Source: Peribolospora baueri
Taxonomy: Eukaryota
Direction of reading: 5' to 3'
NCBI GenBank assembly: GCA_029717555.1
Contig: JAMDHS010000035.1
Coordinates: 1-64,000, forward strand
Length of the DNA stretch: 64,000 bases
A program made the position numbers and the translations under genes. The notes under the pieces are model-generated. The model was not told where the DNA came from, searched no databases, and worked only from the letters and a program-made list of their open reading frames with translations. Positions 1-64,000 of the stretch are shown here, piece by piece; positions within the stretch are counted from its first letter, which is position 1; each line of letters starts with the position of its first letter.

Positions 1-457
1 TTTTTTTGTTTTGTCGCACGTACTCCTTCTCTGTTCCACGTCTTTACCTTTCCTCCCGTCAACAGCTGTTTCACTGCTCTTGTCTTTTTAATATCCACGT
101 TACGAATTCGATGAGCATCTCCACCGACCCGTACACGCGCCGGACGGACGCGTGTCACGCGCGCGTCGCGTCGCTTCGTTTCCGGGGACACCACCGCGCT
201 ACCTTTCTGTTTTTGTTCGGAGCTGCATCGACTCAGAAGCAGCTTGTTGTTTCTCTCTCCCACGCAGGGGTGCTTGAAATGTGTCGCCGTCGCCGTCGTC
301 GTCGCCGTCCCTGTTTCGTCTCAGAAGAAAGGTCGGTCAGGGCCTGCGGCTTGTTAGACACGACGTTCAGAGCACAGCGTCCACGTCGAGTCGACGACTC
401 AGCTTTGCTCGTTGGATCGTCTGAGAACCGTAGGCAGACCACTGTTTCTCGTCCACA

Positions 458-1918
458 ATGTGCTTCCTCAGCTCTGGCACCAGCTCCATCTCTTCCTATC
501 TCCCCAGTCCTCGCTCAAGCCCCCGCTCCACGACGCCTAACACCGCTTCGTCGAGCACATTGACGGCGCCCATGCCTTTTTGCCTCGCTCGCCAGCGTGG
601 GCAACACCGGCGTATCTGGCCCCTTTTTCTCCACCACTGGCCACTTTGCTACCCGGTGCAGGCCAGCTTCCCGGCCTTTCCTGAAGGTGTGCTGGAGCGG
701 ATCGTCGGATTCGCCGCCGAGGACGCCGTCTCTTCTGCCCACGCACTCACGCTCGTCTGCAAGTGCCTCAACCGGTGGGCGACGCCAGTGCTGTATCGGC
801 GCCTGTTCGCGAGGCGTCACAAGAGCCTTGCGCTGCTCCTCGAGCCGCTGGAGAGACATCCCGATCTTGGACAACTGGCACACCACCTCTTCCTCGGAGA
901 CCTCGGCTTCACCGCCGTACAGGCGACGACGGCCGGACCATCGGAGAGCCTGCTAGCCGCCCAGATAGGTCTCGTGGAGCGCCTGCCCAACCTGCGCACC
1001 GTGACGTTGCTCAACGGCCATCGCCGACCCGAGGACCTCTGTGCGCTGCTCTCGAGCTCTTCCGCACGTCCGACCGAACTGGTGGCACAGCTGCCTTCGA
1101 CCGAGGTCGTCCAGGCGTGTTGCTCCCACCCGTTCGTGTCGGACGTCACCCGACTGCACCTCCTCCTACCCACCCTCGAGCCGCCAGCAGCGGCGGCCAT
1201 CATGGCCATGCCCAAGCTGACGCACCTCTGTGTTAGCGTCGACTCGACCGCTTTCCATTCTTTGCTTTCCGTCTGCGCCGAAGAGATTTTTGGCGGCCGG
1301 AGGAGGAGGAGGGGGAGGAGGAGGGATCACTCGCTCCTCGCAGCCGGATCCTCCGTATCCGGATCCGGATCCGGATACGGTTGCGGCTCGATCTCGAGCT
1401 CGAGCTCCAACTTGGGCGCCGGCGCCGATGGGTATTTCGATTCGACGACACTCAGGCTCGAATGCGATAGAAGGGACGACAAGGTGAACGATTTGAACGG
1501 GCTCTCCACCACATCGTCGTACGGAGTTGAAGCGGAGGGAGACGAAGACGGTCGTAAGGGCGACGGCGACGACGGACTGGACGATGGGAAGAAGGCCGCG
1601 ACGAACGAGGACGAGGACGACAAGAACGTGGAAGGGCGGCGACGATCGACGTCGTCCTCGAGCGCCCTCTCATCTTCCTCCCGTCCAATCCCGCTCGCCC
1701 CACTCCGCACATTCCTCCTCTCTCCCAACCACCGTCTCTCAAACGCGTGGGCCAGAGCGCTAGACAGGACGTTGCGTGGCTTGGCGGAGAAGCTGACAGA
1801 CGGCTCTGTGGAGGTGGGATTGCCGCAGTTGTTGGATGGCCGGTGGTATACGAGGGGAGGGCTGGAGGATTGGTTGGAGAGGACGAGAGGGGGGAGGGGT
1901 GGCTGGGTGCTCGAGTGA
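458..1918 (+). CDS. F-box-like / LRR-type fungal protein with an internal low-complexity insertion
   Basis: 486-aa ORF. FPEGVLERIVGFAA...ALTLVCKCLNRWATPVLYRRL resembles the basidiomycete F-box-like motif and is followed by LRR-like segments (LPNLRTVTL, VTRLHL, MPKLTHLCV). The start could instead be the ATG at 572. Confidence 0.6.
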   Translation: MCFLSSGTSSISSYLPSPRSSPRSTTPNTASSSTLTAPMPFCLARQRGQHRRIWPLFLHHWPLCYPVQASFPAFPEGVLERIVGFAAEDAVSSAHALTLVCKCLNRWATPVLYRRLFARRHKSLALLLEPLERHPDLGQLAHHLFLGDLGFTAVQATTAGPSESLLAAQIGLVERLPNLRTVTLLNGHRRPEDLCALLSSSSARPTELVAQLPSTEVVQACCSHPFVSDVTRLHLLLPTLEPPAAAAIMAMPKLTHLCVSVDSTAFHSLLSVCAEEIFGGRRRRRGRRRDHSLLAAGSSVSGSGSGYGCGSISSSSSNLGAGADGYFDSTTLRLECDRRDDKVNDLNGLSTTSSYGVEAEGDEDGRKGDGDDGLDDGKKAATNEDEDDKNVEGRRRSTSSSSALSSSSRPIPLAPLRTFLLSPNHRLSNAWARALDRTLRGLAEKLTDGSVEVGLPQLLDGRWYTRGGLEDWLERTRGGRGGWVLE

Positions 1919-2220
1919 TGGTGGGCGGGGGCGGGGGGAATGGTGGGAAATAGTGGACTGACGGACATGGGGTCGGAAGGGTAAATAGAAATTGGTTGGT
2001 TGGTTGGATAGAGCAAGAGTTCCGGTGCTGGCTTGGCGGGTGGATATGGCCGCTGTTGACTTGGGACGGAAGCTGACATGAACGTCAGCATAGAAGAGAG
2101 GAGACGGAGAAGAAAAAGGCAAAGCAAGACTAGCGGCTCCAGCCTGGTCTTTACATGCTGTGCATTATGAATCATAGATGTCAGCGTGCAAAGCGTCCAC
2201 GTCCCTTGGGGAAGAAAGAA

Positions 2221-2243
2221 GAGAGAGAGAGAGAGAGAGAGAG
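2221..2243. repeat. (GA)n microsatellite
   Basis: Uninterrupted GA run. A similar run lies at about 5231-5253. Confidence 0.9.
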
Positions 2244-2318
2244 AAAATTAAGAGGCCGGTCGGAAGGTCTCGTGTATTCATCATCTTCATAACCATGTCA
2301 CTCGTCCTTGACGTTGTT

Positions 2319-3020
2319 TTACAGGATGAATGCAAACACGGCAGCCGTCACAGAGCCAAGCAGCGCAGCGGCGCCCGCCTTGGCTCCGCTCACGATCGCA
2401 GCGCCGTTTCGAGCATTGGAGTTAGAGCTCGAGTTGGAGCTGGAGCTGGAGCTGGAGCTGGAGCTGGAGCTGGAGCCCGAATCGCCGCCATAGCTATTGC
2501 CGAGGACGTAGATGCCATCGTCAACGATATAGTTGTTACCGTTGATGTAGCACTTTCCGTCGATGATATCGCCTCCGGGACAGCATTGACCATCGACGCC
2601 CCACGTCTTTCCGGGACAGTATTGGGCAGCGACGTGGCCGTTCGCCTCGATCTCCCCCGAGGTAGGGTTGGAGGTGGAAGAGGCGGTGGCGAAGGCGCTC
2701 GTCCTGCGCGTGGCCGTGCCCGCACGGATACTGCTCTCGGCGGAGGAAAGGCTGCTGCTGAGGCTAGCTTCGACCGAAGACAAGCTAGAAGTAAGGCTGG
2801 AGAGACTCGAAGTGAGGGCGGATTGCTGGCCGGAAAGGCTAGAACGAAGGGAAGCCTGCATGGCGGACATGCTGCTCTCAAACGAGGCCTGGTCGAATTG
2901 GGGGCGCGGGGCGCGATGATGAAGCGCCGGCGCCGGGGTGGGAGTGGGGGTGTGCACGGCGATGGCGGCGACGGCGGTGAGGCCGGAGACGAGGAGGATA
3001 GTGCTCGAGGCGACGTGCAT
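2319..3020 (-). CDS. Secreted Ser-rich, probably GPI-anchored cell-surface protein (233 aa)
   Basis: Signal peptide MHVASSTILLVSGLTAVAA, Ser-rich helix, 4-Cys module, poly-Ser linker, omega-like NG site, then hydrophobic C-terminus AAALLGSVTAAVFAFIL. No intron. Confidence 0.8.
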   Translation of the reverse strand: MHVASSTILLVSGLTAVAAIAVHTPTPTPAPALHHRAPRPQFDQASFESSMSAMQASLRSSLSGQQSALTSSLSSLTSSLSSVEASLSSSLSSAESSIRAGTATRRTSAFATASSTSNPTSGEIEANGHVAAQYCPGKTWGVDGQCCPGGDIIDGKCYINGNNYIVDDGIYVLGNSYGGDSGSSSSSSSSSSSSSNSSSNSNARNGAAIVSGAKAGAAALLGSVTAAVFAFIL

Positions 3021-3088
3021 GGTCGAGGCGGCCGAAAGAGATCGTATCGTAGGGAGGCGTGAAGAAGAGAAAAAAGAGAAAGCGCGCC

Positions 3089-3095
3089 CTTTATA
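3089..3095 (-). promoter_or_regulatory. Candidate TATA box of the GPI-protein gene
   Basis: TATAAAG on the minus strand, about 70 nt upstream of the ATG at 3020, in a GC-rich context. Confidence 0.5.
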
Positions 3096-3649
3096 CACGC
3101 GCGTTCCGCCCTCGCCGGCGGCAGTGACTCAGCCCTCGTCTCTGTCAACAGAGGAAGCACAGGAGGCGTCGTCCATCAGGGGACGGACACATGCTCGAAT
3201 CTGAGCGACCGATGACGGCGCTCACGGCGAGCTCCGTGGACTTGGCGTCTAAGTGTCTCCTTATACGGATGCGATGGCGACGCCGAGCGGCAAATGGCAG
3301 GAGTGTGCGGAGGAGCTAGGCCCGCTAAGGAGGTGCTAAGCGTGCCACATTGTGCTCGGTACTCGAGTGTTGCTGTGGTGGCACTCGAGTGCGCATCAGT
3401 TCGTCGTGCTCGAGTTGGCTTGTAACAAGCGGGTGGCGCGGAGAGAGACGATCGGCGCCGATCTGAGGGCCGTCTAGATTACAAAGATAAACGAATTCAA
3501 AGAAGACGGATGAGAACGGAGGTCCTCGGAGAAAAGGGACGCAGCTACGGGAACGGAGGCGCCACGTGGCATTGCACGCGCCTTGTCCGGCCGTCGTACG
3601 TGCGGCCCCCTTGTGGAGCGCGTCGATCACCTTCCTCGAAAGGATAAGG

Positions 3650-4613
3650 ATGGCGATGACGCAGGACACGGTCAAGGAGAAGGAGGCCTGGCTTGTTTCC
3701 TACATGGCCAACCATGAGGTGCGCCGCGTGCTGAGCATGCCAGCTTAGCTCCGTCCGGTCGCCTTTGCTTCGGCGCCCACCACTGACCACCCACCCAGCC
3801 CACCCTTCCTCCGTACGCTAGGCCGCTCTCGCCTCACTCGCCAAGGCCCATGCTTCGCTCGCACGCACTCCTTCTTCTGCCCGCCTGTCCTCCATAGATG
3901 CCCGTCAGATGACCATAGCCTATCGTCTCGGCGCGGCCGACGCCAGCGACACCAGCGACGCCAGCGACGGAGAGCAGCAGGTCTCCATCCCCTTCTCACC
4001 CCCGCTCAAAGGCTTCGAAGAGGTCAGAGAGAGGGTCGTCGGTATGGTCGCCCAGGCGGGCGGGGATGTGTCTGCCAAGGTGCGTGTCCTCTCTCTTCTT
4101 CGACTCCCTCCCTTCCTCTAAGCGCTCCCCCGGACCGACGGGTGTGTTTCTCTCTCTCCCTTTCTTCCTACCCAGCCCGCTCGCCTACCCGCCCCGCCCT
4201 ACCGCTTTCCCGCAGACTGGTACATCACCGCCTCTGCCCTCCTTCTCTACACATGGGTCCGCTTCAGCGTTCCCGAGTCTTACGGCGGCACCATCCGCCA
4301 AGCTGTCGGCGGAGACAAGACGATGCGATCCCTCGACGCTGTTATCGTCGTCGGACACGTCGCCGAGTCGGTTTATATGGCTGCAAAGTGCGTCGCTGCC
4401 GGGTCCAGGTGGAAGGATACGGTGAGTGTACCCTCCCATCGTCTTCCTCCGTCTCCTTTCTGGCTCGCGCAGACCTCCCCCTCGCTATCACTATCTCCAC
4501 AGCTCCTCTGGTCTCTCACCACCTTCATCCTCGGCTTCCCCGCCTTCAAGGAATGGAAGGTCGTCGCAGCCCGTCAACGACGGCAGGCCGCGGGGAAGAA
4601 GAAGAGCTCTTGA
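3650..4613 (+). CDS. DUF2470 + TMEM254-like membrane protein (4 exons)
   Basis: The spliced frame reads KEAWLVSYMANHE|AALASLAKAHA...ARLSSIDARQMTIAY...VSIPFSPPLKGFEEVRERVVGM (DUF2470-like), then VIVVGHVAESVYMAAKC...|LLWSLTTFILGFPAF (TMEM254-like). GT-AG introns at about 3719-3821, 4080-4175 and 4422-4502. Confidence 0.75.
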
Positions 4614-5033
4614 AGAGCTCTTGGCCGCTCGACGGATCCTCTCCTTTCCTCCTCCTACGTACATTGTCATCGTATCGTACAAGCGATCGATCGGCCAGCG
4701 TTCGTCGTCGTTTGATTGCTCGTTGTCAATTAAGCACGTTTGGAAGCTGCAATTAGGAACCGTACCAAAACGCTCCGAAGATAGAACAGAGCAAGAGTAG
4801 AGCAAAGATCCTTGATTAAATGGCGCGGGCATGACGCGCGTCTCGCTTCGAAAGCGAGGATTAAGGAAGGGGGGGAGGGGGGGTATATCTACACAAACGT
4901 TCAAGGCGTCCAACGTCATCCGAGGGAATCGTTCGCCCGAGGGGCGGGGGCGCGGCCAGACAATAAAACACACAGATAGCTCAAGAGCCGTCTCATCTCG
5001 TAATTTCAATACTTCTTTCCACCGCGCCTCTTC

Positions 5034-7723
5034 TTACGCTCTCGTCTCCTCTCCCCATTCCCTTCCACTTCCACTCCTGCGGCCCTCCTCGGCCATCTTG
5101 GCTTTCCAAGCCCTCTCGAAAGCCCACCGCTCCTCTTCGCCCCTCTCCTCGTCCACGCCCCAGAGCAGGATGAGCACGGGGAGGAGGACCATTGCTGCTA
5201 AGAAGATGAACCTGCGCACAAGGGAGGTGTGAGAGAGAGAGAGAGAGAGAGACGAAACACGTCACGTCAGCCGAAGGGCAAGCTCCAGGGAAGACGGCCG
5301 ACTCACCCGTTTCGAATGTCGTCCGTCTTGTCGCTGATAAAAGCGATCACCAACGGACCCACAAAACTGGACCCTTTGGCGGTGAGAGAGTAGAGAGAGA
5401 AGAGCCTGCCTTCGTGCGAGGGAGGGAGGAGGGCGGAGAAGACGGTGCGGGCGTAGGATTGGAAGGCGCCCAAGAGATGGCCTGAGCGAAAGCAACGGGG
5501 TATGGAATGAATAGGCGCGGCGCGTAGAGTGAGCCGCCCCGTCGTTGAAAGAGGACAATCGACGAAACACAAGTCGGAAAAAGACGCTAATGGCTCACCA
5601 AAAAAGATGGTGCCGACATACATCTCCTTCGGTTGAGTCAACCCTCCCCATCCCCATCCGAACAGACCTTTCTCCCTGACGCTAGGAATCAGCCCCAGAC
5701 ACCCGTACAGCGGGATCAACCCGGACAGCGCGACGATGATCTCAAACGTCCGCTTGTTGCTCGCCCCTCTAAGCACATATGGCTGTACGAAGAAGGGCCA
5801 CAGCAGGGCGCCTACGATACCCGACAGCGGCGCCGCGACGGCGAGGAGGATAATCGACGACGAGGGCATATGCAGGATCACCTTTGAGAAAAGGATCGCC
5901 GTGGAGACGATCGTTTGGAGGCCTGGCGGACGTGCGGAGGAGAAGGGCGAGCAGATCTCAGAAGCAGAGCCGGTCGTCCTCCCCTCCCCGCCCCTCCCCC
6001 GCCGGATCACTTACCATCGCTGAGGAAGAACCAAGCGGCCAAAAAAGCGGACAAGCATCGCAGCTTTCTGGCCTCCAAAAGCAGCTCCCACAAGTCCTTG
6101 CAGCTCCTTCCCGCCTCTCTCAACCATCCACACCCACACCTCCACGATCGCCACGACCGCCTTGCCCGACCCGCCTTTCCGTCCCTCCCACCGCCACGGC
6201 CGGCGCTCTTCCCGGCCCGGCTCGGCAATAGCGCGGCAGAAACGCCGCCTCCGATGCCCCACACAATACCAGGAAAGGCGACGACGAACCTCAGGGCTGT
6301 CGTGTCGCTCTTCTTGTCCATCCGATCGAACGGTATGATGAGAAGGAGCAGGAAGCTTATCGCCACAGCGTAGCCTATCGCGACGCCGCGGGAGGAGACG
6401 CGCGAGGTAGTGAGGGAGAGCAAGTCGTGGTAGGCTTGGGACGGGGTGTGCAGTTCCGAAGGCGGGATCAGGACGGAAGAGGCGGAGGAGGACGGGTCGG
6501 AGGGGTCGTTCGACGACCTGTCTATCAGAGGTCGGTCTTCTTCGTCTTCTTCCGACGCCCGGGAGTCGGAAGAAGACGCGTGCTCCGAGTCGTGGCTCGT
6601 TCGGACTCCCCATTCCACTGCTGGGTCATAAGGGCCTGCCCCATTCCGTACTCCCTCGCCGCCGTCCTTCAAAGCGCCGTCGGACGACGAGGAAGGAACC
6701 GTGGAGCCATTCCGGCCGTTCGCGTCGATGCTGCGCCTGCCCTTAACATGCCACTCTTCCAAGCCCTTCTTGTACACCTCTCCCCAGCCTCTCACCAAGC
6801 CTGGAAGGTAAGCGTTGAAAGCAATCATAGAGCCGCCATAGGAGGTGTTGGCGATTATGGCTAGAAGGGCAACGAGGGGCCAAACGACGGAGGAGGCAGA
6901 GAAAGGAGGCGCTAGGATGGCTATTAGAGCGATTGGGCCGGTGACGGTAAAGATGCTGAGGAGGCGATGGCGCTGCCGGACTGCGAGGTAGGAAGACGAC
7001 AAATGGACATGGATACGACAATCAGAAGGATACGTCGCAGAGGGTCGCCTGACCTTCTTGTTCCAATCGCAAGATCCGATGCTCCTAATAAGCTCCGCTC
7101 ACCATCATCCACAGCTCTCGCAATACAAATGCTCAACACAGCCAAAGCGGCCATGCCGGCACTACTGGTATATAAGCTGAACGCGCTCGTTTCGATCCAC
7201 CTCGAGCCCCATATCCTCACTTCACATCTGCTCTCGGGCGGAGGAATCGGAGGAGGCGGAGGAGGGGCGCCGGGCGAGACTGGTTTGGTGGGTACGAGTA
7301 GATCTGGAGGGGCCACGCAAGGCTGGTCGTGTGATGGGTAGAGATAGCCGTTGTCGCGGGCGTATTGCTCGAGGGCGATTGGAAGAAAAAAAGTCATTGC
7401 GCAGACTGCGAACACCTGGGAGGACAGGGGAAGAGTCAACACAACAAAACGTAACTATGAATGGAAAATCCAAGAAGCTAGGTCTACTCGGCTGGGTTGC
7501 TCACCTCGGAACAGGCTCCATAAGCATACCAGGCCCAAAGCTGGCTCTTCTTTGTCCTCGTCAACACCTTGGCCGCTGTGCGCGTTCCTTCGTCGCCTCG
7601 ACAAGCATCCTCGTCTTCTTCCTCGTCTGACACATGGGGTTCAGGATCGAGAGTCGCGAGGCTGTCTGCCCTGGAACGAGTCGGCGGCGGTGAGTTGGAG
7701 GTAGAGACGTCTGGAAAGACCAT
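5034..7723 (-). CDS. ATG22: Autophagy-related protein 22 (vacuolar MFS amino-acid effluxer), multi-exon
   Basis: Characteristic Atg22 motifs: [71 protein letters not shown], and QSYARTVFSALLPPSHEGRLFSLYSLTAKGSSFVGP. Confidence 0.9.
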
Positions 7724-8626
7724 GGCCGTTGGCGCCGATGGCCTTTTCCTTCAACTGCCCGTCGCCTTGGGCAAGGGCAGCTGCGTCAGAATCCCAAGGA
7801 CGGCCGCAGTCGCGATTAATTTGACCGGCACGTGCTTGTCTGCTTACGTGAGCTTGTCGAGCGATCGCGGGCTGTGTTCATTTCGCCGCCCGTGCACGTC
7901 GTCGTCACCGTCGTCGTCGTCACCGTGACGACGACGATGGAGCCACTTTTTACGCTGAGCGAGGACAGCCAAGTCGGAGGATTGGACTGCTTCGTGGCGG
8001 GCACGAAAGCCGGCTTTATTAATACACTCTCGCGCCCCTCGCCGTCCTCATAACGACTGCCGACGTACACCGCCAGATATACACTACGACACTTGATCGA
8101 AAGGCGGAGGCCCGCTGAGTACAGACTTCTCCTTGCGACGTCCCTCGTCTCCTCCACTCTTAGTACAACCTCTTTTGGACGTTACTTCGCCTCCCCTTTC
8201 CTCTCCTCCCTCTTCCTCCATCCCATACACTTTCTCTCTCCTCCTTTCACATTCTCATCGAACGAGACCCATCCTCGCCTCACAAGTGCAGGTCTTGGAG
8301 CTCTTTCGACGTTCTTTTGGTCTTTGGACAGTTTATTCTTCTTCCTTTGCTCTCAGGCCGACTGGATCGCCTTTCTTACGACACTCACTTTTTCTGTGTC
8401 CGCGTTCTCACGGTGAGTGTGCTCTCGCGGGCTTTATCCGGAGCTCACCATGTTGCTCAACGAGTAGTCGATATTCGAAGCCCTTGACACCATCGCCTCT
8501 TAAACTCTTTTCTTTAGCGTTCTTGGTTGAACGTCTTTGATCTGATCTCTTGTCATCTTCACCGTACATTCTAGCATTCGACAGCATTTCGATAACGCTC
8601 AATCTCGTCCTCCAACCCTATCTTCC

Positions 8627-10884
8627 ATGTACGCCGTCGAACGTCCCTTGATGGCACCATGGCCATCGGGTCAGCGATCCTGGGGTCTCGACGCTACACC
8701 CATTCTTCCCAGGCCCACTTTTACCCCGTCGCATGCACGGCAACCCACGTTTCCCAACCCTTTCGATTCCTTGTACGACTCCTCAGCTTCGAATCCAGGC
8801 CCTCGCTACGACGCAAGAGGATACGATTCCCAGGCATCCCAGTCTGATTATCTCGCCAGCCAGCCCTCGCGCTTCCTCGCGGGCTACAGCGACCACCCTT
8901 CTCCCGGCTTAGCCTCAGCCTCTGCGTCTGCTGCCCCTCCCTCTCGTCACCGCCCCGGTAAACACCGCGCAACAGCGATGGCAGGTGCCTCGCGCGACTT
9001 TGACACCAATTTTGTGGATACTCACCAGGGTCGACCTGATCTTGACCCGCTCTTATTCCCTTGGGTTGAGACCGGTCCCAGCCCGTATAACGCCGCTGCC
9101 ACCGCGCTGTCGCAGGCGTCTGGGATCAAGCCGAATGCGAGTGCCCGTACACCTGTGCCTGGTGTGCCTGGGACCGTTTCGTCAAACGCCGAGCGCACGA
9201 TAGGCATTGAAGGTGCTCCGCTGGTCGATGAGCCGGAAGAGATGCACGAAGGGGAGCTGCGCTGGGTACGAGGAGGTAACGGCCCTTTGCCCGCCTCCGG
9301 GGCTTCTCAGTTCACCTCTCGCGGGGAGGGGGGAAGGGGCATGAAAAGGGCGGCGACAACCGCTGGGACGTGGAAGGACAGCATGAAGCGAGATGGTGGC
9401 GGGCGTCTAGGCGACCAGGACAGGAGTTTACGTACGGTCGAGTTGAACAGGAGCGGAATCGCGGCAAGCTACTCGGGTACTAGTCGGTATCACGCTCCGC
9501 AGTCCGGGTACCACATGGAGAGCGCCGCTTCTAAGGTGTTTTCGCCAACCGGGCAGCCTGTACGTACAGTTATGCGTCTCCTCCGCCTTCCTCACAGCTG
9601 CTCATCGATGTCGATGTAGTCAGCTTAGTTAGTTGCTCAATGTTCTTTCGTCACTCCCTGTCTCGCCAGCCGGTGGGATATCCTAAGCAACGCCACTTAG
9701 GGTTTCGGGGTCCTCCGCTGGGTCCTCCGCAGGTTCCTCCGCTAGGTCCTCCGCATGGCCCTCCACAAGGCTACAAGTTTCCTCCCGCTGGCAGCGCTCC
9801 ACCGAGTTCCTATAGACCCCCAGCCGCTCCCTCCAATAGCTCTTCTGGGCTGCACACGTTCGGCCGTTCAGCCTCGGTGGGACGCTCAGAGAAGGAGAAG
9901 GAGAGGGGAAGGAAGCAGAGCTCGACTGGGAGTGCTGGGCGGCCCTGCGCCGACTCGCAAGACCGCTTCGAGCGCGCCGCTGTAGCCAAGGCTGCCGACA
10001 CTACGTTGGAGTCGGAGGTTTCGACGGTTGTAACAATGCCGAAGAGGGTGCCGAGCAAGCTCAGGAAGGTGCATCCGCCGCAACGTGAGGACAAGCAGCA
10101 GCGCGGTGGCTCGCTCTCGCGCATAGCAAGCTTCGTCGATGGCGACGACGATATGGACGACGCGAACGTAGTGATCCCATTCCATGGTGGTCCTCCGTCT
10201 ACGTCTCCGTTGTCGTCGTCGTCGGCGGCGAAAGCAGCAACGTTTGCGGTGGCGGTGGCATCAAAGGTGCCACCGCCAAGTGAGACACCAATGCAGAGTG
10301 TGGAGATGAGCCAGCTGACGACCTCGCTGTCTCTGTCTCCCCTCATGCCTGCTTCCCGTGCCGTGCCCATCAATGTGCCGTTACCCGTGGGTTTCGACGT
10401 CATCGACCGTCATGTCGTCCAATCGTTCTCTTATCCGTCCCCGGTCCCTGCTCCCACTTACCCGGCATCACACACTTTCTCCGTCGCCTCCCGTCCCTCT
10501 TCGTTCGCAATTTCGCCTTCACCGACGGCAACCTACGCCCAGCCACAGTCATGCTCGATCAGCCCAGGTCTGAGCAGCCCCGGCTGTGGAGGAATCGGTA
10601 TCTCCGACTCTGACGTGGGGGCGGGTGATTGGGGTAGGATGAAGGAGAAGGAAGGGAAGAGGACAAGGTGGGATTCAATGGAGGATCGGTTTGGAGGATC
10701 GCCTCCGCTGGTCGGACGGGCGGTCACCCTTACAAACGCCAACCTACAACCTTTGAGCGGTAGCTTCAAACTCATCAACGAGATGAAGCCGAAACACAAG
10801 AAGGTTTCTAGCACGTCTTCGTTCAAGGATCACTGGCACACTGGGTCGATGAAAGGATGGAGAGCGCTATGGCACATGGCCTGA
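8627..10884 (+). CDS. Hypothetical Ser/Pro-rich low-complexity protein (2 exons)
   Basis: ORFs 8627-9559 and 9670-10884 are joined in phase 0 by a GTACGT...GCCAG intron (9560-9669). No recognisable domain. Contains a GPPx tandem repeat at about 9709-9772. Confidence 0.55.
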
Positions 10885-12943
10885 GATCCAGAGGACTCAT
10901 AGGGCCCTCACAGTGATCCGAGCTCTGTCGCGGGCAAAGACGCGTGCTCTACCGTCGCTCCCACATCGTATTCGCAAAGTGACTTGGGCAGCGTGGAATC
11001 AACACCAAGGCTTAGCACAAGCCTCGACCAGTCTCCGAAGAGGGCATGGCTCGATCCGGAAGCGACTACAATATCACAAAGCCCAGGCGGTTTTGCTCGG
11101 CGTCCCTCTCTGCCCTCGCTTCGCTCTGGCCAGCTGGCCCCATCGCAACCGATGGGCCGAGCAACACCTCTCCAATTCGGGATCCAGATCCGCCTCCCAT
11201 TGCGGACCTGCCTTCCTCTCCCATCGTCCCGTTACCACTCAGAACTTTCGGCCTTGTTGACGAGGTTGGAAGTCCGCTCGAGTGGCCGACAGCGCGAGCA
11301 GGAGAAGGAAGTACCACGCTCCTTAAAGTGCTCAACCCGGACCCACTCACGCCCATTAATTCAGAACCGCTCGATTTGTCGTCCTGCAACAACAGGGATG
11401 GACAAAGAAGCCCCAGTGCGTCGGGGTACTTCGCCTTGCCCGATGTGATGCCGGCGTCGAAGGGGGAAGGGGACGAGGAGATCGAAAGATACGTTGATCG
11501 GGAGGATCAACGACACAGCTATCGGGCAAGAGATGGTCATCAGGCAGGGGTCGACGCCGGGAACACCTCAATTAGAATCCTGGAGGGACACCCAAATGTC
11601 CGTCACCGGCACTGTGGCTCTCGTCCGGGCTCCCGTCAGCAACGTTAAGCGAGAGTGGACGTAGTTCCGAAAAGTCCACCCCCGCTAGATGTCCGCCATG
11701 GCTGCAACGCACCAAGTCGCTATCAGCGCCATCAGGCCGTCTTTTCCGACTCTCAAACAAGCACGAAATGGATACCGAACGGCTCGCTTCACCGACACCG
11801 CTGGAGAGCACGTCCGAAAGGATAAAGAATGGGCCGGGATCATCTTAGCGACTCGGAGCAGGGCAGATTTTCCTGCCGAGTTGGGCGGTCGACGAGGCGC
11901 CATGGTTGAGCTCGAGGTCTCTCCGGTATCCAGGGTCGAAGCTTGCATTTCTGAAAAGGTCTTTTGTCGTTACCGCACCAAGTTCGCAAGTCGAGGCCAG
12001 ATGGGCTCACCTCCAGGAGGAGTGCAGGCGAGTCCAGCTAGTCAAGCCCAGGAGGTTAAAGCTGTACCCTTCTTCTCGCTCAGCACTCGACCTGGCGTCC
12101 TCAAGGTGGTGCCTAGAGTGGGCATCCTCGGGAAACTCTTAGGCGGGGTCATGATCATTGACGAGGTGGATGGGACAGACTCGCCTCAGCATGCAAACCC
12201 ATCCTCGCCTTGGCACTCCTCCGAAAGACAGTGGATAGAGGGCAAAGGCGACATCACGAACTACGGGGGAGGACACAGGAACGCGCCAGGACGCCTTCGT
12301 TCATTAGCTCGCTGCGCGACTTCGAAGTGCTCAGGATGGTAGTGTCGCTCGAGATGGAGAGAGAGCATAGAGAGTTGATGGAAGCAGCCGTCGTGCCGGC
12401 TAGAGGCGCGACCAGACGATGGAAGCCCTCTCCGAAACCCTCTCGGAAATGAGCCATAAGCCGTTGGCCATCCGGCAAGGTGCCCTTTCCTTCAACACAC
12501 CCAGGCGCAAGCCAACACCATCACTACCGCTTCCTCCTTCTGATCCCCTAGCTGGTTGCCCGCCCCCACCGCACCTCGCGTCTGTTTCTTAATCACCTCC
12601 ATTGGCAAGCCCCGAACCACTACCCCTCCCTCGCCCTTCCACTGCACACTCCGAAATTGCCCCGCGGCCGCCTCCTCCGCTCCCTTCTCGTACTCCTCCT
12701 TCTCCAACTCTACCCCGCACACTACTAGGTGGATTCTCATCCTCCGACGTTACAGACACGTTCTTTCATGGAGCCGCGGACGAACCGTTTCTGAGAAGGC
12801 TCATAGAGGTCAGTCGAGCGAAGGCGATAGAGATCTGTGCCGTTGTTTGCGTGCATACGATGCCCGAGGAGGACTATGATTGGTACTGGGATCGTATCGT
12901 CCAAACATATCGACCCAACGCGCGGTCAGGACGTTATGGTTAA
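10885..12943 (+). pseudogene. Apparent decayed 3' continuation of the 8627 gene
   Basis: Protein-like segments in shifting frames with no convincing splice sites between them. In-frame stops TAG at 11662-11664, TAG at 11686-11688 and TAA at 12590-12592 are flanked by open sequence. Confidence 0.4.
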
Positions 12944-13105
12944 AGGAACATGAAATCGGTTCACTGTGTCCCATTTCGAAGCCAGAGAAGGCCGACGAGG
13001 CCAACAAAGACGTTGACGGAAGAGGCAGTAGACCATCTGATAGACTATTCGCCTGCTCTGGAGTCGCACTCGACAGAGGGGCCTGCTATATGTCCCATTG
13101 CATTT

Positions 13106-15986
13106 TTACGCCTCCCCCTCCCCTTTTTCCTTCTCCTCCTCCTCCTCGCCACCGTCCAGTCCAGCGCCGCCGTGGATCCTCGCGCCGCGCGCAAAATCAG
13201 CCAAGCTCCGAACATAAGCCTCGGCCAGCTCATCGCCTTGAGCGAGCTCCATCAGTTCCTTCGACCCTTGGACGCCCTGGGTTCTTCGAAGGACGGCTTG
13301 GGGAGGCGCGTGAGCGAGGAGGGATGAGAGCGTTTCGGGATCTGTCTTTGAGGTTGCCGACGTTGTGGATGTCGCTGGAGGCGACGACGAAAACGCTTCC
13401 GGAGAAGCGAGGTACGCTCGAGAGGAGAGGTCACGCAGCTCGCTCTTCAAAAGGTCCTGAAAAAGCTCCGGCTCCTCATAAGCTCGTGCGACGCCTTGCT
13501 CCTCCGTCATCGCGACGCCTCCGGATCCCGCTCCCGCCCAGGCTCCGTTCCCCGTACCTCGAAGACGGGAACGTAATTGCGCGGCATGGGCGATGCCCGT
13601 CCAAGCGGGTAGGGAGGGGTACAACCCGTAATCGAGATGGCTTGCGAGGCGATCAGAGTAAACGACCTCGTCCGCGCCTGCAGCTCCTGGAGGTGGCGCC
13701 TTGCTTTTGGACTTGGACGTGAGGCGCTGTGTGGCCGCAAGTTGAGTAGCAGCCGCGCTGTAGGGGAAAGAGAAAAATGATTTCGACGGTGGCGGTGTGG
13801 AATGGCGCCAGGCTGGTAGAGAGGTGGGATGATAGCTCAAACTCGTCATCTCGACCGGCTCGCTGGCAGTAGCGAATGCCGCGGCAGAAAGCGTTGGCGG
13901 TATGGAGGACGATGGAACACGCAGGAGAGAAGTAAGCTGTGGGACGACCGGTGGGGGCGACGAAGGCACGAGTGTGCGAGGGTCTTGATCCGCTGTGGCA
14001 TTTAACAGATCACATGTTCGAGTGAGCCAACAACGGGGGATAACTTGAGGGATGACTGGACTATTGTAACAGGCAGAATTAAGGACTAACGCTCATCGGG
14101 GTCGATCGATCCGTCCGGCAGCGTTGCCAGCTCGTCCCTTTTCCTCTTTGGCTTGGGCTTCGACGCGGCTGAACATGGAGAGGGGAAGAGTGAAGGGTTG
14201 TCGTGGCATCAAAGTTAAGTCGCTAGAGCTTGGAAGGCGGTGAACATTGCCTACAATACCTTTTAAACCCGTATCCTTGATCACAGCCGGACTCCTTTCT
14301 TTTATCGGTGGCCTGGCGGAGCTCCCACTTCGCGCCCGGGCAGGAGCAGGGCTCCCCCTGCTACTGCCAGCCGGTTCGGTCGTCTCGCTCTTGACTTCGG
14401 GCTCGTCGTCATCGCCATCTTCCTCATTCCCCTCGTCGTCGCCACTCTCATACTCATCCTCGTCCGCCTCCTCCTCCTCACTCTCCTCGTCCTCGTCCTC
14501 TTGCTCCTCATCAGATCGAGGTTCCGACTTTACGCGCACCTCCTCGCTGACGCCCCTACTGACGACTCGACTAATCGAAGGTGACTGGCCTGAGGGAAGG
14601 TTCGTCGCTGTAGACGTCGGGGCTGGCAGCTTGACCCTGAGACGGATAGGGCCGATCTTGGGCGTTTGGCTCTTTACGGAGCCCGGAGCGCTGCTCTGGG
14701 GCGTGCTCGCGCCGCTGTCCTTCGCCTTCACCTTCCCCTTATCCACCTGGGTGTCCTTCCCCTTCCTCTTCTTTCCCTTTCCCTTCGCTTTCACGCCCTC
14801 CTGTTTGCTCGCCTCTTCCTGCAACGCCCTCTCCCTCTCCGAGCCGGGCTCAATGGCGGACGGTCCTTCGCGATCGATCGCTCGAAGACCCCAAGACTGG
14901 AGCTTCTTTGCCTCCGCGTGATAGATCGACGAAGGTGGGTTGAATGTTTGCGCATTGTTGACCACTAGGAGGAAATCAGCCTGCAGCGAGCGGCCATGGG
15001 GAGGACAAGGCGCGACAGCGATAGCAGCGGAACTCAAATGAACATAATTCTGGCCCCATCAATCCTCCCACGCCTCCTCTACCTTTTCCCCGCCCACTAA
15101 CGCTTTCAAGAAGCTCACCTTGAACTGAGCAACGGTCTGGTAGGCGCCCTCCTGGATCTTCTTCTCCATCGTCCCCAAATCCATAGGTTGTTTGATGACG
15201 TCTGCGTAACCCGGGACCTGAGAGGCATCTACGGGAACCAAGAAGAAGCCGTATGGATCTCTCCTGCAAGACGAGGCGTACATGTACAAAGCGGCATGGA
15301 AAGAAGAGGTCGAGCAGGATATCAGCAGAAGCTTTCGGGGAGACCGCATGATCGAGCGGCAAAGGAAGGAAGAAGTGCGCATACAGTCTAGCTGACTCCA
15401 CACGCACTCACCTCTTCATGCCGTCAATCATTCTCGTCAGCACCTCGCCCAACGGCTTCGGTCGTAGTCGCTTCGGACCTTTTAACCTCCCAGCCGGCGT
15501 ACGCGGCTCCTCGTGCGCTGAGGACGAGGCGTTCTTCCGCGATGCGGACGGCCCCGATAAAGCAGAAGCGCCAGAGCCCGTGCCTCTTTTTCCACTCTCG
15601 GCCTCCTCCTCTACCTCCTCCTGAAGCGCTGGGGGCCAGGACGAGCGTCCAGCCAAAGGTTGTGAGCGAAACGCCTCTGGAGAGACGGACATGGAAGCGG
15701 AGGACGAAGCCTGGCCGCTCGGGTCGGAGACCGATGCGCGCGCAGAGTCGGAGAGGTGCAAGGACTGTTGCCTCTGAGAGGAGGAGACGCTCGCGCGCCG
15801 TTGTCTCGCCCAGCTGGCGTGGAGGTCGTGAAGGGGCGTGCTGGAGGTATTAGGGTGAGAGGAGTAGTGGTATTTGGACTCATCGTCCGAGTTGGAGTCC
15901 GAGTCGGACGACGGCGAGGAGGGGATGCTGCCGATGCCTGCACCGACGCCCCCCCAATCGGGGCGCCCAAAGAGCGACGGGTTCAT
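13106..15986 (-). CDS. Bromodomain protein, BRD7/BRD9-like, multi-exon
   Basis: Bromodomain MKR|RDPYGFFLVPVDASQVPGYADVIKQPMDLGTMEKKIQEGAYQTVAQFK|ADFLLVVNNAQTFNPPSSIYHAEAKKL with the conserved Asn. Acidic tract follows, then LPDGSID and LDYGLYPSL motifs. Confidence 0.85.
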
Positions 15987-16380
15987 GGCTGACGCTGCGA
16001 CGAGGAGCGGCCGAGCAGGTCGGATGATGGTGTGTGATGGAGCACGGCCGGCGCTCGATGATGGCCAACACCGGCGATCTAATAGGGTGAGTTGATCGTC
16101 GTGACGGCTGCGGCTGCGGAAATGAATTCTTCTACGTGACTCACGTGCCGATCGAACGACGAACCGCGGGGGGACTGACCGCAGCCGCAGGGGTTAGGGT
16201 TACGCATCTTCCCACGCACGCACGCAGCACGCGTAAGCCTCGATCAGTGCGTGGTGGATGTGGACGGAGGGATGTGGTCGAGGACGGGCGACCATCGTCA
16301 GTGCTCGCCATCATCTTCTCTACCACCTCGCCTTTTTTCCTCCTCCCTACTCGCTCACACGCTTCCAGACAGGAGCACCA
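15987..16380. promoter_or_regulatory. Divergent promoter between the bromodomain gene and PRE4
   Basis: 394 bp between two outward-facing ATGs. Contains ACGTGACTCACGT (16134-16146) and GGGTTAGGGTTA (16191-16202). Confidence 0.65.
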
Positions 16381-17876
16381 ATGGATCACTTCCCCGGTTC
16401 CTCGTGGGGTCGTCCGCGGGACGACCGCCTCGACATGTTCTCCACCTTTCCTCTCTCCGGCGACCGCAACCCGGTACCCGCGGGCAGAGATACGTTCGCC
16501 GATGGCGTGCAGAGGACGCAGTGAGTCTGTCTGTCTCATAGGAGACGTGTTTGGCATCTGTGGGGTTGTAAGAGCAGCTGTAGCTGAGCGGGCGGAAATA
16601 GCCTTATACGCACCGTGGGGCCGGATCAAGTCAACTGACTCGTTTCGACTCTCGACTCATGACGCTCTACCAGGCAGCCGATCATAACCGGATCGTCAGT
16701 TCTGGGCGTCAAGTACAAGGACGGCGTCATGCTCGCCGCCGACACTCTCGGTGAGGGGCAGCCTTCTTCTCCCTTTCGCGTCTCTGCATGCTCAGTCGGG
16801 CAGGAGAATTAACACATGTCGACGCTGCCACCTCGTCTGCTTGGCTCTTCCAACACCTCTGCTACCACCAGCCTCTTACGGCTCCCTGGCCCGATTCAAA
16901 GACATCCGCCGCCTGTTTCCCGTGGGAGAGCACACAGTGCTTGGCGCTTCGGGGGACATGTCGGATTTCCAGTACATGCAGCATCAGTTGACACAATTGA
17001 TGTGAGTTTCCGGCGGACGACTGTTTGGGCGGTTGTGATTGAGTGCTAGCGGCGCTCACCCCCGGTGATGATCGTTCTTTGCTTCGCCGCAGGATCTCGG
17101 AATTTGACGCCGACGACGGACACGTGCTGACCCCCACACAGATCTACGAGTACATTGCTCGAGTGATGTACGCTCGACGGTCTAAGATCGACCCTCTCTG
17201 GAACGCCTACGTCCTGGGCGGCGTCGAGAAGGGAGGACGCAAGTTCCTGGGATACGTCGACCTCCTGGGAACGACTTACTCCAGTCCTACGATCGCCACG
17301 GGCTTTGGGGCTTATTTGGCGCAGCCGTTGCTGAGGAAGGCGGTGGAAGGAAGGGAGGACGTGATCGAGGAGGAGGAGGCGAAGGATATCATCGAGAACG
17401 CCTTGAGGGTGCTGTGTGAGTGGCGATAATTGTCGGTCACATTCGACTTGTCGACTTATCACTTTTCGCTCTCGTTGGACCAGTCTACCGCGACGCAAGA
17501 AGCTTGAACAGGGTGAGTTGGCCTGACCGCCTCCGTCGGGCGTGTCGCTTTGCCGAGCGTCCACGAGAGCGGAGCGACAGACATTTTCGGGGTTCGTCCA
17601 TTTCTGCTCACCACCTTGGCTTGGTCCCACTCGTGCTCTCCTCCCGTGACGCTGTCGTCCTTCAGTTCCAAATCGCCACCGTCACCGAGGCAGGCCTCAC
17701 GATCTCCGAGCCCAGATCGGTGTCGAGCAGCTGGAAGTTTGCCGAGGGGATTCGGGGGTGAGTCGGCCGTCCCGTTTTCGCGCTTCGTTGCGGGCGGGTA
17801 TCGTGTTGCTGACTTGTTGATCTTCCAACGTCCGTTCCGTTCCGTCGCCCGCAGGTACGGTGCGCAGACGCAGTAG
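16381..17876 (+). CDS. PRE4: 20S proteasome subunit beta7 (Pre4/PSMB4), multi-exon
   Basis: [38 protein letters not shown]...GASGDMSDFQY...MYARRSKIDPLWN...LGYVDLLGTTYSSPTIATGFGAYLAQPLLR...FYRDARSLN...WKFAEGIRGYGAQTQ. Confidence 0.95.
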
Positions 17877-18254
17877 AACGTCCCTCCCTCCGTCCGTCCT
17901 GCCATCCCTCCTCTTCGTGCTGTGAATATAACATATAACCCTTGAGGTCGTTTTGCGATTCATGCGCGATGCGATGCGATGCGATACGGTTTGACAGGGG
18001 CTCGCATGCCTACGAACGGAGTCGGACCGAATCGAGTCGAACGGTGGAAGGGAAAGAAAAGAAAATTTCTTCTCGATAGATCGGACGTCCTTGTCTACTC
18101 ACTCACCCGCGCGAGCCAATGATGATGATCGGGGGAACCGAAACGAACGAACCGAGTTATGGTCTACGATCTTCATTATGCGTACAAATACATGAGTGAT
18201 CGAGCTTCGTTCCTTCGTTCCTTCGTCGGCAGGTGAGGCCCAGGTCGCCGCGGG

Positions 18255-20592
18255 TCAGGTCGCGGCGGCAGCGACAGTCATGCCCTCCGCCTCCGCTGTC
18301 CGACGATCAGAAGCCAAGGGGCGAAGCTCGTGACGAATCGTGTCAGCGAGCGTCTCGACGTCGGCCACCTCTGCAACGCTCCACACCTCCACCTCTTCCT
18401 CTTCTTCTTCCTCTTCCCCTTCCATCCTTCCCCCAACCCCAGGCCCTCCTCCTCTTCTCTCCGCCGCAGCCCTCCGCTCAGCCTGCCAGAAAGAAATCTC
18501 TTTCCTCAGAAGATGAGCGCACGCTTTGCCAGGGCCGAGACATATGAACCTCCTCACGCCCCTCGCGTCCGCCTCCTCCTCCTCCCCGCCCACCAAGTCC
18601 GTCGGCGCTTGCGGGAGGGGTTCGAAGCCAAAGTTGGTCGTGTGCGGCGACGACCGTCCGTCGTCGAGGAGAGCGCGGATGGTGCGGCGCCATTGGACGG
18701 GGGAGGTGACGCCACGGAGGAGGTCTGTGCGTATCGTGGAGGGACGGGCGAGGGGAGAGGCGTTGTAGGACGACATGACGTGTCGGGCCGGTGCGCCGGC
18801 GGGGTGCGCAGAAGGGCGGGGAGAGAGGAGAGGGAGGGCGTCGACGGCCGGTCGAAGGGCGTGGACGACGGGGTGCATGAGCCTCGTCCCGAACGGCGCC
18901 ATCACGTGCGGCAGGTTGGCCGCCCGAGCGCCGAGGGAGAGCGCGCGTAGACGGGCGCAGGCGTAGTCCACGGCTGGGGAGGTGCCACTGAGAATGATCT
19001 GGGTGGACTGGCGGCAGGAGGGATGGGAGGAAGGAGGGTGTGAGCGTCATGCAGCATGGTTGAAGTGGGCTCGAAGGGAAGGGAAGCTCACGCTGTTGAT
19101 CTCGCCGATGCCGACCCAGTCCCCCTCCTCCAAGCCCATCTTCTTCAGCTTGGTCTTGTCCCCTTCCACAATCTCCTTGCCCACCTTCCTCACCTCGGCC
19201 AAAAGCTGGTGGAGCTTGCCGGGACGACAGACGACGGCGGAGAGCTGGTAAGGCGGTTCTGGCAGAGTCGAATTGGCGGTGGGAGAGGGGGAGGGGTTGC
19301 CTTGGAGGGGAAGGTGGGAAGAGACGAGGAGGCCGCGATGTCGGGAGAACTGGACGGCATGGCGGAGGGAGAGGAAGCCCTACGAGTACGAGAGCCAAGG
19401 ACCACGAGGAGAAGAGAAAGAAAAGAAGATGCGAGTCAGCTCTCTCCCTCCTTTTACACGCACCGACGCATTGGGCCCGTCGAACACTCACCCCAGCGGC
19501 TAGAGCGCCGACGGTACCGGCGCCATGCCCCGCCGTCCAAGCGCCTCGCTCGCCTTGGGCAAAGGTGATCCCAAAGTGCTCTTCGAGGACGGTCAAAAAG
19601 CTCGATCCGGTGGCGAGCATGGCCGGACCGGCGTTGTAAGGGGCCATGAGGGTGGCCTGGTCGCCGGCATGAGCTAGCTCGCGAAGGGAGAAGGAGGCGG
19701 CGCGTCTGTCTAGCAGGGCGTCCTCGAGACGAGCGGTGTGGCGGAGGATGTCTGCCCACTGGTCCGAAACGGAGCCGTCGGCGGCAGGAGATGATGATGA
19801 AGAAGAAGAAGACGAAAATAGGGCGTCGTCGACGTCGTCCCAGACCCTCCTCGCCTCGCCAAACGAGTCGTAGAGGTCCTTGGCCATGCCGGCGTAGGAA
19901 TGGGCCTGTGAGGGGAAGATGAGGGCGGTGCGTTTCGGTTTCCGACTAGGCCGAGCGGAGGAAGAGGAGGAGTTGAAGAAGGCGAGGGAGGAGCGAGTTC
20001 GGGCGGAGGTGGACGTGGCGGAAGGAGACCGGTCGGGGGAGGCTGCTGCGGCGGAGAGAGGGGTAGGAGGGGCACCGCGCGGGGACAAGGTGGACGAAGG
20101 TCTTGATCGTGGCCGGCGGTCTGAGGAAGAGGAGGAAGGGGTAAGGCGAAGGGGGGACGGGGATGACGACGGTCGTCGACTCTTGGGCGTCGGTGGAGTG
20201 GGGAACGCCGTGAGAGAAGGGGCCATGGGGTGGCCGTGCAAGAAGGTGTTGGGATCCCTGTACGCCCTCTGATAGCTCGATCCGGAAGCGAGAGCAAGGG
20301 CGTCGACGTCGCGGCGGGTGGAGGTGGAGAGGAGGCCGTGAGCGACGGTGGGATTTGCGTGGGTGGGAGAAGGAGGGAGGTGGAGGACGGGGAAAGAGGA
20401 GGTGGAGGGGAGACAGGGCGAGGCGGCGGCGGCAGGCAGAGCTGCGCTGGGATGAGCGCGAGGCGCCGACGTGGACCCCTGTCGGCGCGCTCCCAAGGAC
20501 GATAAGGACGATGGCGATGGGCACACCGATGGCGGACGCACGCACGAGCATGACGACCGGGCCGCGGGGGTGAGTGCGGAGGGTGGGGGCAT
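18255..20592 (-). CDS. Malonyl-CoA:ACP transacylase (FabD/MCAT)-like protein with degenerate active site, about 713 aa, 3 exons
   Basis: Exons 20592-19492, 19379-19092 and 19007-18255, all phase 0. FabD-order motifs: TALIFPSQA, AGMAKDLY, AGPAMLAT, GHGAG, RHRG, INSSTQIILSG, VMAPFGTRLM, TSPVQW, LGPGK. Confidence 0.85.
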
Positions 20593-21965
20593 GGCGGAGG
20601 GCGGTCGTTGGAGGTGCGGAGTGTGACTGCGAGTGGAGCAGGCGCAAGAGGACGACGACGACGACAACAACAACGACGACGACGAGAGCGGTGAGAGGGG
20701 CAGAGACGAGGAGACGAAAGAGAGAGGCGGCGGTGGTGGAGGAGGTGAACGGGTTATAAGAGGTCGAGTGCGCTGCGGCGGCGACCAAGGACAAGGACGC
20801 CGATCGACCGAGTCGTATGAACCGGACGATGACGCTCACGCGCGCGCTCGGCGACGACGGCGACGACGGCGACTATCGCGGGCGTGGAAAGAAATAAGGT
20901 AAAGGACATCCTCCTTCGCCGTCCGCATTCCGCATTCCATACTCCTCCCTCCCACTCCTCCCTTCTTTCCGCCCCTCCAAACCCCGGCCCATACTCGAGT
21001 CATCAAAGCCCGAACCGGGCGGGCGAGCGGGCGAGCGGGTGTGCGGAGTCCCCGCGCGGCGTTTCGACGGGCCCTCGCCCGGCTCACCGGCGGAAATTCT
21101 CGCCGGTGCTCGGAACTGGGGCCGGAACCAGAACTGGAACCGTAATAACGGCCGCCCCCGTGTTCCCCCGACGCGTTGCCTGTCGCCGCGGCATGCCCAA
21201 TCGAGGGGCCCCCCTCTTCGTTCCGGTCATGCCCAGCAACGGCAAAGCAAACAAAGCGATAAAAGCAAAGCATAGCATAGCAAACCAATCCAGTCCGAAC
21301 CAATCCAATCCAGTCCAATCCAAAGCAAAGATAGCGAGATAGATAGCTCACACGCTCCCGTACTCGTAGTCGATGCCACGTAATAATAACGCTAGTAGTT
21401 TATTTCTTTCCAGCGTCCCTCGGCAAGGACGAGGACGAGGATGTACCTAGGATACCTGTGACATGAGCAACAGGAGGCATGGATGGGTGGATGGACCGAA
21501 CGAGGAGATGGACGGAGTGGTGGTTTCGCTAGATCATCTTTTCGAGACGAGACAAGGGCGACGCGACGCGATCCGACCGACGGTCGGCGGTGCGGTGCGA
21601 AGCGCAGGGATGCATATGCGATGGCTGGCGGGTGGGTGGGTGGATGGGAGAATGGGAGGATGACGTCGGACGACGACGACGGCGGCGAAGGGCGACAGAG
21701 GAGGCGAGACGCGACGAAGGGAGAGCATAGGGAAAGACGGAGAGGCGAGGGAGGAAGGAAGGAAACGGACGAGTTGCAGTCTTCTTCTAGCGAAGCCTAG
21801 TCGACGAAGACGTCTTCGAACGACGCCGAACCGAACGAGACGAGACGACGACAGACGACAGACGAGACGAGAAAGAAAGAAAAAGCCAATGGCCTCGTTC
21901 GACCGCTCGCCGCGTCAACCTATCTACCGCCCTTCACTGCGTCCGTCAGCCTTCGCTCGTGGCGC

Positions 21966-24301
21966 TCAGAACATGCCGGGCATGCCGCCGCCCATACCAC
22001 CGGGCATGCCGCCGCCGCCGGCGCCCTTCTCCTCAGGGCCGTCCACGATGGCGCACTCCGACGTGGACAGGAGCGAGGCCACGCCCGCAGCGTCCACCAG
22101 AGCCGTCTTGACCACCTTGAGCGGGTCGATGACGCCGCGCTCGACGAGGCTGGCGAAGGAGTGCGCAAGTCGGCGGCAAGGCGTGTCAGTCATGAGACGG
22201 ACCCGCACACTACCCCAGGCAACAAAAGACGAACGAGCAGAGACTCACTTGGTGTACTCGCCGACAGCAGCATCGTAGCCAAACTCAAACTTGTCGCCAT
22301 ACTCCTCCAGCAGCTTGCCCACCACCACCGAGCCCTCGCTGCCAGCGTTCTCTACAATCGTCTTGGCCGGCTTCTGCAGCGCCTGGCGGATAATGTTAAC
22401 GCCGAGCGTCTGGTCAAAGTTCTCCGTCTTGACGTCGTCGAGCGCCTTGGATGCCTTGAGCAGCGCCACACCTCCACCGGGTACGATGCCTTCCTCGACG
22501 GCCGCGCGCGTCGCGTTCAGCGCGTCGTCGTACCGGTCCTTCTTCTCGCCTACCTCCACCTCCGAGCTACCGCCGACCTTGATCACCGCCACACCGCCGG
22601 AGAGCTTGGCCAGGCGCTCCTGCAACTTCGTCCTGTCGTACTCGCCCGTCGTCGTGTCGTTGATGGCGGCGCGGATCTGCTCGATGCGCGCCTGCAGCGC
22701 GTTCTTGTCGCCCTGGCCCTCGAGGATCACCGAGTCCTCCTTGGTGACCGTCGCCGCACCGCACTGACCGAGCATCTCCGGCGTCGCCTTGTCCAGCTTG
22801 ATGTCCAGCTCGTCGGAGAAGACAGTGCCGCCGGTGAGGATGGCAATGTCGCCCAGGATGCTCTTCCGGTTGTCGCCAAAGCCGGGAGCCTTGACGGCGC
22901 ACACCTGGAGCTGGCCGCGGAGCTTGTTAAGGATGCATGCCGCGAGCGCCTCGCCGTCGACGTCCTCGGCGATGATCAGCAGCGGTCGGCGCTGCTGGGC
23001 CGCGATTTCGAGCGACGGAAGGATGTCCTGAAGGAGCGAAATCTTCTTCTCCGACAGCAGCACCATCGGCTTCTCGAACTCGCACCGCTGCGTCTTGACG
23101 TCGGTGATGAAGTAGGGAGAGATGTAGCCACGGTCGAAGCTGTCATTTGCCCAAGACGACGGATCGGATGAGCCAACCCATCCTCGCTGCAGTCGACTGC
23201 TCTGCGATGACAAAAAGAACACTCACCGCATGCCCTCGGTAATCTCGATCTCGTCCTCGATCGTCTTGCCCTCCTTGACGGTGATCACGCCCTCCTTGCC
23301 GACCTTCTCCATGGCGGCGGCGATGAGCTCTCCCACGTGCTTGTCGCCGTTGGCGGAGATGGTGGCCACCTGGGCGATCTCGGCGCTCGTCGTGATGACC
23401 CGCTTGTTGGCCTCGAGGAACTTGATCACCGCGTCGACGGCCGCTTGCGACCCTCGGCGCAGGTCCATCGGGTTGCATCCCGCGGCGACGTTCTTGACAC
23501 CCTCGCCGTAGATCGCTCGCGTAAGCACGGTGGCGGTCGTCGTGCCGTCGCCGGCGACCTCGTTCGTCTTGTTGGCCACGTCCTGGACGAGGCTGAGGCG
23601 CAAGGAAGTAAGACGAATGTGAGCGTGCTGAGTTCGGGACGCCACGGAACGCCACCCGGTCGAGGGGCGAGGGAGGCTCACCGAGCGCCGAGGTTCTCGA
23701 ACTTGTCCTTGAGCGTGATGGACTTGGCCACCGTGACACCGTCCTTGGTGATCTTGGGACCGCCGAAGGCTTGCTGAAGGGGCGCGGGCGCGGACAGGGG
23801 CAGCGACGTGGGATGTGAGCGAGGACCGCTGGGGGCGCGCAAAGAGGCAAAGATCGAACAGAGAGAGGCGCGCGCGGCGCACTCACCTCGATGATCACGT
23901 TGCGACCTGCGAGAAGGAAGGCGCAAAAGGGGAAAAGAAGGCGGTTAACGCGACGGCCATGGACGACGTCGCAATTCGAATCGAAGCGCATGCACACGCA
24001 CCCTTAGGGCCGAGCGTGACAGAGACGGCCTTTGCGAGGACGTCGACGCCGGCGAGCATGGCCGTCCGGCCTTCGTTGGAGAACTTGAGCTCCTTGTGCG
24101 TGGCCTAGACGGGGGATCAAAAAGGGGATGAGCGTTTAGGGGCCTGCGCGGGTCTGCGGAAGAGCGAGATGGGAAGCATCGCATCGGTCGGTGGCTCACA
24201 TATGACCTCGCCAAGACGCTCGAGACGGGCAGCGAGTTGCGCGCCAGGCTCCTGGGGAGCGTGGCGGCCCGAGCGAGAGGTGCGGAGGAGAGGCGGTTCA
24301 T
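21966..24301 (-). CDS. HSP60: Mitochondrial chaperonin Hsp60, multi-exon
   Basis: Arg/Ser-rich presequence. Motifs [74 protein letters not shown], and C-terminal [15 protein letters not shown]. Confidence 0.97.
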
Positions 24302-24728
24302 CGTCCGCGGGGTGAGTGGGTGCGCGGTGGAAGGACGGTAGGGGGGAGGAGATGGTGGGAAAAAAGGAAAAGGGTAGAGGCGAGAAGAAGACCGAAGGGA
24401 AGCGAAGCGGAGCGGGTTGGCACTGGATGGAGACGAACGGAGCGACGACGAGTCGAACCTTCTCGACCGATCACCGGCCGCAGAAAATTTTGGCCGCAGG
24501 GAGGATCGCAGGCGAGGCGAGGCGAGCCGGCGCTCGCCCGGCCGGCGCTGAGGTCGATCTCGGAAGTCAAGTCAGCCATCCTTCGTCCTTCCATATCCAT
24601 ATTCCATATTCCATCCTTCCATCCTTCTATCCTTCCACCCTCCATCCCCCTCGTCCTTCTCCACCCACCCACAACGTCCTCCGCTCATCGACAACGCCGC
24701 CAGTCAGCAGACAAGCAAACAATACAAG
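24302..24728. promoter_or_regulatory. Bidirectional HSP60/HSP10 promoter with HSE-like element
   Basis: 427 bp between divergent ATGs. cGAAccTTCtcGAc at about 24454-24467 is an imperfect heat-shock element. Confidence 0.65.
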
Positions 24729-25221
24729 ATGGTAAGCCAGCCAGCGCTCCCCCTCCAACCGATCCGCCTTCTTGCCCCCTTGCCTTGCCGCTCACATGGA
24801 CACACGTCTATGCGCGAACCCGTGCTGATCGAGCCCTTGCTCCCTTCCCTTCCTCCCTGCCCCTGCTCTGCCGCCGTCGGCTTCCGCTTCGCTTCGGCGC
24901 TCCTGGCTCGCCCCTTCTGCAGGCCTCGTCCACGATCCGGGTGAGCAGCGCCGTCCGCCAAGGAAAGAAGGAAGGACTCTTCTTCTTACGCCATGCCACT
25001 TGTTCCTTTTCGCTTCTTCTCTCGCTTCCAGTCGATCAAGAGCGTCGCTCCTCTCCTTGACAGGGGTGAGTACCGAGGCCGAGCTATAAAGGACTGTGTG
25101 CCGTGGTGCAGACGACGGGTGCTCATATTGCGTTCGCCTCCCTCCCCCACGCTCTGCTCTTTCAGTTCTCGTCCAGCGCTTCAAGCCTGACGCGGTGAAT
25201 AAACGCTGTGCACCACCCTTG

Positions 25222-25264
<43 letters not shown>

Positions 25265-25722
25265 NNNNNNNNNNNNNNNNNNNNNNNNNNNNNNNNNNNN
25301 NNNNNNNNNNNNNNNNNNNTTCCGATCTCTTTTAAATCCGGCTACGTCTGCTCATCTGCCTGCCACCACGTACGTGTTTAGAAAACCGCATCCGGCATCT
25401 TCCTCCCCTCCTCCACCGCCTCCTCTCCGCTCCCCGAAGCGACGGTCATCGCAACGGGCCCGGGCGCGCGGGACAAGGAGGGTAAGGTGATGCCCGTGTC
25501 CGTGGCGCCCGGTGACAAGGTCCTCCTTCCCGGCTGGGGCGGCAGCTCGATCAAGGTTGGCGATGAGGTGCGTTGCGTTGGCGCGGCTTAGCGAATAAGG
25601 GGCGGGCGGAACGGCATCGGCCCTCACGCTGACCTCGTCCCCTCTTTCTGTCTGTCCCTCCCTGCGCACAGGAATACTACCTCTTCAAGGACAGCGAGAT
25701 CTTGGCAAAGATCAACGAGTAA
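24729..25722 (+). CDS. HSP10: Mitochondrial co-chaperonin Hsp10 (6 coding exons)
   Basis: Exons 24729-24731, 24923-24940, 25032-25065, 25166-25194, 25382-25567 and 25672-25722 give MASSTIRSIKSVAPLLDRVLVQRFKPDAKTASGIFLP...VAPGDKVLLPGWGGSSIKVGDEEYYLFKDSEILAKINE. Confidence 0.93.
25226..25328. other. Poly-T run, assembly gap (N 25265-25319) and likely adapter remnant, inside an HSP10 intron
   Basis: 39 T, then 55 N, then TTCCGATCT. Confidence 0.9.
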
Positions 25723-26843
25723 ATGCAGAGTGCCGTAAGCGAGAGGCGGCTCGTCGAGAGGACCGTTGCGTCGTGTCGCATCGCCTCGCGCTCGAGACGG
25801 GAGGGAGGGGGGCGTGGGCGGTGAAGGTGAAAGTGCAATTGCAAGGCATAGTCACCCATCCACTCGTTCGTTCGCATGCATTCATTGGTCCTGCGGCCCG
25901 GGATGTCACCGCAAAAGTGTGGCGGTCGCGACGCGGCGCCGTCTGGCTGTGAGCCATCCTGTGAAGTATCGTATCGTCCACCACTCAGTCAGCCAGTCAG
26001 TCAGTCAGTCTGTCCGTCTCTGTTTTGCTCGTCTGTCTCGCTTCAAGGGTCTCTTGTCGTCTCCAAGCGGCGTCCGGACCGATCTTGGTTGTGTGGCTTT
26101 GTCTCGTCTTGTCCGCTTCGATGGGCCGATCCTAGGCGCATTTAATCAGGCCGTCGCTCGCCCCGCGGCTTGGCAGACGCGTCCAGAGGGCGTCGCGTCG
26201 AAAACGGACGAAGGCCCGTGCGCGTCTCGCCTCTCCTCGCTTCGATTCGCTTCGACTGGACGCGGTTCGGCGTGCGTCGTCGCTGGCTAGCCCAGATGCG
26301 CTCTCCTCGTCGTAGTCGTCGTCGTCGTTGTCGTCATCGTCTTCGTCATCGTCGTCAAGCCGAGTCGAGTTTTGTCGAGCCGAGCCAAGTCCAGTCCGAG
26401 TCCGAGTTGCCGTCGTTCCATCTCGTCGTCGTCCGCATGCATTTTCGACTTCCCCTCCTTCCGTCTCTCTCCTCCCTTCCACCACTCCTCCCCTCCGCTT
26501 CCAGTCCCTTTTAACCCTCCCTTTCTTCCTCCTCCAGCTGTCCCCTCACCTTCCGTTCTCTCCTCCCTCCTCCTCTTTCTGTCCTCTTACCTCTTTCCTT
26601 CTCTCCTTCGCTCGCCTCCTTGCGCCTCACTAGCTCATTTAAAACGACGCGACGCGACCGCTCCCTCAACACTTCCTTCCAGCCTCGCACCGGCTCGTTT
26701 TCCCTTTTCCCTCCACTCACCTTCTCTCCTCGCCCATCTTCTTTCGCCCTTCCTTCCTCGTCCTTGCCCTGCCCTCGCTCACCTTTTCCCACCTTCCTCC
26801 CACACCTCCAGACGCCAAAAAAAAAGAAAGAAAAAAAATAAGA

Positions 26844-29800
26844 ATGGTCCCTTCCACTCCAGAGGCCAGGAGACGCACCACCACCGTCGCCTCCATGCCC
26901 CCTCTCGTCCGCAGATCCACGCCCGTCAAGTCCTCCGTTGATCCCCTCTCCGTAGCTCGCCTCTCTTCCATCGCCTCCGCCTCGCGCCACCGCGAACAGA
27001 GCCTCGACGCACCCTACACTTCCTTCCCGCCTCCGCCCACTTACGCCTTTGCCAGCAACCCGCCGTCACCATCCAGGCCAGGCGGAGTGCCCACCGATGG
27101 GTGGAGATGCCCCGACGGCCTTCATTCGCCCTCCGACTGGTGGCGATGCACCGACGGCGCTCATCCCCTACCGCCCTCGATTCCCCGTCCCCCTCTCTCC
27201 GACACCGGACGGGGCGCGCTCAACGTCAGCGTGTCCTACCAAGACGCATTCCGCCGCGCCCCCAGTCGTGGCTACGCTTTGTCGTCCACCGTCCTTGGCC
27301 CTCACGAGCGTCTGTCTCATGTGCCCGAGGAAGACGAGTTCGAAGAACACGACGCGACGCTTTCACCACCCGTCCCTGTCGCTCTCACCCATCCCTTGCA
27401 CGCCGCTGCCTCTGATCCTAAGCCCAGTCCCAGTCCGCTCAAAGCGCCTTCGCCTTCGCATGCTCACTCCTCCCAATGGCACTCTCCTCCTCGTCGTACG
27501 TCCGGCAGGAGCCTCCATGACGTCGTCCAGATGGGACAGTGGCTCCACCTCACGCCCTCAAGCACAAGTGCCAGCAGGACCTCTTCCGGACGGTCGACGG
27601 CATGGAGTCCAGAAGCCAGCCGACGCACGCTCAGTCGCGACAGTGGCTTCGCCACCGGTTTCGCCACTCCGTCCGCTAATCGCCACTACGATGCCAACAC
27701 GCCTTCGTCCGACTACCCGACGCCCTCGCCGTACTCTCCACAGCTCCACGCAGACCGCTTCATCCGCTCCGACGCCGTGGACGACGAGTACAGCCCTGAG
27801 GAATCCCCCGACACGCCCAGGACGATCGACAGCGCCATCCCATGCAGGTTCGGCGCCGAGGACGTCTTCGGGAGCGGGCGCCGCGTCGACTCGGCCGGAA
27901 CATTGCAAACCGCCAACGCCGGAGGCCCATTCCTACCGGCAGGCGCCGCTCGCGCCTTTCGCAAAGGATCCGAATGGAGGCTGGACATGAGCATCGTATC
28001 GCCTCACGATGACGTCTTCTACCAGGGCACCAGCGTTGAGCACACCCACGACGGGGCCTGCAGAACCGGCTCCCAATCGCTCGTGGCTAGCGTCCGGTCG
28101 TCTATGAGCGTCGGACATGTCGCCCACTACGGCGGTTGGAGTCCCGAGCAAGTCACCGTGACGCCGACGCGGCTTCTGTCCAGGACGGCGTCGAAACAGG
28201 TCAGCTTTTTTTTTTTTTTTGGTTTTACTCGTCTTACCGCCATCCGCTCCGTATCTTTGACTGACGGGCTGACCCGCGTCTCTTCCATTTTTCGCGGCTG
28301 GCAGACCTACCGTTCCTCTTCGCCTCGCTCGCCGACGGCCAGTCCGAGCCCGCGCAGCCAGCAATGCTTTGGTGATGCCAGTGGGTCTGATGAGTTCGAA
28401 GCGGACGGCAGCGAGATTTGGGACGACGAGAACGCGCAGTGGTCTCCGTACGCGTATTCCAGAGGTGGACGCACGCCACTTGGCTCTACTTCGCCAGAAT
28501 GTAAGGCCGTGCAGACTTCGGAACACGCATCCTCTCCGTTCCGTTCTCCAGCACGCTACCACGGTACCCGCCCGCCGCCGAGGCCGCAAAGGAGCGCGAC
28601 GCCTTGGAGCGAGACGTCGGATGTGTGCACGTCTCCTACTCGGGGAGTAACGCAGGTGAACGATCGCGCAAGCACGCCTCGCGCCGACAACGTCGACCAG
28701 GCACCAGTTAAGGAGGAGGTTTACGATCATGGACAGCGCGAGTTGGAAGCGGAGCACCAGTGTAAGCAGCGCACGTCTCTGCGCGTCGTCCTCTCCAGGA
28801 CTGGTGGCGCCTGGAAAGTCGAGCCCTCTTCGAGGGAGACTCAAGAGGATGAGCCGAAGCCTTTGCCGTCTGGTCCTTCCGGCTTTGCTTCCGCAGTCGT
28901 CCCTCCTCCCGAGCATTCTCTCCCAGCTTGGAGAGGGCCATCGTGCATTCACGACGGGCTCTTGCACACGGTGTCAAGCCCCGTTCATGCCAGTCCCTTA
29001 TGCACCAAAGTTCTTCGCAGCGGCGCCCACATCTCCTCACCTAGTGTCCAGCCAGTGGAGGCTCGCTGGCTGAAGAGGTCTCAGCCGGCGCAGGACTCGA
29101 CGTCCCCCAGTGCCGCCAAGGATTATTTTGACGGCGCGTTTTCGAGATCACACGACGGCGACGGCCGTCGTCCCCACTTCCACCATTTCTCTTCGCCGAC
29201 TCCCCGCGCGCTAAGCGACCATGAGAGCGCGGCAGACGGTCGCTGTGACGGGGACGGAGGTGGAGGCGAACGTGCTATGTGGCAGGCGACGGCGGCGCTG
29301 TCGCAATTCCAGTCGCGTTACGTGACGCGCGCTCAGCGCAGGACGATCCAGGCGCTGCAAGGCCCTTGCGAATCGAGCAACACGGAGATGGAGCAGATGG
29401 ACGAGTTTGAGCTGGGCGCCCTCGAGATCCTTGTCAACATGAAGAACGGCGATCGGCACGAGCCCAGGGTCGGCGGCCCGGGCCCGAGCCAGAGCCAGAG
29501 CGAGGTCGGGTCGATGGGAGGCCGCGGCTTGAGTGTGTACGCTTTGGGAGAATCGCTGCCCGCCCTCGGTGCCGGCACGACGCTGAGGCGGAAGAGACAG
29601 CGGCACGACAGCTGGCATCAAGAAGAAACCGTTTCGTCCGATCTCTCCAGCATCCCTGGCAGCGACCGTGGCTCCAGCCCTCCACCTCCGCCCGTGGCGA
29701 AGCGTCGCAATGCCGCCCGTAGAGCAGCGAGGCGGGTCCGGTCGAGGAACATGACGGGCGCCATGCCCCATTCCCATTCTCCCTTTGCCATCGTGTCCCG

Positions 29801-31571
29801 CCAGAGCGCCGTTCTCAGCTCTTCCGCTTCCATCGAGCCCGACCCCGGCTCCTCCGCGAGCGCCCCGACGCTGGCTCTGCCGCCATTGCCGGCCTTGACG
29901 CCCGCCAGCGTCCTTCCGCCGGACCTGATCAGGCGCACCCCACTCCCACCGTCGACGAGGACTGGCCACCTCCGCCGCACGTTCCCCACGAGCGTGCCGA
30001 TGGACGAGCAGTTTCCGCTGTTTTATCGTCGCTTTTTTGTGCCTACCATTTTCAACAGCGACGATCCCCTCAAGCTCGTCCTCTTTGGAGATGTCCAGAC
30101 GCCCGGAGACGGCGTCGACCGGTGCGTCTCCTCGACCTTGGATTGGATGACAGGCGTTCCTTCGCTGACCGGCTCTCTTGACCACCCTCTTCTTTGTTGA
30201 CAGTTCGCTGGCGGAAGCGGCTAGGCGGAATGAACGCTGCTCAGGCCAGGACAACCCTCCGCGCGGACCTTTTGATCTGTGAGCGCTCTCCCTTCTTTTT
30301 CGTTCTTTCCAGGAACCCACCAAAGGCTGACTGCGGCTCGCACACGGGCTTGTCTTTGTCAATTTCAAGGTACACGCCGAGGCTGGTCAAGGGTGTAGGC
30401 CCGAGCAAGGTGGGCCTGTGCCCCGTTTGCTGGGAGGACGGTGGCGCGGCAGTGTGGCTCAAGATGAAGCAATCCGCGTACAACTATCACATGCTGTGAG
30501 TTTGTTTCGTTCGGTCGATTTTCGAGACGTGGACGTTTCTGTTCACACTTCTCGGCTTCCTTTTTTGTCACACGTGTCGTGTCACATGCGTCAGATACGC
30601 TCATGGTGAGCTTGGGCTTGGGCTTCGCGCTTCCGGCTCGGGATGATTTTGTCATGCGGCGTTTTCTTTTCTGTTCGACCGAATCACGCTGATGACCTGT
30701 TGTTGAACGCGCCATCCCTCCTAACAGGCATCTCTTCAAGCGGAGAACCTTTCTCGCCGCCGGTGGCATACCGCGTCGTCGAGCGTCGGGCAACGACGGG
30801 GCGCGAGAAGAGCGAGATCAAGGAGGGCCGGTGCCATGAGTGCAACAAGTGGGTGCCCGTCGAGGGAATCAAGATTGGCATGGTGCAGTGCCCAGAGATT
30901 TATTGGTGGAAGGTGAGTGTCCCCGGCCTTTCTACGGTCTTCCGTCTTTCTGTGTTCGTACCTCCGTCCAGTCGTCGATGGTTCTACCAGAGCTAACACT
31001 AACGGACGTCTCGCAGCACGCCGCCAAGTGCCACTCGTCGCGCGTCATTGGCGAACAGGACGACTTTGTGGAGAACGCGGCTCTGCGGAGGATCCTGGCG
31101 TATGAGCGCTCTGACAGCGAGGGTGGTGGCGGAGAGACGAGCGCAAGCAACGGCATGGTCGGAGGCGGCGCCCAGCGCAGCGGAAGCGGAAGTACCACCG
31201 CCAGCAGCGCCGGCGCCAGCGCCTCCACGAGCAGACCTGCTACGCCTCCGAATGCACTGCCGAGCCCGCCTGTGAGACGTATTTGGGAGGCAGCGCCGCC
31301 AATGACGCCGCGTGGCCATCACCACACCGTTGTTGCTTCCGGGCGGGCCGTATCTCGGCCAGCCAGGTCGAGTTCGATCATGTCCATCTCTTCCCTCACG
31401 AGCCTCGAGCCAGACACCGAGCCGTCACAGGAGCGTCAGGACGCGGCGGCCAGGCAAATTTCCACGAGTCATCACGGCACTCCCAGGCCGTCCCTGTCGC
31501 CCGCGCCCGTGCCCGTGCCCGCGCCTCCTCCCAGGCCGCAAGCGGAGGAAGAGGCTGGGTGCGCTCGGTAG
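26844..31571 (+). CDS. Large transcription-regulator-like protein with Rua1 C-terminal (DUF4451) Cys/His domain, multi-exon
   Basis: The spliced C-terminal part reads FDLYTPRLVKGVGPSKVGLCPVC...WLKMKQSAYNYHMLYAHGISSSGEPFSPP...EGRCHECNKWVPVEG...EIYWWKHAAKCH. It follows a long S/P-rich N-terminus. Confidence 0.85.
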
Positions 31572-32250
31572 GTCATCGTCGGTCGTTTGAGTGCGCGGAA
31601 AAAAAAGGGTTGGCGGGGGGAGCGGGTATCTCTGTGAATATAAACCAAAGCCGATTCGATGGGGACCTTTGACTTGTTGGACGTTTTGCGTGGCTTACGA
31701 TATGCCCGAGGTCATCGTCGTGTTCGTTGTCTGAACAAACATGTGCATCATTCATTCATTCGCTCGCTCGATCGTATCGTTCAAATTGGCACCATTGGTC
31801 CAACCATACACGCACAGCACAGAGTGACCGACGTTTCGACGTTGGTTTGAACAGAGTCGGACAGCGTGCACTTTGCAAGGAAGCAAGTACAGATGATACA
31901 TCGGCATGAAAGACAGACGAGGGCTTTGAGAGGGCCGCTTGACCAACATGTACGGCGGTCGGGTCACGGCATCTCGCGCATGATCGTTGGACGGTTTTTC
32001 GCGCGATGGCGGCTTCCAACGTGTGTATTCGGTATTCGGCTCGCTGGGCTCGGTGGCCCATCTGACAGGGACGACACATAGCCCATCACCCATCGCGACT
32101 CGCCTTCTGTGCCCTCCTCTCGAAAAAGACAGGCGACCGGAGCGAGACGGAAATCCTGCTTGATAAACCGACGAGTCGCTACCGACGATGGACCGTCTCC
32201 GTAAACGGGTCGGACGCACACGAGCCTCCGAAGGCTGTCTGTTTTATTCA

Positions 32251-33143
32251 TCATGACCGCGCGGCCGTGGCCTCGCGTACGATGTCCTGTAGGTCCGGCG
32301 GTAGAGAGAGACCTTTTGCTGCTGCCTTTCCCGAGTCGGTGAGTTTGCGCCAGGTTCTGAGACGGAAAGACAAGACAGGCGAGAGGAGAGGGAAGGGGAT
32401 GGCGAGGATAAAGACGACCGAAAACCACGGTGAGCTCGTCAGCCCAGGCGAGGCGACCACCGGGCCCGGCTTTCAGCTTTCGTTCGGTCCACGGGCTCAC
32501 TTGGTCAAAATGTCCACAAACTTGGCCCTGTCGTACGTGCCCTCGTGCTTGCTCTTGAACTCGCCCAACTGGCTCTCCAGGAAGACCAGCACGGCGGCGT
32601 CCTCGAGCGCCTGCGAGCCTGCGTCGGTTCGCAGGTCCGTCTTGGACACCCAGCGACGGACCAGCTCTTGCTCTCCCTCCGAGATTCCGGCCTCTGAGAG
32701 CAGCGAGACGGCGCGGTTGGCTTGGATCGTGTAGAGGTCGCGGCCTGAAAGATGACAAGGGAAGCTTGTGAGCTACGAACGACGCCAAGCCGAGCCAGCC
32801 GCCGACGCTCACGCCACTTGAGGTACCCGGCCTTGCCCTCGGGATACTCGGAGCGCGGATGATCAAACCTCTCCAGGTGCTGACACCGGGCGGCTAGGCG
32901 CAGAATCTCTGGTATGCCGAGTCCGTCAGCGATTCCCCCCGCCGCGGCCAAGCGGAAGACCCACGACTCGACCTGATCCGCGTAGCCTAGCTCCTTCCCC
33001 TCCGGATCCCGGCGGTGAGCCTCGTCAATCAGTTCCCTGGCCGTCGCATACGCGGAGGGAGGAGACGAGGCCACCGTTCTCGCCGGATCTACACTGGTAG
33101 ACGCGGCTTCCGGCGTCGGCGTGGGGTGTTCGAGATGCGCCAT
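32251..33143 (-). CDS. DUF4202 family protein (3 exons)
   Basis: ARELIDEAHRRDP...ELGYA...[35 protein letters not shown]...SQALEDAAVLVFL...VDILTKTWRKLTDSGKAAA. Confidence 0.85.
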
Positions 33144-33523
33144 GACGGCGGAGCGGGGGGCGAGGAGGACAGGAGAGATGTGCCGACGATCGTCTGTTCC
33201 TTTCCCAGCTCTCGTTATCGCCAGAGGGAGGGAGCGGACGACGGACGTTGAGGAGACGGACAACGAGGGAAGGACTCTCGGTCGGTCGTCCGTCTGCTTT
33301 GCTACCTCGCACACGCCGGCGACTTGCATCCGATCGGATCCGGCTTTGCAATTTTTCCCGATCATCGCCCTTCTCGCTCCGGTCGGATTTCATTCTCCTT
33401 CTTCCGTTCTTCCTTCAAGCTCTTCAACCAAGCTCCCTCTTGATGCTATCCGCATGGCAGTATTTACGACTATTAACATAAGACAGTATTAGAACTCGAG
33501 TTAGGAAGAACCTCACTAGGAAG

Positions 33524-36500
33524 CTACCTCCGACCGGCGGCGCCGGCAGCAGCGAACGCGTCCGTCCCCGTTGCCAACAGCGCCCGCCTGGCTCGAGCGT
33601 ACGCGCCGCCTCCCTCGTGGCCGCCGTCGTCGCCGTCGTCGGAAGAGGCGTCGTCAACGGAAGTCGTACCGATGCGCGTCGTCCAGCCGCTTCTCGGTGA
33701 GCTGGAAGGACGAGCGCGCGTCTCCTTCCTCTTCTCCTTCTCCCTCTCCGCCCCGGTGCTTACGACAGACCTCGTCAAATGCGAAGGCGCGCGCCCCTGC
33801 GCCTCCCGAAAGCGGCCCATGTCTCGATCGGGATTGTCCGCGTCGGCATCGAACTTGGTGTCGGGTGCGAGGCGCACCGATTTGCGTCGCTCTATAGGCA
33901 CCGAAGCGGGCGATCCTGGCGCGCGGAGAGAAGGCGTACGGGCGCCGAGCCGGGCGGTCGTCGTCGCGCCAGGTGCGCTCGCCGAGGGCGTCGTCGCGAC
34001 GGACGAGAGTCGGGCGCCAAGCGGAGCAGAGAGGGGAGGAAGTGGCACGAGGCTCTTCGGCCTGTTCTCGTCCACCTCTTCTCCAGTCGCCCTCGAGCCA
34101 TTTTCACCTCCAGGGCCAGTCGCAAGAGGCAAAATCGGAGCGGCCCCCTTCTTCTCCTTGGAACGTGCGACCTTGGTAGAGGACGTGCCGACCTCGGAAA
34201 CAGCCTTCTCGACCGTCTTCCTCTTCGTCTTCGCACCGCTTGACAACGAGCTCTTGGCTTTCTTCAACACGCCCGCTCCGCCACCCTTAGCCTCCTTGAT
34301 CACTGCATCCTGACCGCCCGCTCGTCTCGTCTCGTCCCTCTCCTTCTCCTTTTCTTTCTTCTTCGCCTCCCCTTTCTCTTCCTTCTCCACCTTCTCCTTA
34401 AGTTCCCGTTTCGGCTTCACCTTCTCCTCCACGCCCCCGCCGACCTCTTTACTCCGCCTCTTCTTCACCGGCTTCCCGTCCGGTCCCACCTCCACAGTGC
34501 TCTTAGGTCTCCTGATGAGCCTCCCCCCGCCCACTCCCTCTCCGTCGTTCACCCATAGCGGCTTCGAGTTAACCACCCGGATGAGGTGTCTGTTCTCGCC
34601 CTCCTCCTCCTCCGAACTGTCTTGTTCCTGCCCCCTATCGCCAGTCCCGCTCCCACCGGTGGTCAAGCTGTGCCAGTTTTGAGATAACCGATGCGGCTGG
34701 TGCCGATGAGACGTCGCCGCGAGGTAGCGCTCCTCGGCCTTGATCTCCTCAAGGCGCTCGTCGGTTCGCGTGTGCCAGCGAGAGCCCGAGTCGTGCATGC
34801 GGTCCTCGTGCCCGTGTCTGTACCCGTCCACCACGGAGCCGCCTTTTTTCTTCCCGCTGAACGCTCTCGAGATCCCCTCCCAGAAAGACAGGCTCGTCGT
34901 CCTTACGCGCCCGCCGCCGCTGCCGCGGCCCTTCGCCCCCGTCCGGCCATCCGACGAAATGGAACTCGCGCTCGCCACCCCCCTGCGCGGCGTCACGTCG
35001 AGCGAGGGTCCCACGGCCACGGACGCGGACGCTCTGTGGTGGGATCGGCCGAACGCCTTGGCGGCAAAGCGCGCGCCTTCGTCGGTCGTCTCGTCGTCCT
35101 GGTCGCCGCCTCGGCGTAGAGGAGACGCAGCGTAGACACTTGGGAACGGCTCGAGCAAAGACGAACCGGGAGCGGTGACGGACGTGAGCGTTGACAAAGG
35201 CTTGTACTCCTCCTTGGGGCGGGGCTGTGATCCGTCCGCGCCTCGTTCTGACGCGCTGGGACGGACGACGCCGACATCCGAACTAGCTTTCTTTTTCTTC
35301 TTCTTCTTCATCTTCTTCGGAGGAGTCTGTGGGAGACCCTTGACTTGCTTGTCGGCGTCCTCGATCTCGATCTGGCCCTGGCTCTGGCCCTGGCCCTGGC
35401 TCTGGCCCTGGCTCTGGCCCTGGCTCTGACTGTCCCTTCGGGAGTGGTCGACGCGAGAGGAGGGAAGGAAGCTCCCTTTCGCGCCCTCGCCGTCCTCGTC
35501 CAGCATATGCGGCGGGGGAATGCCGAGCCGAGGCTCGATGAAGGCTCGCCGGTAGTCCTCATTCGAATCGGTCTCGCTCGCCTCGCCGTCGTCGATATCT
35601 TCGGCTGCTGGTGCACCCGCATTTGACGAGTCGTGCGGTGACGATGGAGGAGGATGGTTGTTGGGGAGGATCTGCGAGGCGGACTGGGAAGGGGTGAGGG
35701 ACGACGATTCAAGAAAGTGGGACGTGCCGCCATCCAAGCCACGCTCTACGATACGGCGGCGGTCGTCAAGACGAAGAGAGTGGTAGGGGGAGTAAAGGAA
35801 AAGAAAGTCAGAGGAGTCAGAAAATGACACCGGACGGAGCGAACGGCTCACTGGAGCGAATCCGAGGTGGGTCCACTCGTTCGATCGTCACGCGCCGCAT
35901 CCGCGTCGGCCATCCTTGTTCTAGTGACGAAGACGGTGCCATGATCCTCTCCTTCCCATTTCCCCCCTTCTTCCTCTCCCCCTTCTCTTCCCCGGTCTCC
36001 TTTCGCTTCTCCTTCTCATTTCTATTCTCCTTCACTTCCTTCATTTCCCCTCCGTCCTCCTTCCCATCCTCAACCTTTCCCTCCTTCTTCTTCCCGTGCT
36101 GCTTCTCCATCGATGTTTCCCCCTCCTTCTCGCCGCGCTCCAAGCTGAGCAAGCGAGCATGCGCTCGTTCGAACACTCGCTTCCTAATCGCCTCGGCCCC
36201 GGCACCACGTATAGTCTTTCGCCTCTTCAACTCACCTCCTCCGCGTGCTGTAGCCGTTTCGTGTCCCGTCCACTCGGTGCTGGCGCCGACTCCGTCGAAA
36301 TGGCCGTTCGAAACGAGGACGTCAGGTACGGGATAGGCGTTGGCGTCTGTGCGAACGCCATCAAGGAGCAGGATGGCTTCTCGGGCGGCGTCCTGCATGA
36401 CGGCGCCGGCTTCACCCATGCACTTCATGCGCATTGTCAGAGCTTCTTTGAATGTGCGCCGTTTGACGCCCTCCAGCGCTATCATTTCGTTTCTCAGCAC

Positions 36501-37070
36501 GGCTTCGCATGCTTCTAACTCGCGCTGAAGGGAGGAATTGGCGCAACAAAGGTGAGAAAAGAAAGGAATAACAACAGCAATACGAAAAAAGGAGTGGGAC
36601 ATCCTTTCACTCAAGTTGTCCCGCCAGTCACTCTCGCTCACCTGGGCGTCTGCGAGCTTCTCAGCATGGGCGGTGTCCCCTTCAAGCGTCGGGCCGTGTC
36701 TCAAGTCGGACTTGTTGAGCTTCTTCTTGGAGGCCTTAATGAGCCTGGTGACAAGAATGTCCCTGTCCCTGACGACGGTCCTCAGGCTCTGCTCCCTCTC
36801 CTCAACATCCTTGAGGGCCTCCCGGTAGCCATCTATGGCGCGCACGTGGACGCCCTGGGCCTCGGCGACATCGTTGAGAAGAGAGGTGATGGCGGAAGCA
36901 ACAGAGGCAAGGTGGGGGGACGAGGAGGTCTGGGAGGTGCCCCATGCAGAAAGGGAGGAGGAGGCGGAGTGGGCGTGTCGAACGGCGGCGGCGAGGGCGT
37001 CGACATAGGCCTTTTCCTCGCGGATGAGCGAGTGCAGGAGGCGTGCGTCGGGTGGGGCAGGGGGGCTCAT
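33524..37070 (-). CDS. Pil1/Lsp1-like BAR-domain protein with long disordered C-terminal tail
   Basis: Helical N-terminus LLHSLIREEK...SLSAWG...YREALKDVEEREQSLRTVVRDRDILVTRLIK...KLADAQ|RELEACEAVL...VKRRTFKEALTMRMKCMGEAG. Joined to ORF 33524-35851 by an intron at about 35851-35747. Confidence 0.65.
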
Positions 37071-38160
37071 GGATGGGGGCCGGTGGTTGGGGGAACGAAC
37101 TATGTGTATGTCAGAACGGATTATATGGGAGTGGGAAGGGAGACTGGAAAAGGGGATGAGTCTATAAAATGAGAAGGACGCGACGATTACTACGAAGGAG
37201 TAACGAAAGGCGAGGTGGATCGGATTGTCCTAGCTATTGTACAAGCCAAGAGGAGCGGTAGAGAGTGACGGGGCAGAAGATGAGAGCGAGGGAGCGTGTA
37301 GGAAAGGCGGGCAGGAAGAAAGAAGAAGGTGGGAGAAATGTGTGGCAGAGGTCGACAAGGATGGAGGAGGGAACAAGGTGGGGGAACAAGGTGGGATTGG
37401 CAAGGCCGAGTGTATGCGGCGGATCGATCGGCGGCGGCTGCGGCAGACTCGAAGCATGCTGCGGCCGAGCCGACGGCCCGTTTTGAAGCGAATGACATCG
37501 CGGGGATGACGACGACGCCGACGACTTTCCGTGCTGTTAGTGAAGCGCATCTTACATCAAGTGGCCGTTTCTTTTATTTCTCTACGCAAAGAAACACTGG
37601 CGCAAGAGCACGCGTGGGTGGGTATGACCATTCCGATCCTTGGCTCTCCCAGGAGCCAAGCTGCAGGATAGGGCAGGGCCGCGGGGTGAACAAACGTACG
37701 GCAAAGTGAAGGAGACGATGGAGCATGTCATCGCATTGCTAGGCCATCCATCTGATCTGCCCTCCGCCGTCCCCGCCGCTTCCGAAGGATGCCATTCCCG
37801 AGAAACGGATGCGCTTCACCTTCCCATTCTTCGTCCACGCTCGCCGACCGGCGAACCACCCGGTCGAGGGCTCGCTGGGCGTTAGCATTCTTCCTAGTCG
37901 TCGCTCGGGCAGGCTGGCGGCTCGCACGTGCTTCCACGCGCTGCCGCAGCCGACGAAGCCGCGGTCTCTATGCGCACGGGTCGCTCGCCGTCGTCTTCCT
38001 CGTCCCCGACTTGCCCAGCTAACTACCTTAGAACTCATAATATAGACAGACAAGACGGCAAAGCCGCCAAGGTCATCGTCGCGGCCGCCTCTGTCTGATG
38101 CCCTAGCCCGCCTTCTCTCCGCCAGTGCCCCCACTCCGAGGCGCCTCCTCCGTCCGCACC

Positions 38161-41100
38161 ATGGACCACCCTCCCGGCTCCCAGCCTCGCGCCAACGGAC
38201 GTCCCTCCTACCTCGCCGACTCAGACCTCGACTCTGACGATGAGAACAACTCGACCGGCTACTACACCACTGTCATTCGCCCGCCCTCCTCTCCTTCGTC
38301 CTCAGGACGCTCTGCGACCAGGGCTCGAGGCGTGCCTTCCCGTCCCTCCTCTTCTTCTTCGCCTGACGACGCTCCCGCGGCTGGTGCCGCCTCAGGAGGA
38401 AGATCCCATACGAGGACGCCGTCATGGGGACATAACGCGGCCGCCGCTTACTCCTTACACATTCGGGGACGCTCCGGCTCCTCCTTATCCACCGTAAGGG
38501 ACAAGGGCGATGGCGACGACCGCGTGCCGCAGAGCACCTCCCAACCTTCTTCAGTACCAGAGTCTAAACCCCTCTTGCCGACGACGCCGGCGACGCGATC
38601 CTCGTCCTCCAAACACAAAAGCACACGCTTCCTCCTCCTCAGCCTAGTTTTCCATCTTGTGTGGACGTACAGCGTGTTCAGCATCTACTTCACCTCTCCC
38701 GTCGTGCACACTTCCAGACGGTTCTCCATCGCCGATACGTACGACGACCCTTCCTCTCCTTTCCTTCGCCCCGCGAGTCCAGCGGAGAGGGGGGCCGTTG
38801 AACCCCCAGCGGACCGCCTCGTCCTCATTGTCGCAGACGGTCTCAGGGCAGATACTATCTTTGGTGACCACGATCTGTCCGCGTTCCCGGACTGGGCCAA
38901 GGGAGACGGGGGCGTGGCGGATTTCTCTAGGGCGCTGTGGGAAGATAGGGAACGCGATCGCGATCCCGCCCCGACCTCCTTCAAGCCTTCATCGTCCCGC
39001 CTCACGGCAGCCCCCTACCTGCGCTCGCTCATCGCAAATGGCAAGGCGGCTTGGGGAGTGAGCCATACCCGCGTGCCCACGGAGAGTAGGCCGGGCCATG
39101 TAGCCCTCATCGCGGGCATGTATGAAGACGTCAGCGCCGTCACAAAAGGTGGGTCTGCGCTCGTCCGCCGGTCCCGACGGCGTGGCGAGGCTGATGCTCA
39201 ACGCGATTTCGCCCTGCTTCCTTTCGTCTTCTTCTGCTGACAACCCTTGTCTTCGCTCGCTCTTCTCAGGCTGGAAGCTCAACCCGATCAACTTCGACAG
39301 CGTCTTCAATCAGTCTTCGACCACCTTTGGTTTCGGCTCGCCGGACATTGTTCCCATGTTCGAGAGGGGCGCGCCCGAGGGAAAGGTAAAGGCTTGGTGC
39401 TATGATGAGGAGGATGAGGATTTCACTAAGGGTGAGTTGGCCGACCGTGTCAGACGTCGTTTTCATATTTCGCTCATCATCGATCGCCCCTTCCTTCTCC
39501 TCTCCTCGCACTATCGAAACCGCTCGTCCCCTCAAGATGCCACCCATCTCGACCTCTGGGTCCTCCACCACCTACGCTCCCTCCTCAAAAACGCCACCGA
39601 GGCCGGCCCCGACTCCGCCCTGTACAACCAACTCTATTCCCCCGGCACCGTCATCTTTCTCCATCTCCTCGGCCTCGACACCACCGGACACGCTTACCGT
39701 CCGCACTCGCCGGAGTATCTGGGCAACCTCGTCGTCGTGGACGCCATCGTCAGGGAGGTGGTGGGCATGTTGGACGACTTTTTTGCTGAGCACGACGGCG
39801 TCGTCTCCGGCGGTGGTAGTGGCCGTGGTGGGCGGAGTAAGACGGCGTACGTCTTCACCGCCGACCACGGCATGAGCGTCAGAGGAAACCACGGCGACGG
39901 CGACCCGGACAACACGCGGACGCCTTTGATCGTTTGGGGCAGCGGCGTCCAACCCACTCCTGCCCACCTCGCGGCTCCGTCGGCGGAGGAACGAGCGGCG
40001 CCGGCCGGTTCGACGGGAGCGGACATGAACGAGAAAAGGTTGGATAGGAAGGGCGAGGAGGCGTGGAGCTTAGGAGCGGCTAGGAGGGACGTAGAACAGG
40101 CAGACGTCGCCGCTCTGATGGTGGGTCAACTTGTCCTTCCCATTTACCTCTCCCGCGTTTTTGAGCGCGACCTGGAAGCTTATCTGAGTGGTCCTCCTCC
40201 CTTCAGGCCGCCCTGCTCTCCCTATCTCAACCAGCCAACTCGGAGGGCGAGCTGGCGGTCGAGTTTCTGGACGCCTCGGACGAGCACAAGGCTCGCGCCA
40301 GCCTTGCGAACGTCCTTAGCATCTTGGAGCAGTATCGGGCCAAGGATGGTGAGCGTGTGCGCTCAAAGGCTCTTTCCGTCTTCAGGCCGACGTCGACGAG
40401 CTGACGGCTTGATATCCCTTTTCTTTTGCGGACGCCTGGTAGAACTTCGAGCCGCTCGTCTGATCCGATACGTGCCCTACGCCCCCCTTGTCACGCCCAA
40501 CTCTCCCATCGTGCCGCCAGGACAAAGGGAGGTTGACGCCGTTCGGCAGCTGATCCGTGACGGGAGATATGAGGAGGCGATACGAGCTTGCAAGGACCTC
40601 CGGACGCTCATACTCAAGGGGCTCAGGTATCTGCAGACGTGAGTGCGAAAAGTTCCTCGGCCAGTCTGTCGGTTAGGTTCCCCAAGTTTCGTCATCTCAA
40701 CGGCCGGCTTTCGTCCCCCACACAGGTACGACCGCCTGCTCCTTTGCTCTCTCATCGTGGCTGGCTACCTCGGCTCCATCCTCTACTCCATCCTCTTCGT
40801 CTTGGACTCTTACGTCCTCCCCTCCTTGCCTGGCCCGTCCCAGGCCGCCGTCGTCAAGGGTCCTCAAGCCGAGGGCCGATGGTGCATCGCCCTCGGTGTT
40901 GGCGTCCTTTTGAATCTCTTCGCCGTTTTTGCCGTCCAGAACGATCCCCCGGAATACTACGCCTATGCCGTCTTCCCTGTTTTCTTCTGGACCCGCGTGC
41001 TGCAACGCAGGCGCTCGTTCGCCCGGGTCTGGGAAAGGGCTTTCCCGACCTCATACGCTCCCCAAGCCCCGCTTTCTTCCTTCTTTTCCTTCCTTCCCTC

Positions 41101-42702
41101 CGCCAAACGTTACCTCCCTCTCATTAGCACCTGCCTCGCTTCGATCACAGCCATCGAAGGCATGGTGCTCGGCTACACTCGAAGGTCGGCATGGAGCGTC
41201 GGCTGGCTCGCCCTCGCCGTGCTCTGGCCGCTCCTGGGCATGCCGTTCGACTTTGTACGCGATAATCGGAGGACCGTGCTCGGCTGGGCGGCGGCTTGCG
41301 TCGCCTGCGCGTGCTTCACCCTCGAGGGCGTCGAGAAACAGGAGAGGTTGCGGTACATGTGAGCCTGCGCTGTCTTTGTTCGTTCTTCTCTTCCCCATGG
41401 AGTATTCCTTTCGCTCACCTGTCCATCTCTCTCCGGCCCACCCTCTCCTCACCTCTCCGTTTCGCCATCGGACCTCCCCCAGCGTCGCCGCCGCGGTCTT
41501 GTTTACCGTCGCCGGCTTGTACATCGTCAGCAACGAGGAGCTTTTCCTTGCTCCGCCGTCGCTTTCCGAGGAACGATTGACGGAGGAGAGGCTTCGACAA
41601 GCGGCTAGGCGCAGGAGGGAGCGGACGCTGTGGGCCACCATGGGGGTGCTCAGGTGGCAAGTGAGTCGAGGACGTGGAAGTGGAGCGGGGACTCGAGGTC
41701 GACTGCCCGCTGACATGACGAACGGGCTTGGTTGCGGTATCGGAACCAGATCCTCGTCACTATGATCAGCGCTTGGGTGACGTACACGTCGGCACGGAGC
41801 TTGCAGCGCAAGGCGGGCCTGCCGCTCTTCAATCAGATCGTCGGATGGATCATTCTCGGTGAGCGCCCGACGGTTGGAAACTCGGTGACTGACTGACTGA
41901 CTGACTCGGTTCGCTCGACTCGTTGTCGCGTCAGCGTCTTCGCTCGTATACCCCATTTCGCGCATCTTCGTATACCCGCGGCCTCCGCCAACGCAACGAC
42001 TGCTCTTGATTCTTTACGCCTTTGCGCCCGTCTTCCTCCTGCTGTCCATCGCCGACGAGACGCTCTTCTACGGGTCGTACGCCGCCGCGTTGTTCGCTTG
42101 GGCCACGCTGGAGATTAGGCTGTTTAGGGAGTTCCGGAAACGGGCTGGTGCGGTGGGCAAGGGGAGGTGGTTCACCCTGGACGACGTCAGGAGGGCACTG
42201 ATGCTCCTCTTCCTCCTCCACGTTGGCTTTTTTGGCACTGGTGAGTCGGCCGTCCCCCCCGCACCCATTTAGCCTCCCAGGCGAAGCTGGGTTGCCGTTT
42301 GTGTTGCTCCGTCTTGACGCCCCGCCTCGCCTTTCCCTCGCATCACACACAGGCAACGTGGCTTCCATCTCGTCTTTCTACCTCGAGCCGGTCTACCGAC
42401 TGATCCCGGTGTTCAACCCGTTCGCGATGGCAAGCTTACTGATCCTCAAGATCCTCATGCCCTTCTTCCTGCTCGCCTGTCTCGTCCACTACCTCTCCAC
42501 CTCTCTCCTCCTCCCCCCTTTTGCCCTCTTCCTCGCCGCATCCATCGCCGCCGACGTACTGGGCTTGAACTTTCTTTTCCTTGTTACGGACCAGGGCAGC
42601 TGGTTGGAGATCGGACAGACGATCACGCATTTTGTCATGGCGAATCTGTTGCAGGTCTTCCTTATGGCGTTGTCGTGGGTTAGCAAGGTGGTCAGCAGCT
42701 AA
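38161..42702 (+). CDS. MCD4: GPI ethanolamine phosphate transferase 1 (Mcd4/PIG-N), multi-exon
   Basis: [85 protein letters not shown]...[38 protein letters not shown] and [15 protein letters not shown]. Confidence 0.96.
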
Positions 42703-42867
42703 GCTAATGAAATGCAGCTTTGTACGTTATGCTACTCGGTCGTCGTGCCCATCCGTCGTCCGTCGTCCGTCGTCCCTATCTATGAAAGGGAAAGGGACCT
42801 GGGGCTACTTTATTTTTTTGTCGTTGTAGTTTTTGTTTGTTGGATGGATGGCTGCCCTGCCCGCCAC

Positions 42868-42941
42868 AAACACACATATGCACACAGGCACGCACGCACG
42901 CACAGACGCACGCACACACACACACATATACACATAAACAC
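42868..42941. repeat. Degenerate CA/CACG microsatellite
   Basis: cacacatatgcacacaggcacgcacgcacgcacagacgcacgcacacacacacacatatacac. Confidence 0.8.
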
Positions 42942-43748
42942 TTTCTCTTTCTCTTTCCATTTCTCTTTCTCTCTTTCGCACAGATGCTAGATATGGGCAC
43001 AAGTGCGTTGGTCGAGCACGTGGGCAAGCAAGCAGGCGGCGGCCACGGAAGGGATGGCCGGCCTGGTCTTGCCGCCGCTAGACAGGGGGGGTTTGTGATG
43101 GGCCGAGGGGAGGTGCCATGGATGGGGCGAAAAGAGAAGGGAGGGGGAGGAGGTAACTAGTCACGAAGGGGACGCCACGGTGAGACGGCCGGCGGAGAGG
43201 AGGTATGGAGGTGGGGGCGAGGACACGGATGGCGTTGAGAAGGAGGAGGAGGAAGAGAAAAGCAGACAGACGGTCGTCGCTTTTCTTTCTTTCTTTCCAT
43301 CATCCTCTTCCGTCTCTCCTCGGAAACGATCATCACCGCATCGCCGCCTTCCTTCCTTCCTCATCGACTCCACCACCATCGCCCATCGCCCATCGCCCAC
43401 CCGGACCTTTTTTTTTTTCCCTTCTAACACTCCCTTCCCCTTCCACCGGCGTCCGTGCCTGCATTCGCCTTTTCCTCCTTCCTCCCACTCCGACCTCGTC
43501 CCGGGGGCGTGAGAGAGAGAAGAGAGACACTAGACAGCCAAGACAAGGCAAGAAAGAAGACACGGACGCGGCGAATCGAGCTCCACGCCGCCGCCCTCGT
43601 CGTTGCCGCCCACGTTCACTCTCGGCTACGCCAATCTCGTCGGCCTTCTGCTCCCGATACCACCACGTCCACCAACCCTTCCCATCTAGACACCCACCAT
43701 TCCCCCTCTCCTTCCTCCTTCGCTCCACTCCCTCACCCGACTCGCCCC

Positions 43749-46700
43749 ATGGCCGACGACCGTCACCCATCGTCGCTGCCGGACAACGGCCCCGCAGAGC
43801 GTGGACCGACACCGCCGGCGAAGACGACGACGACGACAACGACGACGACCGCCGCCACGGTCACCACCACCGGCGGCCCTCCTCGACTGCCGCCAACGCC
43901 CAGACACAGTGGCGAGTTCGCCAACCTCTTCCAGATAAGTCAAGCCACATCTCCCTCCTCCTCCTCCTCCGAGACGGCCGTCGTTGCCATCACCAACAAG
44001 GCCTCCACGTCCGCCGTCGCCATGCTCTCCAAGCTCTCCCCACCCGCGCCCGCGCCCACCTTGGCCCCCCTCTCGCCCTCGCTTCCTCTTCCTCCTCTTC
44101 TTCCTCCTCCTCCCCCTTTGCAGCCCGCCCAGCCGACTCTTCTCGTCTCCCCTCCTCTTCCCTCCCCCTCTTCCTCCTCTCATCGCACCGCCGCCCTTCG
44201 TGCCCCCGCCGTCTCAGCCCCGCCCTCCTCGTCTCCCTCCGTCCCCGCGGACGAGCGCTCTCACCCCGCCGGCCCCCGTCCTTACTCCAGCGACAAGAGG
44301 AAGCCAGAGCCAGAAGCGGCCAACAATGCGCTCCCCCCGCCCTCCCGACCGCACCGGGCGCCGCCCCCGCCCCCGCCGCCGTCGTCGTCATCATCGGAAG
44401 GCCGTCAGCTCAACAGCGCCGGTATGGACGCCAAGCTCCGTCCTGAGCTGCGTATCGACCCGGCCAACCGAAGCATTCGCGTTACCCCCGCCAGGAGTGA
44501 CCATGTCGGCGAGCGCCCCTCTAATGTGTCCCCTTCCACCCCCACCTCCGCCCCCACGCCCATACATACGCACTTGTCACGTAAGGACACGCTGGCCGCA
44601 GACCTCGCAGCCCGAACGGTCTCGCCCACCTCCCCGTCGTCGACACCTACCGCGCAGGACGACCTACCGTCGGCGATCGAACAGCTCCCCCCGCTCTCCC
44701 TCATGCTCACTCAGCTCGGCCTCGCCGCCCACAATGCCCGCCTCGCCTGCGACCGGCACCTCACGCGCTCCCACTTGGACGCCCACTCGCCCCCGCTCCA
44801 CTCCACCGCCGCTTTCGCTTCTCCCACCCTCAGCACTGGGCACCCGGCCAGCTCTGCAGCGGCCGTGGGCAGGGACAGGACCAAGGCGCTCCAGAGGGTC
44901 GCGAGGGAGTGCGAGGCGTTGAAGCGCGCCGCCGCCGACTGGGGCCGTGGCATTCGCACCGTCGCCGCTTGGGCCGGCGTCGACGACGCCATGATGGCCG
45001 TCGAGGCGGACACGGCGAGGCAGCACGAGCTGGATGAGGAGCGCAGGAAGAAGGTAGGCACGGCTTTGAACGATCCTGGGTGAGTTTGCCAGGTCGGCCG
45101 TCTCTTTCTTCTTTCTTCTTTGAGGACGCTCGACCGCTTACCATCGTCCGTTCCGCTCGGCTTTGGGCTTTGCTTGTACCCAGCATGGCAAAGCTTGTTC
45201 ACATCATCTCACATCACCTTCGCGAAGCGCTCGCCCACCTCCACTCCGAAGTCCTCACCGACCCCGTGGCCCACGACGCCGACGCGCTACGCATCTCTGC
45301 CCAGCGCGTTCGCAACCGGTGTCTACACCTCGCCGCCAAGTTTGAGGCGTTTGAGACTGCGCTCGCTCAGAAGCTTGGCGTCGCTACTGCCCCTGCGCCG
45401 GCGCCTGCTCCTCATCATCGTCATCATCATCATCAGGAGCAGCAGCAGAAGCAGCAGCAGCAGCATCAACAACAGCAGCATCATCAACAACAGCAGCATC
45501 ATCAACAGCAGCAGCGGCAAATCGAGGCCGAGGCGGGGTCGCAACGCACCCGCGATTTATCGGACGAGGGCAAGAGCGACGAGAGGAGGAGCGCTAGCAT
45601 TGAGGCCTCCAGGACCTCCAAAACGAAGAGCGCGAGCGCGAGGAACAGGCACTCTGTCTACGACCCCCGATCCGCCTCTGCGACTGCGACCGCGACCACG
45701 GCCACGAAGGAGCCCCTTCCGCCTCTCCCCACCTCTGTCGCCGCGACCAGGAATGCCGCGACGACGACGGCGGCTTCGAGGCCCTCGGGTAAGGCCAACC
45801 CAGTCCACAGCCCCGGGACCGCCACCGCCGGGACGAACGCGAGCCAGAACCAGGACCAGAGCAAGAGCCAGAACCAGAACCAGAACCAAAACCTGGTCGA
45901 TTCGCTCTCCCTCGCTCCCCCTGTGGTGGTGGAAGCCAGGCTCGCAGAGGTGTCCCGCCTGTTCAGATGGTACGATCATGGCCCCTCGGTGTCGACCCTC
46001 CTCGACGAGAACGAAGAAAAGGACGAGCTGGTGGGCGCAGACGCGGAGGTTGTTCGAAACGATAAGAGGCAGGACGCCGTGAGCAAGCTCGAGGGCAGTT
46101 TCGACCGCGGCCGGGAGCGCGCGCGCGCCGGGTCCTTCTCTTCCTCGTCCGATACGCTCGATTTGCTTTGCGGCTTTGCTACCCCGGAGAGGTTGGAGCT
46201 CGCGAGGAAGAGGGTGGCCGAGCAGGCGGGCAGGGATATTGCCTTCCGGCTGGGGATCGAGCTTGACGACGAGGAGGAGGAGGAGAAGGCCGACACTGAC
46301 GACGCCGCCGGTCCGAGTCCCGCCCAGACGGAGGCGGACGATGCGGACGAGGGTAAGGGTGCGCCGGCCCTCGGGAAGAAGAAGCAACGTCCCCACCGCC
46401 CGGCCGACGCTGCACCTCCCGTTGACGCGCTCACCGCCGTCCAGGTCTCCATCCTCCGACACCTCCGCAGCCGCGTGCTACCCCAGATTAGCAAACCCAT
46501 CATGGCGGCCGAGCGCGCTTCCTCTATCCGCTCCAGCTTGGATGGCCATAACGCTTCGGCTGGCTGGCAGAAGCGGAGCAGTTTCATGCACGGCCACGGA
46601 CACGAACACGGACGCGCGCACGGGCACGCGCACGCGTCGAGTCACAGCACGTCTGGCGAAGGGCCTCTGGGAGGAACCAGCGGCGGAGGCCTCGGACCTT

Positions 46701-49700
46701 CGCCGGCGAGCAAGCCCCGCGCCAGGGCCGGCTCTCCGTCGTCTCTCTCCACCTCCTCCCACGGCCATCACGGCCCTGGTCCCCAACCCGCGCGTCCCCA
46801 ATCTCGCCAGCGCGCCTCGCCCTCGCCCTCCCCGTCCCCTCGACGCCACAACAACAACGCGCAGCAACGCCCAGGGAGCAGAGGCTCGGTTCGCGAGAGC
46901 GTCGCCTTTGGTCCCGACAGGGAGCGCGAGCTCATCTCCGTCGCCGATCCCGGTCCATTCGAGAACCTGGTCGAATGGGGACCGGGAGGCCCTGATCCGA
47001 ACCAGAACGATCAAGATCATGACGCCGAGTCCGACTCTGAGATCCTCAGCGACGAGCCTCTCGGCGTCAAGAGCACGCCCGTCCACCGAAGCAGGCGTGC
47101 CGTCCCTGCTTCCGCCGCCACCGCCACCGCGGGAGGGAGCGGCGATGGAGATGGCAGCGACTTGGAGAAGAGACTCGGCTCCGGTCCATCCGGGTCCTCC
47201 TCCGGCTCCCTCTCTTCCGCCATCCCCTCTTCTCCGGAGCTCCTCTCCCGCGGCCGCATGCCTCTACGCGACGACCCTTCTTCCGCCGATAACAAGCAGC
47301 AGCAGCAGCAGCACCACCAGCAACAGGCCGGCGGCGACAAGGACGGCTTGGCGCCGCCGGTGGCGATGGAAGCCGAAGGCAGTTGGAGCCGCCGTCGGAA
47401 GAGCGTCGTCGGCGAGGCACGCACCAAGGAGCAGATCGATACGGAGCGGCTCGTGGCGGTGGCTATCGAGAGAGCAGAAAATAACGATTTTAGCCTGGCT
47501 TGCATCGGTGCCGTCAAGGCTGGAAAGAGCGCGTTCGTCAACGGTGGGTACCGCCGTGGACCGTCCGTCTGTTTTTCAGAACGAAGCTGACCGTCCGTAT
47601 TCTCCTTGCGTGTTCTCGTCCCTTCAGCTTTTGTCGGTCAGGTCATTTTGCCTTCCCGAAGTGAGTGCGCCTCCTTTTTTTCCGCCTCATCCACCGCTTC
47701 TTCTCACCGTCTCCCTCCCCGCTCGTTTCGCCAGACCGCTCCGCCACGGCTTGGCCCACGCGAATCCGACACAAGGCAGGCCAGATCGAGCCAAAGTTGA
47801 CGTTCAACGCGGCCCTCTTCAACTCGGCCATCGAGAAGATGCGAGCTCTGCGATTGGCCGAGCGCATGGATGCTTTCAAGCCTGACGAGGGTAATGAGAC
47901 CGTGTGGAAGTTTAACGAAGATGACTTTTTTGGAGATTCTACCATGGCGGTCGACAATGACGCGAAGAACGACATACCACACGACGTCCCCGAGAGTTCG
48001 TCGCCGGCCAAGCCCAAGGCCGACGCCGTCCCGTCGGCACAAGAAACCGCCGCGGCGCTTTCGGAGGCTGCACAGATCACCCTTGATGAGATGAAGGACG
48101 ACAGCGCGTTACCGTACCTTCGGGCCGGGTGGGAGAACCTCGAGCCGGCGAGCCAGGACAACATCCGAGAGATGGAGAAGGTCACGTTCCGACTGGAGAG
48201 TCCCATGGAAGGCCAAGAGGAGTGTACGAAAGTGCTGGACTACATCTCCGACATGGTCCGCGTTTCCGTCCGTTTCGGCCTCGGCCTGACGAACGAGATT
48301 GACGAGTTTCCGCTGCTCGAGATCGAGTTCCGCACGCTGCGAGATTACAAGATGCATGGTCACTTTGAGATCATCGACACACCCGGCATTGGAGAACACG
48401 AAGTCGACCTCGCGCCCGTGGTCAAAAAGGCCCTCCAGCAGGCCGACGAGGTGTGCCCAATCATCTCGCTCACTCAGATCGACCAGCCGACGTGGCGGAT
48501 GCTGCCCTCGATCATCGCCGCGTCGATCAGGTCTCCCCCCGAGGTGGTCGTCACCACACATGCCGACGCCGACGAGAGCTATGGGAAATCGTTGGACGCG
48601 CGTCGCAAGGCCATGGCCAACATTGCCCGCAACATTGGCCGGACGTTTTGGAAGGATGCGCCGGAAAAGCTGGAGGAGAAGAGTATCGCCGAGCGTATCC
48701 TCTTTGTCAGCTCTGAGATGGGCCTTCAGGCAGGCACCCTCCTCAGGAGGCTCCGCCAGGCCAACCCGGACCTTCCCAAGATTACGGGCGAGAACACGCC
48801 GGAGATTGAGTGTCTGAAGCGCATCTTTGGCATGCGGTGGGAGAAGTTGTACAAGAGGACCGACGCGGAGGAGCTCGAGACGCTCATCGAGGAGGACCTC
48901 GAGCCCACCGGTCTCACCTACGCTCTTCAGTATCTTGTCCATCACCTCGGCGATCAGGCGAGGAGACGCTTGCTTCGTTCTTACAACGAGCACGTCCGAG
49001 CCAAGCTCAGGCACATCGAAGTGGATTTCACGTACGTATCCTCGGCGGCGGCGGCGGCGTTTCGGTCGCTTCCAGTTCTTGATGGTCGCTAACCTCCTCT
49101 TCCCTTCTCCGTTCGTGTCCGCAGTCGCACCCTCGAGTTGCTTCACCAGAACGAGGTGCATTTCGAGGAACTCCAAGCGCAATCCGAAAAGGCTTGCGCC
49201 GCCACTCGAAGCGCCCTCCTCGCGGCCGACGGAGCGCACGCGCGCTCTTGGACTAGCGACTACGCCAAGCTGGATGGCGTCCTCGTCGCTTTCACCTCTC
49301 ACGTCGACAAGATCGTGCAGGGTGTTCTCGATCGTGTGAGTGGCTCCCGTTTTCGCATGGCATCGATCCCACGCGGCCCCTGACCTGACCCTCGTCCCTA
49401 TCTCGTCGCCCCCCTCTCGTCCCGGCAGGCTGGCTTCGAGCTCGTGGGCAAGGCCGAGTCGTCTCGGATCGGCTTCCGACACGAATGGCGCGGACGCCAA
49501 GTGCGCGCCTTTGACTCATCCACGGCAGCCATGGCGTTCGTGCACAAGATGCAGCAGGCCGTCGACTTTGGCTTGTCCAGGCTCCGCGACATGACGTTGC
49601 AGAAGCTCCAGGCGGAGTACACGTCCATCGTGAAGAGGCGCACCGAGCACCTCGTGCAGACCCTCCGCGACCTCGGGCCTGTCGTCGAGCAGGAGATGAT

Positions 49701-50299
49701 CAACGACGCCATCGGACACCTCTTGGAGCGAATGAACCCGGCCGTGGAGGACTTGCCGGACACTGAAGCCGCCGAGACCGAGATCGCCAACTTCCGGTAC
49801 AGCACCGCTGGTAAGTTCCCTCCTCCTCCTCCTCCCTCGTTGTCTGAGATTACCTCCGTCGGACGACGACGACAACGACGTCGACGAGGCTGACGATTCA
49901 CTCGCCTTTTCAGGATACAACCTCGTCGGCATTCCTTACATTGGCGCGCCCCTGTCGTTCCTCCTCTCTATCCCCTACGGCATCTGGCTGCCGAAGGAGA
50001 AATTCTTCATCGTCGACAAGTCCCGCCTTGGCACCTCGCTCCAAGGCTCCAACGTCAAACCGATCATCGCCTTCAAGGAAGCGGCGCGAGAGGCGTTTGT
50101 CAGCGCCATCGTCGCTCACTCCGAGGCTTCCAAGGCGGCCATTCGGGATCTTGTCGAGAGAGAGGAAGTCCGGTTCCGCCAGGTCAAGCGGCAGAGGGAG
50201 GGCTTGAAGAACGACCGGACGACGACTGCCACCACCGTCGAGGCCGTCCTCGGTCTGGCAGCTTCGAGAGGCGCTCTGCTGACGTGCTCTAGGACCTAG
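43749..50299 (+). CDS. Dynamin-like GTPase of bacterial CrfC/YjdA type with ~1,200-aa N-terminal extension (about 1,999 aa, 7 exons)
   Basis: Exons 43749-45079, 45184-47543, 47628-47660, 47735-49031, 49125-49335, 49429-49810 and 49914-50299 total 6,000 nt with all phases consistent. G1 is GAVKAGKS, the G2 region is LPSRNRSATAWPTRIRH, G3 is IIDTPG, the G4 position reads TTHAD, then ILFVSS. Confidence 0.85.
45413..45520 (+). repeat. Coding CAT/CAG/CAA repeat (poly-His/poly-Gln tract)
   Basis: Encodes HHRHHHHQEQQQKQQQQHQQQQHHQQQQHHQQQQRQ. Confidence 0.9.
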
Positions 50300-51600
50300 T
50301 TCCTTTCCCCCTTTTTTTTTTTTTTTTTCCTTCCTTTTCTTCGATTTTTTTTGGATTGCTCGTCGCCTCCAATGGTCGGCGTACATGCGCTCACTCGTCG
50401 ATCGGATCGTTCGCCTTCGTCTACTCTCACACTACCCTACCTTATCCTGTCCGCTTTGGTTTCGCTTTGCCATCTTTTCTTTTTTTTTGTTCATACGCGC
50501 GGGCGCATACCACTGCCATGCTGCGACCTGTCTCACTCCCTTCTAGGCCCTCGTCCCGTCTCTTACTCTTGGAAACCGTCGGAATTCCCGCCTCACCGTT
50601 GAATAGAAGCTTGGTTGTGGTCGGTCCGACCGCCTTGCTGCGCATGTGTAAGCCAGCTCGAAAGCCCATCCTTACACGTCTCTCGATCCTCTTCCCGAGC
50701 GGAGAAGACTCGCGGACGTTTTAACGATGCTTCTATGTGGATGCGATGCGACCGCGTTCCTTACATGTTCCATGGTTGCAGCAGACCAGCTTCTTCAAGA
50801 TGTCTTCTTTCGTCGAGAGTGAAGCCTACGTATGAGGAGACGGTGGCTAAAGAGCAGGCGGGGGGACGGTTAAGCCGATGGCAAGTTTCCTGGGAGGTCA
50901 GCGTCCAAACAAGAACGGCTCGGGCGAACGTGCGCGCTCCCCAGGCGTCCTTTGCACCTGTGCTGCTCCGCTAGGATCAATCAATCCTACGCATTCACGC
51001 ACCAATCTCGGTTATTTGCCCTCTCGTACTTGACGAATTCTGCTTCCACTCTGAGACGACCGAAAGTAAGAAGGAAGGATGAGGACGATTCGGAGGGCTC
51101 GCTCGGGCTGCCACCGAAGCCTAAGCGACGAGTCGAATCCCCGACGGACAGTCACCCGACGCCAAATACTGACGGATTCCAGTCTTTGTCAGCCTCGCCA
51201 CGGGCCACCATGAAAGAGCGCGCCAAGCTCAAGAGCGCGAAGGTGGTGGTAGCACGGGCCGGAGGGGACGGGAATTCGAGCAATGCCCCCAGATTCCCAA
51301 AGGAACAATGGTGTGGGCAAGAAGACGATGTAGACTTGAGAGAGATGAGCTAAGAAAAGAAACTTCCAAGGGGGCGATGATGAGTATCCACGTCACTCGA
51401 ACAAGGGAGACAGAAAAGCAAATATGCTCTGCTCATGCTGCAGCTTCTCTAGAGGGCATGCCAGCTAACAGGAAGGGGAAGAGCACGTGAAAAACTTGCT
51501 CGGACGCTGGGTACATTGGCGGCACCAGCTTGAATTCACTCCGTTGAAGGACCACGTGTGGGTATGTACAAGGTGTTCAAACGCTAACGATTCCGGCGGC

Positions 51601-52691
51601 TCAGATAGGCTTGATCTTGAAGTGGAGGGAGATCAGGGAGAAGATCAAGCACTAGGCGAATCGAAAGCAAGAACCCATTGGGGTCAGCGATCACAGCGAG
51701 CGCTCGTCCTGCATCGGTCCACGCCATAACGAACCTTCAGGTCCTGCACGAGATAGTAGAACACTCGCAAGCCCTCGGGATCGTTGCTGTCTTGTACATC
51801 GACGAGTGAGCCGATCTTGGCCGTCTGGGGTCGTGACAGGGAAAAAGGACGAGTTGAACATGGTTGCTGCCATCAGTCAAGTCGTGTTCTCCATCGCCAT
51901 GGCGAGCTAGCGTTCACAAGTCCATCATCACTTCTTCGCGTTGGGGATAATCCAGGGTCGGTTCACAAACTCACTTCAAAGCTAATGTGTTCGTTGCCCA
52001 ACCGAACCTCCAGCTCTTGTCGCCCTACGATGTTCTTCTTCGGCCAGTTCGTGTCGTCTTCTCTGTAAGAGGTCAATGACGGTTGCAATTGCAAACGGCG
52101 GCCGAGCAGGGGATGAGTTCACAGATCGAAGGGGACGAAAGGTGGGTGTAAACGACACTCCACTGGGGTGACATGGAAAAAGATCAATCCGCGAAAGAAA
52201 GCACACGCACTTCATGATCTCGCTCTCCTCGACTATCCGCTTGAGCTCGGACACCATCAGCGGAGAAACCCACACTGGAAGGAAGTATCAAAAAGAGCAT
52301 TGCCATCAGCATCATTGAGGCTCCCCCACGTACAGGCACGCTCCCAAGACCGGCTGGTTTTTGTTTCCAACTCCCGTCAAGGGCGTGCGTCGGCCACAGG
52401 ATACTCACTCTCCTTCCGAATCAGGCTGTCGTTACGGTAGTTAGAGTTGTTCGCATAGCGAAGCCGACCGTGCGAGTACTCGAACTCGAGGAACTCGTGT
52501 CCGTGCTTGCCCTGGTGGCCGGTGCTGGGGACAGGTATCGGATCGGCGACGCCGTGGTCAGCAGGACAGCCAAACGAGGCGGGAGGAGGAACCGGACGAA
52601 ATTCCTCTTCGTCCGGCAATCAAAGCAGAGCAAGAAGCGCAACCCTGTTCCAAGCGCGCACTCACTAATATCGTACGTAAAAGTCGGACAT
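51601..52691 (-). CDS. MAGO: Mago nashi, exon junction complex core subunit, multi-exon
   Basis: [47 protein letters not shown]...[20 protein letters not shown]...[63 protein letters not shown]. Confidence 0.96.
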
Positions 52692-52991
52692 GGCTACTCG
52701 TCGTTCCTTCCGAGGGACTTGGATGGCGGCGAGCGTTATAGTTACATGCAAGACGTCGACGTTCGACCGTAGCTTCGCGCGGGGGATTCGCGATCGACGG
52801 CCTGCGGACCGCGAGAACTAAGTGCAAATTAGGGTTACACGATACTCAACTGCCATTGTCCTTCTTTCTACGGGTCCCAAAGCAAAAGGAGACGCCCGCT
52901 GGCCATCGCACGGAGTCACCGGCGTGATTGGAACTCGTTGGTGGATGAAAGGGTACCTAACAGACAAACCAATTCCATTCGAGCCCAAAAT

Positions 52992-55372
52992 CTAATAAGC
53001 CTCCTTGGTGTCGAACAGAATCTCCTCCGTCAGTCGGAACGTCAAGCAGTACATGTCCTTGTTCGGAGCCACACTCCGGACCAGGTGCAATTTCAGCTCC
53101 GCGGTCTCGGGCCGCAAAGCTTGGGCTGGTGACAGACCCAGCGAGGCGGAGGCGCGCTGAAAGAAGAGGCATCGAGAGGGAGGACAAGATGTCGGGGCAG
53201 AATGGTTCAGACTTGCGGCTCTCATACCCTCGCGATCGGACAAACTCACCTGACAAATATCATCATGTGGAGTCTGCAAATCCTTGGTAAAGCAGTGCAC
53301 GTGCACCAACGGAAACCGGTTCCCCTTTTCCTTCTCCTTCCTCCTCAGCTCCTCCTCGACAAGCTCTTTCCCAAACTCCTCCACCAGAGGCTTATAAGCG
53401 CCCCGGAACGCGTCCAGGAACTCCAAGGCCGAGGCGGGCAAGTTCATCACGAAATGGTCCACCAAACGCCGAGCCGGCCCTCTCCGCTCCGGAGGTTTGG
53501 GTGCCTCGCGCTCAGCCTCGGCGGCCAGCTGAAAGAGCTTCGGGTCTTGGTGACCGAGCTTATCCGCTTTTTCTCGGAGACGGCGGGCGTGCTCGAGCTT
53601 GGAGCGTTCCCTAGAGTTGAGAGGTCGTTCGCCACCCGGCCAGGGCGAGCCGTCACAGGTCAAAGGCGGGCCTGGGTAGGGCTCTCGAAAGGTCGAGGCG
53701 ATAGCTTGGCGGATATGTTCTCGGCCGTCGAGGTTCGTCGGTCGGATATGTGTGGATACCTACGAAGCGATCCATGCGTGAAATCATCAGCGGGGCTCCC
53801 GCGTGGTAGCCGAGCGAACGTCACCCTACTTGGGCTCGGCTGGAATTTACCTTATTTCTCCGCATATTGTCCAACAAGCTCTCCCAGCTGCTCTTATTAA
53901 GGTCGTTAGCTGCCACCCAGCAGCCGTTCTTGGCGGCCGGAAGAGCGAAAGGGCCCACACCGGCCATGACGTCGGCGACGACCTCTCCGGGCTGGAAAAG
54001 CGAAACCAATCGGGCGTGCTCGGTGTGAAGACGCGAGTTCCAATAGACGGTGCGGAAGTCGAAAGTGAAAACGCAGCCTGACTCGGCCTACGCGAAGAGC
54101 GCGCACGGAGGGTGCGAGACGGTCAGGAGACGTCCCCAAGCAGGCAAAGTTCGAATGGATAAAAGAGGACGGAGGCTCACGACTTCGGCGATATAGTCAT
54201 CATCCCCGGCCAGCCGCTCCATCTTGAAGAAGCGAAACTCGTTATCGATAGTGTCAAGCTTGTTGACTACCGTCCGAATCGATTTGTTCTTCTGCATATC
54301 GGTTATCGGTGGTCAACGGGAGGCACAAGAATTTGGCATTGTTCTCAACAGCGGGGTTCCGTGAGGAGAGCCTCTTCGATGGCATGTCGACTCACGTCTA
54401 GCACGACTTGCCCGATCAAGTAGCGATAAGGCAAATACTTTTCACGAAGATTCATGTGCGCAATGTGACCGACGACGGAGAAGGACGTCGGCGACTCGTC
54501 TGTCAGGTCGGACGGGAGTATGGCTTGGAGGACGTCATCTGTAGAGCGAGGGCAGGCAAGGCCCGTAAGTCCTGACACGTCGGCTATGCCACGGGTCGTC
54601 CTATGGTGCAACGGCAAACTCACCTGTGGACCAATGATTATATCCGAGCTCGAAGACGTGCGGAAGGACGGTGAAATGTTGTTGCCGGACCAAAGATTCC
54701 AAGTCCTCCGGCAGGTCCTCTAAAAATCCGGTGGTGCACGCAAGGATACCGACAGAGACGGCACAACGACGGACACATGAGTCAGCACGATATGGGGCAA
54801 GGCAGTACGTCGGCCTCAATCCGGGATCTTGGAGCTCACCGGGATCTTCATATCTGAGGACCAGGAGCCGATGGGCATTTGAGCCGGAGGGGTCAGGAGC
54901 GATCACGCCGACTCTTGGCTCGTCAAGCAGGTGTCTGTAGCAAGAGGAAACAAAAACGCCACAAGCGGTAAGGAGGAGCGTAGTCAGATGTGGGACGTGG
55001 CGATGTAGAACGGCGAGGCGCTGCACTCACTCACTCCTTCAGCTTTCCTGACCTGCGCCAGCTGCCCGCCTGGCTGGCCGTCATGCGCAGGGCCGCTCTC
55101 TTTACGGAGAGCTTGAAAGCTCCGTGGCTAAGAGCAGAGGCGGGGATTGCGTGCTCACCCTGCCCTCCCGCCGAGTCGTCTCTTCCAGGGAAGGAGGGGC
55201 CCGGGAGGTGAACGGGTGGCAGCGTCAACATGGTCGAGGGAGGCTTGGACGGCGTCGCTGTCGCCGTGCTCGAGCTCATGCCAAATGAACGGAGCAAAAA
55301 ATAAGGGCCTGTCCTCTGCCAGGCGTGTGTTCGTCGTAGAAGAGGAAACACTAGAGGGAAGAAGGCTTGCAT
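52992..55372 (-). CDS. TRM5: tRNA (guanine-37 N1)-methyltransferase Trm5, multi-exon
   Basis: [10 protein letters not shown]...[36 protein letters not shown]...[16 protein letters not shown]...[15 protein letters not shown]...ANDLN...[17 protein letters not shown]...[17 protein letters not shown]. The start is uncertain (in-frame ATGs at 55483, 55372 and 55279). Confidence 0.93.
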
Positions 55373-56597
55373 GCCATGCTCGACGTCGTGACGAGCCGGA
55401 CCAAGACGATGGACGTGCGCACTCGAAGTCGCCTTCTGAAAGTGCTGCGGCACTGCGGCACGGAAGCGTCTGCACGTTATCATCCCTCCCACACCCTTCG
55501 GACGTCGACCATTCCTTAAAGGGAAGAGGGGGAGCACGATAGCCCAAAGCGTCGGCCGTCCGTCACCTCGTCCCCGATGTCATCGACCTCTCTCAACCCT
55601 CGGCGAGCTGTGGGTGGAAGCGCCGATGAATTTTGCCGGGGGCTCTCGGTGACGAGTGTGGCCTGTGAAGGAGATGGACGAGAGAGAGAAACTGCGCGTC
55701 ATCCTGGTCTCATCATAATCCTAATCCTTGCCTCTCCCTCCCAACCGCCATGCGTCGACCAGATTCGTCATCCTTGGCCCTTTTCCGGGCTCGACAACGG
55801 TACCAGGTGCTGCTGCCGTGAATGGAAAGCGCTGATCGCTTCGCCGCTCCATCTCGCCCCTCTGAGCCGTTTATGACCCGCTGACACAATCCACTCCGAC
55901 AAGCATAAGGCGCACGCTCCGCGCTCCGTGACCGACTGGCAAGGCGGGCGGGCAAGAACGATATCGGAATTAGGAAGTGATCGTCGTGGAAGACGAACTG
56001 AATACACGTTTGACCGAGGACCCGTAGACGTCTCCTTTCGAGGCCGAGGGTCGGGTCGAGAGCTTTGTTTGCTCTGATCGCACCAGACAGACAGTGACTG
56101 CACCCGCCACGTTTCCTTCGCACGCTATCAATGGGTGAAAATTCGGGCGAAACGAGAAGCGGAGAAGGGGATATGAATGAAATACGAGACCGAGAACGAC
56201 GGTGTCACACGGGGTGGGAGGGGAACAGGGCAAAGTGAGATGGGAGACGAGGAAGAGGTAAGAAAGAAAACGGACGGAAGCGGGGAAGAACGGAACGAGG
56301 AAATGCGCCTGGGCGTGTAGCGAGGAAGATGGCGGCAGCGGGAGGAAAGAAAGGGTTGGATGGAAGGGAATGAGCAAACGGCAACGCACAAGCGACAAAG
56401 GCGAGGCGAAAGACGTGGGCAAAGGAGAGAACAAGAGCGAAAGCGAAGAGAGGAGGGCGAGAGGACAAGAACAGGGAGGGGTGGGTGAGTGGAAAATGGA
56501 GCGCTCCAATCGAGATGGTGGATGGCAAATGGATGGAAAAAAAAAAGAGCTGAAGGCAGGCATGACCGACGAGCCGAAAGCACGAACCGGTGGGGCC

Positions 56598-59500
56598 TCA
56601 AAGCTTGAGCTCCTGCAAGATCCTCCTAGCGAGCTGTTGGTACTGCCAGCTGTTACCGCCGACCCTCCGGAACTGCAAGCCGTTGACGCCGAGCAAGAGG
56701 GGCACCTTTACGATGAACACCTCGAAACGGACGACGAGCTCGCTCACCGCCGCCCTGGCGTCGTTCGGACTGTTCATCACGCCGCCGGGGCTCATCAGGT
56801 TCGGGTTCGCCGTCGACAAGCCGTCTACGCGGAGCCGGTTCGGCGTGACGGCCGTCGGCATGGGGGCGTTACTGGCGTCCGTCGCAGCCGGCGTGGGATG
56901 CGTCTGAGCCGCTGGGCTCGGCATGCCCCGGCTCGGTGTAGTAGGGCAAGCGCCGCCGCTACCGGGGCCGTTGGCGTTGGCGTTGGCGGCCGACGCGTCG
57001 ATTTCGGTGCCCATGGTAAGCGAGCTGGCTCGGCTGAGAGGATTGTGGTGGTACGCCGAGTTGGCGTCGTGGGACAGGGCAGCTACGGAGGAGGTGCTTC
57101 CGGTGATGCTGCCCTCGCCCCGCTTGCTCCTCTCCCGGCTCCTGCCGCTCACGAACGAGATCCTGCTCGGCTTCCTCTTCGGCGGCTGATGATGTTGTCC
57201 TTGGTCCCCCTCATCGGGTGCGGCGTTGCGACTGCCCGCTCCCACGGATGATAGGTCGAGCGACGGCAGGTGCACGCACTCGTACCCGCCCTTGACCTCT
57301 CGGTACTGCACGCCTATGCGTTCGAGCACCTTGACCAGGTCGGCCCGGATGACGTGTACCGGTTTCGTGCTCGTCGTCTGCACGCTGAACAGGCCCTTGA
57401 GGAAAACGGGCTTGGCATAGTCGCTGGTCGGAGTGGTGACCAAGCTCGGCTGAGGACCGCCGGAGCGGGAGTAGGACGGGATCGCGCTGGCCTGCTCGGG
57501 CGACATCACGGGACCATGCCATCGGGCCGCCTCGTCGAGTGGCTGCGAGGCGGTATCGGTCGTTCGAGCGGGAGACGGCATACTGAACGCGCCGGTGATC
57601 GAGCCGGCCGTCTTGGGCCTCCTCGGAGAGCTTCGTTCCGGCGCGATGGCCACCCCGCCCGAGCGGCCGACGGAAGCGGCGCCAGCGATGGAGAACTGGC
57701 GATGGTGGTGGTTGTTCTTGGTGGGCGACCCCATCATGCGCGCCTCCCCCCCCACCGTGCCCGCCCGCCTAACGCCGGGTCCGGTCATCGCTCTCGGAGG
57801 AGACTCGAACACGTCCGACTCGTCCTCCTCTCCCGCCAAGCGCTCCATTCTCTCAGCGCCCATCGACGCGCGATGGTGGTCCTGGACCGCCCTCTGCTCC
57901 GCTGCGGCCGCTTCCTTGACATCCGGCAAGGGCTTGGTAGCAGGCGAGAACATGCTCGCGCGCTGGGCCGGCGCTAAGGGCGTGCTCGTGCTCGCGCTCG
58001 GCCGCGGCCGTCGCCGGGACGAGTCGGCATCGCCGCTGGCGACAGAGGGGGACCGACCGAGGAGCGAACCAAAGCGGCGGGCTAGGGTGCCGCCGAAAGG
58101 ACCGGCGCTGTGGGGCGGTTCGACAAGGAAAGGGTCGTCTCCGGGCGGCTTGCCCTTGCCCTCGTCTCGAGGGGACATCATGACGTGTACGCTCCGTCTG
58201 TGCTCCGCGTTGGCCCTGCTTCCGATGCGGGAAAGCCGGCGCGCCGGCGAAGGGACAATGGCCTCGTCATCGGCGTTTTCCTCGATCACGGGCGGCTGCG
58301 CAGCCGCCGCTGCGGCGGCGGCAGAAGGTCCGAGGATGGACGCGGGACGTCGAGCGGTCAAGCTCAAGCTGCGCTTGTGACCGCCTGCCGGCGGCAGACG
58401 GGGAGGGGGGGCGGGCATGCCGGCGGAAGGGGGACCGTTTCGGTAGTCGTCGTCGAACAACTGCATGGGGCTCTTGGGCGGCACGGCAGGCGCAGCATGA
58501 TGGTGGTGGTGGTCGACGCCGGCATCGCTGACGGCCCTTTCGAGTTCTTCGCCGTTGGTGCGAGAGCGGGGCATGGCGTTGATGCGGCCCGGAGGAGGCA
58601 CGCGCCCCTTGCTGTCCCTCTCCGCCGGGGCGGCCTTATTATAGGCTGCAGCCGCGGCCGCGGCGGGTCGCGGGGGCGTGAAGGTCTGGTGTGTGCTGTA
58701 GCTCGTGCCAGACACGTGGGACGCCTCTGGGGCGCGAGGGGTGGGGGGAAGCGCGTGAGGGGCGTTGAAGACCTGGGGGATGTCGTCCGGCGTCGGGCCG
58801 GGACCCATGGCGGCAGCGGCGGCCAAGTCCGACGGCGTCTGGTGCACGGGCGGACGGGGACCAACGAGAGACATGTCGGAGGCGGCGAAAAAATTCTGCC
58901 CGTATATGCGCTCGCGTTCCATCTTCTCCCTGACGAGGTAGTAGATGGAGATGAGGGGGTGAAAGCCGCGAGTGGGGTCCAGCGGCTCCTTGGCCGCGAG
59001 GGTGCCCGAGCCGGACATGGCGGGCGACAGATTGGCGCCATTGGCGTACGGTCCTGCCGAACCAGGTTCGCCGCCGACGCCATACGTGTCGTCCTTGTCC
59101 GCGCCGTTCGCCCCGGGACCGTTGGAGCCGTGGGAGAAAATGTGACCGCCGGCGATCTTCTTACGGTAAAAGTCGAAACCGGAGAATCGCTTGGAGCCAG
59201 CGCGAGACAGCCTGCCGTTGCTGTCCCCAATGCTTGCGGGGCTGCCGAGGATGCTATTGCGAGCGTTTCGCGCCTGCGAATTAGCGAACGCCGACGTGGG
59301 GCTTTCGATCGAAGTCAAGCTGGCGCCACCAGACTGGCCGAGGGAGACGAAGGAGGCGGCCGGGGAGGTGCTGGAATTCATGCGGGCCTCGTAAGCGCGC
59401 AGACACGCTTGGTACGCGTCGCCGGTGAGGATCTCGACCAGCTTGGCCTCGATCTCCTCTGGCGTGCCGAACTCAAAACCGGTCATGCCTTTGATGACTT

Positions 59501-61116
59501 CCGGATCGAGCGAGTCGGGTTGCAGCGGCTCCCGCGGTGGGAGGTGCGGATCTGGCGGACCGTCGAAGCCTTTGACCATCCAAGGGTGGGAGAGCACTTC
59601 GGACAATGTCGCTCGTTGAAGCGGGCTAATGTTGAGCATTCGGGAGAGAATGTGTTTGCATTCTGGAAAGAGAAAGAACCGGGGGGTGGACGAGTGAGCG
59701 TGATACACACATCGACAAGACGCCCATCAGCAAGGCGATGATATTCACCGCTGGTCAGCCAGTTGGGATAGTCGACGTAGCCTTTCTTGATCTTGGCATG
59801 CAATGCGGGCATGCTCTGGTCGTCAAAGGGGACCTTGCCACAGACGAGGACGTAAAGGACGATGCCAAAACTCCACACGTCGACCTCGGGACCGGTGTAT
59901 ACCTTGGCGTTGAGCAACTCGGGCGCGGCAAAATAGAGGGAACCGCAGAAGGTGGAGAGATGGGAGTGAGGCGAGTAAAGGTTGGAAAGACCAAAGTCGA
60001 TGATTTTGATGTTGCCCGTTTTGGAGATGAGGATGTTTTCAATTTTAAGGTCTGCCATCGGCGGGGGGTTGGGTTTAAAGAAACGAGCGGGCGGGCGTGC
60101 CGGCGACAGCGATCGCTCGGTGCGTTAGCCATGGACGGACGACAACGGAGGCCGGCGAACTCACCTCGATGGACGATGTTATTCCGATGACAGTACTCGA
60201 GCGCGCTTCCGATCTGCCTCATAAACTTTCTCGCCTTGCCCTCCCTCAAACGGCCGTGGGAAATGATAAAGTCGAGGAGCTGCCCTCCGTTGACGTACTC
60301 CTGGACCATGTAATAGTGGTTCGGGTGGACCATCATCTCTCGCATACCGCAGACGTAGGGGTGGTGGAGGAGGAGGCAAAGCGAGCCTTCGCGGATGGTG
60401 CGGATCTCCTTGGAAAGGTCCTTGGCCTGCGCCTTGGCGAGGAAAGAGCGCGTCGGCGGCGTGGGCGGCACCGGGTCCCCATTGTCGTCCACCGTCGGCT
60501 TGGGGTTCTGGGCGGCGGCGGTGGACGTGTGTCGTGGGATGATCTTGATGGCGACCTGGATGGCGGAGGAGGACGTGAAGCGACGGGTGAGCGAGCGCCC
60601 GTCTTCCCCTTTGACGGCTCGAATCGACCCTGCCCGACTCACCTTCTCGCCGGTGCCCATCTTGACGCCCAACTTGACCCTTCCCATACTCCCGGCACCG
60701 AGCGTCTTGCCGAGCGCATAATCGCCCAACGTCCTCCTGTTCCTCCTCTCCTTCTCTCGTTCTCGCTCTCGTTCCCGTTCCCGTTCTCGTTCCCGGTACA
60801 GCTCTCGTTCTCGTTCTCGATCCCGTTCCCGTTCCCGTTCCCGTTCCCGTTCTCGATCCCGATCTTTCTCCCTGTCCCTATCCCCATCGCCCTGCCTCTC
60901 CGGCTCGCCTAGCCGTTCCCTCTGGCCGACCCGGTCCAAGTCCCTCTCTCGATCCGCGTCCGCCTCCCGCATCCTCTCGCCATCGCCGTCCGGCCGTCGT
61001 CGTTCTCGTTCCTCCTCTCCCCTCTCCATGATTATGGTTGTCGCCGGCAAACCGGCCTCTGGGTTTTGAAAGCGAGGCTCGCGGTCGTCGTTCTCCGGCT
61101 CGCGCTCCTGGTCCAT
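56598..61116 (-). CDS. KIN1: Kin1/MARK-family Ser/Thr kinase with C-terminal KA1 domain, multi-exon
   Basis: [120 protein letters not shown], and KA1 [31 protein letters not shown]. The start is tentative. Confidence 0.93.
60757..60858 (-). repeat. Coding hexamer repeat (CGGGAA/CGAGAA) encoding an Arg-Glu dipeptide tract in the Kin1 N-terminus
   Basis: Encodes [36 protein letters not shown]. Confidence 0.85.
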
Positions 61117-61775
61117 GTGCGAATCGGATTGAATCCGGCGGGCGGGGGCGAGGAGGGCAGGAAGAAGGGAGGGAGGGAGGAACGACGAAAGACGAAAGAG
61201 GATGGCGGGGTGGGATGATGGAAGGGAGCGAGGATGGGAAGACGGGAAGGAGGGAGAGGGTGGTCGTCGTCGTCGACCCGGTCGAACCGACGATAGGCGG
61301 CGGGACGGTGGTGAAGGAGGGAGGCCGAGGTGGCGATGGTGGTGGTGAAGGGGAAGGCGGCGCTGGAGGTGGACCTGTCGCTGGCGCTGGAGCTGGAGCT
61401 CGACGACGTCGTCGACGTCGACCTCAAGTCCGAGTTCGACTGGGATGGATGGAATGGATTGGCTTGGCCTTGGCCTTGGACTGCGCTCGATTCCATCCGC
61501 CCGCCCCGTCTTCGCCCTCCTCACTCACCGCCCCTCGCCTCGCCTCGCCAGCCTCGATGGCGCGGAGCAACGAGATGGGAGGACGCGGACATACGCGGAC
61601 ATGAAGCGGGCAGGCACAGCATGGAGAAAGAGAAACGTGCAGAGGGGGCCGCCACGCGAGCCGAGCCAAGCCTCTCTCTTCTCGGCCGTACCGCGCACTC
61701 GCACAAGGCACTTATTATTACTTGCTTGCTTGCGCTCGCCGGGCCGCCCCGGTCTCGCCGATGGTACTTACGTAC

Positions 61776-61840
61776 GTACATACATACATACACGCATACA
61801 TACATACACGCATACACGCATACACGCATACATACACACA
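61776..61840. repeat. (ACAT)/(ACACGCAT) microsatellite
   Basis: tacatacatacatacacgcatacatacatacacgcatacacgcatacacgcatacatacacaca. Confidence 0.85.
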
Positions 61841-62101
61841 TTCATAGCAGCGCGCGAGACGGTCACGTACATGTGGGGGATATGCGACGAGACACGGAAA
61901 GGAAAGGAAGGAACGGCCACGCGACGACAAATGCATATTAGACAGGGGGGTGGATGATGGATGAATGGACAAATGGATAGATGGATAGAGGGCGCCCAGG
62001 AAAGCGGGAAAGCACGCATGTATGGATGAATTCTATTGCGTCACGCCGCGAGCGCGCGCGCCACTCGTCCGTCCCGCTCGGACGCCGTCCGTAGTCCGTC
62101 G

Positions 62102-63255
62102 TCAGTCGGAGCGCTTCAAGACGAAACGGTACCGGATGTCGCCTTTCTGGAGCCTCTCGACGGCGACGTTGAGGTGCTCCTCGTCCATCGGCAGCGTCTC
62201 GACCAGCGGCCTGATCTTGTGGCGGTCGAAGAACTCGAGCATCTTGAGCAGCGCCAGGCGGTTAGCCACCACCGAGCCTTGTATGGCCAGCTCGTCCTCG
62301 ATGATGGGCAGGTAGGGAACACTCATCATCCCGACGTCGAGCCCCAGCGGCACCATCTTCCCGCGCGGCTTGAGGCAAGCAAAGTACTTCTCCCACGGCA
62401 CCTGCCGCGAGACGGTGCAGAGGAGCCAGTCGAACTTGTCCTCGACGCGCTTCGGCGCAAACGTCTCCCCCTCCGGCACGTTGGTGACGATGTACTCGCG
62501 CGCGCCGAACGACAGGGCCTCGTCGCGCTTCTTCTCCGTGGACGAGAACGCGGCTACGTGACAGCCCCACTTGTTCGCCACCTGGAGGGCGAGGTGGCCG
62601 AGGCCGCCGATGCCGATGATGCCTACGCGGTCCGTGGCCTTGATGCCGAGGTTAAAGAATGGCTGCGGGCGAGGGAGACAAGATACGACGCGACGGATGA
62701 GCGCCCGCCCGCCCGCCCGCCGACCGACCGACGGAAATGCCACCCATCCATTCACTCATGACGGCGAAAGAAAAGAAAGACGACTGGACCCACAGAGAAG
62801 ACGGTGGCGCCGGCGCACATGAGCGGCGCCGCGGTCTCGAACGACATGTCATCGGGGATCTTGAAACAAAAATCCTCCCTGATGACAAAGTACTCCCCGA
62901 AGCCGCCCTGGTCCTTGTCGGCCCTGGCGTAGAACTGCTTCTCTGGGCAGTGTATGTCGTTGCCGGCGAGGCACTGCTCGCAGCGGAGGCATGCGCCATG
63001 GTTGTAACTCCACCCAACCTTGTCGCCGACCTTGATCTGATGGCGCACCTCGGGGCCGAGGGCGACGACGACGCCGACGGCCTCGTGGCCTAGGACATAG
63101 CCCGAGTCAAGATAGTGTATGTCGGAGAAGCAGAGCCCACATGCCTTGATCTCGATGGCCACACGGTCTGCCGTCAGCTCCGGCAACGTCGCCGTGTCCT
63201 TCACCAGCTTTCCGCCCTTGCCGCGGAACACGGTAAACGATTTGCCCGCGCTCAT
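62102..63255 (-). CDS. Zn-dependent medium-chain alcohol dehydrogenase (cinnamyl-ADH/Adh6-like), 2 exons
   Basis: CGLCFSDIH, GHEAVG, structural-Zn ligands CLRCEQCLAGNDIHC, APLMCAGATVF, GIGGLGHLA, and C-terminal GDIRYRFVL. Confidence 0.92.
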
Positions 63256-64000
63256 GGCGATGGGGAGTGGTGACTATGGAATGCGAGGAGATGGGGGATG
63301 GACGGTGCAAGAGCAAGAGCAAAAGCAAGGAGGTTGAAAGAGGTGAGCAGGCTGGAAGCGAAGGCGAAAGGGCAGACTTGGGGGTTCGGCCGAGGTTGTC
63401 CAGTACAAAAAACCGATCCGATGATGTCTGGCTTGTTTTGCTTTCGGCCGGCACGGACAAGTGAGCTGGCATTTGCTTTTAGCCTTGGCCACATTTTTTG
63501 ACAGGTAGTCAAGCACAGACCCGACGGGGGTAAGAGCTTTTTTTTTTTTGCTGAGTGAGCGATGGGGGGAAGGGGAGCGGCGGGCCCAACGATTTGTTCC
63601 GATGCGCGATGTGCGGATGCGGGAAAACGATGAGCAGGGCAAGAAAGAGAGTCTAGGGCCGAGGCAAACAAACAGATAGAAAGAGATGATTTTTTTTATA
63701 CGTCTCAGATCCGATTCCGACCGGCGACGACGACGCCGGCCAGCCGGGCCGCGCTAGACAACCGACCTCCCGTCTCGTCTCCTTCGGCTGGGTCGCTTTC
63801 GAGCCGCCGGCCAAAAACCATACGCGAGCACGTTGCAATGATAACGGATCTCCGTCCCTTTGTAATCCTCCACATCGTATAGCTACAGCGACCTCCACCT
63901 GCGCTGTCAAAAAAACTAGCGTATGGAAAAAGAAGACGTTAACAAAGTGCGTCGTCGGGTCCGCAGCCGGAATTGGACGGAGCATCGTCCAGGTCTGCCG

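Follow-up and report, generated by a model that had tools for sequence, protein, structure and literature searches.

A clade of malonyl transacylase (MCAT/FabD) homologues in Ustilaginomycotina with glycine in place of the catalytic serine, including a member in Peribolospora baueri

Why should a malonyl transacylase gene stay open when both residues of its catalytic dyad have been replaced by glycine? The question is raised by a locus at 18255..20592 on the minus strand of the Peribolospora baueri contig JAMDHS010000035.1 (assembly GCA_029717555.1), in which we analyzed a stretch of 64,000 nucleotides (positions 1 to 64,000; hereafter, the window). The locus comprises 3 exons encoding a 713-aa protein of the FabD/MCAT fold. 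An initial annotation, made from the sequence alone, described an unbroken 3-exon reading frame with the FabD motif order, and translation together with alignment to FabD structures confirmed this description. The gene model is as follows.

Exon 1, 20592..19492, minus strand: 367 aa (aa 1-367); Ser/Pro/Arg-rich leader to about aa 220, after which the MCAT fold begins, with FPSQAHS and GHGAG in this exon
Intron 1, 19491..19380, minus strand: 112 nt, phase 0, GTGAGT..TAG; its retention would shift the frame
Exon 2, 19379..19092, minus strand: 96 aa (aa 368-463); RHRG helix, short linker and start of the ferredoxin-like subdomain
Intron 2, 19091..19008, minus strand: 84 nt, GTGAGC..CAG; in-frame stop at 19047-19049
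Exon 3, 19007..18258, minus strand, with the stop codon at 18257..18255: 250 aa (aa 464-713); rest of the fold, Glu-rich tract and clade-specific C-terminal extension

The part of the frame that encodes the domain (498 codons) contains no stops, whereas none of 2000 mononucleotide shuffles was stop-free (mean of 11.1 stops), and third codon positions of the exons have a GC content of 0.72-0.82, whereas the overall GC of the two introns is 0.54 and 0.62. Across the frame shift at intron 1, homology resumes in the shifted frame, and the spliced protein aligns colinearly with its relatives over both splice junctions. Furthermore, in each of the DNA runs X1 and X2, possibly from the same sample as the assembly, a Logan contig covers positions 18000-20900 without a single difference or gap (word depths of ~111 and ~88); no RNA run was among those listed as carrying the locus. 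Judging from the open frame, the codon-position bias and the identical contigs of the two runs, the locus is a real, spliced gene with the MCAT/FabD fold. The leader's open frame carries no such information because all 3 frames are open there and 171 of the 2000 shuffles were stop-free. The composition of the leader agrees with the initial annotation, which had given it as about 220 aa rich in Ser, Pro and Arg: aa 1-215 include 68 S/T, 38 P and 22 R/K, and the first 90 aa carry 5 basic and 0 acidic residues. This charge and the presequence-like N-termini of the relatives suggest that the protein is of the mitochondrial type. Pfam searches of the adjoining frames recognized ATG22, Pil1 and a kinase with a KA1 domain; these neighbours are unrelated to MCAT, so that the surroundings give no functional hint.

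Membership in the FabD/MCAT family was assessed with profiles, structures and a predicted model. The TIGR00128 (fabD) profile matched exon 1 (E 2.7e-5) and exon 3 (E 3e-6) partially, mdcH matched the window protein with E 2e-9, and the solved structures recovered with this protein included those of FabD (PDB, E down to 8.4e-5) and human MCAT. The fabD equivalog scores, 23.8 and 26.9 bits against a curated NCBIfam cut-off of 260.9, were obtained for exons scored singly. Pfam yielded no match on single exons of the window's gene; PF00698 matched 10 of the 10 clade relatives described below, and tblastn of the relatives against the window returned this locus only. Word-indexed protein searches with the domain part of exon 1 and with exon 3 recovered no relatives, probably because low-complexity words crowd them out, and the ESM Atlas gave generic malonyltransferase clusters only. 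The AlphaFold model of a relative from Malassezia cuniculi (P0010; pLDDT 81.4, >90 over most of the domain) had its best Foldseek matches in FabD/MCAT, with E down to 2.9e-21 and target-normalised TM of ~0.86-0.92. The two-subdomain fold, an alpha/beta-hydrolase-like core plus a ferredoxin-like subdomain, is a predicted one, seen in the model of the M. cuniculi relative.

The substitutions at the active site are those that the initial annotation had pointed out, down to the codons, and the motifs it had listed as kept (RHRG, TSPVQW and GPGK) are retained in the protein. The relevant residues and motifs are located as follows.

Gly357 at the nucleophile position, GGC at 19522..19524, minus strand: motif GHGAG; Ser in 49/49 canonical rows
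Gly503 at the catalytic-His position, GGG at 18888..18890, minus strand: motif APFGTRLM; His in 49/49 canonical rows
Oxyanion loop PSQA (in FPSQAHS; canonical PGQG), 19903..19914, minus strand: Gln kept, both Gly replaced
Arg382 of RHRG (the Arg preceding Gly), CGC at 19335..19337, minus strand: kept; putative counterpart of the Arg that binds the malonyl carboxylate
Asn462 (19095-19097) and Gln466 (18999-19001) of the N-S-x-x-Q motif across intron 2, 18999..19097, minus strand: kept; clade-invariant
RRFICLGPGK, including the clade-invariant Cys619, 18525..18554, minus strand: present
VEVWS, opening the conserved C-terminal extension of the clade, 18378..18392, minus strand: present

In HMMER alignments to solved FabD structures, GHGAG is paired with GHSLG, APFGTRLM with APFHSSLM and FPSQAHS with FPGQGSQ. 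Replacements in the window's copy further affect the Glu of GHSxGE and two conserved Gln. Across the 61 columns kept in ≥85% of the 49 canonical rows, the window retains 38 and the relatives with Gly at the nucleophile position 34-46, compared with a median of 59 (minimum 48) for the canonical proteins. As described in the available part of a preprint, the Ser-His dyad is catalytic, the Arg binds the malonyl carboxylate and, in E. coli FabD, the N-S-x-x-Q positions, mapped here by motif spacing, line the pantetheine groove. The Asn and Gln of this motif are kept in all 10 relatives as well as in the window, an invariance that suggests a binding role; the conservation could also be purely structural.

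The replacement of the nucleophile is not confined to the window. The initial annotation had proposed a phylogeny of such orthologues as a check, and in our IQ-TREE analysis of 30 rows, the window's protein and 10 others formed one clade of 11 rows (100/99), which we name here the GHG-type clade. Its named members belong to three classes, Ustilaginomycetes, Exobasidiomycetes and Malasseziomycetes; as far as the sequences tell, the clade spans Ustilaginomycotina and the window's copy is a member of it, the earliest-branching one. The sister group, canonical Mct1 of the Pucciniomycotina type, comprises 9 rows (8 named and 1 unnamed; 100/99) and is joined to the GHG clade at 100/99; no other canonical sequence in this tree of 30 rows was placed beside the GHG clade. 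The protein had initially been called a paralogue; this designation is not supported, and the clade occupies the place in the tree that an Mct1 orthologue of Ustilaginomycotina would take. A search with the canonical Sporobolomyces Mct1 returned, among the 120 of 490 matches listed, proteins of Pucciniomycotina, early-diverging fungi and alpha-proteobacteria, and none of Ustilaginomycotina or Agaricomycotina, a listing that is neutral with regard to a second copy. In databases, the clade proteins carry the name '[acyl-carrier-protein] S-malonyltransferase', which their sequences contradict.

Glycine occupies the nucleophile position in 14 of the 14 distinct clade sequences that cover the site, and the catalytic His is missing in 5 of 17 that cover it. 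On the tree, the minimum numbers of changes are 1 for the replacement of Ser by Gly, 3 for the loss of His and 2 for the loss of Arg. A register-shifted nucleophile, namely the Ser in GHGSG, was considered and rejected: the residue following the Gly is S, T, A or M across the clade (Ala in the window), so that no shifted nucleophile is conserved. Catalytic death of the protein, already put forward in the initial annotation, is well supported by the change common to three classes and the repeated loss of His, Arg and other conserved residues. Lack of the nucleophile precludes the ping-pong mechanism by which malonate passes from CoA to ACP, so that, judged by its sequence, the protein has no malonyl transacylase activity.

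Loss of catalysis has not been followed by faster evolution: the GHG clade evolves no faster than the sister Pucciniomycotina Mct1. Root-to-tip distances from the basidiomycete node are 1.29-1.96 for the GHG members, 1.79 for the window and 1.48-2.27 for active enzymes; the window thus falls within the range of active enzymes, and its long terminal branch is better explained by an early split than by accelerated change. Two intact Malassezia-like loci gave pN of 0.276 versus pS of 0.845 (the latter saturated); for the window's own branch, runs X3 and X4 of a related organism gave no usable coverage of the gene. In one Malassezia-like lineage, the gene is a syntenic pseudogene: its neighbours are intact, but its own frame is broken by at least 3 in-frame stops and at least 4 frameshifts, so that the function is dispensable at least there. 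The earlier claim that the gene is kept under selection divides in two: purifying selection is supported for the clade as a whole, whereas the case is weaker for the window's own copy, considering this pseudogene and the residues that the copy has lost.

The window's copy indeed differs from the rest of the clade. It carries the C-terminal block RF[IV]C[LV]GPG ... [YFV]EVWS of the clade, but the insert LFPxGCxxPxxxxxTWxF, which follows the RxRG helix in the clade, is absent; a short unrelated linker takes its place, and the clade-invariant P, T, W and F columns of the insert are gaps. A profile of the N-termini of 8 members, which contain the clade motifs AGKGA..YG.R and P.P..T..S.PS..F, had no match with E ≤10 in the leader of the window's copy, and no N-terminal motifs common to the GHG clade, the window and Pucciniomycotina were found. 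Of the 69 residues invariant among the other ten members, the window keeps 49 (71%), compared with 87-99% in leave-one-out comparisons. With these residues, the insert and the N-terminal motifs missing, the window's copy may work differently or be under relaxed selection.

Several explanations could account for such a gene. An artefact of sequencing or assembly, or a mis-built gene model, can practically be dismissed, as the initial annotation had argued: the contigs of the two runs are identical at ~100-fold word depth, the changes are multiple and separate, every relative has Gly at the nucleophile site, and the alignment is colinear over both splice junctions. The protein might still be an enzyme with altered chemistry, hydrolyzing or decarboxylating malonyl-CoA or transferring the malonyl group directly without an acyl-enzyme. 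In favour of this, the GQGSQ loop, the Arg (7/10) and the His (7/10) are kept by most members, and the pantetheine-groove residues persist. It is established that Mct1 acts in mitochondrial fatty acid synthesis, and the lineage would still need malonyl-ACP if this protein were its sole Mct1 counterpart. However, several lineages have independently lost His, Arg and other positions of the active site, a pattern that a functional site would not be expected to show; there is no conserved shifted nucleophile among the S, T, A or M after the Gly, and the window's copy lacks the Ser, the His and both loop Gly. We regard altered chemistry as very improbable.

A better, though still low, probability attaches to the window's copy being a relic heading for loss, in which the transacylase is long dead and no other function holds the gene in this lineage. 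Its retention of clade-invariant residues is the lowest, its active site is the most degraded, the clade insert and N-terminal motifs are gone, and the pseudogene in a related lineage demonstrates that the gene can decay; moreover, open frames are cheap on an A-poor strand, at least in the leader. This last point does not extend to the domain, where 498 open codons contrast with 0 of 2000 shuffles, and decay would also sit poorly with the coding-type codon-position bias, the canonical ends of both introns, the root-to-tip distance of 1.79 within the range of active enzymes and the intact C-terminal clade motifs. Much the same low probability is assigned to the scaffold role suggested by analogy with human MCAT, whereby the dead fold would be kept for the assembly of the mitoribosomal small subunit. 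The conserved linear motifs of the other clade members lie in a region predicted to be disordered, and such extensions are common in ribosome-bound proteins; the window's copy, however, is devoid of these motifs. The predicted model of the M. cuniculi relative superposes on chain 8 of 8csp (rank 19, target-normalised TM 0.84), but nothing in the analysis ties the protein to the ribosome. The charge and pI of the domain show no basic shift, with a median net charge of -2 in the GHG members, -8 in the window and -7 in canonical Pucciniomycotina proteins, which is a weak test of RNA binding, and the yeast structures covered by the available part of PMC9892005 include no MCAT-type factor.

The explanation that we favour, and consider probable, is a conserved, catalytically dead MCAT derivative with the fold kept for non-catalytic binding in mitochondria or as a structural module. 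The nucleophilic Ser would have been replaced by Gly once, in the common ancestor of the GHG clade, after which the remaining catalytic residues may have drifted in several lineages; in the window's copy, the His and both oxyanion-loop Gly would have gone in this way. The fold, the two phosphopantetheine-groove residues and the clade-specific C-terminal extension would have stayed under purifying selection. Most likely, the old substrate groove would bind a pantetheine-bearing partner, that is, holo- or acyl-ACP or a CoA ester; alternatively, the fold itself may serve as a structural module. The window's copy is the most stripped-down intact member, without the insert and the N-terminal linear motifs common to the others. 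Literature outside the subscription journals yielded no description of a serine-less MCAT clade.

A more far-reaching proposal, which we put forward tentatively and hold to be rather doubtful, is that Ustilaginomycotina possess no Mct1/MCAT counterpart other than the GHG-type protein and that the fold survives for a second, non-catalytic job, which may predate the loss of catalysis, as in human mitoribosome assembly. If so, a whole subphylum of aerobic fungi, including relatives of corn smut and the skin yeast Malassezia, would be without a competent mitochondrial malonyl transacylase, and malonyl-ACP for lipoate and acyl-ACP signalling would come via another route, or the pathway would be rewired; the supply of mitochondrial fatty acid and lipoate synthesis in these fungi then becomes a directly testable question. 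If a canonical copy exists, nature would have provided in this clade a clean case of an MCAT fold released for work other than catalysis. Reconstructions of metabolism in Ustilago, Pseudozyma and Malassezia may, where they trust the database name, assign to these fungi a step that this protein cannot carry out.

Among known systems, the closest in fold are yeast Mct1, human MCAT and bacterial FabD (EC 2.3.1.39). The window's protein resembles them in the motif order, the two-subdomain fold (predicted on the relative's model), the malonyl-binding Arg, the oxyanion-loop Gln, N-S-x-x-Q, PVxW and GPG, and shares an N-terminal leader with the mitochondrial enzymes. In contrast to them, it lacks the nucleophilic Ser and the catalytic His, has replacements of the oxyanion Gly, the Glu of GHSxGE and two Gln, is extended by a long leader and at its C-terminus, and lies far under the fabD equivalog cut-off. 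Canonical basidiomycete Mct1 is the branch closest to the GHG clade, represented by the long-form Mct1 of Pucciniomycotina (Sporobolomyces, Rhodotorula, Microbotryum and Mixia). These sister proteins are of similar length (~550-600 aa) and likewise have a long N-terminal region; shared features are a C-terminal tail and an insertion located after the first helix and ahead of the GxQxxLT motif. They differ in that they keep GHSxGE and the His and are without the N-terminal motifs of the GHG clade.

Human MCAT is, as the initial annotation correctly stated, found in small-subunit assembly: it is described in the available part of PMC9892005 as a mitoribosomal small-subunit assembly factor (PDB 8csp and others) that contacts h31 and the h42 site on pre-mtSSU particles, where, of MCAT-type proteins, only the human one is known to occur. 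An MCAT fold can thus hold a structural job, and human MCAT is similar to the proposed derivative in having a non-transacylation job in mitochondria; it differs in that its active site and both roles are kept, whereas in the window's protein catalysis appears to be gone. A comparable outcome is described in the same source for yeast Rsm22, in which SAM binding was lost and the methyltransferase fold was kept. There, too, a fold has outlived its catalytic or cofactor site, albeit a different fold and one whose mtSSU role is seen in structures. The MCAT homologues compared here would form a graded series in which the functions of the fold beyond catalysis could be taken apart: active in Pucciniomycotina, dead and minimal in the window, dead and elaborated in the remaining clade members, and decayed to a pseudogene in a single lineage. 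Such a series is relevant to human MCAT, whose second role is unexplained.

The window's copy of the MCAT/FabD-fold gene is read as three exons, each translated separately, and two introns:

20592..19492, minus strand, exon 1, 367 aa
112 nt between exons 1 and 2, minus strand, intron 1, GTGAGT..TAG, phase 0
19379..19092, minus strand, exon 2, 96 aa
84 nt between exons 2 and 3, minus strand, intron 2, GTGAGC..CAG, phase 0
19007..18258, then TGA, minus strand, exon 3, 250 aa

Both introns have to be spliced out, since the first would shift the frame and the second carries an in-frame stop; the resulting 713-aa protein is colinear with its relatives in alignments spanning the two splice junctions. 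In HMMER alignments to solved FabD structures, GHGAG lies opposite GHSLG, APFGTRLM opposite APFHSSLM, and FPSQAHS opposite FPGQGSQ. The codons singled out in the initial annotation were all found in place when the minus strand was read, and the observation of a Ser-less MCAT homologue is confirmed. A GAA/GAG repeat (window 18379-18427) encodes a run of ~11 Glu directly ahead of the conserved VEVWS motif, where the relatives have linkers of variable length. Neighbouring minus-strand frames matched ATG22 (vacuolar effluxer; 6010-7098), Pil1 (eisosome protein; 35820-37229) and a protein kinase with a C-terminal KA1 domain (56601-61524), all ordinary fungal genes with no evident tie to the MCAT finding.

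The 498-codon domain part contains no stops, versus a mean of 11.1 in mononucleotide shuffles (stop-free, 0 of 2000), and GC3 reaches 0.72-0.82 in the exons, the two introns having a total GC of 0.54 and 0.62. The open frame of the 215-codon leader is uninformative, since none of the three frames is interrupted there and shuffling left 171 of 2000 sequences stop-free. Over the leader region (window 19946-20872, minus strand) all three coding-strand frames are open for >300 codons because the strand is very A-poor, and long open frames in the P. baueri genome, taken alone, are weak evidence of coding. Two DNA sequencing runs, X1 and X2, each have Logan contigs that cover 18000-20900 with 0 differences, at word depths of ~111 and ~88; the runs listed included no RNA. 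An assembly slip is thus excluded, with the two runs being possibly the source of the assembly itself and hence not an independent isolate. Just upstream of the start codon lies a GAC/AAC-type trinucleotide repeat (window 20619-20715), at which the contigs of a related organism stop. Its word depth is ~28 times that of the surroundings in all four runs analyzed (3080 versus ~111 in X1), so the motif is spread widely across the genome.

With exon 3 as query, a full HMMER scan against 1.84 billion representatives yielded 69 matches at E <=1e-3, 15 of them at <=1e-10. The best were long eukaryotic proteins, with named sources (Tilletia horrida, Malassezia cuniculi, M. caprae, Jaminaea rosea, Exobasidium rhododendri, Pseudozyma hubeiensis and Ceraceosorus bombacis) representing three Ustilaginomycotina classes among the GHG-type proteins, which their depositors labelled S-malonyltransferase, polyketide synthase or hypothetical protein. 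The motif is GHG[S/T/A/M]G in each of the ten near-full-length members, and Gly occupies the nucleophile site in 14 of 14 distinct sequences covering it (the ten members, three metagenome loci and the window). No nucleophile shifted to the residue after Gly is conserved, as that residue varies between S, T, A and M. The catalytic His is retained in seven of the ten members, the other three having G, F or N instead; with a Tyr in a fragment and the Gly of the window, it is absent from 5 of 17 sequences covering the site. Three of the ten have lost the Arg preceding the Gly of RxRG, with Q in two of them and Y in one. The members share 69 invariant residues (the alignment tool's own listing gave a similar set), among them an insert specific to the clade and following the RxRG helix, together with RF[IV]C[LV]GPG and [YFV]EVWS, and N-terminal linear motifs are also conserved. 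The deposited M. caprae protein (P0013) seems to be a wrongly built gene model, with its start inside the domain and its C-terminus (residues 429-577) fused to a downstream emp24/GOLD gene, giving the only PF01105 match among the ten; the same gene lies downstream at a Malassezia-like metagenome locus (L006, 4969-5496).

The loss extends beyond the nucleophile. Across 61 alignment columns, each conserved in >=85% of 49 canonical rows, the median number retained is 59 in canonical proteins (minimum 48), versus 34-46 in the GHG members and 38 in the window. None of the ten members retains the Ser or the Glu of GHSxGE, the Ala or Phe preceding the His, the residue following it, one conserved Pro, or a Gln located upstream of PVxW, and the Gln of NAQP persists in only four; the window has Gly at both Gln positions. 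Judged from these residues, the window's protein is dead as a transacylase, as the initial annotation held.

The phylogeny called for there was built with IQ-TREE (30 rows, rooted on alpha-proteobacterial FabD). The window and the ten GHG-type proteins form a single clade (100/99), sister to canonical GHSxGE proteins of Pucciniomycotina (clade 100/99; join 100/99; taxonomy checked). On this tree the Ser-to-Gly change requires a minimum of one event, loss of the His at least three and loss of the Arg at least two. No canonical sequence fell inside or beside the GHG clade in a FastTree analysis of 66 rows, comprising all exon 3 matches >=200 aa plus references; other named fungal matches came from chytrids, Blastocladiomycota, Mucoromycota, Zoopagomycota and one ascomycete. 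The best 120 of 490 matches to Sporobolomyces Mct1 included no Ustilaginomycotina or Agaricomycotina proteins, so more distant canonical copies would be missed. The tree lends no support to the description as a paralogue: the clade sits as expected of the Ustilaginomycotina Mct1 orthologue rather than an extra copy, and the GHG protein is probably the Mct1 counterpart of this lineage. Agaricomycotina Mct1/MCAT was likewise absent from the named subset of the 69 exon 3 matches, and that form must be more divergent, of different length, or absent.

Within the GHG clade, the window's protein branches off first, on an end branch of 1.24. It keeps 49 of the 69 clade-invariant residues, versus 87-99% in each other member (leave-one-out), and lacks the insert after the RxRG helix; neither its leader nor those of Pucciniomycotina enzymes matched a profile of the clade N-termini. 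The missing insert and motifs, with the basal position, are compatible with an early branch in which these additions never arose, and equally with their later loss. Its first 90 residues contain 5 basic and 0 acidic residues and the N-termini of relatives are presequence-like, making mitochondrial targeting plausible.

The GHG clade shows no rate increase over the active enzymes: measured from the basidiomycete node, root-to-tip distances span 1.29-1.96 (window 1.79) versus 1.48-2.27 for canonical Pucciniomycotina. Two intact Malassezia-like loci, L001 and L005, share 60% protein identity (pS 0.845, saturated; pN 0.276), and frames intact after such divergence imply purifying selection. Against a kept function stands a further syntenic orthologue, a pseudogene at L006 3001-4670 (L007 has the identical sequence where the two were compared). 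Its reading frame is interrupted by no fewer than three stops, at conserved Tyr/Trp positions, and by four or more frameshifts. The three neighbouring genes are intact, arranged as at both L001 and L005, and share 57-84% protein identity with their L005 counterparts; thus, the gene was discarded in at least one Malassezia-like lineage. Nor does the domain charge show a basic shift of the sort RNA binding might have produced. For the clade as a whole, the claim that the gene was kept is nevertheless supported by the rates and by pN versus pS. The original interpretation is partly supported: as to a dead transacylase kept as a clade, not as to a paralogue.

All ten members and the window retain the Asn and Gln of N-S-x-x-Q, which by their spacing would be counterparts of Asn162 and Gln166, described as lining the phosphopantetheine groove of E. 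coli FabD. Because of this retention and spacing, we propose that the former substrate groove may now serve a binding role. In the AlphaFold model of the M. cuniculi member, the domain has pLDDT >90 and residues 1-107 <50, the clade's N-terminal motifs lying within the disordered region. This model matched FabD/MCAT structures with E to 2.9e-21 and target-normalised TM of 0.86-0.92, human MCAT 2c2n ranking 16 and 8csp chain 8 ranking 19.

No paper on Ser-less Mct1 homologues in Ustilaginomycotina was found in the literature searched, and the matching passages of Malassezia papers do not address them. The background given for human MCAT was correct: it is described as a mitoribosomal small-subunit assembly factor (PMC9892005; PDB entries), sequestering h31 and blocking h42 docking until its departure (PMC9892005). 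The human case illustrates that the MCAT fold is capable of structural work.
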